Assembly (NCBI GenBank): GCA_021613535.1 | Contig: CP075496.1 | Location: forward strand, 13,516,001 to 13,580,000 | DNA length: 64,000 nucleotides | Direction: 5' to 3' | From: Adineta vaga | Taxonomy: Eukaryota > Animalia > Rotifera | Part shown: positions 1-64,000 of the stretch, piece after piece | Layout: every line of letters starts with the position of its first letter | Position numbering within the stretch: position 1 is the first letter of the stretch | Program-made: the position numbers and the translations under genes | The notes under the pieces: model-generated | The model's input: the letters and a program-made list of their open reading frames with translations, nothing else | Database searches by the model: none | What the model was told of the DNA's origin: nothing

Positions 1-1148
1 TCTCAGTAATACTCATACACCATGATATATCACACCATTCTAAATCTGAACAACTTGAACTAATAAAAAATAAACAAACACTACTTATTTTCTTATATGA
101 ACATATTCATGATGCTTACCTAATCATTTTAATTCCTTGATCATCGATATGATGACATGAAGCAATATTGATAGATTTTAAATGAGGACAATATTTACTC
201 AAATGATACAAAGAACTAAAGCAAAAACAAATTGAATTTTTGTTTGAACTTTTCATTGAACTTACGTATTGGATAGTTTTGTACAATGTTTAACAGTTAA
301 TCGTTCCAGATTAGGACAATTATTAGCAAGAACTCTAGATAAATGAGAACAAATAGTGTTTAAATAGTTTATCATGAAGAATAAGACATGTTCTACCGCA
401 TATTATGATCAGTAATGTATTTGCAATTTTCAATATTTAATCGCTTTAAAAATGATCCACATTGTTTACTTAAGTTTTCCAAAACAGTACCCTAAAAGAA
501 AGAAAATCACGAAAAATTCAGTTGTATAACTTATTATATGAACATACATCAACATCACGTTGATAACTTTTCAAATTAATACTTTGCCAATTTGATCCAT
601 CTAAAGCCAAAGTATTCCAATACTAAATAATCAATAAGTTCATCAGCAATTTGCATAAAGAAAAATTCGTTTGTTATTACTTTTGATACTTGTGCACAAC
701 GACAAAGTGATTTATAATCAAGATGAGAAAATATTCTAAAATTCAATGTTTTTCTTTTTCATTAGAAAACTCTCTTTGAAAAACAATTTTACCTCAATAG
801 CAATTCTTTCGGTAAGTTCTTATCAATTAAACAAGTATTTTCATCATTAATTTGTGTATCTTGTGAATCCATTGCTGTTGAATTTTTCATAAAACAGGAG
901 AAAATTTTCTTTTTACGATTTCTTGAAGAGACATGAAGTAAAGGACGTCGGAGAGAATCATCACTTGTTATTGTCAGTACACCTAATGTTGATGTACTAC
1001 TATAACCATCATTGTTTTGAGTATTTAAACGTTCGTTTGTTGTTGTTGATGATGTATCACTTGTCGAATCAGTATTAACACTAACAGCACTTATATGATT
1101 AGAATGTTGGCCGACTGTACGTTGAAAAAATGTACGTAGAGTTGCCAT
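1..1148 (-). CDS. F-box/LRR-repeat protein, FBXL2/FBXL20 family (multi-exon; 3' part runs off the window start)
   Basis: Spliced translation LIDKNLPKELLLR|IFSHLDYKSLCRCAQVSK|YWNTLALDGSNWQ...GTVLENLSKQCGSFLKRLNI followed by Cys-containing LRRs (CPNLERLTVKHC) matches the FBXL2/20 F-box and LRRs. Introns are short GT-AG. Confidence 0.88.
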
Positions 1149-1794
1149 TATAAAAATATACAATCATTGAGAACTGTAAATCCCACCAGGTCATGAAAGA
1201 TTTGATTTAATAGAAAGAGAAGGATGATTTCATCAACGTTTTGTTCTTTTCTTTTTTTGCTATATGAAATTTGCTCACGCGCTTGAAGCGCGAGCGGGTG
1301 ATTACGATTTGTTTTTTTAAATCTAGAACGAAAGAAAAAAAAAGAACAACAAGATTTATGAATGTTTTGTTTGAAATTTTGTTTTTCGTAAAAAATTTTT
1401 TCATATGAATTGACTTATTCGTATTTAATGAGAGTAATAAAAGTCATCACATGCTGAATAGTTTCATTCATATTCTTATCGGTCAGATGTTTGTTCTATT
1501 TTACTTACTTTACTCTCATTTGTGATGTTTACAAAGATAAAATTGACTTCCAATTGAATCAAAAAGAAATTTATTGAATACTTTTTTCAAAAAGACGAAA
1601 TTTTATTATAACAAAGTCTTTCGAATTTATATATATTTATATATTATTGCACAGATGCCACTAGTAGATTCATGATTGAATAAATTCAATTGGTTGATTT
1701 GCATTCTGATGGAATCTTGATTCTCGATAAAATTCTTTTTAAAAAAAAATCATTAGAAGGAGGGATACATATTGGATTGGAACAGAAAGTGATT

Positions 1795-2640
<846 letters not shown>

Positions 2641-2689
2641 GTAAGACAAAATTACGGGAAAATTGTAGTTTCTTGTTAATAATTATGTC

Positions 2690-3200
2690 CAGTTCGGCCA
2701 GAGATTTGGAGGTGATGATGATGAATCAGTATTTGTTTCAGCAGTGGGTTTAATTATATTGGTGATTTACTTTTCCAACGCAGTAAGCCATGCTTTGAAA
2801 ATATTAATAAATTTACTGTCATTCATTTCATTGCTTTTACAATCAGAAATCTGCTTGTTTTAATTACCAAAAGTTAATGCAATAATATTAAATGCACTAT
2901 CATACTTAAAAAAGTAAATAGAATAGAATATTTTGAAAGTGTCGAGATCAGAATAAATGCTACTTGGTGTTCCTCGATAACCATTTACAACTTTTTTTGT
3001 TTGAATTAATGAGAACGTATATAAGGATATATTGTTAAGTCTGATGAATATGACTGGGGAATAATAGAGAGCAGTTTTTTCGAAGCAATGATGTATATAG
3101 AAAATTAATAAGAATCTAAATAGAAATATGTGAATGATTTTGAATGCAACTGTATATGTTATATCTTGTCGTTGTTTTTGACAAACAATAAAATTAACTT
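2690..3200 (-). pseudogene. Degraded coding-like fragment, possibly a secreted glycoside hydrolase (GH18-like N-terminus)
   Basis: The stop-interrupted reading SLIQTKKVVNGYRGTPSSIYSDLDT...YDSAFNIIALTFGN*...AWLTALEK* loosely resembles the VVGYW...YNII.LSF start of GH18 barrels. The match is weak. Confidence 0.2.
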
Positions 3201-3359
3201 GATACAAGAATGATACGAATTGATTTAGTAAAGAAAATCAGAAACATTATGTTTAAATCATATTTTTACATGAGTGATATATCGATGAAGTAGAGCAATT
3301 TCAAAGAGAATCACATCTTAGATTTAGAGTACTGTACGGGTACAACTTTTTGAATCCAA

Positions 3360-3847
3360 ATGCATCATCACATCAACAGCATCACGTTCCATATCGTGAT
3401 TCAAATTTAACTTATTTACTAAAGAATAGTCTTGGTGGTGATGCAAAAACATTTATGTTAGCAACAATTAGTCCATCATCAACAGTTATTGATGAAACAA
3501 TCAATACATTACGTTATGCTGGTCTGGCATCAACAATAACAAATGTTCCACGAATAAAAACTCCTCATCTTCGTCATGAAATTGATGAATTACGGGAAGA
3601 AAATGCTCGCCTTAAACAAGAACTATTTCTTGTCAAATCAAAATCAATGCCATCAATTCATCCAACAATTCCAATGATTAGTAAAACATCATTGACTAAT
3701 ATTGATGAAGGTATGCAAACAAGCTTTCGACTGGAACCATCGACACCAAATGATGATGATTTAAATAAGGATGAAAGTCTTGATGTTGTTGATGAAGAGG
3801 TAAAGCAATCAATTGATTTGAAAAATCATCTTTTATTTGAGAATTTT
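3360..3847 (+). pseudogene. 488-bp partial duplicate of the kinesin gene (copy of 11976-12463)
   Basis: Ungapped direct alignment with 11 mismatches by manual count. It includes 48 bp of the downstream intron (gtaaagcaatc...) and lacks the N-terminal motor exons. Confidence 0.95.
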
Positions 3848-4499
3848 TAATGCTGTTCATTTAAAATAACTTTCGTTTTGATTTTCAATTCTTAAAACGG
3901 AAACTTACGAAGCATCAACATTTCTTGCCTTTTGAAAAATAAATAAATTACATTGTAGAGCGAATTGTTTTTCGAAACCATCGTGCTTAATGAAAAGCGA
4001 GAAATAGTTAAGAGGAAAGATCGAGAACGGCACAAAACTGTCGTCTAGACGAAATGTCAACAAAAACAATCTTCGTTAAAACGAAAACAATTTTTTGAGC
4101 TGGAGAAAATGGTCTCATTAAGGCCGGAGACGTGAGTGGCATCATTGACGTCACAAAGTACCGACACGATAACAAATTACACTTGAAAAAGACACGAGTT
4201 GCTTGGTTTTTTGCAAGCAAGGAGGGAACTCACACTATAATTCAACCAGACTGGTTCTAGCCCTGCATTCAGTTATAAGCGATGCGTTGAAATTCAAAAT
4301 TACGAATTGCGAGAGTAAAAATATTGACACCATCTTTTCTTACGAAATCAATATTTACTTCACAAATACCTTTTTCTTTACGTTCTTTTTATGAATATCA
4401 AGAGATTGCACAACTGTGAGAAACTATAGAGTTGAAGGAGACAGCGACACTTTCGAGCAATAACAAGAACAATAACACACAACATATCAATACAAAACT

Positions 4500-7400
4500 A
4501 TGTCGACTTTCGTCAAATTACCGGTCGAGTTCGTTTACAGAATTCTTGATCATCTCGACGAATTCACTCTTTTTTGCTCAATGCAAAATGTGTGTCATCG
4601 ATTCAACCAAATTCTGCATACCTACCATCGATATCAAGTAAATCTGTGCTTCTATATAATACTTACTGAGGTTAAACTTCTATGGAAGATAGACGAAATC
4701 ATCCAGTGAATTAAATGGAAAGCAAGTCAGACGATCTATCCATTACAGTATTTCACTGTTCTCGCACATATCTGATGAGGACACAAAATAGATGATTAAT
4801 GTAGTTTTATGTTCTGGATCATTATCATTCTGTTAATTATTTACCTTTCGAAAGTACTTTTTGATAAAATATCCATACCTTTTTCTATGATGCTTCAGTC
4901 GGGCATGCATGGTTGAAGAACAGTACGGTCCGAACAGTGAAAAATCAGATAGCAAACTATTCACGTCAATAAACTGAATCTTGCTTTTATCCGAGCAATT
5001 GTAGAGGAAGACTTAAGTTCTCCATCAATAATACTGCAGAATCACGAGTGCACACAAAGCAGAGTAGAAGTCTATTTTTTAATAGTGTAAAAATACGTAA
5101 ATGATTGCATCCTCAATGTGGGGCAAAATTCGATGTAAAAACGGTTGAGACCAGAAGAACCGCGTTGCCAGCTACAGTGAACAACATTTCGTCTCTAAAT
5201 CTCAGAGTAGATCTCTTTCACTACATCTTGATCAATCACTATCAAAACTTCGATAGACGTTCGCTGCAATTATTTCCATCATCTGACCTCAACATGTTTT
5301 ACATACTAGCAAACACCCACCAGTACTTCTAAACTGTTCTCCCTGTTGACTCATCGCCATATCAGAAAAGATAAATAGGTAATGTTAGTGTAGCATAGAT
5401 TTCAAACATATAAACTGACTCTGGCTGAAGCAGATCTCTATACTGGCCATTCGATCGGAAAGCAAAGTGTACAGTTCTAACGAAAAAACCTCTCGAAATG
5501 AGAAAAACTTCAGATATCAGGGTAATGCCGTCTTACGGAACTTAGTTAGTAGTGAAATATCCCAGCTTGATCTAATCTCTTATTACTTTTTGAAGAAGTT
5601 ATAAGTATTTTATGGTTTCGTCAAAATACACTATTTTCTGTATGGGTTTTAAATTGTTCTTTAAAACAACGATCTGAGTAATGAATATATTTCTTTCTGG
5701 TCACAGTAAAACTTTATTCTGGGAATATTGATTGACTTGGTGCATAGAAACGTGCAGAAACAAAGAGAGTGGGACTGATAGTAGAAGATTTCTTTTTATC
5801 ACTATGTGTCCGAGAGAATCAGCTTCAAGACGTTGTTCAACAAAAAACGAGTATCGCGAATATATTCATATGGAGCTGTTTATAGCTGAAATTATAATGA
5901 CAAACTGGACGAATATGTTACCGCCGTTCAGAGAATAAGTGTTTACTAAACTATTTCAATTATCAAAAATTTGTTTACGCTACAGTATAACACACGCTTT
6001 TTTCGACCAAAAGAACAAATGACTAAAGAAAATATGATAAAAAGTAGAGGAAATCTCAAGGTCAATACGAAGGTCTCTCAGTGATCATTGATTTGTCAAT
6101 TAACCAAGACTCGTCTATACAAACGAAGAAACCAATCATTTCTTAAGAATACGAGAAACAGTCTTACCTAATGGTTCTTACACGCACGAATATGACACTG
6201 CCCTAATTTTCTCGATTCCTGACTCTATGTACAATGGCAGTCAAGCAAATCATACTGATTTTTGTGAGAATTCCAAGAATAAAGAAGATAGTATACACAA
6301 ACCAAACTTTTCCTAGACTTGATCTTTTCTTATCACGGCGTCCGCGCCTAAGTTCTATGACACCGTCATCCATAAAACATTCTAGGCTAAGTACCTATGA
6401 AAGAATGTTAAGGGTCACTTGCAACTCATATACCGCAGCGATATAATCCGACCTGTTCCCGCCTATCCCTGAAAAATGAAAACACGACCAGCATACTTCA
6501 GATATCAGTGAGGATATCAATCAACTCATTTTCTTTCAAACACAATCAAAACAACCTTCTTACGATACTACTCGAACAAAACTCTATCTTTCTCTAACTT
6601 TCTACCGAATACTACATCAATCTATCAATCCAAACGAACAACGCCACTTCTTCAGAGTCTGTTTTCCCCTCTCTTCAATCGATTCTCAAAGAAAATCTAA
6701 AAGCATATTTCAAAAGACTATAGTTTCAATAAAAAAACTTCAATCTCATCCAGAAAAAACCTACCTTAATGAAATCCCAAATCATCCATAACTTCTTCAG
6801 GGAGCAATAAGAAGATCAATCAGCTTAGGATATTTCATTACAAACTAACGACGATAATACGTACGTACTATGACTCTTAAAGATTTTTATCACATCAGAC
6901 AGGCTCCTTATTATCAGAAGCATCAGAAGTGAAGAACGTAACCTTCCTTCATTCTTCGACCGGGTCCTCCTCGCATACTCCTCTCTTGTTTAGACACTCA
7001 CAACACTAAGTCTCTGGAACAATCAAATCACACTTCAAGCAGCAGAGCACTTGGCTGATGCATTACGAGTTAACACGGTAATTGTGATTCACCCTTCGAA
7101 TGTCTCATCTTCTGATACCACTCTCTTGTTTAGACACTCACAACACTAAATCTCTGGTATAACAAAATCACCGTTCAAGAAGCAGAACACTTGGCTGATG
7201 CATTACAAGTTAATACGGTAATCTTCATTCACTGCCCGAGTGTCTTCTCATTTCATACCGCTCTCTTGTTTAGGCACTCAGAACACTCGATCTCGATTCC
7301 AACGAAATCGAAGATAAAGGAGCTCAGCATTTGGCTGATGCATTACTAGTTAACATGGTAATCTTCATTCGTTTCCCGATTGTCTTCTCCTTTCATACCG

Positions 7401-7658
7401 CTCTCTTGTTAAGACAATCACAGCGCTACATCTCAGGAATAACCAAATCAGAGTCCAAGAAGAAGAGCACTTGGCTGATACATTACGAGTAAACACTGTA
7501 ATCGTCTTTCACTCTTCGATTATTTCCTCCTTTGATACCGCTCTCTTGTTTAGACACTCAGAACACTAAATCTCTCTCGCAACCAAATCGGAGATCAAGG
7601 AGCGAAGCACTTGGCTGATGCATTACGAGTTAACACGGTAATCTATATTTTGTTTTGA
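4500..7658 (+). CDS. F-box + ribonuclease-inhibitor-type (NLRC3-like) LRR protein; F-box exon 4500-4637 plus five 84-bp LRR exons
   Basis: The F-box exon MSTFVKLPVEFVYRILDHLDEFTLFCSMQNVCHRFNQILHTYHRYQ ends in phase 0 at a gtaaat donor. LRR exons 6994-7077, 7134-7217, 7274-7357, 7414-7497 and 7554-7637 are all open, phase 0 and GT-AG. Linkage across the 2.36-kb gap and the 3' end (read-through VIYILF*) are inferred. Confidence 0.7.
6981..7642 (+). repeat. Tandem array, exact 140-bp period, about 4.7 units (84-bp LRR exon + 56-bp intron)
   Basis: ctctcttgtt(t/a)ag recurs at 6981, 7121, 7261, 7401 and 7541, and ttggctgat(g/a)cattac recurs in every unit. Confidence 0.97.
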
Positions 7659-10541
7659 TTCCTACATATTTACTCTGATGTTTTTTTTCATTTTGAGTTG
7701 CCGTATTCAGTGTGTGAATTTCTTTCTTTTTTGACATTTGTATGGTGAGGAGACACATTCACGATCGTGGTATTATGCAGACTGGAATAAATCATTGACA
7801 AAATAAAATTAGATTTTTTTTATTTGTAATCGTTTAAGTAATAACCAATTTCTTTGATTTTGTATGATTATGTTCATAAGATATCGAACAGGGAATTATT
7901 CCTGTTTGTGGAGTTTGATCAGAGTAGTAGAATATGAGAGAGTGCGTTCCATATAAGTATAAATGATTGAACCAGTAATGATCGGTTCGACTTTTAACAA
8001 AGACTCATTAGGAGAGAATGAATGTCATATGGGCGTCTCTCAAACTGATGGAAATGAAATGAATAGTAGCACAAGTTTCATCTCATTTACTATATTCTAG
8101 AAAAGTCGCTGGTACTTGTTTAAAGGATTAGTGTACCTGCTGATAAGTGGGATCTATACTCTATTGAATAAACTATGCGATATATAAAATACTTTTGTAT
8201 CTGATGGAATGAAGTGACACAAAGTTGTATTTTCATTGGTGAAGTTGTATTTCGTTCCTCGTGTTTATACCTTCTCTTATAGAAACAGATTTCAATTATT
8301 GATAAAAGAAACATCTGGTACAATGTGGTTGTTCAATTTCTGATGTTTCAACGTATTATATGTATGACCGCGTAACTAGAGGTATTCGTCATGTACCTGA
8401 GTCGATGATTTCAAAATTGCTATCAAAGAAGAAGAACTATCGATCTAGCTATGATCGAAACCGAAATGAAGTGTTTTGACTTTGTATTGCTAAGTTGTCA
8501 TTGTTAATTTGAAAGTGAGGATGAAATAATACATTTATGGAATGCACGTAGTTCAAATAATTGCAAAATAATTCATCGTCTCGAAAACGCTACTTAACAG
8601 TATATTACAATTAGGTATTTCCATCGATTATCTAAGAAAACATGTCGAAAGAAAAACATGACTTTCGTATTTTTGTTTCTGTTTTTCCACCAGTGTTCTT
8701 TGATCCATTCATGCAGAGACAATCATTATTTATCGTGAACAATAAACTTGTTACAGATGGATCACAACAGTTGATTAGGAATATCAATCAATACGTTCTG
8801 ATATCAACAACAATGGATTGTGAAGTAGAATTTAGTTTTGGTAGTAATACAAATGATCTTAGCAGCCTGAAATATGTTGTGGAGTCGAATCAATTTGACA
8901 CTTATATCTACTTTTGCTCCTGCATTATGATTCTATGTATTTATTCATTTACAAAGACGATTATAGATTAACAAGTAAAATTTTAGAAAACAATCCTTGA
9001 TTTTTATAGCAACTGTTCAAATGCAAATCTTATGTGTTGAGTTAGAGACCATAAGATTTTTGTAGTGAACGTCATATTGACATTGACATATTTTGTAAAA
9101 ATAACGACATAGAAGGATTACAAGTGATGAGAAAACCAGATATGATCGTCTTACAGATGATTCATCTCGTTCGACTTTTGAGTTTGTATCTATATTTTCT
9201 GCATTTCTATGGAATACAGATATCATGCATAAAACACTAAAATAGTCTAGAGAAAACCACTTTCACCATCTTTCTATTCACAATATCCTGGATGAAAGTT
9301 GGCTAAAACGTTTGAAAAAATTTTCGATTCGATTTGTCATTATTCACAATAACATATGTAGATACGCATATTTGATAAATATATGTACAACTATTGATTA
9401 CTAAACTTCATTCTACTATCTTCAACGTAAGATAGGCAACGAAGGCATATCAAACTTAACACTTCGTCATGAAGAGATTTCTAATTTTACCCAAAAAAAG
9501 AAGCAACTCAATATTTTTATATCATATGATTAATTCTTCTCCAATAAGTCATACGTGTGAATCAATCGAAGGTGATAGTGAATAGAATAGTAATAATCAT
9601 TCTGTTAAGTTTATTTTTTGGATTAGAGCAAAAGAAAAGCTTAAATTTAATTATAACTATATCTTTGACAGCAAAGTAAAAAGATTTTTCTTCTCCTAAT
9701 TCTCATCGAACGCAGATATGAAATATGAACATATGATTGATAGACAATTAGATTTCCTTACCTTCAAGATTGCTTTTGGAATAAATTGCTGATGTTAACA
9801 AATAAGCGTAGAAACTATATAGATGAGAACAACAATTGATTCGATTAAAATTTCAATACTCATTTTATCAAAAGTATTTCGTGTATCTAATGTTATTATA
9901 AAATACAATCTAACTCTGAATAAAGTCAAAGTGAAGCTCGAACATCATACAATTTATATGAATAAGATACATGTTAATTGATGATCAATGTGTTGTGCTT
10001 CGATTTGTTGTAGAAATCCAAAAGATTTTTTAAGATTCCGATGCTTTAAATGAGAGGTCTACGAGACATAGAAACGTGCATTTCTACGTTTAGTCACATA
10101 AGATACAGATTATAAATTCCCTCTAGTCCTTTTAGTCCCCTTCATTTGTTTCAATTAGATACTTTAGCGACGAAGAATTCATTGAGAATAAGATTTTCAC
10201 CCACACCCAAGAATATAATTATTTTTCCATTTTTCTCAATTGATATTCAATAAAGAAATTAGAGTCAATTGAATGTTAGATATTGAAACAAAGACCAAGC
10301 ACTATATGCGACATCTATTTAAATTTGATTTGATTGAAAAGTACATTGACATTAACGCTCAAAATGTTCGTTCTTTCTTTCGTTTCTGTTCCTTCCATTC
10401 ACGAACATACGATCGCGTTAAAGCGGCAAAGTGTATTGTTTTGGAATTCTCTGTGAGATACTATTTTTTCCTTTTTCAACGAACAATCATTCATATTGCA
10501 TTGTAAATGATTCAATATTTATTTTAGATTGTTCTCTTCAT

Positions 10542-12975
10542 ATGGCGCATCGTTTGAATCAGCTGCGTACATCAACTTCTACAACTCGTAAGTATCATTA
10601 ATTATTCATCTGTTCTCAATTGAGAAGTTTTTCTTTCAGACGAACAATTCCTGGCATCAACAACAACTCTCACTTCATCTCCACGTACACCAGGAAAAAA
10701 ATTAACTAAAGGTGATCCAATTATTACTGGTATTCGACTTCGACCATTTCTTGAACGGTTTGTCCTTGAATTTCACTTTCTTTTTTGATATTTTATTATC
10801 TTTAACAGAGAATCTGTAATCGATGATACACCTGCTGTACAAATATACGAAAGTAATGTTATTTGTACACAAAATAATCGTCCACAAATATTCAAATTTA
10901 CTAATTGTTTCGATGCTTCGGCAACAAATGTAAGTTGAATAAATTAGAGTTTTCCAAAGAAAAAGAAAATTATGTTTGTTTGTTTTTTCTTAGAAAATTG
11001 TTTATGATGGAATGATTCGACCAGCTGTGTTGGCCTCTTTACAAGGTTTGATTATCATTATAATCGAAATTTAGCATAAGTTGAATTTTTTCATTGATTT
11101 AGGTTATAATACAACAGTATTAGCCTATGGTCAAACAGCATCGGGTAAATCACATTCAATATTTGGTTCACCAAGTGAAGAAGGCATCTTATCACTGAGT
11201 ATTCATGATCTAACAACAATGAATGCTAAAAATCATCTAAAATTCGAATTAAGTTTTCTTGAAATATATAATGAAAAAGTTACAGATCTACTTGCAACTC
11301 CTACATTATCTACCGATCAATTAAATACAAAATCTTCTACGAAAACTTCGACAAGTTCATCATTTTCTAAAAATGCTCGTACACATATTCTTAATAAACT
11401 TGTTCCCAGTACTAATCCCACCAATCCTTCAACACGTACACTTGAAATTCGTGAACATCCTTTACTTGGTCCCTATGTACCTGATTTAAAATATATTCAA
11501 GTTAAAACAAAAGAAGATTTCCAAAATGTTCTCAATCTTGGTAATCAACAACGATCTGTCGCATCAACAAATGCAAATCAACGATCATCAAGATCACATG
11601 CAATATTTACTCTAAAAATCAGTCGCACAGATGTACCACAATCATCAGCCGTACGTTTATCATTTGGGTCGAGTTCAACGAATTCATCAACAAATATTCA
11701 TAAACTTGCAGCATTAACCAATTCATCAAAGAAAAATGCAAAACAACAAGCACAAGAAGAAATTGATGCACAAGCTGTACGATTAAATTTTGTTGATCTA
11801 GCTGGAAGTGAAAAATCACAACAATACAATGGTCCTCAAGGAAAAAATGATCGTTTTGCGGTAAGAATCAAAGAATGTAAACCATTAATCAAATCAAATA
11901 AAGTATATCTTTTCTTTTCTCACTAGGAAAGTGTACATATTAATCAATCGTTATCTACACTTCGGAATGTTATCGATGCATTATCACGTCAACAACATCA
12001 CGTTCCATATCGTGATTCAAATTTAACTTATTTACTAAAGAATAGTCTTGGTGGCGATGCAAAAACATTTATGTTAGCAACAATTAGTCCATCATCAACA
12101 GTTATTGATGAAACAATCAATACATTACGTTATGCTGGTCTTGCATCAACAATAACAAATGTTCCACGAATAAAAACTCCTCATCTTCGTCATGAAATTG
12201 ATGAATTACGGGAAGAAAATGCTCGACTTAAACAAGAACTATTTCTTGTCAAATCAAAATCAATGCCATCAATTCATCCAACAATACCGATGATTAGTAA
12301 AACATCATTGACCAATATTGATGAAGGTATACAAACAAGCTTTCGAATGGAACCATCGACACCAAATGATGATGATTTAAATAAGGATGAAAGTCTTGAT
12401 GTTGTTGATGAAGAGGTAAAGCAATCAATTGATTTGAAAAATCATCTTTTATTTGAGAATTTTCTATGTTTAGATTTTAGCACAAATTGAAAACCAATGT
12501 CGCCGTCCTAAAAGACAACGATTATCCGAACAACCGCTTCATGAAATTGGTTTGTTTATATTGACAAACTTGACATCATTTTCATTTGATTTATTCTTTA
12601 GCAAAACTTCGTAAAATTGATGATACAATGCCTTCATCGACGACTAGGAACCATTCTTAGTTGTGTTACCGACGATTTTTCCGTAAATACAAATTATATT
12701 TTCAAGTTTTATAATCTGTCAATATATTTATTCTAGATAATTAATGACGATGGTATTCTTGTTGTTTCCAATGAATTGAATATAGATGTGAAAATGTCCT
12801 CGAAAGCATGGATGAATGCATTAGAAAGATTTGATCGAGATATAAATATAGATTATATGACAAAGAAAGAAGTAAGTAAAACAATTTGAAATAAAAATGC
12901 GATGAATTAAAGAATTTGTCTTTCTTTTAGATTCTCAATTCTCTAAATCTTCTTTTTGATACGAATCAAGACTAA
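10542..12975 (+). CDS. Kinesin motor protein, kinesin-3/KIF14-like, short tail (multi-exon)
   Basis: Motifs include IRLRPF, the P-loop AYGQTASGKSHS, SFLEIYNEKVTDLL, IREHPLLGPYVPDL, switch I NQRSSRSHAIF, switch II FVDLAGSE and [30 protein letters not shown]. The subfamily is tentative. Confidence 0.9.
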
Positions 12976-13162
12976 AAATTAATTTGTTGTTGTTGTTGTT
13001 GTTGTTTTTTCTTATTTTATTTACTAATATTGTATATACGATCTCATTTTTCTTTTCTCGAAACGATTTGATCGTACATGTCTTTTTTCTTCGATATTAT
13101 CTGTTTGATTAGTCACTTTTTTCTTTTTCTTTTGTCTAATATCTGTCTTAGCTCAATGGAAA

Positions 13163-13166
<4 letters not shown>

Positions 13167-13206
<40 letters not shown>
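13167..13206. repeat. Compound microsatellite (TC)n(TA)n
   Basis: Directly visible just upstream of the PWWP gene. Confidence 0.9.
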
Positions 13207-13270
13207 CACATATGTATCGATAGATGAATGATGGAATCTAATGTTATATATTTTAGATATAAAAAACAAA

Positions 13271-14487
13271 ATGTCATCAACAGAAGATATAACAACAGAT
13301 CCAACTGATAGTAAGAGAAAAGATTGAAGTAGTTGGTGAGAAAACGCTTGAATGAGACTTGATTTCTGATTTAGCTTCGTCGACAACACTTCATTTTGGA
13401 CAACTTGTTTGGGCGAAATTAGCTTCTGCACCATTTTGGCCTGCGGTTATATTTACTGAAGAAAATCAAGATTGGATTCGCCATAAAGGTGTTAACAATT
13501 GGAAAAACAATGAAATATGTTGTCTTATGAAAAATTTTCTTTAGGCAAATCAACATATGTTCATGTTTTCTTTTTTGGTGAAACAGCTGAACGAAGTTGG
13601 ATTCTTACATCGAGAATTTTACCATTTATTGGTGCATCAAAATTTACTAAACAACGTAATGATTGGCGTCGAAAAGTACGATTAACATTTAATTGATTAA
13701 CTTTACTCTTTATTCAATTTAGATGAAAGTTAAAATTCGAGAAGAACAAAAATTAACTTTAAAAGATCGATCAAATCTGAATACTGCTATAAAACAAGCT
13801 GAAAAATTAGCAAAATTTTCTTTACGAAAACGTATTAATATTCTTAAAACTGAATGGTGGTATTGGAATGAACTTGTTCAATCTGAAGGCAATACTGAAT
13901 CATCTATTGAAGAAACTTCGATTGATCAACAAACATCAATCGTTATTCAAAATCAAGAGAGTGATAATGAAGAAATCTTGCAATTATTCAATTCTACTTC
14001 CGATGACTTAGTTCGTTTAAATGAAGAGAAAACAAATGCAAACTTGTTCTCAATTTTATTCTTTTAGGATGATATTATTTGTTTATCGGATACGGATACG
14101 GATACAAGATCATCATTACAACATACAACATCGGTTTGTTTTCATCCTTTAACATCACATGAAGAGGAAACTATCATTCGAGAAATGTTAGCTTCATCAG
14201 ATAATTCTTATTCTGCATGTCGTCGTGTTGCTGAACAAGAATATTTACTTTGTATACAAAAGAATTTTCCATCAACATCAATTATATCGGAACATTGGTT
14301 CTATTTATTTGTTTTTCGTCATTGTGAACGATTAGCACGACATTTTTCTCGTTGGATTAATGATATGGAAGTTTTCTTAACTCAATCATCCTTTCTTCCA
14401 CGAGTTCATGTTTCACAAGTGAAATCATTGATTATTTTGTTTAAACAATATAATCAAAGTCATCAAGAACAGTCCTCTTCTCATTGA
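13271..14487 (+). CDS. Small PWWP-domain protein (multi-exon)
   Basis: FGQLVWAKLASAPFWPAVI...YVHVFFFGETAERSWILTSRILPFIG is a typical PWWP fold. The C-terminal region is not recognised. Confidence 0.8.
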
Positions 14488-14886
14488 AAATTAGTTAGAA
14501 ATATTTTCAACTGCTTTGTGTAACATAATTTTGATAGTTTTCAGTTGATTTTTTTGTTTTGTTTTTCTCCCGATATTATGAAATAAACATTACAATACAC
14601 TAGAATTCAACAGTTCCCTTATAATATCATCTATCCAATATTCATCATTTTATCGGGATGAGATTTCATTGGCTCGTATTAACCAATTAATGATCTATTT
14701 ATCAGGAACGAAATTTTTTGCGAAATTGATTTTAAATTTTCTTTGGATTAAAAACATATTTTTCTAAAACTAAATCAAAACGAATTATCTTTCAAATAAA
14801 TGATCTTTTTCATAAAATATCGAGGTCTTCTATTATCTCATATGTTATTGGTGGGACGCAAATATCTTTCATTCAGATCATCTCTA

Positions 14887-14910
14887 TGAATGAATGAATG
14901 AATGAATGAA
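14887..14910. repeat. (TGAA)6 microsatellite
   Basis: Directly visible upstream of PA2G4. Confidence 0.85.
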
Positions 14911-14948
14911 ACTTTCATGATATTCTTTTAGATAAATTTCCATTGATT

Positions 14949-16314
14949 ATGTCTTCATCTCGTTCAGCAAGTATTTCATCATCCGATGGATCAACGTCAT
15001 CTCAAACAGCACAAGATGAAACGATTGCAAATGATCTTGTTGTTACAAAATATAAAATGGCATCAGAAATCACTCAACGTATTCTTCGAGAAGTTATAGA
15101 TCGATGTTTACCAGGAACATCTGTTCGTGAAATATGTATTTATGGTGATAAACGTTTAGATGAAGAAACCGTACGTGTATTCAAAAAAGATAAAGATGTG
15201 AAAAAAGGAATTGCATTTCCAACATGTTTATCAGTGAATAATTATGTTTGTCATTTCAGTCCATTAATATCGGATCCAGATATGATTTTAAAAGATAATG
15301 ATGTTGTAAAAATTGATTTGGGTTGTCATATTGATGGATATGTTGCTGTTGTTGCTCATACAATTATTGTTGGTGCTACACGAGAAAAGAAAGTTACAGG
15401 ACGACGTGCAGATTGTATACTTGCTGCATATTATGCAGCTGAAGCTGCTCTTCGTTTAATTAAACCCAATGAAAATAATCTTGCTGTAACTGAAATGATC
15501 GATCGTATTGCAAATACATATCATTGTAAACCAGTTGAAGGTAAAATTATGCAGAAATTTCTTTTGAATAAATCAATATCCTTATTTTTAAGGTATGATT
15601 TCCTATCAAATGTCACGTGGAATTATTGATGGTGAAAAGAGAATTTATTTAAATCCAAATGAAATGCAACGACGTGAAAATGAAAAAGAAGAATTTGCTT
15701 TACATGAAGTCTATGCTGTCGATATTTTAGTTTCATCCGGTGATGGTAAACCACGGGAAACAGATATTCGTACAACAGTTTATAAGAAAAAAGATTTCGT
15801 CTATCAATTACGTATGAAATCATCACGTGTCTTTCTTTCTGAAGTTGAAAAACGTTTTTCATTAATGCCATTTACATTAAGACATTTCGAAGATGAAAAA
15901 CGTGCACGAATGGGTGTTATTGAATGTGCTAAACATGAACTTGTTGAACCCTTTCCAGTTTATCAAGAAAAAGAAGGAGAATTTGTTGCTGAATTTAAAT
16001 TTACATTATTATTAATGCCAAGTGGACAAATGAAAATAACTGGTTTACCAATTGATTTAGATTTATATGAATCAGAATATAAAATAACTGATAATGATAT
16101 TAAACAATTGTTAACAAGTTCAACACAAAAAAAGAAAAATAAAAACAAGAAGAAGAAGAAAGTAACTGCTACACAAGGAACAAATATTGAAATGATGGAT
16201 GCAGTTGAAGATGATGGAGATGAAGATTTTGAAGATGAACCTGTAAAACCCACGAAGAAAACTTCAAATAGTAATGGAAATAAAAAAGTCAAATCAAACA
16301 AAACAAAATCTTAA
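14949..16314 (+). CDS. PA2G4: Proliferation-associated protein 2G4 / Ebp1 (2 exons, intron about 15541-15592)
   Basis: DETIANDLVVTKYKMASEI, KKGIAFPTCLSVNN.VCHFSPL, KIDLGCHIDGY, EFALHEVYAVDILVSSG, and a Lys-rich C-terminus. Confidence 0.96.
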
Positions 16315-16601
16315 TTCAGCTTTAAGACATATCTTTGTTATCATTTACAGATCTGTCGGCAATAATTCTTTTCAAAACAAACCAAACTTATTTTTTTCAT
16401 TTTTTTTCTCTTGATTATGACATAAAGTAAAGATTTTCGTCTCATGAAAATAAAAACATAATAAACAACAACGACATTAAAAGTATTGATTAACAATAAC
16501 AACAAAGATCTTCTTTTTTAGAAATGAGTAGAAAAAGACTCCAGGATTAGAAATCTTTACGATAATACATGATTTGTATTGATTATAGATTATCATTCAG
16601 T

Positions 16602-19543
16602 ATGTTAACTATCATCAAAAAACAGTTTCTATCGAAATATTCGTGTTGTTTTGATTCCAATCAACGTTTGCTATTCCATTCGAAATTGATATTGAATAAT
16701 ACAATCGCCATTTCATCGAGAGAACATTTTTATGATAGAAATCAAAATCGAGCATCAAATACACAACGTTATTATCAAAATAATCATCGTCGATCAATTC
16801 AGGTGAAACCAATGATTCTTAAAGATGATTTTATTCCACAACCATCGTATGATAATCTCTTAAATGTTGAAAAACCATTGCCATATGATAAAACCATTAA
16901 ACGAAGTAAGTTTCGATTCAAATGATTGTGATTATATAAAATTTTTATCGTTTTCTTTTCTTGTATAGATGATCTTCTTCGTATCATCAATGATTTCTAT
17001 CGTCATGATGAAGTTAAACAATTAGCTACTGATCAAGGTCTCGATTTACAAATCTTTAAAAATGTTTATGTTAGTTTTCGAAAATATTGTATGCAAACAA
17101 CGGTCTTACCTGATGATTTCAATCTCATCTTAAATGATATCGTATTTGGTTCTAGTAAAGTATTCGATTCTTTGATTAATTGTTCTATATATATTAATAT
17201 AGGTAATGTTACTGCGATATTTCCATACTTTTTTCGACATGCACAACAAATGTTTCCACATCTGAAATGTGTAGAAGATTTGAAGAAGATTAGTGATCTT
17301 CGTAATCCAACAAATTGGTAAATATCTTAAGAAATAAACAAAGATTTCGAATGATGTAATATCTTTTAGGTATCCAGATGCAAGAAATATAAAACGAAAG
17401 ATTATATTTCATGCCGGTCCAACAAATAGTGGAAAAGTATTGATCACTTTTTTCAATATCAATAATTCACTTTGCTTTTCATAGACATATCATGCTTTAC
17501 AACGTTTTATGAATAGTGAAAGTGGAGTGTATTGTGGACCTTTAAAATTATTAGCATCAGAAGTTTTTCGTAAAACGAATGCTGCAGTAATGATTTCATT
17601 GTTATTGTCAATGCGTTCAATGTTATTTTGTAGGGAACAAAATGTGATCTGGTTACCGGTGAAGAACGTCGTTTTGCAGATTCCGAAGGGAAACCAGCCA
17701 ATCATGTAGCATGTACAGTTGAAATGACAAATTTAAATACAATTTGTAAGTACAAAACAATATGATAAATTGTTTTAAACATTTGTGAATAGATGATGTT
17801 GCTGTTATCGATGAAATTCAAATGATTCGTGATCCACAACGTGGTTGGGCATGGACACGTGCTCTACTTGGTACATTTTACATTGATTATTCGATATTTT
17901 ATCATTCTATATTCAAGGTCTACAAGCAAAAGAAATTCATTTATGTGGAGAAATTTCTACGGGAAAACTACTCGAAGAATTAATGGTGACTACAGAAGAT
18001 AATTTCGAAATTCGAGAATATCAACGTTTAACTAAATTATTATATTTAGATCAAGCCATAGGTGAGTAATTATAATTCATATTTATGTCAATAATTTCAT
18101 CTTATTTTGTTAGAAACATTCGATAATGTTAGATCGGGTGATTGTATCGTTTGTTTTAATAAAAATGATATATTTCATGTTACTCGAGAATTAGAAAAAC
18201 GTGGTCATGATGTTGCAGTTATCTATGGATCATTACCACCAGGTAACTATAACGATAACATTGATCTTTTTAGGAACAATAATTATTATTAATTAGGTAC
18301 GAAATTATTACAAGCTCAACGTTTTAATGATCCAAATGATGAATGTAAAATTCTTGTGGCAACAGATGCGATTGGTATGGGTTTAAATTTGTATGTTATC
18401 AGTGTATGATCTACTTCTTTGAATTTGAGTTATTTGTATATTTGTAGAAGTATCAAACGTGTCATCTTCTATAGTCTTGCTAAATCACAAATGAATGAAG
18501 AAGGAAATAAGGAAAGATCCAATGTAACAACATCACAAGCTTTACAGATTGCTGGTCGAGCGGGAAGGTATGATAATACAACTGAAAAATATACATCAGT
18601 TCTTTTGTCAATTGAAAACTTTTTAGATTTGCCAGTGCTTTTCCTGATGGTGAAGTAACTACCTTTCGTCGTGATGATCTCTCTCGATTAAATGAGATCA
18701 TCACTCAACAATCAAAACCAATTGAAGTAAACATTTCTTTCATAAAATCTAATGTTTTTGTCAATGAAAAAAAACTGTTTAGCGTGCTGGTTTACATCCA
18801 ACAGCTGAACAAATTGAAATGTTTGCTTATTATTTACCGAAACAATCACTTTCAAGTCTAATTGTATAAAACGAACTATCTTTCGCTTTGATAAAACGAT
18901 TTTTGTTCTTCTTCTTAGGATATCTTTCTAACACTTTCACAATTAGATAAGAATTTCTATTTTATGTGTCATGTCGAAGATATGAAATATTTAGCAGATA
19001 TTATTGAACATATTCCATTAGTCCTTCGAGTTCGATATACATTTTCATGTGCTCCAATTAATAAAAAGATGTCTTTTGTTTGTGCAATGTTTTTGAAGGT
19101 AATAATTGATTTAGTTTTTCTTCCTCGTCGTCAAAGATCTTTCTTTTGTTAGTATGCACAACAATTTAGTCGAAATGAACCAACAACATTAGAATGGCTT
19201 TTGAAAGAAACCAATTGTTCATTTCAAATACCAAATACAGTAACTGATTTAGCACATTATGAAGAAATTTTCGATTGTTTTGATCTATATCTATGGCTTA
19301 GGTAATGTGTTGATTTGTTAAATATGTACAAATTATTCAATGAAATGTTTTTCTTTTGAAATTAGTTCTCGATTTAGTCAAATGTTTCCAGATAGAGAAT
19401 CAGTACATAGAATTCAAAAGGAACTTGATCAAATCATTCATTGTGGCGTACAAAATATTGTGAAACTTGTTCAACAAACAAATCATTCCGAATTAAAAGA
19501 TGATACTGTAGTTAAAAGAACTAAAGTGTCTGCAATATGTTGA
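16602..19543 (+). CDS. SUPV3L1: Mitochondrial ATP-dependent RNA helicase SUV3 (many exons)
   Basis: [96 protein letters not shown]. Confidence 0.96.
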
Positions 19544-19591
19544 AATAAATAAAAATAAATAAAGTGAACTAAAAATGCGCGATATATTCAA

Positions 19592-21034
19592 ATGACTTCT
19601 ATACAATCGAATCTAATTGAATTCAATTGTCTTGGTACAATTTTTCTCATTCGAGAAACTTCACTCAATCGTTTTCCTAATACTCTTCTTGGTTCTATCC
19701 AATATGATTTTCTTCTTTCAACGTTCATCATATTTTCTTCATCTATCTAGGTGATCTAAAACGTCGTACTACTTTCTACAATGAAAATAGACATCAATAT
19801 ATCATTGATCGACATATAATTTCTTTTGAAGCAATTCTTAATTATTACGAAACAGGAAAATTAATTGCTCCAACCGTTTATGAACCAATTATCTTTCTTG
19901 AAGAATTGAAATATTTTCAATTTGATAAAGAAATCATTGAACATTTTTCTAAAACAGAAATTCACGAAGAATTTCTCACTCATCATCGTATTGTTCCATT
20001 CAATCGATTCTTTCAATTAATTTGGATATCATTAGAATACAAAGATTATTCTATTCTATCACAATTCGTAAGATTATTTAGATAAACATTTCTCTCATAA
20101 AAGTAACTATTCATTATAGATTCAATTTCTATGTTTAATCATTTCTTTACTATATTGCATGAATATTTCGATTGAACTTCTTCCACAAATATCACGAGAT
20201 AAAGTTATTTGTTATAAAGTATCTTCATCGAAAACTTGTGAAAATATTTTCTTTGATTTTCGTCCATCGAAAATCACAAGTCAATGGATTTATCAAATTG
20301 AACAAAGTTTGTACTACTAATTCTTTTCCTATCTATTCAATATGGATGTGTGTGTGTGTGTTTTGTTTCTTCTTCTAGTATGTACAGTTTTTATTACAAT
20401 AGAATATCTTCTTCGTCTTCTTTCTTCACCACATAAATGGTTAACATTTATTTTATTGATCAATATATTCGATTTATTTATTCTCGCTGCTAATTGGTTT
20501 TATTTATTCTTAATTACATTGAAAAATTTCGATAATGATCAACAAGATCCATTTTTCTATATAAAACTTTTTCAATATTTAATTCTTCTACGTTTATTTC
20601 GATTCTTTCGTCTTTGTCGATACATAAAATCTCTTCGTATTCTTTATTATGGAATTGAAAAAGCATTTAAACATATCATGTCTATTGGATTTATCATTCT
20701 TTTCTTTGTCTTTACTTTTGGAGTTATTATTCAAGTTATTGAAAAAAATTGGGATCAAGCTTATGTAACACGTCTTGAAGATCTATTTAATATTGTCACA
20801 ATTTCAACAATTACTGTTGGTGATGCTAAACGTGTACCATTATCACCGACAGGAAAAATTCTTTGTTCATTTCTTGCTGGAATAGGTTTGATTAGTATAT
20901 CATTACCATTAACATCTATTTATCGAATATTTCAATCGATTTATCGACTTGAAAATATGGATAAACGATTTATTATTATAAAATATGTTTATCCCAATGG
21001 AGAATTAGTTCAAAATCATATCATTCATCAATGA
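19592..21034 (+). CDS. Divergent Shaker-type voltage-gated K+ channel-like subunit (T1 + 6TM)
   Basis: T1 domain LNRFPNTLLG|DLKRRTTFYNENRHQYIIDRH..SFEAILNYY..FLEELKYF; S4 LLRLFRFFRLCRYIKSLRIL; pore/S6 TISTITVGDAKRVPLSPTGKILCSFLAGIGLISISLPL. Confidence 0.85.
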
Positions 21035-22489
21035 ATTGTATACGAAGAAAAACGACGATGGATAATATGATCATTCGAACTAATAGACATATTATAAGCT
21101 TTAGATAGTATCAAATACCCGATGAGATAAAAGTAAATGTAATTAGCTGGAATTATCAGAAAATTGATTCTCAAAGTCACAGAATCTATCATAGGTTTTT
21201 ATCCAATAATTACAAAACATATTGTTTCATTTTTGTTAAAATATTCAGAATTAATTATAACAGCTGTGAGTGGAAAGATGTTATCAACGAAGATGAACTC
21301 TCTCTCTCGCTTCGAGTTTATCAATTATCATAAATAGCATTTTAATGACATCGATTGTTCTTCTTTAACACAGCAGGATGAATTCTTTTTCTTACATATT
21401 CAATTTGATTTGAAAATATGCACAATGATCGGTTATTTAATATCAAAAGAGAAAAACAATAACTGAGAACATATTTTATTTGTTGAGAAGAAAAGAAATT
21501 CTTGTGGATATTGTGATTATTATCTCGACGACCATTCATCATTAATAATAAGAAAAAGAAAAGAATTTCGCTCTTTTATAACGAGTTTTGTATACATGCA
21601 TGTTGTTTCACATGTGTACTGTAATGATCTTCGAGCAAATGTCAATGTCCACCATCACCAAAACTATCAACTTGTGTCAATAATGAGCGACATGTTTTGT
21701 ACAAACGATATTGAATTAGAAGAGAACATCGAGTAACTTTCTTTCTTTCTTTCTCTCTCTCTCTTTTTTGCCTTTTGAACCCATCACACGATTGTTGCGT
21801 CAAAGTTTGTTTTAGTTCGGTAAAGATGATACAAAAATTAATCTTTCTCTCGTGTATGTGTGTAGGTGATGATCAAATTGATTATGAGTGTGGCAAAAGT
21901 AAAACAAACAAACAAACATGATCAACGCGTTGGTCTGGTGAACATACACGCGTGCCCTATCAATCATCTATCTTCTTTTTTTTCTTCTTTTTTCCTTGTT
22001 CGCATTTTCGGAATGGAATTTGATTGGTAGCCGATAAGCTCTTACACTCTAATTACTTCGTGGGGGAAAGATAGAATGAAAGCGCGCGCGCGCGTGTATG
22101 AATTGAGAAGATGAGACGTTATGTTGTTCCAAGATGGTATGCATTTCAAACGACGAGAGATAACGATTATTCTCGAATGAGAGTAGAAGAAAAGACCTAC
22201 ATTCATATCATGACACATACTCAATGGAATTTAGTTCTACGTGATGAGAAAAAAAAAGAGAAGAAAATACCAAGTCGAAAAACATATGAAATCAGTCTTC
22301 GTCTTTATTCTTCCTTTTTTGTTGTTTCTTTTCATTTTTCGACTATGAATAATTGGTAAGATATAAAAAGGATGTTTGGACATTTTTTGAATTAGTATTA
22401 AGTTTTCTTCATACATTAGAGAGATCTTTACATTCATGAAATTACTTTTAGATTATTTATACATATATATATATGTATGTACATCCTCG

Positions 22490-23530
22490 ATGAGTACTAA
22501 TACACTTGTTAATGAGAACCTTTCAACAAATAATTCAACAACAATCAATGATGGTCCAATAGCACATCTTGATCATATGTTAAATAGTCTTCATGATGAT
22601 CAACAATCAACACGAATATCATCGGATTCATTTGAACATAAATCACATCGAATGCATCCTCGATCAACATCAAGAACAACAATAACAGATGGAAAAATTG
22701 TTGAATGTTCATCAGAAAATTCAATTGTTTATCGATATTATACAGGAGAATCAGGTTCAGTTATCGATGAACATTTTGATAAAGCACTTAAACAACCAAT
22801 TTCATATAATTCACCAAGAGCAATACCAACACGAGGTAAGTGAAATCTTATTGATTATTTTCTAAATTACTTCAATTACTTAGATCCTCGAACATCATCC
22901 TATGGTTATTCGAGTATGATGAATCCATCAAGTAGCTTTTGGCCGAATTTTATGGCAACACCATCAACATATCCTCATCCAACATATCTTCCAACATCAC
23001 AAAATGAATATACTGATTGGATGCATCATCATCATCATACATATCGTTCACCTTATTCAACAAATCCAACGACAGCAACAACTCCATCTTCATCATCATC
23101 ATCATCATCAGCCATGTCAAACAATCATTTACATCCAATTGGATCACCAAATACAACAAATAATAATAACAATACAGGACGTTATCATCATCATACACCA
23201 CCCGATATGGATGTTGTTACAGCAGCAGCTATTGGTGCTGCAGCCGCTGCACAAATGTTTCATCATGAAAAACAATCTCATCATGCTTATACACCAACAT
23301 CTCATCATTTCGATTATCATCTTGGTGGATCAATGATGGCTACAGCCTCCTATGCATTTCCAAGTCAAAGTAACAACAATTATTTTATTTTTATATTGTT
23401 GTTTTTTCTCTTTCATTAAGGTTTTGATTTAATGGGTACAAGTACACCACCAATGGGTTTAGACAATTCGAATATAAAAGACTCAACAGCATCACCACCA
23501 TGGTATTCAAATCATCATTTGTCTTGTTAA
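22490..23530 (+). CDS. Vestigial-like (Tondu domain) transcriptional cofactor, 3 exons
   Basis: Tondu motif IVYRYYTGESGSVIDEHFDKAL, followed by SSFWP and His/Ser/Ala-rich low-complexity sequence as in Vg/VGLL2/3. Confidence 0.85.
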
Positions 23531-24243
23531 ATAACCAAGTAGAATATTTAAAAAAAAAACACTTCTACATTTTATTTGATTATACTTTATATATATATAT
23601 ATATATGTACTAAAATAACATCCAAGAAAATCTAACAGTCTGTTGTTTTTCTCTGTTCTATTGTAATTTATACAAAATATAATTGAATTATTTCTTATTG
23701 ATTACGTCGTTATGTTTGTTGATACAGAAACGACAAATGTTATTGTATCGAGTGTGGTTTTGTCTTCTTTCTTTCTTTCTTTCTTTAATCTTCATCTCAT
23801 TTTTGCTCTTGTATGATTTTTATCCATTAAAAAAATGTAGATATTTACTTCGTGATGTTGATAAACCATCATCATCACATCAGATTTTCTCGATTCATAG
23901 TTTAAAATGATGAGTAATCATTATCTTTAATTGAATAAAAGAGAATCAACATGAAATGGAATATTTGTAAAGGTAATTGAGTTGAAGAAAAGAATTCGAT
24001 AGTTTCTTGTAAAATATGATTGTTTTTTCTTTGAAGAGAAAAGAAATTGTATGCTTGTCTGTGTGCGTGTTGTTTTTTTTTCTTCGAAAATACTTTCACA
24101 TATATACAGAGAACGAAATAAGATAATGATAATATGAAAAAATGAATCGTTATGAAAGAAATTACAGGAAAAACATCCATATGTTTTCTTTTTTCATCAA
24201 TGAATATCTTTTCCGAATAAAATCTTCGATATGTTTTGCTTTT

Positions 24244-24761
24244 CTAATGAGTCGATGATTGTGTTGACATTGAATTATTTGCGGTTATAGGTGTTGTTGT
24301 TGGTGTTACTGTTGCAGCACATGATAATTTTCTTGGCATAACTGTTTCCGGAGTTGGAATTTCATGACCAGTTATTGTTTCAGGTACTATGTTTGATGTT
24401 GCTTCTATATTACTATTTGTTTTGTTAGTTGAATCAGGTTTACTTGCTGCTAGTTTAGCTTGCGATTTCGCGACATTATAATCACCTGAATCGAAATATT
24501 TCGGCTAATGAAATCAAACAAAAGAAGGTTGATTAATTCGAAAGAAAATCTTTTATCTTTAAATACTTTATTCATTAATTTTTTTGTTAACATATTTTGT
24601 TGTCGAGGAAGAGCACCACCATATTTTGCTCTTAGTTTTGCTTCTTCACTCATTTCTGGTGTTGCACCGTTATTCTAAATGATAAATCTTGTCGACAATT
24701 TTGTAATGAATAGATGAAAAATACGAACCAATGGTGTCGTATTTTCCGTTGATGAAGCCAT
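24244..24761 (-). CDS. Endosulfine / ARPP19 family protein (3 exons)
   Basis: MSEEAKLRAKYG...KYFDSGDYNVAK (the Greatwall site FDSGDY)...TGHEIPTPETVMPRKLS. Confidence 0.93.
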
Positions 24762-25827
24762 GTGGAATGTTTAATAAATTTTTCAAATTGAAAAAGTTCA
24801 ATTATTATTGTTTGTCTTTGTTTTTAACAAAAGTTGAATTCGATCAAGAGAAATCTAGTTAAATGAAATTAATGACGAGATTCTATACACATGCACGCAA
24901 ATCCGTCGATATACAAAGGAGAATAAATAAAAGAAATGAGATATTATTTTTTTCTTCTATTCTTAGATGCTCGAATATTTCCTATTGGTCTCAATGAATC
25001 AGTAACATTGAAGTTTATTTTATCAAATAATTTAATGAGAAAATAACTATGTATTTTTATGTGTTCATTCGAAATTAATATGACGAAAACGAATAATTTG
25101 AACTATTTCATACCTAGAGGGCGCTGGTTTCTAAAAGATCTTAGGAAATTGTTGAACGTATACTATGAAAAAAACTTCTTCGGAAAGACACACAATTATA
25201 TTTTATCTAAAAATAGACGAAGGAAATAAAACGATACAAAACAAATACTAATTGTTAGGTTTGAAATTTCATCTATGTTGACACTCAAGTGAGTAGAAGA
25301 AGAAAACATCCGTTTGCTTTCCATGAAAAGTATATTGTTAACAATAAAATCGTAAATGTCATCAAATAGAGATAAGTACCTAGTGATGACACATGCAATA
25401 AACTGATTCTTGCATCGTTAAATCTGAATAGGCAAAGAATATATGTTAGATGGAATGAAACTGACATAAGAAGAAATGATGTCTCGCAGCTAGATTTTAT
25501 TCGGTACATTATCTTGAAGAGGCATAGTAATTATCATGGGAATACTTATATTTCATAGGTTTCTTTAAAAATCTATTTCTTTCATTCAGGATTTGGTTTT
25601 CTCTGATTTAAAAAATATATTCTATCATTGGGATGATCATTTTCAATGACAGAAAAAAGAATTACACATATACACGGTGCAAAAAAATAAAAAGAAAAAG
25701 AAAATGCAGATCAATATCAGTATGGAGAAAAGATTCTTCCTTTGTATTTCTATTCACATACATCTGCAAATAATTTTGTTTCATTTAATAAAACAACATA
25801 TTTCATCGGATTGAAGTTTAGTGTCTT

Positions 25828-27455
25828 CTATAGATTGTAAACATAAATCCACATACGATCAAAACACATTGTTAATGGATCATTTAATTGTAGACGATTG
25901 TCTGTTAATAACGTTCCATTGATAACACCGGAATGAAGTAAATGAATGCGAAAGATACAAAATTGATTACTTTCAAAGTTTTGTACGGCCATATTATGTG
26001 CATCATTTATACTGGCATAGACAGTTAATGGTTTAATTAATCTTTTATCTTCATTTTGCCAACGAAGAAGTTGAAAAGTATCAGTTGGATTTCGAATTGG
26101 ATAATAATAATAAACAGGTTTATTGCGAATATTTGAACTAATAAGTCGAAAAGATTTTTATTGATGATTATCGAGAATGGAAAAAGAATTTACCTTTGCT
26201 TTTCTTTATTTTCTGAAAAGATAGTTTTCGATAGTAAGAGTTTTATTGGACAACCAATTTCGTTCGATAGATAACGTTCAGTTTGTGCATATTCATCTTT
26301 ATTATGGAAATCAAGTAAGATAATATCTTGTTCATGTTCAGGTAATGGTGGTGAAGAATCAGCTTTTGAAGATAAAATATCATCATAAGATGATAATGCT
26401 GATGCAGATGCAATTGGTGTGGATCGTCGTGACGATGATGATGCACGCGGTGGTGGTGGTGGTGGTGGATTATTGTTAGGTTTACTTGAAAAGAAACGAA
26501 ACAATTCATTGAAAAGTAAAAACTCTTTCTTACCGTTGATTATGATTTGAATGTGAGGTCTTCGGACTTGATGAAGTTGAAGATGATTGATATGGTAAAT
26601 TATTTGCATTAACTAAATCAGTTTTGCTAAAAAATATATGAATGAATCAATAATTTATGTCGTTTACTAAACAAAACAAAATTTACCGTTGTCGAAGAAC
26701 TTTCTTGAATGCTTCTAGAATATCATCTTGATCTTGTTCATTGATTTCTTTTTGTCGAAAATAAACAAGACAAGCATCATTAATCACATGTTGGCAATGA
26801 GATTTTGTACACGCATCCATCAATGAATAATAACAGTAATGTAATTTATCACAGTAGATTTTTTTTGAACAACCACCTTTCTTTGCATGGTCAGTACATA
26901 TCCAAAACTAAATGAATCGATTAGATTTTATGAGAAAAAAAAATCCATTTGCTTTTTTACCGATCGCATTGGATCTGCACTAGCACGAACTAAATCATGT
27001 AAAACACTCGTTGGAATAAAAGATAAACCACGTGCATCAAGAATTCTTTTATTATGAATACTTTTTAGAATATCATGATCATATGGACAATTTTTATTTG
27101 TACATTTTGCATACATTGGTCGAATATTATATGGACATAAATGTAGAAATGAACAAAATTGATTTTTACATTGTTGTGCATAATGTGTACAACAGAAAAG
27201 CTAGAAATAGAAGAAAATATTGGATTTCAATCATAGATTCATACATACATCTAATGTCAATGCAATTTTGTCAGTCATTTGAGTTTGATGAAGTAATGGA
27301 CGTAATAATTGAAAAAAATCTCGATAAGGTTGTTCATTAATCAATTGTAGAATACGTTCTTTGGAAATATTCAGTTGATTAACAATAGAATCTATTCTAT
27401 CAATGGAATGCTTTGTTGTAAGCAAATGTCTAAGAAGACTTATCACATCTTCCAT
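25828..27455 (-). CDS. ZAP/PARP12-like CCCH zinc-finger protein with a degenerate ART/PARP-like C-terminus
   Basis: N-terminal helical/HTH segment, then C..YAQQCKNQFCSFLHLC...CTNKNCPYDHDILKSIHNKRILDARGL, a further CCCH exon (CTDHAKKGGCSKKIYCDKLHYC), a Pro/Ser linker and an approximately 140-aa C-terminal domain. Confidence 0.7.
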
Positions 27456-27878
27456 AGTTCAAAATTTTGTTTCTACAAGAATGAAGAAAAAAAAATGTCA
27501 AATATTGTGATTTAGTTGTTCACTTTTTTTTTCAAAAAATCATATCTATTTTTTTTTAAATAAAACTGAATGTTTTTCTTTTTTAAATCTCATGTTCGAT
27601 ATTTCGTTTTCTTGTTATTAAACATGGATAGCAAACTAATGTTTTGGTTTTTTAACGGCGACAAAAAAACTAAAACACGATAAAAAAAACACACACAAGA
27701 AGACAATGCTAGAGATCAATGAATCTGTTCTTCTGTTCTAGTTACTGAAAAGAAAAAAAAGAATTGCACTGGAATAAAGATCACCTGAGAAGAAGAGCAA
27801 AAAAAAACAACATCACATACGTGACCAAAAAGAAAAAGAAACTAACAAATAAACGAGAGAGAAAAAAGAAACGAGTTT

Positions 27879-28809
27879 TCAAAACATAATCATGGGTTGT
27901 TGTTGATGTTGTCCATGTTCGTCCATCATTAATGTCATAATCATCATGGGTTGAGTTGGTGGTTGTTGCTGTTGTTGTTGTTCTAATTGATAACGATATA
28001 TATGTGAACGTTTTCTAAAAAAAATTAAACAAAAGATTTATCAGATTTCGATCGAATGAATGTTCTTATTTACTTATTCTCATCAACAATACGGAAAAGT
28101 GCAATAATATCAAGAGGTTCAACATGTGCAAGACCACGACGTTCAAGATAATCTATATTTCGCTGTATTGCTAATGAATGTCCTGCTTTACAATCACCAT
28201 ATTTGCATAAATGTGGCGAACACATATAAAAATAACATAGATGTAAATCATCACAATTAGGTTCTCGACATGGTTTAGGTTTATGATGACAAACGGCGAA
28301 CTATTGAATAGAAAAGAAATAGTAGAAAAAGAAAGAAGTCGTTTATTTTCTCTTACCGTTTTACTTGGATCAGCCGATGCTAAAATAAGCATAATAAGTG
28401 TTTTTTGCGGTAGATTTTCTAAGCCACGTTCAATAATCACTCGCCGATTGTGTTCAGTATCGAGTGAATGTGATAATGGACAATCGTGAGGTCGTTGACA
28501 CCGACGATTTGGTAAGACAACCGATGGACATAAATGTAAATAAGGACAAGCTATATCTTTTGTACAACCATTTGGTGGACGTGCATAGAACGTACAGTTT
28601 GTAAGATCGAGAACAACAGCAATACGATCATCACCTGGTGAATCCGTAGCACGAAGACGAGCAAATACAAATGGATGAGCGGCAACAATGGATAAAATAT
28701 GTTCAATAGGTGTTTGTAATGATGCACATAAAGTTGAAAGACGTGATAAAGAATTCGTTGTTAGAAGTGTATGAAGAAGAGCAATGGCATTCGTATCTAA
28801 TAATGGCAT
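27879..28809 (-). CDS. ZAP/PARP12-like CCCH zinc-finger protein, short form with Gln-rich tail
   Basis: CTFYARPPNGCTKDIACPYLHLC..CQRPHDCPLSHSLDTEHNRRVIIERGLENL matches the ZC3HAV1/PARP12 N-terminal RNA-binding pattern. A second CCCH exon (CREPNCDDLHLC..CKYGDCKAGH) follows, and it ends QQQQQQPPTQPMM...F*. Confidence 0.75.
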
Positions 28810-29138
28810 GATGAATTCTTCTAAAGGCAGAAAGAAGTGAGAATTCAATTTTAAAAATGATTTAGACATGTTTTTGTCTTTGATGAACCTACTTATGATT
28901 TGAAATTTCCGTTTGACGAAAGATTTGATGTTAATAATCTAGAAATGAAGAAGTTGAACTTCAACACTATGTGTCTCTTGTCTATGCGTTTGTTTGGACG
29001 CGCATGTGTGTGTATGTTTATATATTAGAAATGAAAGAACAGAAGAATCAACAATAATTAATAAAAAAAAGAGAAAATGTCTAAGAAGAAAAAAATGAAG
29101 TTCGTTCACCGAGATCTTCGGTTTGTTGTTAGTTTTGT

Positions 29139-29997
29139 TTATTCTTTTTTCGACGTTTGTGTTGTTAATGATGGTGCAGTTGTTGTTGCTCCACCTATTT
29201 GTTTAGCTTGTTTTTTCTTTTCCGCTTCAATTTCATTTTCTTTATCAATTTCAGCAATATATTTTTCAACTTCTTCTGCGCTAAGCGTTTTCAATGGTTT
29301 ATGTCGAATCATAACAGCAATTTCAACATTTTTCGATCCACTTTGCACAACTTCTAACAAAGCACGAATACATAATTTAATTGATTCATGCGTTGATTCA
29401 TAGATTGTTTCCGTATAAGCTTTTTCTAAATATTCACGAACGGTTTTAGCTTGACGACCAATTGCATTGGCTTTCCATTCGTGATAAGTACCACTTGGAT
29501 CTGTTGAATAAAGACGTGGTGTGCCATCATAATCAAAACCAACAATTAATGTTGATAGACCAAATGGACGACGACCACGTCCTTGCGTATATTTTTGTTG
29601 TAAATCGGCAATAAAACGGGTAATATACTCGATTGTAACGGGATCTTCCACATTTAATCGATGAGATTGACATTCAATACGAGCACGATGCATTAAAACA
29701 CGAGCATCAGCTGTTAAACCAGCAAATGCCATAGCGACATGATCATCCAAAACACAGATTTTGCGAACGGTACTAAAATGATTTCAATCGATCGAAAGAA
29801 ATTTTTATCAAAAATGTTTACCGATCTTCTTGTAAAACAGCAACGGCTTTTTTTTCAACACCTAAGACAACAATATTTTTTCCACGTACACCAACAGCAG
29901 TTGATCCTTTCTTGACAGCTTCTTGTGCATATTCGACTTGAAAGAGACGTCCATCGGGAGAAAATACGGTAATTGCTGTATCATATTCGCCTGCCAT
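29139..29997 (-). CDS. PSMA7: Proteasome subunit alpha type-7 (alpha4), 2 exons
   Basis: [35 protein letters not shown]...[12 protein letters not shown]...[14 protein letters not shown]. Confidence 0.97.
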
Positions 29998-30704
29998 TTT
30001 TATCAATTGATATGAATAGAATCTACAAGAGAAGAAGACAAAATTTCAATCATTAATTTTAAATAAAACTCTTTGAAATGAAAATAAATATAACACATTC
30101 AAAAAATTCTGATGTCCAATGAGTCATTTCATGTTGCTTCAATGAGAAATTAGGAAACGTTTGAATACTTGACAACTAAAATAGTTCACGAGACAATTCT
30201 TTTCCGTACATAAATGACTATATTATTGTTATAACGATGTTTACTTTTTTATTCGAGAGACTTTGTTCGTGAAAATTATAAAAAAATTCGACAGATGGCG
30301 CTCATAACAAGCAACAATAAACAAATCTCTTTTTATAATGTGTATGTAACCGATTAAAATACTTCTGTTAGGTGTAAGTACAAAATCGTCTGGTAATGAA
30401 AATGAGGCTTCCACTATCTCTCCATTCATTAAAATGTACAAATAAATTTGATTTCTCCGATTTATTTATTCATTTATTTTCATTCTACAAAAAAGAAATT
30501 CATTTCCGTCACCGAGACATCATTTTCATGACAAATGATTTTAAAATTCTACGAAAAATGACTACAAAAAAATGAGAAGCATATAAGGATAATGCAAATA
30601 CGACATAAACTACACTAAGAAATAAATTGCATTGTAAATCGTCAGAAGGAAAGTTGATGTGTGGCAAACGTACAACAATGGACGACTTTATCAAACTTGA
30701 ATTT

Positions 30705-32543
30705 TTAGACAATTTTATGCTCATCACTAGCTTTATGACTGAATTCATAATCAAGATGAACAAATGCCTAGAAAAAACGTAAATTAAGAAAGACAAGGTG
30801 TCAATATTTTGTTTACATAACATACTCGTTCAACTTCTGGAATACGTTCAATTTTCTTTTGTAATGCTTCTCCAATATCATGTGCATCTTTGAGAGACAT
30901 GTCTTCTGGAAGAACGATATCAACCTAAAAACGAATTTGTCAATTGATAATCAAATCCGAAATAGAATACAAGTAGATAACAAACTTCAACAAGGAAATG
31001 TGTACCAAAATGAAATGCTCGAACTGTATCAATTTTTAAAATTTTCGGTGAATGATGAAATGCAATCCATGTGATTTGTTGAAGAAATTCCGGTTTTGCC
31101 GTATGACCACTCAAACGTTTGACTTGTTCTATATCAGATTTATAATTAGTTTTGGATTTATAATTTATTTTTACTACACTTACCAATTGCTTGACGAATC
31201 CAAGTTATTAAAATATAGAATGAAATAATAAAAGCTCCGATCGGATCAGCTAAGACGAAGCATGTGGGGATGGGTTTGGGTATAGGTTTCATTGCATGAG
31301 AAGCTTTAAAAAGTATAAAAATTCAATGAAATCAATTGAAAAAAAGAATTCATATCCTACCTAAAGCACCACATGTGAGTGCAACGATATTCGAAAAAAC
31401 ATCATTTCGATGATCTTGTGCTAATGCATTTAATGTTACGGTATTTCCTCGACGGCATAATAAAAACAGAATGAGTTTCAAGACTAAAAATTTCGACACA
31501 TATTACATATATTTTAATCGAAGAATTTCTTACTTATAGTAGAACACATGACCGTTACTGGAAATACGGACATATTAATTTGATGTATTTCTTTTGGAGG
31601 ATCCGATGACATGTTTCGAAGTGCATTAGAATCTTTGACAATCGTTTCGAATGATTCTGTAATGACCATAACACTTGCTGAACACATGATTACCGAAAGA
31701 ATAACGATTGATATTGGTTCAAGTCGTGTTCGACCTAAACAAACTCATGAACTGAAATTCGGAAAGAAAAAATTTCTGTTCTACCTTGAGGATACATAAA
31801 TGGATCACGTCGTTTAATCGCACGTGTAGCCCAAAAAAGAATAACACTCGATGTTAGATCAACACCACTGTCTATCACAGATGAAATAACCGACAAAGAA
31901 TGGGACCAATAAGCTGCAAAAATTTTCACTATGAAAAGACCCTAAAATATCATTTCAATTAAGATAAGATAAATATTCTTCTCTTTTCAATAATTAAAAC
32001 ATTCAAATCATTATCAATAAGGAGTTATTGTTCTTACTTCTTTCTGAGAAGTAAATGTAAAAAATCTAAGCAATTGTTGTATTCACGCAACAAAAGAATC
32101 ATGATCTATATATACGTACAATATTGATTATTAACGATAATTTTGTATAACGACTATTTCGTTTTCGTCGTTGCATTGGATCTTCTTTAACGTCTTTATT
32201 CTTGTTGTCTTCACCTCCTTCATCATCTTCATCATCATCTTCATCATCACTATGTTTATCCGAATGAAGACGATGAGCACGTACGAATGTCGATATAAGT
32301 TTGTCTTGTTTTTTATAGAAACTCCTTGGGAAAAAAATTAAAAATTCATTCAATAAATTGAAATGGTCGATTCATACCGAACTTTCTTTGGTAGTTTTTC
32401 ATCTTCGACTCGTTTTCCACGACGACGAGCAGTAATTTCTTCAAGTGAAAACTCCGGTGGGGTCGCTGCTGAAAACAATAAATTCCTCCAAAATGAAAAC
32501 AAATCAATTCACAAACCTCGATGTCCATTATTTTCACGATCAT
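30705..32543 (-). CDS. Cation diffusion facilitator, MTP8-11 (Mn-CDF)-like metal tolerance protein (start codon uncertain)
   Basis: [109 protein letters not shown]. Confidence 0.9.
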
Positions 32544-33222
32544 TTCTTTCCACACTTCGTCGATGTAAAGTCGCTAAAAAACCCGAAAATTATCGATTAA
32601 ATGAATTCTTATAAGTTACTAATAATAACATTCAACAAAAATATTTTTCGAGCAACGCCAAATCAAGACAAAACAAAACACACTCACACAAGCGACACAA
32701 ACGATTATATAGTCTATACATATAATAAAAACTTACAAGAAGTTGTTTGTGATAGAAGAACACTGGAAAGAAATATAATTATGAACAACAAAATGACTCA
32801 AAAATAGATTAGTATTTTATAGCATGATCTTTTTTTTTTCAAAAAATTCTATTACCAACATGAATTTCTTCCATTTAATCATTGAGCACCGAATGAACTC
32901 TCATACACCTTCCTTTCTACCACCATACCGAAAACTTACGTATCTTCTGCCGATTCGGAATTGATTTGGATTAATGAGAACAATTGCCCACCATCTGGTA
33001 TTATAACAGAGTCCATATCTTAATCTCGTGGAAAGAACACTAAATGTACTTTTACAAGTAGTATAGTATGGCATATTATTAAGTCTTGACTATTTATTTT
33101 AGCTAACCAATCATTATTCAGTTCCATTTTTTGGGGGTATTTTATGGATTCACTTGTTCATTATCCATTCCATTCGTATATCGTGATTCGTGATCGATCA
33201 TTCGTTTTTTGTTCAAAAGAGA

Positions 33223-35437
33223 ATGCAACGTCCACCTTTACCAACACCGAATCGTAATCGTTCACGTCCCCAACAAACTCCTACATCTCATCAACGTGGT
33301 CTTGTTCGATTTAGTACACCGAAAGCATCACCACGTCGTTCACCAGCTACTCAAATTCTTCCAACCAATAATGGTTGTCTTTGGGAAACATATGGTCTCG
33401 ATGAAAATTCCTTAACAATACGTTTTCTTTATTCTAATTTACTTTTACTTGGTATCGAATGTTCACCTATATTCTGTCGTTATCGTACTGGCCAACAACA
33501 ACAACAAATCTCCATCGATGAACTTTCAAATTCCACGGAATTAATTCGACTTGTTACACATTTTCTTCTCTTAACCTATCTATCTGACACACAACAAGCT
33601 CAATATTTACGTGATACAACACATTGTTTTCCACCTATGGCGATTGATAAACAACAAGAATTTAATCGAATTGTTAAACAACATTTCAAATCATTGGTTC
33701 GACAAATCTTTTCATACATAAATCTAAGTCAATTGTCTAATTTTAGTCTGATATATATCAACAATATCCATGGCCACAATTAATACCAGTTCCTTCATGT
33801 TCACCACGTTATTTTATTTGTTTATTCTATTTATCTCAAATATGTTTAATCTATCGATTAGAACCTATCGATGTTCAAGAACGATTTTTAACGAATGAAA
33901 ACTTTTTTAATGTTGATTTAACAAAAGAACGTGTTAAACGACAAGTTCGTATGGTTAAAGCTGATACTCAACGACATTATATGATGTTATTTAGTAAAAT
34001 AGCAAATGAAAAACGTGAACGAATTGAATATGAAAAAACTAAAAATGAATTAGATGAACGTATTTATAAACTAATTGATTATCTTGAAAAAATCAAACAA
34101 AAAACAGAAATTATTGATGGTAAATTTAACAATTAAAATCTCTCTCCTCTCTCTGTTCTTATTCTATTGTTAGGTTCATTCGATCAATCTCAAATAATTG
34201 ATGAAAATCAATTTGATACATTTTCAAATCTAGTTCAAGATCTTCATACAAGAATTAATTCAGATATTTATAATAAATTAGAATGGTTTATTAAACATGG
34301 TTTATCAACATCATTACCATCCATGGGTGTTGATATTGGTTTACAGTCAAATACTTCTCAACAAATACATGATCTTGTAAATAAACAAGAAAATGGTAAA
34401 AATTCTTTTTTCGAAAAAACAAACAAACAAATTTTCTCTTCTACAATCAAATTTTCTTAGTTTCAAATCGAATAAGTCGTTTATATCCAAGATTTACTGA
34501 AACATCATCATCGTCACCAACAACATCGACAAATATCAGTTTAAATGATCTTATTCAATCAGCTAATATTTGTTTAGAAAAACGTTTAACATCTCATACA
34601 GCATCTGATGAAAATTTTGCTAAACTTAAATTAGCTCTTGAACAAATGCATACAACAATTGAACGTACGGAACAAGTACATAAAACATTAGATCATTTAG
34701 AACATTTACCCAAACATATAAATCGTTATTTAAATGATCAACAAGAACAAAAAACACCATTTGATCATATTGCAACACGATTCTATCTCTCTGTTGATTG
34801 CGGACAACAAGCAAGAGAAATCTTTCGAGAACAAATGAGTAAACAAACGCCAAATTCTTTCGTAACTTGTTGTAATACAATTGCAACATTGAGTGCAGAT
34901 GAATCGACAAGTGATTTTATGAATGATGATACAACAATCATTCGTTGTCAAATGCCAACATCTGTACCTTTACCACCTGTAACAGATGAAGGAATGTTAA
35001 AAGGTTTAGAATGTCTTTTACTTAGTGAACCAATGTCCATGGATGGAACCATCTCAACAACAACAACAACAACACCAAATGAAGATGAATCATTTCTTAA
35101 TCTTGAACGTGAATGTCGAATGGAATCAGATATTTCATTGGATCATTCACATGCAAAAACAATTCTTGCAAATATTAACATGGATGATAAAATGGAAGAA
35201 GATTATATAGAAAAAGAAAATATAATACCAATACAATCAAAATTTCAAATGAATGATTATCAATTTGATAAACTTGATGATGATATGCAATTTATTTCTC
35301 CTATTATGTCAGTACCACTTGGACAGTAAGAATACTCTTTTATCTTTTCATCTTTTTTATTTTCCACATTTTCATTTAGACAAGAACCTGTCATGCCAAA
35401 ATTACTTGAACAAATCGAAACAATTGATCCTTATTAA
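33223..35437 (+). CDS. Probable augmin subunit HAUS6/Dgt6-like (multi-exon)
   Basis: The N-terminal pattern LYSNLLLLG...LVTHFLL...CFPP...QQEFNRIVKQHFKSL...PQLIPVPSCSPRYFICLFYLSQYVL parallels the HAUS6 N-terminal domain (LWMYLQALG..ISYFLF..CWPP..EFRK..SPGGPKFIHLMYHF) and is followed by coiled coils. Confidence 0.6.
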
Positions 35438-35979
35438 AATTTCATTTCTGATAGTCTCTTTCTCTAGTCAATACAATGCAATATATTTCTCTCAAGTCCG
35501 ATAATAATCTCTAATCTTTTTCTGCTGATATATATATATACACATGTGATCTTTGTCTTCTCTTCAATTAAAAATAAATGTTACTTTTGATAAAATTAAA
35601 TATTGAATTTATTTATCGAGAAGCTTTCGTATCTTTCTTATGAAAATATGCTAATTAAATGTCATCTACATCGTTGATTGAAGAAGAAAAACAAGACAGA
35701 AATAGATTAGTTTTACAAATATGGAGAAATGAAGTCAAGATTTAATGACGATTTTTAATGAAAATTCATTGAATCGAATACAAATCTTTAATATATTCTT
35801 ATTATTCAGCTAAATAGTGTCATCTATTGACGCAAAGATTTGTTGGATGTAAAAATCGTACGAATGAAAAAAAACTGCTTCGAAGAGAGTAATAAACCTT
35901 TTTTTCGGATGTTTTGGTTCTGGTGGAAGTTCTAAAGAGGAAGGTTTGTTTTCTTTCTTGTTCAAATCAAAAGTAAAGA

Positions 35980-38049
35980 ATGGCTTTAATATTTTCTGCA
36001 ACTCATTCGTATTCAACATGTTTCGAAGATTTACCGAATGAAATCTTATTATCAATCTATCGTTATTTATCTCCAATCAATGTTCTTGATAGTTTACTTA
36101 ATTTAAATAAACGTATTAATCAAACAATTATTTCCTATCGTGAAAAGATTTATTTTTCTCATTTATCTTTAAATGAATGTTTTCATTTATTAAATAATCA
36201 TTTACCCAATCTTGCTTCGAATGTTTCTTCATTATATATCGATACGCGTTCGATGTTAAATATCGGTAGAATATTTGAAGAGAAATTCTATAAAATCGAT
36301 CAACAATTTCCTCTTCTTCGTCATTTAATCTTTCGACAAATTGATATTGAAACATTAGAAAATCTTTCATGGCGTTTTAATACAATGTTATATTTACATG
36401 AATTAGATATCGATATTGATGAAGATCGTGCAACACTCTTACCAAGTCAATTTAATGAATTTCTTTGTGGAAAATTATTCTCCATATCCAATACATTTCA
36501 AATTTTAAAATTAAATTTTACAAATTATTATTTTAATCTTCAATCAATTAAAACAAAATGTTTAAATCTTCGTCAATTAACAATTTCAATAAAAACATTC
36601 GATGATTTATTAATTATATTTGAATATTTATCAAATCTTGAACGATTAAATGTTACTATTTCTTGTGATATTGTTTATAACGAAGTCAATAATACATATT
36701 CATTCGAACAACTTTGGTGGAAAGTTCCTTATTTAACACATTTTTCGTTAAATATCGAACAAAACGGTTTATTTTCACATGATTATGTTATACCACATGA
36801 AATCATTCTTAAAATAATTGCAAATATTTATTCATTAGTTTTTTGTCAATTTCACTTAGATCTTCAATTTCGATCTTCACTTTCTTTAACAACAACGAGA
36901 GAAGTTTATATTAATAAATATTTTCCATATGTTGATGGATCATTATGGCAACAAGCATTACAACGACATGATAATCATCTCATTCATTTTGAATTACATG
37001 TAGAACTTGATGGAATTGGATCGCGTCGATATCGAAATATTCATGAAAGAGATTTAGTTTTCGTTCAACAAAATAACGGTAAAAATTCGATACAATATTT
37101 AAATATCTTTCTCTAGAAATGAAAATAAAGAACTTACATAGTACTGCTTCATAATCGAGATCTATCTGTAAAGGATGAACAAGAAGAAAGGAAAAGAATT
37201 TCTCAATTTATATTCATCTATTTTCCTTTAGATATTGATTTTAATTCATTACTCAAATCGACATTTTCAAGTGTTTATTGGTTACAAAAAAATATCAATA
37301 TTCAATGTATTCAAACAGATTCTAAACATATTTCAATCTATACAATACCTTTAACAATATCTTCACTTTCAACAATCATCAATACAATTGAACAAACAAT
37401 CTCGGTGAAAACATTTCCATTAAATTTTAAGAAAACGATTCAAACACTTCGAATCCATTCCGATATCGGTTATCAATCATCAAAATTATCCTTAAAAAAT
37501 CTTTTTATACAATTTCCTTATTTAAATCATTTACACACTGATGTTGAATTTGTCTTTCCTCCATCAATTATCATTTGTTCGAATTATTTACATTCGATAT
37601 CATTGAAAAATTATGCTCTTTCATCTTGTTGTATATTACTTGATTATTTACCAAATGTGAAAACACTTTCATTATCAAATGTACTTTCAAGTGAATTAAT
37701 GAATAATTCATCTTTAAAAATCATCAAATCAATCAATCGATTAAAAATCATTTTAACTTATGTTGATGTACATAATTTAACAGATTTAATAGACTATTTT
37801 CCAAAGCTCGAAGAATTTTATTTAGTAATACAAAATGCAACTAATCGTTTAAGTGACGATTATGGACAATATAAGAAATTTGATTTATTTTTACAAAATT
37901 TGAAATATTTACATTACATTGAAATGATTCTACCGTCGAAACAAGAATCATTTCCAATCTCTCAATGGAAAAAAATCTTAGATACAAATCAAACAATATC
38001 TAATGAAGCAACACAAAATGGATCATTAATATTAAAATCATGGTGTTAA
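35980..38049 (+). CDS. Lineage-specific F-box protein with divergent LRR-like repeats (intron about 37079-37231)
   Basis: F-box STCFEDLPNEILLSIYRYLSPINVLDSLLNLNKRIN; repeated FP.L..L.I / L.NL..L motifs; two long ORFs joined by a GT-AG intron. Confidence 0.8.
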
Positions 38050-38960
38050 TTCACGAAACAAAACAAATCAATTAGTATAGAAGATCTTCGGCTTTTGTTT
38101 TGTGTTCTGATGTTTTGTAAATAAATTATTTCATTTACAATTAGAATTAAAATGATCTACCACGCTTTCTATTAGAACAGAGTGTATTGATTGACATTAT
38201 GAATAATTTATGTTTATTTATCTAATTAACAGAGAAAAGGTTGGTTTATTATCAACAAAAAATACCAATAATGACTGCTAATTTAACGTCGAAATGCTGA
38301 TGACATTTGTAATAATGGTCTTTTGATGATCTTCATTTTCTCTTGGATGGAAAAGAAATGTTTTGGGTTGATTTTACTTCTTTCATTGAAATCATGTTGT
38401 AATTTAAATATGTCGTTGAAGATTCACTGGAATCAATTGATTATGTACACTTTTCTTTCGATTGAAACGACGATCATAAGAGATAAAATACTTTTCTTTG
38501 TGCTCACAAATGAATATTTTATACTGAAGTACATTGTTTCGATAGAGAATACATATGCAGTTTATGATCTTACTCTCTCACTTTTTCTTTTGAAATATGT
38601 TCAAGTATTTGTTTGATACTTATCATTGATATCATACTTGCAGTAAGAACAAACACTTGATCTACTCTCGTTGATAGAAGTCTTTGAAACTGTTTTCTAT
38701 GATGAACATATATCGTTTGTAAATTTAATGTATTCTCATTAAAAAATAACAATACTATCAACAATTTTATAAGATATACTGAAAATTCATATATTTTTCT
38801 TTACAAATAGTTCATGTGCCAAGAATTATATTGTTTACCTGAGATATGCAATTTAATTTTCCTAGAAAAATAGGGACTAGTAGCAACAACAACAACAAAA
38901 ACAAATATCACTGTATACATACAACAAAAATAATCAAGAGAAAAACAAATAAACAAAGGA

Positions 38961-41219
38961 CTATACATCATGACTTCGTCGAAAAAAAGGAGTTATTGAT
39001 TGTAATTTCGCTTTTGGTCTTAAAGGTTCTTGAATACTAGCAGCACTAATTAATCGAACAGATGTCGAACCACTTGATATACTATCATCAATATATGGTA
39101 ATTCATGTTCATTTCGTTTTTTCGTTGTTAAATAAGTTGTTGCATAAGGTGATGGACCTTTTAAGTTTGATGTTGACGGGAATGGAGGCGGTGGAGGTAG
39201 TTGTGTAGGTATAGAAAGAGTAGGTTGAGTAGAGGAAAATATTGTATCGGGTTCTAATTGAAATTCAACGTTTTTATAACGAGGTGTTGTTGCTGCTGAA
39301 GAATCTACTTGTATTTCTGTTGTACGACGAATATCTTTCAAAAGTGGTATCAAAGAACTACGTAAACGTTTTTGTCCACTAGGAGAACTTGTTGGTGTTG
39401 ATAACAAATCACTATGTGGAGATTCATGATGTCCACTTACAATTTGATCTGGTGCTAATTTAACAGAAATATCATGTCCAACAATTGTTTTACCTTGTCG
39501 AGGATTTGGTACTGGAGGAATATCAGGTGCAATCGTTTGATCAGTACTTTCATCATCGTCATCATCACCATCGTCATTATTATCATGTCTATGTTCTTCC
39601 GGATTTTCATTTAATTGATCAATTGAAATTGGTTTAAACAATGGTTCACGACCAATTGTATGTCTTTCTAATGATTGATAAAACACTTTATAAAGTTCTA
39701 AGATAATCTTTCGACAAACATAATCACTGACATTAGATGTAATTAAATGTAACATAAATGTTCCATCACCTTGTAAATATTTATAAACAAATTGACGTTT
39801 ATTATCAATTGTATGTTTATCTCCATCGGTAAAAAAATGTGATGTTAAACGTCGTTCAAGATAATGAAAACTATGATATGGTGAAACACGATAAATCCAA
39901 ATGAGAATGGATAGAAAATTAAAACATGAAAGAATAATCAACCAAAAGTAAAGATATGTAAAAATTTGTTGATTAAAAAGATTAAATGGTAATACACATT
40001 GAACAGTATAACGATGAGATTCTTTGGGATGATTAGGTTCACGAATACTGAAATCACAGAGAACCTAAATAGAAACAAATTCTTTTCTTTTCTTTGCTTT
40101 GCTTAACGAAGCATGTTGAAAAAGAACATTTTTTTATACAATTAACCTTTTTTTTTGTTCCTTTTCGTTAGATCTTATTCTGCTTAGTAAAGCAGATCGA
40201 AAAATCTCATTTTGTTTTATTATTAAATCTTTTCTCTTTTTTTTCTATTAAATAATTAGATTTCATTTCTTTATGTAGAATAAAAAAAAGGAAATCATAT
40301 CTAACTATCTTGAACTATTCATTGAAGAAACTTGAATAGAATATTAATTAAAACATACCACTTTAGGAAAATATTCATTTCCGGAATGGAGTAAACCAAT
40401 TTGTTTAGTCCAATATCGATAGATTATTTCAATACCATAAAACCAAAAATTTCTTCCTAACAAAACATTTAATAGAAGAATTTGTCCAATGGAATTTAAT
40501 AGATAAAGAAGTTTGATAAATATATAACTAATAATTAAGTAATTTCCCGTATAAATTCCAATTGGAAAGAATAAATGATGTGCCAAACGAATTAACTTGG
40601 CTTTTCGTGTTAATAAAGATTTCCTTGCATTAAGTTTAGTTAAACGATATGCATTAGAACAATAACTATCTAACCAATTAGTTAAATATTCAAGTAATTT
40701 AATCTTATCTTCATGTCGAATATTTGCTGAACGATATGTTTGTGCTGCTTCGGTTAAATCTTTCAAATCAACACCACTACGAAGACTTAAACCACGCCAA
40801 AATTGATGTGGAACATAGAATAGAATAGCCATTAAAAGAAGTATAAAAGGTGTCCATTGATAATATTTTAATTCATGTTCATGTCGTTGATTATATTCAT
40901 CAGGTAAAGATTCATGCATATCAAATGAATAAGTATTTGTTATAAAACATATTTGATTCACATATTGTTCATAACTACCAGTAAATTGAGCAGGAACCTA
41001 AATAAATCTATGATAGTTATTGAGAAAAAAAAGAACAAAAATATTACATACCCAACATTTAATTTGATTTTCACTAAATTGTCGATTAGTAACAATAATA
41101 GCAAAGACAGTTAAGATCACAACAGTATGTGAGTAGTTCAAACGATCAAAAAAATCATCATCAAATTTATTATAAGCAACGATTTCAGGTAAACGACGAA
41201 TTAAACAAAGAATATCCAT
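38961..41219 (-). CDS. Innexin (gap-junction protein), 3 exons, long Pro/Ser-rich C-tail
   Basis: DDDFFDRLNYSHTV, IKCW|VPAQFTGSYEQYVNQICF, YYQWTPFILLLMAILFYVPHQFWR, FPKV|LCDFSIRE, YTVQCVLPFNLFNQQIF, YLQGDGTFMLHLI. Confidence 0.96.
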
Positions 41220-44200
41220 ATAGAAAATGATTTATTAATTAAAGATAAGAAAAGAAAATGGAATCATTGATTTCTTAAAAAAAGAAAAGAAAAAAAACTA
41301 TATATATTCATGTCTGGTAGATTAGGATAAGACTACAAATGACTAAGCTGCGTGTTAATCTTCTAGTCTTGTCATCTAATCTTTATTAGAGAGTGACAGT
41401 TGATTGCATCATGATATAAGAACAAGGAAAAAATAGAATTCAAAGATTTCTCTCTTTTCTTCTTATTCAGGCGACAATAGACAATAATCAATCGATCAAC
41501 TATGACAGGTTTAACATACCATATTCTGATATGATTTGATAGCTATGCCATCCTCACGATTACATCATTCATCCGCACTCACAATCATGTGTATGCCTTA
41601 TCTTCTCATCGGAAATAGAAGAGGGAAAAAAAGTATTGAAGACATTGAATACAATCGACAGGACAGGTGTTACTTACTGTATGCATGGCATTTTGACTTG
41701 TAATTGATATAATATATATGTATGAGATAGACGTTTTAGAGAAAGAGAAGGAGAGGGAGAGAGAGAAAAACAAGACTATTGATTGGATTGATATGTTTTA
41801 CTGATGATTTGAGTATGTAACAATTCACCATCCGGCTAGTCCATGTATGGTAGACGAGAGACAATTATAGTGTATCATTATCATTATAGACAAAATAAGA
41901 GAATGTATTGCGGCAACGTGAAGCAAGTCTTTCATCGGCATCGTCTTCTTCTTTCTTCTCTGTTCGTTTCTTTTCTTGCCGATGGGATGATTGACCAGTT
42001 GAAGAAACAGAAGTTGAAGCAGATTGGATGTTATGTTGCAGGGTATATCGATACTAATAAAAGTCTTGTAGCCTTCTGTGTTTGTTCTACTATCGTCTAG
42101 TAGTAATACTGTTAGTCGTTCGTTCTCTTTCCTTTTTTTCCCACATAATGAGAAATAACCGGACACACGCAATCCTTGCAATATGATGATGATGATGATG
42201 ATGACGACCAGTTGGAACAATTATTGAGTACGATGACGAGAGCGATCCAAATTAGTTTTGCAGATGAATGTCACTACTGTTGGTCATTTTTCTCAATCAG
42301 TGCATAGACATACACACGCGCGCATACATCACATCACCATTAATTTCAATATGACCCGCATATATATGTGCAGAGTTTTTCTTAAGAATATAAGAAGAAG
42401 AGAAAAAAAAACCGAAGGAAAGTAAAAGTGTAGCTAAGAAAAAGCAAAAGGAAGGAAAAGAAAAGGGAAGAGTTTTCTTCTTCTTCGTTCACTCACTCAC
42501 ATAGTGTGTCACTCTTATCTAAGTACTACGGAAAAGATTAGCATGAAGAAAAATACAACGATGAATGTGAATATATCGTGTGCAGAAGTTCGCACACACA
42601 CATTTAGTAATTGCATCGTTTTCCCTCTCTCTCCTTCTTTTTGTCTAAATTCTATACGTCTTCTGTCCATTGAAAGCAAATAGCAGAGCTTTGGGACTAT
42701 CAAGATCGAGTTATTATTTTCACGAGAATAACATATGAAATAAGATTGACCTTGTATTTGTAATAAACCTTGAACTATATGATACAAATATACACTCTTC
42801 ACTTGTTCGGAAATAATCAATGTAATTCATCGAAGGTTTCTTTTCTTCTTTCTCATGATAAGTGCTCATTATTTCGATCATATTCAATCGTTTAATGTTC
42901 GATCTAAAAAAAGATCTTGTTCAAAAATTCTAACATAAACAACTAGATTTATTTTTCTATTGAAACAGTAGACATATGTTCAGACAATTCTATTGTCTAA
43001 TCTAATTAATATAGATAATTGAATCTAAATCTCCAATTGAATTGATAAAAAATAAAAATAAACTGAGAAAGTCTTTGACTAAACATAGTCATGATAAGTT
43101 TGCATTTCTTTCAACTATTTATGTATATTTAAAAGGAATTTACATTTCAAATGAATGAACTTACGTTGAATGTTGATGATCTATGCAAATATTGAAGCGG
43201 AACAATAAACATGAATTATAAATTAGATAAGAAGGAATTATTTGCACGATAAATCATTTTTCTTAGAGAAAAAAGAATGGTCTTTATGAAAAGGATTAAA
43301 TAGCTGATCTTGAATCTGTGAAACAATTCGATTCTTTGTTTATTTGATGTTCCTTATTAATCACATAGGTCATTCTTTTATAAACACATTCGAAATGTTT
43401 ATAGAATAAAACTCTTCAATCATGTAAAATCACGAAAAGAATGATCAATCGTTGACGTTTAATTTAATGATAAGATCTTTTCCAATCAACTACAAAAAAA
43501 AAAGAAGATATGAAGATAAAATGCAGAAGAGCAGACAAAAGAAATCATCTAGTGAACAAAGAACATCTGAATAGCAGAGAGAGAAAGAAAATGTTTATAA
43601 GATGAATTCATGGATAATTGTTGCTTTTCTTCAAGAAAAATAAGTGCAAAGATCACGAAATAATCTCTTCACTTTTCTCATATGTCGAAGTTTTCTGAGA
43701 AGAACATGAGTTTTGTTGAATAGCGTCAAAGCTATGTAATATGATTCATGAGATCCTAATAAATGTCACTCAACTTTGAAAGGAAATGGTTCATGTCGTG
43801 AATTGCTTTTCATTCTTTGAAGAAGAAGAAGAAAAAAGTGACGTTTTATCTTTTCTTTATGAAGTTCATCTTAAAATGTAAGTTTTAGTTTTAAAACTAT
43901 TATCCATCAATTTCAACGACAATTAGTTATAGAAAAAGAATTTCATTTCAATATGAGTTGCAGAAAAGTGACGATCATTTATTAATTTATGCTAGAATAG
44001 GATAGATATGAATAAGTCTTTTGCACATCAATGAATATTTATAGTAATTAATTTCTTCATTCATGCTGGAATAATATTACTTTAATCATGAAACATTAAT
44101 CTATTTGTTTTTGTCTTGATTCGAGAACTTTTTCTTGCATTAACTTTTTGTGATAGAAATATTTCGATGAAAATCTTTTAGTTATTTATCGTATCAATTT

Positions 44201-46240
44201 TGATCTTTCAGAATGAAATAGTAGAATAGTTTCGTAAAAATCAATTGGTATTTCTAACAAACAGAGTCCATAAGCAAACACATTTCTCTACAATAACACA
44301 GATAGCTTGTTAACGACTGTCTCTATTTAGTTAACATTTAGACGAAACAAACTTATCTCTCTCTAGATATCTCGAACTTGACAGGTAATACTGAATCAAT
44401 TCTTTCTCGTTTTTAGAAGCACCACTCGAAAAATCTTGTACTTCGTGAAACAAACAATCGATTATGATAGAAAAAAAGACGACTGATGTGAGTTTTTGAC
44501 TAAATCTTGTATGGGTATGTCAGTAGTAGTTTTCTTCCTCTTTTTTCTTTTTCTCCCATATAAATATCGATTGAGTATTCATTCTCTAGAGAACGGAAAT
44601 GAACGTATCTATATATGATGAAATTGATCACGATTGATTGCACAGATAACATGGGAAAAAATTGAATCGAATTGAATAATATTAATTCTGGTTGTTGGTT
44701 GTGTTAAATTAATCAATCGATATATATATATTCGTCAACTTTCTTCTATTTCTACTTGTTTTTATCGTTCATAACCTTGAAGCATGCGTAAATGTCGCTT
44801 CATATATTCCTTAAGACAAACTTTTTCATACTCGTTTCTATCTATATATTTGTTTGTCTCTCTGTCTATGTGCTTAGAATACAACAGCGCGAGAGGTTGT
44901 GAGATTTCCCTTTTATTTCTTAATCGTCATTATTCGAAGTTCTCTTTTTCAAAAAAGAAGAAAAAGAAAACATATCCGCTGAAAAAAAACAAATGAGAAA
45001 ATAAGCCATTATCGAAGACGGAGATGAGAAACGTGGTATTGTTCAATATAGAAAGCTAGTTTATTGTCACATCGTACTAGTAAATTAGAATGAATTGTTC
45101 ATTTGTTTGCTACCATATGCTGAGTATAGTTGTGTGCTGTTTCCGTTGATATTAATCAAAAAAGAAAACTAGAAGAAAAGAAAGTCGAATAAGAAGAAAG
45201 AAAACAAAGCGTCGATCGATTTAGCTGTATTGAAAAAAAAAGACGAGAGAAAGAAATAGTTAGATGATTAGTGTTAGTTATTTGAAAGACAGGCACATAA
45301 GTTGATAAAGACTCGACACATATGTCAATCGTGTTTCGTTGATAGATATCATTATGATATTACTTTCATTTGACGATCCAAAAGTTGTAATGTCCATCAA
45401 ATAACTTAAACGATTTCTAGACATATTTTACTCTCTATTTCTCATTGGATTGATAGATAGACAGATAGATAGATAGATAATCTATGCAGTTTTTGTTTTG
45501 CTATATATATACACACATATATATATATAGTACCTATAAACACTTCGTCGTTCTACCGTATGATACAAATGTTTCCGATCGTCGTCATCGTTTGTTGTAT
45601 TTTCCTTCTTCTTACCCGTCTTTTTGTCTTTTTCATCGACACGTCGAACAGGAGCTAATCAAAGCCAACACAATTATAGTAAGCACTTATCTCTTGCTGC
45701 TGTTTTTCTATGTTGCGAGTGTTAGCTTTTTTCTCTAGCAAATCGACGTCGGTAGTTGTCTTCTTAAATAACACGCACACACGCACATATATACAAAGGG
45801 AAAAAAAATCTTCATTAAATAATAGTTTCTCTTTCTTTTACTTCGAAAAATCATTTCACTATTTAGTTAATGATGATATTTTTATACGATATTATTGTCT
45901 TATAGAAAGTAAATGAGAAAGAAATAGACATTTATGGTTTATAATTGCATTCTTAGAGATTCTATACATAAATACGAATGTGTTATTGAGTTTTGTGAAG
46001 TTTTTTTTTCTTCAGGTCAAGTTTGATTAATATTATTTTTAATATTAAAGTATAACTTTAGGATATTTGATTTATATTCGATTTTTTAGATCAAATAGAT
46101 GAAAGTTTTTATTTAACTATTGGCTATTTTAACGATAATCATCATTAAGATCCATTTTTTCTTTTCTCTCGTTGACTTTTATCTAGTTTGTCGTTAAGTA
46201 TATCTACAACGCAATAAGATTAGAAGACAAACAATTCATC

Positions 46241-46768
46241 ATGCATTCGATGGTAGCTGCATTTAGTCCATATACGGTTAAACGACGTCGAGTTGAAATC
46301 GTTCGAGGTTATTGTTATCGATTTTTCCAATGTAGTTTTCCATGTGGTATTGTCATGCTTATACTTTCGATTTTATTTATTATCGTTGGTTCAACTCAAT
46401 TAATCTATATTATTCATTTCAATGGTTGTAATACATTATCAACATCGAATAGTGATATTAGTGAAGATTCTTCGACATTATCTCCAATATTATCATCAAC
46501 ATGGAAATGTAATCGACAAACAATGAGAGTTTTAGGTATAACATTTAGTGTAACTGGTTCAGTTCTCTTCTTAATCAGTATTATGGTTACAAAATATTCA
46601 CGTTCAAGCGAAGAAAATAATGTGATACGCACACCAGCATCATCTTTAATACCTAATCATGCAAAAACATCATTAACAAGTCATCATCATCCGCATCATC
46701 CACATTATTATCGTACACCATCTGGTTCATTAAATGAACCCAATACTATTGTCGTTTCAATACGATAG
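46241..46768 (+). CDS. Uncharacterised 175-aa protein with two predicted TM helices
   Basis: Single-exon ORF whose codon usage looks like that of the neighbouring genes. Hydrophobic GIVMLILSILFIIVGSTQLIYII and VLGITFSVTGSVLFLISIMV flank a Cys-bounded loop. Confidence 0.7.
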   Translation: MHSMVAAFSPYTVKRRRVEIVRGYCYRFFQCSFPCGIVMLILSILFIIVGSTQLIYIIHFNGCNTLSTSNSDISEDSSTLSPILSSTWKCNRQTMRVLGITFSVTGSVLFLISIMVTKYSRSSEENNVIRTPASSLIPNHAKTSLTSHHHPHHPHYYRTPSGSLNEPNTIVVSIR

Positions 46769-48521
46769 TTCAGTTCTTTTCTATGTCTTCACTCATCATA
46801 TCATTGTACATAATCTTTTTTTTCTTCTCTTCGTTGTTGTTGTTGTTGTTTCTTTTTTTCTGTGCTAAAAAAAGATAGAAGAGTAGCAGACACACACATA
46901 TATAAACGACATATAACAGTGCCTTATGGTAATTGCTCGGATAACCTTTTTATACGTATAATATATACGTCTCTTCAACTAAGTTATGCTAATCATGAAA
47001 GGAAAATACTTCGATGTATATTTATATAAATTATTCTAATCGTATTCGAAGAGTTTTGTCTTTGGAAAAGATATACTTAAGTATTCGATTTTATTTATGT
47101 TGAAGAAACAATGAATAGATTCATTTGATCGTCGATGAAGTGCAGAAATACATACGAATAGAAACATATGGTATGGATCGAGATTTTATTTTGAATTTAG
47201 AAAATTTTGACGATATCAATCATTAGTTTATAATCGAACTTTGATTGATTTGTCTTTTTCTAATGATTGTTTTATAATAGTACGAGACAATGTTATATTT
47301 ATCTTCTGTTTAAACATTGATGACATTGGTATTGGATTGTTGATTGTGATATATAGCATAAAGATATAAAAGAATAGAACTAAACTAAGTATGATAAATG
47401 AATTCAGATGTGACATTCGATTTATCGTATTAGAAAGACTTGTTATTAGTGTGGGTGAAAAGGGGAAAAACAAAAACACGATAATGAGCAGATCAAAACA
47501 GAAATCTGTCAAAAGACAAGCAAAAAATTTCATTAAAACTATGAGTAGGAAATAATATAGATGTAAAGTAGTATTCATCCGTAAATAGTTCTGTCATCCC
47601 TTACGGAAAAAGCAATATTTTCGATGAAAGATTATGTCATAAGAAGAAAAAGCGATTATCATCATTTCGAGGACTTTTTTTCTCCGGTCATTGGATGATT
47701 GATTGCAATAACCTGTCGTTTATCTATAATTTTATATCTGTTTATTATCAAGATGACAGATAGTCGAAAAAATTGGAAAATCAATAATCTTGTATTTGAA
47801 ACAATGAAGAATCTCGATCAAAAATGAAAGTTCGGATTTAATAATAATTCTTACCGAGAAAACGAACAGATGTGGGTTAAGAATGACACAAAGAAGAAAA
47901 GTAGTAATTAACTGTTGACACTTGAGCAAATACCATACCGACTATTAGCACTTCATTTGCTTCTTGTCTGTATCATCATATAATTATTATCTTTATTTAT
48001 AGAAAAAACACTTCGAATTAATAAAAATTTCAAAATCTTTCTTTCTTTAAACTAATAGTTGATGTATATATGTGTGTGTTTTATTAATTGTTTACATCTT
48101 ATCTTATCGTCCATTTCTATTTCGCATGTTTTTCCTTATTTCTTAGTGTTCGCTTACGATTTCTCTACTTGTTTTCTCGCTTCGGTTTCTTTTCCTATTT
48201 TCCAGACATAGCAATTTTTTCATCATCATCATCATCATCATCTTCGTTTGTACATTCTGTTTCTTCGAAGACTGTAACGAGTGCTTCAACACATAAGAAG
48301 AACACTCTTATACACTCTCGATTGATTTCTACTGACAACGTGCTATCCTTCATGTCAGAAAGACGAAATCTTCTTCCTTCTTAGTCTGCTTCTTCTCTTT
48401 CTCTCCTTCTCCCTCTCCCTCTCTCGATCTTCTTTCTCTTTTCTGACAAAACTCAACGAGATAAAGCACATGTTATTCCAAAACAATTAAGTATTTAGTT
48501 TTAACCGCATATCATTGTTTC

Positions 48522-49487
48522 ATGCAATCATCTTTTCCATTATCAACAGTACCGATCGATACGGTTGTAATCAAAGATTCATTATCGAAAAAAGCAACTA
48601 CAACAATACCTTTACATTCATCAAATACTAAACATCAACATCATTTATATAATTATTGGACATTAACTGAACGTTTACGAGCAAAAAATGAGAAATTAGT
48701 TAAAAGACAACACTCATCATGTCGTTTAGCATTTTATAGTTTATGGTTATTTCTCTTCGGTGGTATCATGATTATTATTGTTTATCGTTTTACAGAGGAA
48801 TGTTCACTAATAACTATCGATCGTACACAATTAGTTCTACGATGTTTTCGTCATCTTTTTCTATTCGCTGCTATTTCTATAAGTATATGTGCTTGTAGTG
48901 GAATTGTATATAGTATTTGTCGATATTTTCGATCTCAACCTAAACAAATCCTTGACGATGATGAATATAAATTATATTTGACTAAAACAAATGATGTTTT
49001 ATCTACTATTCCCAGTCTTCATGCATGTTGTTATCAAGAATCAATTACTAATGGTACATCGAATTTATCATCACAGCGAATATCTAATCCGAATGATGAA
49101 CATTCAAATACAACTGCAAGTTCATCATTACAAAATACTTCACCACAACGTAAAATTCCACCATTTACATATGAAGAATTTCCATCAACTCGAACATGTC
49201 CACATTCAATATTACCAAATATTATTGTTACATCAAATCCAAATCATACTAAAAATGCTTTTTTTTCTTCTTCAACATCCGATTTATCATCTCCACAATC
49301 GAATCATTCAACAACAATAATTACAAGTATTCATCATCCTACAACAACTAATCATAACAAACGTAAATCAACACTAACATTTGAAGATCCTTGTGCAAGT
49401 ACGCCAACATCCTATACAACTTGTGCATGTGGTATTGACATCTGGGAACGACAACAAAATTCAAATATTTCATCCACATCCCACTGA
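48522..49487 (+). CDS. Uncharacterised 321-aa protein with two predicted TM helices and a Ser/Thr-rich tail
   Basis: Single-exon ORF with TM-like LAFYSLWLFLFGGIMIIIVY and LFLFAAISISICACSGIVYSIC. AATAAA overlaps the stop. Confidence 0.75.
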   Translation: MQSSFPLSTVPIDTVVIKDSLSKKATTTIPLHSSNTKHQHHLYNYWTLTERLRAKNEKLVKRQHSSCRLAFYSLWLFLFGGIMIIIVYRFTEECSLITIDRTQLVLRCFRHLFLFAAISISICACSGIVYSICRYFRSQPKQILDDDEYKLYLTKTNDVLSTIPSLHACCYQESITNGTSNLSSQRISNPNDEHSNTTASSSLQNTSPQRKIPPFTYEEFPSTRTCPHSILPNIIVTSNPNHTKNAFFSSSTSDLSSPQSNHSTTIITSIHHPTTTNHNKRKSTLTFEDPCASTPTSYTTCACGIDIWERQQNSNISSTSH

Positions 49488-50033
49488 ATAAACTTATCGA
49501 CATGCATTGGTGCTATTGTTAGACAGTTAACAATATTTGATTTTTCTATTTTTTTAATGCTCTACATTTATCTAATGAAATCATCAGATCTTTTCATGAT
49601 TGATTTCATAATTATAACGTATAAAATAAAACTTTGTCTTATCTTCTTTTACTCGAAATTTCATCAGACACGTCTGTTGATAGAATTCATAATCTAATTT
49701 AATTATTCGCTTCAAGTAATATTAGTCAAATACAGGGAAAAAACTGCAGTAATAGATAGTTTTCTTATCCGTTGTAATTCAATCAAAATAAACCTATATA
49801 CGTGCGAAGATAAATATTCTCGTTCGAGTTGGCTTCATTTCGACGTGATCTATTTTCATAAACATCCGAAAGATAAGATTTTTTCTTGACGAATTCTCTA
49901 TTGACATGATAAGATAATTCATTCTTGATGAGGAAAGAAAAATATTATATAAAAAGAAAAATACTGCGACAATTATTGGACGGAGAAACGGAACACATAT
50001 GTTGACATATGTGAAAAGAAAATGTCATTCAAA

Positions 50034-51900
50034 TTAATTTTGTCGTTTAGGTTTCGATAAAGATTTTGCCATCAGCGCAACAAGTGCTTTCATAACATCA
50101 CCATTTGTTGATCTTAATTCTTCTATAGCTTGTTCTCTAGTGAATCCTTTTTTGGTTAATTCATTGATTGATTGTTCTGGAAAAGGAGATGGTGTTAACA
50201 TCGGTGGTTCTCTTCGTCGATGAGTTTGATTACTATCACCTAAAGATTAGAAATTCGTTTCCATGAAAAAAATAAAAACATGAGATATTCGTTTATTTAC
50301 CAGATGTTGCAATGGATTGTAAAGGATTTTCCATTTGATTGTGACCATCTGAACCGGGCGTATTCCCTGTTAATCGTGCATATAATGGTAATTCAGATTC
50401 AGGTAAAAAACTTGTTTCAACACTATTTTCAATTCGAAGAACATTCTTTTCTAAATCAATGACACACTAAAGATAAAATCAAGTCAGAATTTTCTTTCTC
50501 TTTTTTCTTCGAATTTCGTTGTTACTCGATGTCGTCGAAGCATATCAAGTCCAATTAACATATCAATCGATTGATCTTCGAGTACGGATAATGATGTAGC
50601 AAAAAACTGTTTTTCGACTTCAAGCTGTGCTAAAATAAATATCAAAGTTGACAAGGAAGAATGACATCGAATAAAGAAACAGACCTAAATGAATACGTCC
50701 AAGAATTTTTTGTGTACCAACACCTTTTGCAATTCCATGGAAACGTGTATCAACAAGACGCATGATTCCACAACGTTCGGCACATGCTTTACTCATAATG
50801 GTCATTTGTGCACCCGAATCAACAAATGCTTTTACTGAATGACCATTAATTTTACAATTCTAATGACAATTCAATCGAATTTTTTAGTTTCTATGAGAAC
50901 TATCTTACAATATAGAGCATAACAACGTTGCCGAAAAATTCCGGTGCATGTTCATAAGCATGTTCCATATTATCCATGACATTATTCATACTAATGGAAC
51001 ACATCAAATGGAAAAAATATGAAGAGAATCTTTTCTTTACTTGATACGTTCTTCAATACGTCGTTGAATATTCGGATCAAGTAGATCAAGTTCCGGTGAG
51101 CGATCTCGTCCACTCTGACGAAGTGCCATTCGATTCATAGCAACTTGCATGAATGCCACTGAGATAAGCAATACGATCGATACGGTTTTTATTCTACTTT
51201 TTATTCTACATACTCATATCATTTCGTTCAATAGCTTCGGCTAATTGAGGATCACTTTGTCGAAGTTCTTGTAGTGCTTCTGGATTAGAACGAATTTGAG
51301 CGAAAAGCTCTTGTGGGTTCGAACCTTCATAACAAAAAAAAATGTGAAGTAAACGATTACTAGAAATACAGACAACAACATACGATCCACTGGGTGCCGT
51401 GTCGAAGTCGTAGTCGTAGTTCCTCGTGAGTTTCGATTCTCATTAGCTAAAATATATGATTCAATCTTTAATAATTGAATTGAATTGTTCATCATATTTT
51501 CATCAATCAAATGTAGCATATTCAAATACAAATCAACTCACGCATCGATTCGGAAAATTAGATGATAATTATGTTTCCCTAAAAAATCATCTATGAATTG
51601 TCTTTCTCTACATTACATTTCTTCATTTCGACAAACTATTGTTTTTTTTCCTATACAAAGCTTACATAATTTTCGTTGACAAGTAACAACATCATAATCT
51701 TTAATATTTGCTTGTTCAAGTGTTTGATTTTCATCTCGAAGTAATTTCCCGTCATAATAAAGATTCATATCATTCGCTTCGATGCCAAAATCTGTTTCTG
51801 ATGTAATTATAAGTTTTAAATCTTTAATCGTTAAATCCGGCGCTATTTCTATTGTTAATAATTCTTCACTTCCACCATAATTTGCTATTGAAATATGCAT
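50034..51900 (-). CDS. DDI1: DNA-damage-inducible protein DDI1 homolog (UBL - retroviral-like protease - UBA)
   Basis: N-terminal UBL; [17 protein letters not shown]|[48 protein letters not shown]; C-terminal [32 protein letters not shown]. Confidence 0.95.
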
Positions 51901-51963
51901 CTGAAGAATACGTTTACTTCGTCGAAACAAGAAATCTCTATCTAAAACGAAAAGAATAAAGAT

Positions 51964-53518
51964 TTAACTTTTTCTTTGTTTTTTTAATATTGGTACAAAA
52001 TCTTCGTTATCATCATCTTCCTCGTCAATCTGTTGTTGAAATAAAGGTTTAGGTTGCGTATGTACATAAGCTGGTGTAACCCACGTTGGATTACGTTCAG
52101 CTTCTTCCGCGTGTTTCAACAATTCAACACGTGGATCTTCTTTTTCATTGAAATTTGATTGAATTCCTGTTTGAACTATATATTGATGTAATGAAGTTGG
52201 TTTCCTCTCTTCTTGTGGATTTCTTTCAGGTAATATGTCATGCGTTTCATCAATAGAATCTGAAGAACATGCCGATGATGCCAATGGATTAATATTTGCA
52301 ATAAAATCATCTTTTGTTTTATCTTTTCTTTCTTTTCGATTTAAACATAAACGAACACCAGCCATGGGTGATCGTTGTTCATCATAGAACACTCGAATAA
52401 GTCCATTATTTGTTGTTGTAAAAATTTGATTCAATTTCGGATGCCACATTGTTCGAATAACACTATCATTAAATGCAATTTCTTGAACAGGTTTAGATAA
52501 ATCGTTTCGATTAAAAATCATTAATTTTCCATTTGAATTCGATTGATTTAGTTTGGATACACCCGTGATGAGATATTTATCATTGGGTGAAAATGATATA
52601 TTTGTCATGGAGAAATCATTTGGAAGATTTTCATAAGATGATAAACATTGACTAAATTTTCGAATATCCCAAAGTTTTAATGTATGATCTGTTGAACGAG
52701 ATGCAAATATTTGACTATCATATGACCATTTTAATGATGTTATGAAATGATCTTGTAAATGTGCATTAGGACATTTAAATGTCACATGAACAAATGATCG
52801 ACGACGATCCCAAACAAGAATACTACCATTTTCACAACCAGCAGCAATTAAATTACAATTTTCATTTTCATACAACGATTGATTATATGTACAAGTTGTT
52901 GTTCGAACATCTCGACCCGATTCACCTTTCGTACGAATAACATCGACTTGTTGATCACGTTTATTTAATGACCAAAGACGTATTGTACAATCATCAGCAC
53001 ATGTCATAAATTCTTCGGAATTTATTGTTGGATTCCAACAACCATAATTTATTAAAGATTTATGACCTTTCGTACGATTCATATCTTTAACGTACATATC
53101 ACCAAGAACAGTTTTGTAAATAACATGTTTACCAGATCCTAAAACAATTCAATTAAAGTTTATTCCAATCAATCTCATCTTTGTTCTTACCTTCTCGATT
53201 GACTACAATAGCTTGACAATCTGCAGGAATAATTAAAATCATATCATTATTTGGTTTATATTCAATTGCTCGTAATAATCGTCCCCGACAAGGTTGAATC
53301 GTTCGAAAAGATTGAAAACTTTTATCCATCGATGAAAAATCAAACATTTTCATTGTTTCATCATGTCCACCTGTTATCATTCGAATTCCATTTGAATCTA
53401 ATGTTAAACATGAAACACTTTTCAATCCATGAATTATATTTACATGAGATGATATTGGTAATAAATCATCATTTTCTTCTTCTACTACATCACTATCACT
53501 AGAACTCGTATTCGACAT
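51964..53518 (-). CDS. WDR70: WD repeat-containing protein 70 (gad-1-like), 2 exons
   Basis: HGLKSVSCLTLDSNGIRMITGGHD..KMFDFSSMD, GDMYVKDMNRTKGH, EDPRVELLKHAEEAERNPTWVTPAYVHTQPKPLF. Confidence 0.93.
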
Positions 53519-53593
53519 CTAAAACAAGAGAAAAAAAACTGTTTATTTCAGAAGAAATATTATTGCATAGAATAAAATAGAATACGATGTTCT

Positions 53594-54642
53594 TCATACA
53601 TTATACCAATCAAGAAAGAGAAGTGAAAAAATCATAACAAGTAAGAAAAAAATCACCCAACGACGCATTTGTGCAGTATTTCTTATTGCATCACGAATAT
53701 GTATAATTGCTGCAGCTAAATCATCATTACTTGCAACAGCAGCTGTATCAACATTTTGAATAAGATCTTTCTGATTAAATATATTACCAAATAATTCATT
53801 TTGTAATTGTGCAATTTCGACGACTTGTGTTGATATTGCATGAATTTCTTCACTACGTTGTGCAACATCATGATACAATTGATTATTTTCCATTTGTAAT
53901 TGACGTAATTGATTAGCTGTTAATGGTTCAGATGGAATCTGGTTTTCTTGATCATTTTGATCGAATTGATCATTCGTCGTCATGATATTCTCTGAACTAC
54001 AAATCAAATCGTATCGAAATGATTTTTTTTTCTTTTACAAAAGGAAATTACTCTTTACCTATTTTCATTCTTTGTAGTTGAAAGTATTGTTTCAGAAGTC
54101 TTTTCAATCTTATTTTTATTATTATTTTTATCAAAATTTAACACTACTCGTAGTACATCATGATCCAATCGTCCAATTTTCTTTCGTTCAGATTCTCGTT
54201 TATATCGTAAACATTTCTGTTCACTATAAATCTTCGTACATTCAACAAGATCACGTTCTAAATAGGCACAAACTAATTCGAAATGTGAACGTCGTTGTCC
54301 TTGAAAACAAATTAATCCAATTGAAGATTTCAATTCTTCTAAATCATCTCGACAACGTTTGATTTGTTTTTCTATATGTTGTTCATAATCATGTCGTTGT
54401 TCATCATTCATAATCTTATTTGTTGTTGATAGAAGATAAATTGGACTTAAATAATTCGTACGAGATTCAAGTAAGAAACATTTCAATTTCATTATATCAT
54501 TGAGAATTAGTTTTGCTCGAGATAAAAAACCTGCCGAGATTTTTTCACTCTTTTTCGAACGCTTTGTTAAACCAAGATTAAAATCACTGGAGATCTGTTT
54601 CGCTTTGATAATAGCACGAAATGTTTTTGTTATATCTGTCAT
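53594..54642 (-). CDS. STX18: Syntaxin-18 (2 exons)
   Basis: MTDITKTFRAIIKA N-peptide; FLLESRTNYL..MNDEQR; SNARE VVEIAQLQNELF; C-terminal TM WVIFFLLVMIFSLLFLDWYN. Confidence 0.93.
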
Positions 54643-54840
54643 CTAGAAAGTAGAAGAGAAGATTTCAGTTGTTTTTAACAATCATTTATTCATATAACAT
54701 AGAACGAGATCTTTCAAAGATCGATACAGAATACGAACAACTAATTTTATCTTGTTGTTGTTTACAAAAATGAAAATATAGATGGGTGGGTTTGTTTTTC
54801 TCTACAATTTAAACATGAAAACGAGATTTTCGACTTTTTT

Positions 54841-56108
54841 CTATGGTTTTTCATTAACATTATCTTCGTCATCATTACGTTTACGTTTTTCACCTTTTGA
54901 TGACCCTAAATTTAGAATAGAATTAATAGAAAATGATTCGTTTGAGATAAGATTTACCTTCGATAGGACCTGCTGGAATATCTTCTTCAGATAAATCATC
55001 ATCTTCATCTAAAAATACGAAGAAATCAATCAGATTTTCAAGTGAAATTAAATCTAAACTTACCCGATTCTTCTTGTTCTTCTTCTTCATTTCCTTCATA
55101 GCTTTCTTCATCATCATCACCTTCTTCGAATGTACCATTATACAATGCTTTTAAACCAGTTTTACTTTCATCCTATAAATATTTACATGTAAAACAACAA
55201 GTCCTTACAAACATCTGAAATTCTATGTCTTACCTCTTCATATTCTTCTTCTTCTTCATCACCGTCATCATCTCCTAAATAACGAACAATACAACTTTCG
55301 AAAATAGTATTAGAAATTTATCTTACCTTCATCCGATCCAGCATTTTCATCATCTTCATCTTCATCATCACTATCTCGTTCCACTAAAACGAAATTGTCA
55401 TATTAAAAACCAAACAGATCTTTATTCTTACCACCAGTTTTATCAACATTATCTAAATACTTCAATTGTGGTAATATTTCAAACATTGTTTCTCGATAAC
55501 CATCAATCGATGTTACATCACAATTTGCTAAATCAAGAATTGATAATTTTGGTAATTTTGCCTATGTTTCAAAACAAAAGAAAAATTTTAAGGTAACACA
55601 ATTTTGTTTGACTTACTAATGGTTTAAGTTCATCAATAGTTTTGAATTTATTTCCAGCGAGAATCAATAAGGATAAATTTGGACAACCTTCAAGATTTTC
55701 TAATCCAGAACTTAAACGATTATACTAAGATAAAGCTAGAAAGAAATATATAAATAATTTATTCATTTCAATCAGATTGAATTCATTTCGTACTTTTCGA
55801 AGATTAGGTAATGCAGGAAATTTTGCAAGTGATTGAAGACCAACATTGATTATTGAAAGAACTTGTAAATTAATGAATTCATCTGTTAAACCTTGAATAT
55901 AACTACAACGTGCACAATTATCTAATACAAGTTCAGTTATCTAATAGAAAGAAGAATGAAGTCGAAAACAAAAAATATTGAGAGAGAGAGAGATCAAAAT
56001 ACGAACTGTATTTGGTTCACGACGTTTTAATTCGAGAGAAACACGTTGTGCCATTGGATTTTGTTCAGTAGCAACAATATTTTCATCTTGTACATTTTGT
56101 TCAGACAT
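54841..56108 (-). CDS. ANP32: Acidic leucine-rich nuclear phosphoprotein 32 family (ANP32/Mapmodulin)
   Basis: MAQRVSLELKRR..ITELVLDNC..IQGLTDEFINLQVLS..FPALPNLRK..YRETMFEILPQLKYLD, an acidic tail and the GEKRKR NLS. Confidence 0.93.
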
Positions 56109-56828
56109 GATGATGATGAAACAGATAAACTATTGCTATTTCTTTCGAATAGATACTTTGAAAAAGAAAATCAGACGATGAATTACTTGAAAATTGTTGG
56201 AAAAGACACTGAAGAGAACAATGGACAACATTGCAAGAAATGTCAAATAGTATTCGTTTCACGTTAGATGGCGTTAGTATACCAAAAAACTGACGTGTTG
56301 AATTTCTAATATTAAAAAATGGATATGTAAGATATTTGTTGAATTCAATCATTTTTCATGAATACTTTCTAAAGTTTAGTAAAAGATATATGTGAATAAA
56401 TGAATTAATCAAAATGGTTCTTGTCGTTAGACGAGTTTCAAACAAACATAAAATAATATGTACCTTTCAAGATGTATTAAGAGAATGTTCTTGAAACGTT
56501 ATTTTACTTAGTAAAGATCGTGACAAAATGAAACAACTTCATTATCAATATATCCATTCATCCCGTTATCGAAATAACATGTAAATATAGAAAATAATCA
56601 GTTTACAAATCAAGCAAAACATGTGGGGAAAAAACAACAATCACCTTTTTCGTGTATGTATCTTGTGTAGATAAGGCATCTTGTCATCAAACTTCCAAAC
56701 ATGTTTGTTTGTTGTTTTAGAACTGATTTTATTCAACAAAACACTGTTATTTTGACTAGTACACTCGTAAACATTTTCCTGGAAAACTATAACATTCGCA
56801 TAATCAAGTATTAAAAGAATTAATATTC

Positions 56829-59601
<2,773 letters not shown>

Positions 59602-59881
59602 TCTTTTTTTCTTTAAACAGAATTTATCTGAAATACTGATAGTTTTTCTTTCGAATGGAGACTATTTTCCTCAAATGCATGTTCAATTTATCTTCATTCG
59701 ACTGAATAATCAGGTTTATTTTCTGAATAGAAGACACAAAATCAATCTACAAGGAGCGAAAAAAAAATAGGCCCAAATAAACAACAGAAAAAAAATTTAT
59801 CCAGCCAAATAAATGTTTCAATAATCTGTACAAAATATCAGTTAACGAGGAGGACAAAAAAAATAAATGTAACTGTTAGTT

Positions 59882-61753
<1,872 letters not shown>

Positions 61754-62281
61754 ATATAATGGTTTAAAGTAACATATAATCTACAAACATATAATACATC
61801 AAACAGTTATTTTTACAGCAAAAATATGCGAAATGCAAAGTAAAAGTAACTTGACTGTTATTAGATGAGTCATCATCTTATGATCGGTGTAGATTGATCG
61901 ACCAATCAGAGAATGAATTCGACATTTTCGAATGAAATTATTTTTCTAAGAAATTCCATATATTTTAATCGAAGATATGCTCAGAATCGATCTAGAATAT
62001 CGAAGAGTAAGTTGTTTAATCACAGAATTTAAATAATTCATTCTGATTGGTTGCTGAGCTTGTATGAGTAATGAAACCAATGGTTGAAGCTAAAAAATTG
62101 AAAAATATATCGAGTTTGTTTTGAAATTATTATCAGAAGGAAAATATCCGTCATAATGTTATTTTTTTTTCTCTCTTAATCAAGTAAAACAAATTGTCAA
62201 TACTCGTTGTCTTATCTTAGTTATGCATTAAGATTCTTGTTTTATTTAATCTTTAAATGATCATCATACCTCTATTTTTAG
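61754..62281. promoter_or_regulatory. Bidirectional promoter between KAT5 and PSMD5 with CCAAT boxes
   Basis: Head-to-head genes about 530 bp apart, with CCAAT at about 61902, ATTGG at about 62046 and CCAAT at about 62077. Confidence 0.55.
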
Positions 62282-64000
62282 ATGCAAAATAGTAATCTTC
62301 TTCGTCTTTTCGAAGATCTTTTAATAACTACAACAGATACTCAACGTATCGAATTGCTCGAACGTATTCATATTGAATTGTCAAGTATAACTTCATCGAT
62401 TCAATTTGAACAAGTTTATCAACATATTCCATGGACTTTTCTATTCGATCTCTTTCGATCAAATAAAAACGATGAAGTCGAACGTCTTCTATGTTCAATA
62501 AGCGAATATTTCGTAAATAATCTATCAATTGAACAAATAATGACGAATTTCTATCCATTATTAAATACTGGTTTAGACCAACAAAGCGAATTTTCTTATC
62601 GTGTTAAACTTCTTTGTTTGAAAGCATTTGCAAAATTAAGTCATTGTTCAAAATCCGAATGCTTTTATGTTATACAAAATCTCTTTCAACATTCTCATAT
62701 TCGTTCATTACTTCATCTGTTTCTCGATAGTGATCAACAAACTTTATGGTTAAAATCAAAAGAAATTCTTGAACAAATGATTCAAACAGTCACTCGTATT
62801 GATAATATAGAAGTATTTCATAAATATTTACGGGAAGAATATTTTCATGAAGAAAATCGACAAATTTTACTTTCATCAAAACAACGAAATGAAATTGTTA
62901 AACTTCGTCTATATGAATATTTAATTGATTTATGTTTGATTGATTCAAGAATTTATCAACATATAACAGAAGAACAACATTTACTTGATGAATTCTTATA
63001 TGATTGTACACATAGTGATAATGATATGTTATATTTAATGAATTGTTTAGAATTATTAACAGCATTAACACAAAAATCACATACTCTAATGTATTTACAA
63101 AATAAAACTAATGTTATTGAACATTATTTACAATTGTTATTAACATCAAATGATGAAAATAGTTTATATGAATTAGTCAAACCAGGTTTTATTAAATTTT
63201 TCGGTTGTTATTTACGTAATTATCTTGTATTGATTCAAACGAATTCATCAAATAATCAATTATTTGAACGATTCTTACCATTTCTATTAGATCTACTTAT
63301 TCAATCTGATAACAATGCTTATATTGCCATTGGTTTAGGTAAAACTAATACATTTTCTATTTCTCATCTTGTCTTTCCTCTCTCTATGTTAGATACAATT
63401 GGTTTTATTGGTAAAACACTTCATGGAAAAGAATATATGTTATCCATAGCAAAATTCGGTGATTTTATTGAAAAATTAATTCAAATAATACGTTCAGCAC
63501 AATCAGATTTTCGGTTAACTATTCATCATGAACGAATCATTCTAAAATTTGACATTTTTTCTTCTTGTATTTCAGTCTTCGTTCACTTGCTTGTCTTGCT
63601 GATCTATTCTATATATCATCAAATGATCGAACATCAACAAATATTTCAAATCTTACTGAACAAATCTATCGTTTATGTAATCGAGTATTTTCAATTTTAC
63701 CAATTTTAATTCAAATAGCGAAACAACCATTTGTCGATCTACGTTTGGCTGCTTATCGTTGTTTACTTGAATTAACACGATCATCATGGGCATTAAATGC
63801 AATGAATAATGAACCCGGTTTTATTGAATTTCTCCTCAATCGTTCGACAGAAAAGGATAAAGAAGGAAAAGAAACGAAATATGCAATAATTCATTCAATG
63901 TGTGAAAATAGTGAAGAAGCGAAACTAGCTTTCGGAAATGTTAATTTCCTTAAACTGAGACGTTATCTTAATGAAGGAGCTTTTTATGTTGAACCAGAAG
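62282..64000 (+). CDS. PSMD5: 26S proteasome assembly chaperone PSMD5 (S5b/Hsm3); runs off the window end
   Basis: ARM/HEAT-like body; DTIGFIGKTLHGK; IAKQPFVDLRLAAYR...PGFIEFLLNRSTEKDKEGKETKY...LRRYLNEGAFYV. Confidence 0.9.

Follow-up and report, generated by a model that had tools for sequence, protein, structure and literature searches.

Gene model and transcripts

The analysed window is a 64,000-nucleotide stretch of an Adineta vaga contig. Positions 4500 to 7658 of its plus strand, on which all features described here lie, probably hold an expressed six-exon gene for an F-box, five ribonuclease inhibitor (RI)-type LRRs, and a 6-aa tail, and we consider this gene model likely together with its membership in a family of SCF receptors. 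The predicted product of about 192 aa is composed of a 46-aa F-box and five 28-aa LRRs, followed by the tail. The region upstream of the start codon (4289 to 4499) is a probable 5' UTR, being covered by cDNA contigs over 4289 to 4503 (run X5; contig strand not known), and the blastn similarity to two collinear loci, C5 and C6, starts at 4287 to 4289.

Exon 1 (4500 to 4637) consists of the ATG and the F-box, ends in phase 0, and is supported by a Pfam match just below threshold, an RNA joint, and the dN/dS among paralogues. RNA contigs show this exon spliced straight onto the first LRR exon with removal of a 2,356-nt GT..AG intron (intron 1, 4638 to 6993; joint in run X3). One contig with no mismatches links 4539-4637 to 6994-7070 in frame, confirming the suggestion in the original prediction that the LRR array is joined to an F-box. 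The joints found are 4637>6994, 7217>7274, 7357>7414, and 7497>7554, coming from two runs of two studies, which were assigned as RNA by guess and for which the GT..AG joints strongly favour RNA. A template-switch oligo is present in one of the runs.

Intron 1 has no convincing coding content; its counterparts in the C5 and C6 paralogues are 64 to 76% identical to it. No hidden exon or nested gene was found, with all ORFs in the intron below 76 aa, no Pfam matches, and no RNA depth over 4868 to 6871. A recent insertion as the source of its length can be rejected, since a collinear intron is present in both C5 (about 2.7 kb) and C6 (about 3.1 kb). Towards its end (6854 to 6937), the intron carries the faint, stop-containing remains of an LRR exon, which are 42 to 44% identical to the live exons (background 95th percentile, 37%; 99.9th percentile, 45%); at the equivalent position of C5, half an exon is more clearly recognisable. 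The segment 6938 to 6993, previously taken as a separate first intron, is actually the last 56 nt of intron 1.

LRR exon 1 (TLTTLSLWNNQITLQAAEHLADALRVNT; 6994 to 7077), supported by translation and RNA, is without the family-conserved G13 and G16. The 56-nt GT..AG intron behind it (7078 to 7133) is read from the sequence, its junction being absent among the RNA contigs listed. LRR exon 2 (7134 to 7217) is seen in a contig in which 7167-7217 is spliced to 7274, removing the next 56-nt intron (7218 to 7273; run X2). LRR exon 3 (7274 to 7357), supported by translation, Pfam, and RNA, is followed by a 56-nt intron ending in TAAG (7358 to 7413), LRR exon 4 (7414 to 7497), and a further 56-nt intron (7498 to 7553), both introns being spliced out in runs X2 and X3. 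Removal is thus visible for three of the four 56-nt introns. LRR exon 5 (7554 to 7637) is a canonical unit by translation, Pfam, and the PDB search.

No splice leaving 7637 was seen in the RNA contigs, and 7647 to 7918 is covered by one unbroken contig with one mismatch (run X1). Therefore, the ORF appears to end at the TGA at 7656 to 7658 after the residues VIYILF, a tail given by read-through translation of the former donor site (7638 to 7658); this end is inferred across bases 7636 to 7646, which lie outside all listed contigs. A spliced terminal exon past 7637, with a candidate acceptor at 7697, finds no support in these contigs. The remaining part of the run X1 contig (7659 to 7918) is a probable 3' UTR.

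One further joint, 7076>7553, may be an exon-skipping junction and is the sole basis for exon skipping at this locus. It is ambiguous: one of its sides has just 31 nt, a stretch that LRR exons 1 and 5 share at their ends.

The LRR cassette array

Slicing the DNA at 6938+140n yields five 56-nt GT..AG segments and five stop-free 84-nt exons, whose translations are exactly those given before, and TRF reports one array at 6965 to 7643 (period 140, 4.8 copies, 77% matches, no indels, score 756). The build of one 28-aa LRR per 84-nt exon, phase 0 on both sides, holds up, with splicing now seen. The assignment to the RI-type class is likewise sustained by the repeat length of exactly 28 aa and by matches to LRR_6 and to ribonuclease inhibitors. 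LRR_6 exceeds its Pfam cut-off of 23.4 bits for exon 3 (23.5 bits) and exon 5 (29.6 bits), and in the PDB sequence search ribonuclease inhibitor chains (E 5.7e-14) are among the matches of one exon, together with NLRP and RanGAP LRRs.

The F-box exon and predicted Skp1 docking

The F-box assignment is based on an LPxE...IL..L pattern in exon 1 and on a match to the F-box-like family PF12937 (E 3.8e-5) at 23.8 bits, just under the cut-off of 24.3; PF00646 scores 19.1 bits against a cut-off of 20.5, below threshold. The exon has no matches among PDB sequences. Its dN/dS is 0.07 to 0.12 among the three paralogues and 0.09 to 0.12 for the locus against the paralogues, and the F-box is evidently under strong purifying selection, with a dN/dS of about 0.1.

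Modelled with the Skp1 exon of this genome, the F-box exon gives a complex score of 0.47, with the best control at 0.02; 51 of 78 solved complexes attain the mark used for this score, as do 2 of 108 mismatched pairs. At least 93% of the contacts agree between the runs, and the partner pLDDT is at least 72. The models lend weak support to binding of the F-box to Skp1, and the score could stem from solved F-box/Skp1 complexes that the model has memorised. In the proposed mechanism, the protein would act as the substrate receptor of an SCF ligase by docking on Skp1, the concave face of the LRRs would pick the substrate, and unequal recombination at any point of the repeat would add or remove whole 140-bp units. 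The reading frame would survive such gains and losses because the units are in phase 0.

The family and selection on its binding face

The genome assembly (6 contigs, 100.8 Mb) contains 98 DNA matches to the 700-bp array, in agreement with the many loci expected by the original prediction. Of 150 scored matches to the F-box exon in the genome, at least 62 reach 70% identity or more, and dozens of cassette arrays have a unit of 138 to 143 bp. The family is put at well over 60 predicted F-box/LRR-cassette genes. At every fetched locus an 84-nt exon is followed by a 54- to 59-nt intron in phase 0, and the number of units varies as anticipated, being 1, 5, and 11 in the three collinear paralogues (C6, the locus here, and C5, respectively) and from 4 to more than 20 at other loci. 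Of the 62 F-box copies, 74% are located in the outer 40% of the chromosomes (p = 7e-8). We found no specific description of a rotifer F-box/LRR family in the searchable literature; the prior literature on A. vaga has just general remarks on expanded LRR families.

The family-wide comparison used pairs that had been selected by one intron and were then evaluated on the other, with the binding-face codons 4, 6, 8, and 9 fixed a priori. The pN at these concave-face codons is 0.25 to 0.27, compared with a pN elsewhere of 0.053 to 0.058, a pS of 0.082 to 0.093, and an intron divergence of 0.065 to 0.075. The family's binding-face codons thus diverge about three times faster than synonymous sites or introns, the bootstrap range of concave pN over pS being 1.9 to 3.4. 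The entropy peaks at positions 8 and 9 (3.4 bits), followed by positions 11, 6, 14, and 4. The expected excess of replacement changes on the binding face is therefore present across the family but not within the array at this locus, where the concave-site omega is about 0.9, at saturated sites. Since the binding-face residues evolve fast, the family may be a variable recognition system.

The introns were proposed to be conserved and to act as recombination handles. Their 3' ends are indeed nearly fixed within the array, but the introns as a whole are 70 to 89% identical, compared with 68 to 89% for third codon positions. Family-wide, the information content is 1.37 bits for the first 24 nt and 0.92 bits for the last 32 nt of the intron, with 1.27 bits for third codon positions and 1.46 bits for fourfold sites. 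The introns evolve like synonymous sites and are no more conserved than these, and therefore the idea of recombination handles is not needed.

A possible but somewhat unlikely reading is that these are ordinary housekeeping or regulatory F-box/LRR adaptors, which target the organism's own proteins, have no defence role, and multiplied in gene-poor chromosome ends through segmental duplication or duplication mediated by transposons. Proteins that combine an F-box with LRRs are a normal kind of SCF receptor (PMC8120010). Many repeat-protein families are reported to be expanded in A. vaga, LRR included, some of them having been moved by Penelope elements (PMC3846280), and F-box, LRR, and ubiquitin are absent from the main text of the published fungal-infection transcriptome paper. 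However, a concave pN three times the pS and the intron divergence is hard to square with fixed endogenous substrates, and the same trend in F-box families of nematodes and plants has been interpreted as driven by conflict (Thomas 2006, cited in PMC8120010).

Array dynamics and the collinear paralogues

In the unit tree, the units form one clade per array (support 91/90 and 96/94); on sequence grounds, arrays are shown to grow or to be homogenised within a locus. The near-invariant G16, found in 170 of 176 family units, is missing from three of the five units here, which suggests relaxed constraint. The framework omega of the array (0.53 to 0.63) lies above that of the family (0.3 to 0.5). The array is old, short, static, and partly degenerate, without recent turnover.

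These features could also be explained by a decaying copy, a transcribed but functionally relaxed family remnant that is heading to a pseudogene and whose variable positions reflect drift. Besides the raised framework omega and the concave omega near neutrality, the five units show ten deviations from the family-conserved scaffold, where the C5 paralogue has eight in eleven units. Five of the ten fall in exon 4, the most degenerate unit, which has no Pfam match. Decayed unit relics lie at the array edge, the C6 paralogue is reduced to its single unit, and the unit branches of the array are long, with no recent duplication. We nevertheless regard this reading as unlikely: the open frame is intact over six exons with every splice site intact and used, the low dN/dS of the F-box against its paralogues points to long-term constraint, and the framework omega is still below 1. 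The locus offers a clean, RNA-supported gene model for the family and may be viewed as an old array in the course of shrinking, next to a paralogue that is actively expanding; for functional work, it is not the family's best member.

A role as passenger or weapon of a mobile element, where a transposon carries the gene from place to place and the gene may benefit the element and not the host, is very unlikely, although about 5.7 kb (4287 to 10037) are collinear with C5 and C6, parts of the downstream flank recur at four to five loci, and the family is enriched towards chromosome ends: the flanks are common to only these two full loci at 65 to 79% identity, the similarity between C5 and C6 reaches further upstream than the copy here with no common terminus visible, the 7.7- to 11-kb region of the window has no ORF above 110 aa and no Pfam match, and no transposase, Rep, or terminal repeats were found at the locus in a search that did not specifically cover Helitron ends. 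No hallmark of transposon carriage was seen at the locus.

Possible recognition function

Bdelloid rotifers are the classic example of anciently asexual animals, which raises the question of how they keep up with their pathogens. If the SCF receptor reading holds, frame-safe LRR-cassette ubiquitin-ligase receptors, as a large and fast-evolving family, would be a plausible intracellular recognition arsenal of bdelloids and an animal counterpart to the LRR families with shuffled exons in brown algae and ciliates. In a much more far-reaching version, the family would provide over 100 germline-encoded SCF receptors, by which foreign proteins from pathogens, viruses, or transposons would be marked for degradation. 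In this version, new specificities would arise by duplication, loss, and exchange of cassettes combined with positive selection on the concave face, and alternative splicing at the level of cassettes might add diversity, the ambiguous junction between LRR exons 1 and 5 being a first hint. Taken as a whole, we judge this combination to be distinctly improbable.

In receptors of the lamprey VLR type, somatic copying of cassettes from the flanks completes a germline gene that is itself incomplete. As far as germline and mRNA sequences show, the gene here does not fit this type: its germline copy is complete and conventionally spliced, and the mRNA junctions follow the genomic order.

Comparison with known LRR and F-box families

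Parallels in gene design are found outside animals. In the Ectocarpus ROCO/LRR genes, each LRR is one phase-0 exon of fixed length, the exon number varies among paralogues, inactivated exon relics lie in introns as they do here, and positive selection acts on the concave face, matching the family-wide excess described above; the function proposed for them is that of a recognition repertoire diversified in the germline (Zambounis et al. 2012, PMC3341825). The brown algal exon, however, has 72 nt (24 aa, plant-specific type) instead of 84 nt (28 aa, RI type), and its partner domain is a Roc-COR GTPase (PMC3341825), whereas the rotifer LRRs are partnered by an F-box and separated by tiny introns of 54 to 59 nt. 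No homology beyond the LRR fold is implied.

The Tetrahymena LRR genes are likewise built from exon-plus-intron units of uniform length, present in the thousands and in arrays of 1 to 50 units, with unequal crossing-over being proposed as the engine (Xiong et al. 2019, PMC6564038). They also share lineage-specific clonal expansions and an enrichment towards chromosome ends, but differ in their phase 2 introns of about 122 to 257 nt, their 90-nt exon, and the lack of an F-box, and the selection on them is reported to be mostly purifying (PMC6564038), unlike that on the concave face of the rotifer family. The differences in exon length (72 and 90 nt), phase, and partner domain suggest independent origins of the rotifer and the algal and ciliate cassette families (PMC3341825, PMC6564038).

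The expanded F-box families of Caenorhabditis and plants combine purifying selection on the N-terminal F-box with positive selection on the substrate-binding domain (PMC8120010; Thomas 2006, cited therein). They number hundreds of paralogues clustered away from chromosome centres, and the recognition of changing targets is proposed as their role. Their binding domains are mostly FTH or FBA instead of cassette LRRs, with no build of one repeat per exon.

The rotifer repeats share the RI-like 28- to 29-aa class with the LRRs of ribonuclease inhibitor and NLR proteins, whose partner domain is absent or a NACHT domain where the rotifer gene has an F-box. In RI and NLR genes, exon boundaries follow the repeat units symmetrically, with two repeats (about 57 aa) per exon in RI and NLRP genes, compared with one in the rotifer gene. 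The order of an F-box followed by LRRs is found in vertebrate FBXL proteins, such as Skp2, and in the bacterial GALA effectors. FBXL repeats are of the cysteine-containing type with about 26 aa and GALA repeats have 24 aa; neither type is known to be encoded by exon cassettes. In the PDB sequence search, one exon finds its best match in a GALA protein (E 7.3e-20).

Gene structure and transcripts

The array of LRR cassettes at 6938-7658 is real. In the window, which is AT-rich (about 30% G+C) and covers C4:13,516,001-13,580,000 in an assembly of six contigs and 100.8 Mb, Tandem Repeats Finder reports a single array at 6965-7643, with a period of 140, 4.8 copies, 77% matches, and 0 indels. Cut at 6938+140n, the sequence yields five GT..AG stretches of 56 nt and five 84-nt exons without stops, which translate exactly as in the original prediction. 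Homology was searched exon by exon, each separately. LRR exons 3 (7274-7357) and 5 (7554-7637) pass the Pfam LRR_6 cut-off, and a PDB sequence search with one LRR exon (7554-7637) matched the ribonuclease inhibitor, NLRP, RanGAP, and a bacterial GALA protein. Because of the LRR_6 passes and the matches to the ribonuclease inhibitor, NLRP, and RanGAP, the proposed assignment to the RI-type LRR class holds. The best PDB match of this exon is the GALA protein (E 7.3e-20), ranking above the ribonuclease inhibitor; GALA proteins are F-box/LRR effectors of bacteria.

The stretch 6938-6993, previously read as a separate first intron, is the tail of a 2,356-nt intron 1. Directly ahead of it, 84 nt form a weak relic of an older LRR exon, with a stop in it, and the C5 paralogue has a half-exon relic at the equivalent position, where it is clearer.

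Contigs of four public runs from the same organism were aligned to window 4200-9200; the label of these runs as RNA is a guess, but GT..AG joints are present in the contigs. One run carries a sequence that we take to resemble a SMART-type template-switch oligo. The F-box-like exon (4500-4637) begins with an ATG, encodes 46 aa, and scores 23.8 bits in Pfam against a cut-off of 24.3 (E 3.8e-5). A mismatch-free contig connects 4539-4637 with 6994-7070, so that the F-box exon is spliced in phase 0 directly to LRR exon 1, confirming the suspected junction of an F-box with the LRR units. The joints 7217>7274, 7357>7414, and 7497>7554 were observed in runs of two studies, while a splice across 7078-7133 is absent among the contigs listed. 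None of the contigs listed for the four runs shows a splice leaving 7637, and an uninterrupted contig covers 7647-7918; the reading frame therefore most likely continues for six codons (VIYILF) to a TGA at 7656-7658, followed by the 3' UTR, giving a protein of about 192 aa, with 7636-7646 being the segment left unbridged by the contigs listed. A spliced F-box/LRR mRNA thus exists, the model of an F-box followed by cassette LRR exons is correct, and the cassettes are frame-safe.

Other contigs depart from this transcript. In one study, contigs of two runs cross the donor at 4637 into intron 1 (window 4613-4826), which could represent intron retention or a short transcript with only a 69-aa F-box ORF (4500-4709). 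A 2013 cDNA contig (window 4474-4582) terminates at 4582 with an oligo sequence in reverse complement, presumably resembling a SMART-type template-switch oligo; if the oligo is of this type, an antisense (minus-strand) RNA would have its 5' end here, within the F-box exon. In one RNA contig, an exon end (7047-7077) is followed directly by the start of exon 5 (7554 onwards). The 31 nt at this exon end are identical between the ends of exons 1 and 5, and skipping of exons 2 to 4, an additional unit on the other haplotype, and a k-mer assembly artefact are possible explanations. Further contigs are 95-96% identical to the window, for example with C>T at 7455 and a differing exon 4 end, which suggests expression of a second allele.

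A genome-wide family of cassette arrays

The unit occurs at many loci in differing numbers: the 700-bp array has 98 matches genome-wide, and at every locus fetched the exon has 84 nt, the intron 54-59 nt, and the period 138-143 bp, in arrays of 4 to >20 units. The F-box exon gave 150 scored matches from 218 candidates, 62 of them with at least 70% identity along almost all of its length. Of these 62, 74% map to the outer 40% of the chromosomes (p = 7e-8), and the studied locus itself lies 1.7 Mb inward of the C4 end.

Window 4287-10037 has two collinear paralogous counterparts, one at C5:14.918-14.925 Mb with 11 units and one at C6:2.362-2.368 Mb with 1 unit; identity is 65-79%, and the long first intron is part of the collinear stretch. 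Arrays grow and shrink locus by locus. In a tree of the 140-bp units, the window's five group as one clade (support 91/90) and the eleven from C5 as another (96/94), indicating expansion or homogenisation within the locus. Terminal branches measure 0-0.07 in the C5 array, which is young, and 0.08-0.2 in the window array, which is old. The C5 array is also much more active, with two units sharing 99% identity and half-exon relics at each end. Its 11 cassettes (C5:14920346-14922047) are nearly homogenised.

The suggestion that conserved introns serve as recombination handles does not stand. Within the window array, intron identity (70-89%) is close to that of third codon positions (68-89%); family-wide, intron information content does not exceed that of third or fourfold sites, and intron divergence approximates pS, with no excess conservation. 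Since the whole 140-bp unit is homologous, such handles are also unneeded. The intron 3' ends are indeed near-fixed within the array, but reflect pyrimidine-rich splice signals and shared ancestry, and their motif varies from subfamily to subfamily.

Selection on the binding face

Over 176 distinct units, entropy is highest (3.4 bits) at positions 8 and 9; positions 11, 6, 14, and 4 come next, these being the x positions of LxxLxLxxNxL. For site classes set beforehand ({6,8,9}, {4,6,8,9}, and {3,4,6,8,9,11}) and disjoint nearest-neighbour pairs, the ratio of concave-face pN to pooled pS is 1.7-3.4 (bootstrap). In a design freed of selection bias, where pairs were picked by one flanking intron and everything else was measured, divergence is 0.065-0.075 for the other intron, pS is 0.082-0.093, and pN is 0.25-0.27 on the concave face and 0.053-0.058 in the remaining exon. 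The rate of change on the binding face is therefore about three times that of the neutral proxies, with the scaffold constrained, as judged from pairwise counts on recombining repeats. The C5 array has a framework pS of 0.019, a framework pN of 0.066, and a concave pN of 0.42. The F-box exon has a dN/dS of 0.07-0.12 among the window, C5, and C6 paralogues, and the family thus combines a conserved F-box with a diversifying concave face.

The predicted dN excess at concave positions consequently applies across the family but not inside the window array, where the signal of fast concave-face change is missing: omega is about 0.9 on the concave face, at saturated sites, and 0.53-0.63 in the framework. 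The near-invariant G16 is missing from three of the five window units, which together with the omegas suggests relaxed constraint in this copy. The studied gene is a true family member, but an ordinary and ageing one.

Possible function and comparison with known systems

The F-box would dock on Skp1, the LRR face would select the substrate, and units would turn over by unequal recombination. In complex prediction with the Skp1 exon of the same genome, the F-box exon scored 0.47 against 0.02 for the best control, classed as weak support; 51 of 78 solved complexes attain this mark, as do 2 of 108 mismatched pairs. Contact agreement between runs was at least 93% and partner pLDDT at least 72. This pass may reflect likeness to solved complexes.

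The Ectocarpus ROCO genes are a close parallel in design, with LRR exons of 72 nt in phase 0, exon relics, and selection on the concave face (PMC3341825). The LRR genes of Tetrahymena, whose exons measure 90 nt (PMC6564038), are another parallel, and nematode and plant F-box families resemble the rotifer family in selective pattern (PMC8120010). LRR family expansion in A. vaga has been mentioned in general terms only (PMC3846280), a published infection-transcriptome paper leaves these genes unmentioned in its main text, and we found no description of a rotifer F-box/LRR cassette family in the literature. The family is interesting and apparently undescribed; its reading as a cassette-based, putative immune repertoire is plausible at the level of the family and unproven where the studied gene is concerned.

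Genomic neighbourhood

No transposon hallmarks were found at the studied locus. Downstream, a non-coding-looking stretch (8258-9356) recurs at four to five loci with 70-79% identity, two of which (C5:8.512 Mb and C6:2.006 Mb) have no adjoining matching LRR array; its 109-aa ORF (8642-8971) has neither a Pfam match nor RNA depth. From the last exon of a kinesin gene (about 11081-12490), a 488-bp piece (11976-12463) recurs upstream at 3360-3847, where no motor-domain exons precede it. The copies are 97.7% identical and thus form a young direct repeat on either side of the F-box/LRR gene.

Follow-up and report, generated by a model that had tools for sequence, protein, structure and literature searches.

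A candidate spliced-leader-resolved operon, ANP32 to DDI1, in the bdelloid rotifer Adineta vaga

In the tunicates Ciona intestinalis and Oikopleura dioica, monocistronic genes and operons share a single spliced leader (SL), the operons consist of unrelated housekeeping genes arranged head to tail, and the intercistronic DNA amounts to 0 nt in Ciona and 23-30 nt in Oikopleura (PMC1488885). A cluster of four A. vaga genes, found within the window (the whole 64-kb stretch of DNA that was analysed), is likewise composed of unrelated housekeeping genes in a genome with one dominant SL, and 21-40 nt lie between a poly(A) signal and the next acceptor AG. Thus, a single SL and little intercistronic sequence are present here as in tunicates. 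The third tunicate feature is absent, since upstream cistrons in Ciona and Oikopleura mostly lack AATAAA, whereas the A. vaga locus carries a canonical AATAAA at two of its three junctions. Tunicates also belong to another phylum than Rotifera and have an unrelated SL, and SL addition at the A. vaga locus is a prediction. The criteria for Ciona operons include an unresolved dicistronic cDNA (PMC1488885), with which the RNA-like contig L022, discussed below, may be compared.

SL2-type operons of Caenorhabditis elegans resemble the cluster in their co-oriented genes, in the trans-splice acceptor that comes after a poly(A) signal, and in a single promoter, which is predicted here; their intercistronic regions measure ~100 nt and they use a dedicated SL2 (PMC1488885, PMC7668243). 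The A. vaga spacers are shorter, and the distance of 21-40 nt from poly(A) signal to AG sets the locus apart from this type. We know of no operon-specific SL in bdelloids. SL1-type operons, which lack intercistronic sequence, keep AATAAA in the upstream cistron; they have been likened to Ciona operons without intercistronic DNA, with the proposal that either mRNA is made, not both (PMC1488885). The junction between the WDR70-like gene and DDI1 resembles the SL1-type and Ciona arrangement in that its acceptor lies 21 nt past the stop codon, before signal-like hexamers. In the SL1 type the acceptor is next to the cleavage site, whereas that of DDI1 seems to precede the poly(A) signal.

Among gnathiferans, the chaetognath Paraspadella gotoi has 18% of its genes in operons, with gaps of <250 bp and an enrichment in housekeeping functions (PMC12460157). 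Chaetognaths share prevalent SL trans-splicing with bdelloids, with different SL sequences. That study treats operon origins as independent and names rotifers just in a list of lineages, with no rotifer operon data (PMC12460157). A rotifer operon of the present layout is not reported in the literature searched.

Genes, start codons and acceptors of the cluster

All four genes lie on the minus strand. The first is an ANP32-like gene (ATG 56108, stop TAG 54843-54841) encoding LRRs and an acidic tail. It is followed by STX18 (ATG 54642, stop TGA 53596-53594; exons 54642-54059 and 53996-53594), which is single copy in the A. vaga genome, by a WDR70-like gene of 500 aa (ATG 53518, stop TAA 51966-51964; exons 53518-53191 and 53138-51964), and by DDI1 (ATG 51900, stop ending at 50034), which encodes ubiquitin-like, retropepsin-type protease and UBA domains. 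The stop-to-ATG gaps of 198, 75 and 63 nt given by the initial annotation are exact, and the identities it assigned are upheld by domain and protein matches. STX18 matches Syntaxin-18_N; DDI1 matches ubiquitin, Asp_protease and UBA; and the WDR70-like protein, a WD40 propeller, has 100% identity with the A. vaga database entry I4U23_021479 (500 aa), whose model is a separate gene with ATG 53518 as its first codon. In these domain searches, for which exons were taken singly, A. vaga ANP32 gave weak LRR matches only; its A. ricciae orthologue matches LRR_9. Relative to three homologues, A. vaga ANP32 has lost 1 nt of coding sequence near 55723, at the start of exon 3 (55722-55735, minus strand). 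Use of the canonical exon 3 acceptor leads to a frameshift and an early TAA; splicing at another AG, 55726-55725, would put the frame right at a cost of 4 codons.

The 5' region of about 720 bp ascribed to ANP32 is real. It extends from the stop of an AAA-ATPase gene at 56829 to the ANP32 ATG, and these 720 nt (56109-56828, minus strand) are the candidate promoter region of the unit. ANP32 is the one gene of the cluster with an upstream region of such length. A block at ~56290-56230 within it is common to A. vaga and A. ricciae. The AATAAA of the AAA-ATPase gene is at 56733-56728. At the other end of the cluster, a plus-strand gene (48522-49487) converges with DDI1.

Each of the three downstream ATGs directly follows a pyrimidine tract plus AG, and all three strings quoted earlier are in place: before STX18 (54643-54664, minus strand; AG 54644-54643), before the WDR70-like gene (53519-53541, minus strand; AG 53520-53519) and before DDI1 (ttcttcAG/ATG, 51901-51911, minus strand). 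When at least 8 pyrimidines in 10 nt and an AG directly upstream of the ATG were demanded, 14 of the 3005 ATGs on both strands of the window qualified (0.47%), and the longest ORFs among these belong to the three downstream cluster starts and a gene start at 62282 on the plus strand. The pattern at the three cluster starts exceeds chance. The AG/ATG layout at STX18 recurs in 9 of 9 bdelloid loci, and that at the WDR70-like gene in 8 of 8 independent lineages, with an invariant TT..AGATG; the spacers have diverged to a mean identity of 37% despite the invariant AG/ATG. No AG precedes the ANP32 ATG; the four copies uniformly read catcATG (in A. vaga, catcatc stands directly 5' of the ATG).

At DDI1 the site first proposed did not stand. 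Whereas the STX18 and WDR70-like acceptors are conserved, the cagATG at 51901 occurs in A. vaga and in no other species. The genuine acceptor of DDI1 is likely to be a conserved pyrimidine tract plus AG (51942-51963, minus strand; AG 51943-51942) located 21 nt past the WDR70-like stop and 41 nt ahead of the DDI1 ATG. It is found in 15 loci, including the ohnologue described below, and is kept even where the WDR70-like gene is not upstream. Across the 15 loci, the stretch from this acceptor to the start codon contains 0 ATGs in 556 nt, compared with 11 in equal upstream stretches. A TATA-like TATATAAA box follows the acceptor in several species; in A. vaga the acceptor has been kept and the box has not. 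An unpaired 3' splice acceptor precedes each downstream cistron (54643, 53519 and 51942), with conservation across 8-15 loci.

Poly(A) signals precede two of these sites. The AATAAA of ANP32 (54685-54690, minus strand) is 40 nt from the STX18 acceptor AG and that of STX18 (53542-53547, minus strand) is 21 nt from the WDR70-like one; both genes are followed by AATAAA in A. ricciae as well, and at most ~25 nt would remain between cleavage site and AG. The WDR70-like gene has no canonical signal ahead of the conserved DDI1 acceptor, and its signal-like hexamers are downstream of that acceptor. Other spacer elements include a hairpin of 6 bp (GATCTT nnn AAGATC) that is conserved in the ANP32 3'UTR (54708-54722, minus strand), a TATGCAAT-type conserved block 50 nt upstream of the WDR70-like ATG, and a conserved motif, TATGCAATAATATT, in the STX18 3'UTR (53556-53569, minus strand). 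The last is locus-specific; as a general intercistronic motif it was rejected, with 8 genome occurrences versus 4 for a reversed control.

The spliced leader and the cluster in relatives

That bdelloids use SL trans-splicing has been known since 2005, and the process affects more than 50% of their mRNAs (PMC1925144, citing Pouchkina-Stantcheva & Tunnacliffe 2005). The earlier claim that the process operates in this group agrees with the published SL (PMC3795323, PMC1925144), of which the A. vaga genome holds 59 copies (30 forward, 29 reverse; query from PMC3795323 Table 1). The same sequence read backwards gave 0 matches. One SL sequence dominates, with a C10A variant in 9 gene copies; it ends in ...GAG, contains no AUG, and has a GT donor behind it in the one copy inspected. 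An Rfam match to MIR821 on an SL gene pair was dismissed as an inverted-repeat artefact below the gathering score. There is no SL sequence in the 64-kb window, even with 3 mismatches allowed, nor on the contigs of STX18, WDR70-like and DDI1 relatives, which are genomic contigs and the one RNA-like L022. The database proteins among the matches listed show no SL-derived N-terminal peptides; nearly all begin at Met, and four partial STX18 ORFs begin inside the gene. Logan contig L025 begins 12 nt before the STX18 ATG, carries the genomic acceptor, and is ambiguous.

A. ricciae has the four genes in the same order, separated by 195, 114 and 61 nt, and so does a bdelloid from a sludge metagenome. 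The STX18/WDR70-like pair is retained in lineages with just 55-65% STX18 identity. In other copies, the A. ricciae annotation fuses STX18 and the WDR70-like gene into proteins of 818 and 799 aa. Contig L022 (JGI 3300031231, 2091 nt), presumably from a forest-soil eukaryote metatranscriptome, joins the 3' part of STX18, through a spacer of 74 nt, to the complete WDR70-like gene. Both introns, one in each gene, are precisely absent and the whole spacer is kept. The contig is from another species (81% nt identity to the window), whose closest genomic relatives (90-92% nt identity) retain the WDR70-like intron; single intron losses occur in the genomic DNA of other lineages, in the WDR70-like gene of contig L019 and in STX18 of L026 and L046. 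In its missing introns and retained spacer, L022 has the look of a spliced, unresolved dicistronic RNA of a related rotifer.

In the chromosome-1 ohnologue of A. vaga, ~525 nt separate ANP32 from the DDI1 gene behind it, and STX18 and the WDR70-like gene are missing. The gap between the two is unrelated sequence, in which only an ANP32 3'UTR element aligns and no relics of STX18 or the WDR70-like gene are present. The chromosome-1 copy still has the ANP32 poly(A) signal, with ttctagATA behind it as a relic acceptor, and has kept the acceptor of DDI1. Because DDI1 follows ANP32 in this copy without the two intervening genes, it may be able to use a promoter of its own.

A probable operon and its alternatives

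The cluster's geometry, its conservation, the SL genes of the genome and the spliced dicistronic contig L022 from a related species are observations; a single promoter, SL addition at the cluster sites and the order of processing are inferred from them. On balance, an SL-resolved operon is the probable explanation of the locus. If so, the unit certainly includes the STX18/WDR70-like pair, its best-supported part, and probably spans all four genes from ANP32 to DDI1. RNA polymerase II would initiate in the 720-nt region 5' of ANP32 and read through the four genes; upstream mRNAs would be cleaved and polyadenylated at the signal 21-40 nt ahead of the next acceptor; and the 22-23-nt bdelloid SL would be spliced to the AG of the next cistron, providing its cap. 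Because the AG abuts the AUG in STX18 and the WDR70-like gene, the SL would be their entire 5'UTR, the resulting ...GAG/AUG giving a purine at -3. DDI1 most likely uses the AG at 51943-51942, which would yield a 41-nt AUG-free leader. At the WDR70-like/DDI1 junction, one precursor may give either mRNA and not both, because the acceptor AG precedes the WDR70-like signal-like hexamers. The initial annotation's polycistronic, SL-processed unit is partly supported, by the SL in the genome, the conserved acceptors and L022, and has to be amended in its choice of DDI1 acceptor. Also counted against the operon are the origin of L022 in a species other than A. vaga, the genomic intron losses elsewhere, the possible internal promoters (the ohnologue DDI1 and the TATATAAA box), the WDR70-like gene's want of a canonical poly(A) signal, and the ANP32 frameshift with the canonical acceptor.

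The four genes could instead be tightly packed and independent, each with a short outron that is SL-trans-spliced at the same acceptors, dicistronic RNA being occasional read-through. Irrespective of gene arrangement, trans-splicing affects more than half of bdelloid mRNAs (PMC1925144), the DDI1 acceptor persists where the WDR70-like gene is not upstream, several species have the TATA-like box behind it, and the TATGCAAT-type block upstream of the WDR70-like start may act as a promoter element. However, AATAAA stands so close to the acceptors (21-40 nt) that promoter and transcription start would need to be placed inside coding sequence or 3'UTR; L022 is cis-spliced, RNA-like and continuous over the spacer; and A. 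vaga conserves the acceptor and not the TATA-like element. Independence is accordingly judged rather unlikely, though it retains an appreciable share of the probability. Cis-splicing would also account for acceptors at these positions, either from non-coding 5' exons or from exons of the upstream gene, the latter giving fusion or chimeric transcripts of the kind modelled in A. ricciae (e.g. the 818-aa protein). Yet an in-frame TAG is the codon directly before both the STX18 and the WDR70-like ATG, L022 retains the spacer whole instead of splicing over it, the deposited A. vaga WDR70-like model is separate and starts at ATG 53518, and the gaps have no room for a 5' exon, so that this origin of the acceptors is very improbable. 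Slighter still is the probability of mere chance proximity in a compact genome with functionless acceptors. T-rich tracts are common in this gene-dense, AT-rich genome, but a motif found at 0.47% of ATGs occurs at 3 of 3 downstream starts, and the acceptors are conserved over 8-9 lineages and an ancient ohnologue pair despite divergence of the flanking spacer.

Meaning for bdelloid biology

The chances are about even that these are genuine bdelloid operons of the tunicate kind, resolved by an SL that forms the whole 5'UTR, in a unit older than the bdelloid genome duplication whose promoter is possibly that of a decaying ANP32. The locus constitutes a natural experiment, one ohnologue having four genes and the other two. 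If the operon is real, the 818-aa STX18-WDR70 chimeras of A. ricciae would be explained as annotation errors, and an animal that survives desiccation would become available for testing whether operons speed recovery from arrested states. If confirmed, it would add one more phylum to the nematodes, tunicates, flatworms and chaetognaths in which operons occur, and would bear on whether operons arise automatically once SL trans-splicing exists.

Gene layout and acceptor-start junctions

The candidate unit lies on the minus strand between positions 50034 and 56108 of the window, which spans G000:C4:13516001-13580000, and consists of an ANP32-like gene (ATG 56108, stop TAG 54843-54841), STX18 (ATG 54642, stop TGA 53596-53594), a WDR70-like gene (ATG 53518, stop TAA 51966-51964), and DDI1 (ATG 51900, stop ending at 50034). 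The initial annotation gave stop-to-ATG gaps of 198, 75, and 63 nt; these values are exact, and the three acceptor strings that it quoted are all present in the sequence. Its gene identities also hold in domain and protein searches in which exons were queried individually rather than as joined spliced models: Pfam returns Syntaxin-18_N for STX18, a WD40 propeller for the WDR70-like protein, and ubiquitin, Asp_protease, and UBA for DDI1. For ANP32, the LRR matches of the window exons are weak, and LRR_9 is matched by the A. ricciae orthologue. The proposed 5' region of ANP32 measures 720 nt, as claimed, to a co-oriented AAA-ATPase gene (stop 56829) with its own AATAAA at 56733-56728. The downstream border is a convergent gene at 48522-49487 (+).

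The large WDR70-like exon is 100% identical to NCBI protein I4U23_021479 (Adineta vaga), and the start at ATG 53518 agrees with the deposited 500-aa A. vaga model, whose two exons are exactly 53518-53191 and 53138-51964. This protein is a short paralogue; the canonical WDR70 (646 aa, I4U23_025936, ~44% identical) is encoded on chromosome 5 (G000:C5:12479084-12480509; loci L014 and L016). STX18 has only one copy in the A. vaga genome.

The fusion of acceptor and ATG at the three downstream starts is more than chance. A run of at least 8 pyrimidines in 10 followed by AG lies directly 5' of 14 of the 3005 ATGs in the window (0.47%, both strands), and the longest open frames among those 14 begin at the STX18, WDR70-like, and DDI1 starts and at a gene start at 62282 (+). 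This last ATG (window 62266-62284), which abuts a pyrimidine tract and AG, opens a frame of 475 codons. A pyrimidine tract and AG abut the STX18 ATG in 9 of 9 independent loci and the WDR70-like ATG in 8 of 8 independent lineages, with a mean spacer identity of only 37% in the latter. In each of the four copies examined, the bases before the ANP32 ATG are catcatc rather than an AG, which fits a promoter-proximal first cistron. From AATAAA to the next acceptor AG there are 40 nt after ANP32 and 21 nt after STX18, and both signals are kept in A. ricciae. The STX18 3'UTR also carries a block, TATGCAATAATATT (window 53556-53569, minus strand), ~50 nt 5' of the WDR70-like ATG. It is conserved in 5 of 8 lineages and degenerate in a sixth; it shows no genome-wide enrichment (8 matches versus 4 for the control) and is thus a locus-specific element.

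Within ANP32, the start of exon 3 (window 55722-55735, minus strand) lacks one base, near 55723, that is present in A. ricciae, in the chromosome-1 copy of A. vaga, and in the sludge-metagenome bdelloid locus L019. Read from the canonical acceptor (exon start 55735), the frame has seven codons before a TAA; splicing to an AG at 55726-55725 instead would keep the frame with the loss of four codons of a leucine-rich repeat. The missing base may mean that this copy is a pseudogene, that the splice acceptor has shifted, or that the assembly is in error here. The ANP32 3'UTR contains a conserved hairpin with a 6-bp stem and a 3-nt loop (GATCTT nnn AAGATC; window 54708-54722, minus strand; L018 5606-5620; L045 4403-4417). 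Both ohnologues and six species have it, with a variable loop; an A>G substitution at one stem position still allows pairing (G-U).

Conservation in bdelloids and the chromosome-1 ohnologue

The four genes have the identical order and orientation in A. ricciae, where the gaps measure 195, 114, and 61 nt, and a bdelloid frequent in activated-sludge metagenomes has AAA-ATPase, ANP32, STX18, WDR70-like, and DDI1 in the order found in A. vaga. Shorter metagenomic bdelloid segments keep WDR70-like>DDI1 (L020, L027, L029, L030, L034, and L036) or STX18>WDR70-like (L021, L024, L026, and L046), with STX18 identity down to 55-65%. In the public annotation of A. ricciae, STX18 and WDR70-like are fused at other copies of the locus into proteins of 818 and 799 aa (P0070 and P0072). 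These models are probably mis-annotations arising from the tiny spacer, of a kind typically seen where genes are packed like an operon. Introns vary among lineages: the WDR70-like intron is missing in the sludge bdelloid (L019/L047 8001-9497), and the STX18 intron in three more distant lineages (including L026 745-1821 and L046 5355-6347).

Second copies of DDI1 and ANP32 are present on A. vaga chromosome 1, where DDI1 lies ~525 nt 3' of ANP32 (L045, G000:C1:1304000-1312000, at 2990-6890). No STX18 or WDR70-like gene or detectable relic was found in this gap. Five metagenomic contigs share this two-gene arrangement. The chromosome-1 copy and two of these contigs (L028 and L038) keep the conserved blocks of the ANP32 3'UTR, its AATAAA, and, 3' of that signal at the would-be STX18 start, an acceptor-like ttctagATA (ttcttctagATA). 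Their retention argues that the acceptor modules are old. It is further clear from the ohnologue that DDI1 tolerates a longer upstream region, which may carry a promoter. Within the ANP32-DDI1 gap, a minus-strand pyrimidine tract-AG-ATG with a short ORF is conserved between L028 and L038.

The likely DDI1 acceptor and a dicistronic contig

The initial annotation took the cagATG at the DDI1 start (AG 51902-51901) as the acceptor, an assignment that comparison does not bear out, as no other species has this AG (A. ricciae, for one, has gtcaaaATG). The conserved, and likely true, acceptor is instead a pyrimidine tract and AG|AT with its AG at 51943-51942, 21 nt 3' of the WDR70-like stop and 41 nt 5' of the DDI1 ATG. 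Fifteen loci have this element, among them the A. vaga ohnologue and loci with no WDR70-like gene upstream. Over the 15 loci, the intervals between this AG and the DDI1 start add up to 556 nt and contain no ATG, versus 11 in the equal-length stretches immediately 5' of them, as expected if the interval is a 5'UTR. The element could possibly be an initiator or TATA rather than an acceptor, given that TATATAAA follows it in some species; however, it is the pyrimidine tract and AG that are conserved in A. vaga, and the TATA-like part is not.

If the element is an acceptor, its neighborhood has a further consequence. Immediately 3' of it, most species have AATAAA or ATTAAA (A. vaga has only AGTAAA, at 51918-51913), so that the WDR70-like mRNA at its 3' end and the DDI1 mRNA at its 5' end would overlap, and processing of one precursor into WDR70-like or DDI1 mRNA would be mutually exclusive. 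Such processing has been discussed for Ciona and for C. elegans SL1-type operons (PMC1488885).

Contig L022 (2091 nt), reached through a protein-cluster listing of its 499-aa WDR70-like protein (P0088), extends beyond the conserved DDI1 acceptor and terminates 9 nt past a poly(A)-type signal of this sort. It comes from JGI sample 3300031231, presumably a forest-soil eukaryote metatranscriptome. It holds the final 155 codons of STX18, from which the intron is precisely missing, followed by a 74-nt spacer ending in a pyrimidine tract and AG|ATG, the entire WDR70-like gene, likewise precisely lacking its intron, and 49 nt more. In the closest genomic relatives (L027, L029, and L030; 90-92% nucleotide identity), the alignment stops at the exon junction, where an intron lies, and close STX18 relatives all have ORFs limited to exon 1, indicating that they contain the STX18 intron. 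Since the relatives have introns and L022 lacks both, it has the appearance of a dicistronic RNA, cis-spliced but unresolved, from a species other than A. vaga. Against an RNA origin stands the loss of single introns at the genomic level in more distant lineages (L019, L026, and L046).

Spliced-leader genes and the operon reading

The SL machinery is present in the A. vaga genome. The published 23-nt bdelloid SL (PMC3795323 Table 1), ending in ...CTTACCAAGAG, matches 59 places with one or two mismatches in the 100.8-Mb, six-contig assembly, versus none for the reversed sequence used as control. A GT donor directly follows the SL in the one copy read. Copies are often paired head-to-head with SL starts 154 bp apart (L001 1500-1680), and a C10A variant (9 copies) is often the partner of a canonical copy. 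No SL copy lies within the 64-kb window. An Rfam MIR821 match on the inverted pair is sub-threshold and spurious.

The unit resembles tunicate operons in its single SL and near absence of intercistronic sequence but, unlike them, retains AATAAA in its upstream cistrons; compared with C. elegans SL2-type operons, its spacers differ in length and no operon-specific SL is known (PMC1488885). Ciona operons have been recognized by genomic structure, dicistronic cDNA, and SL-bearing cDNA of the downstream gene (PMC1488885); of these, the genomic structure is seen in A. vaga and a candidate dicistronic cDNA only in a relative, as the RNA-like L022. A list of lineages that use trans-splicing and operonic transcription includes rotifers, with no rotifer data (PMC12460157, 2025), and no description of a bdelloid operon was found in the literature searched.

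STX18>WDR70-like is probably an SL-resolved operon. Because DDI1 sits behind a longer upstream region in the ohnologue, the four-gene unit is rated below this pair, and the chances that all four genes would share one promoter, as initially proposed, are about even.
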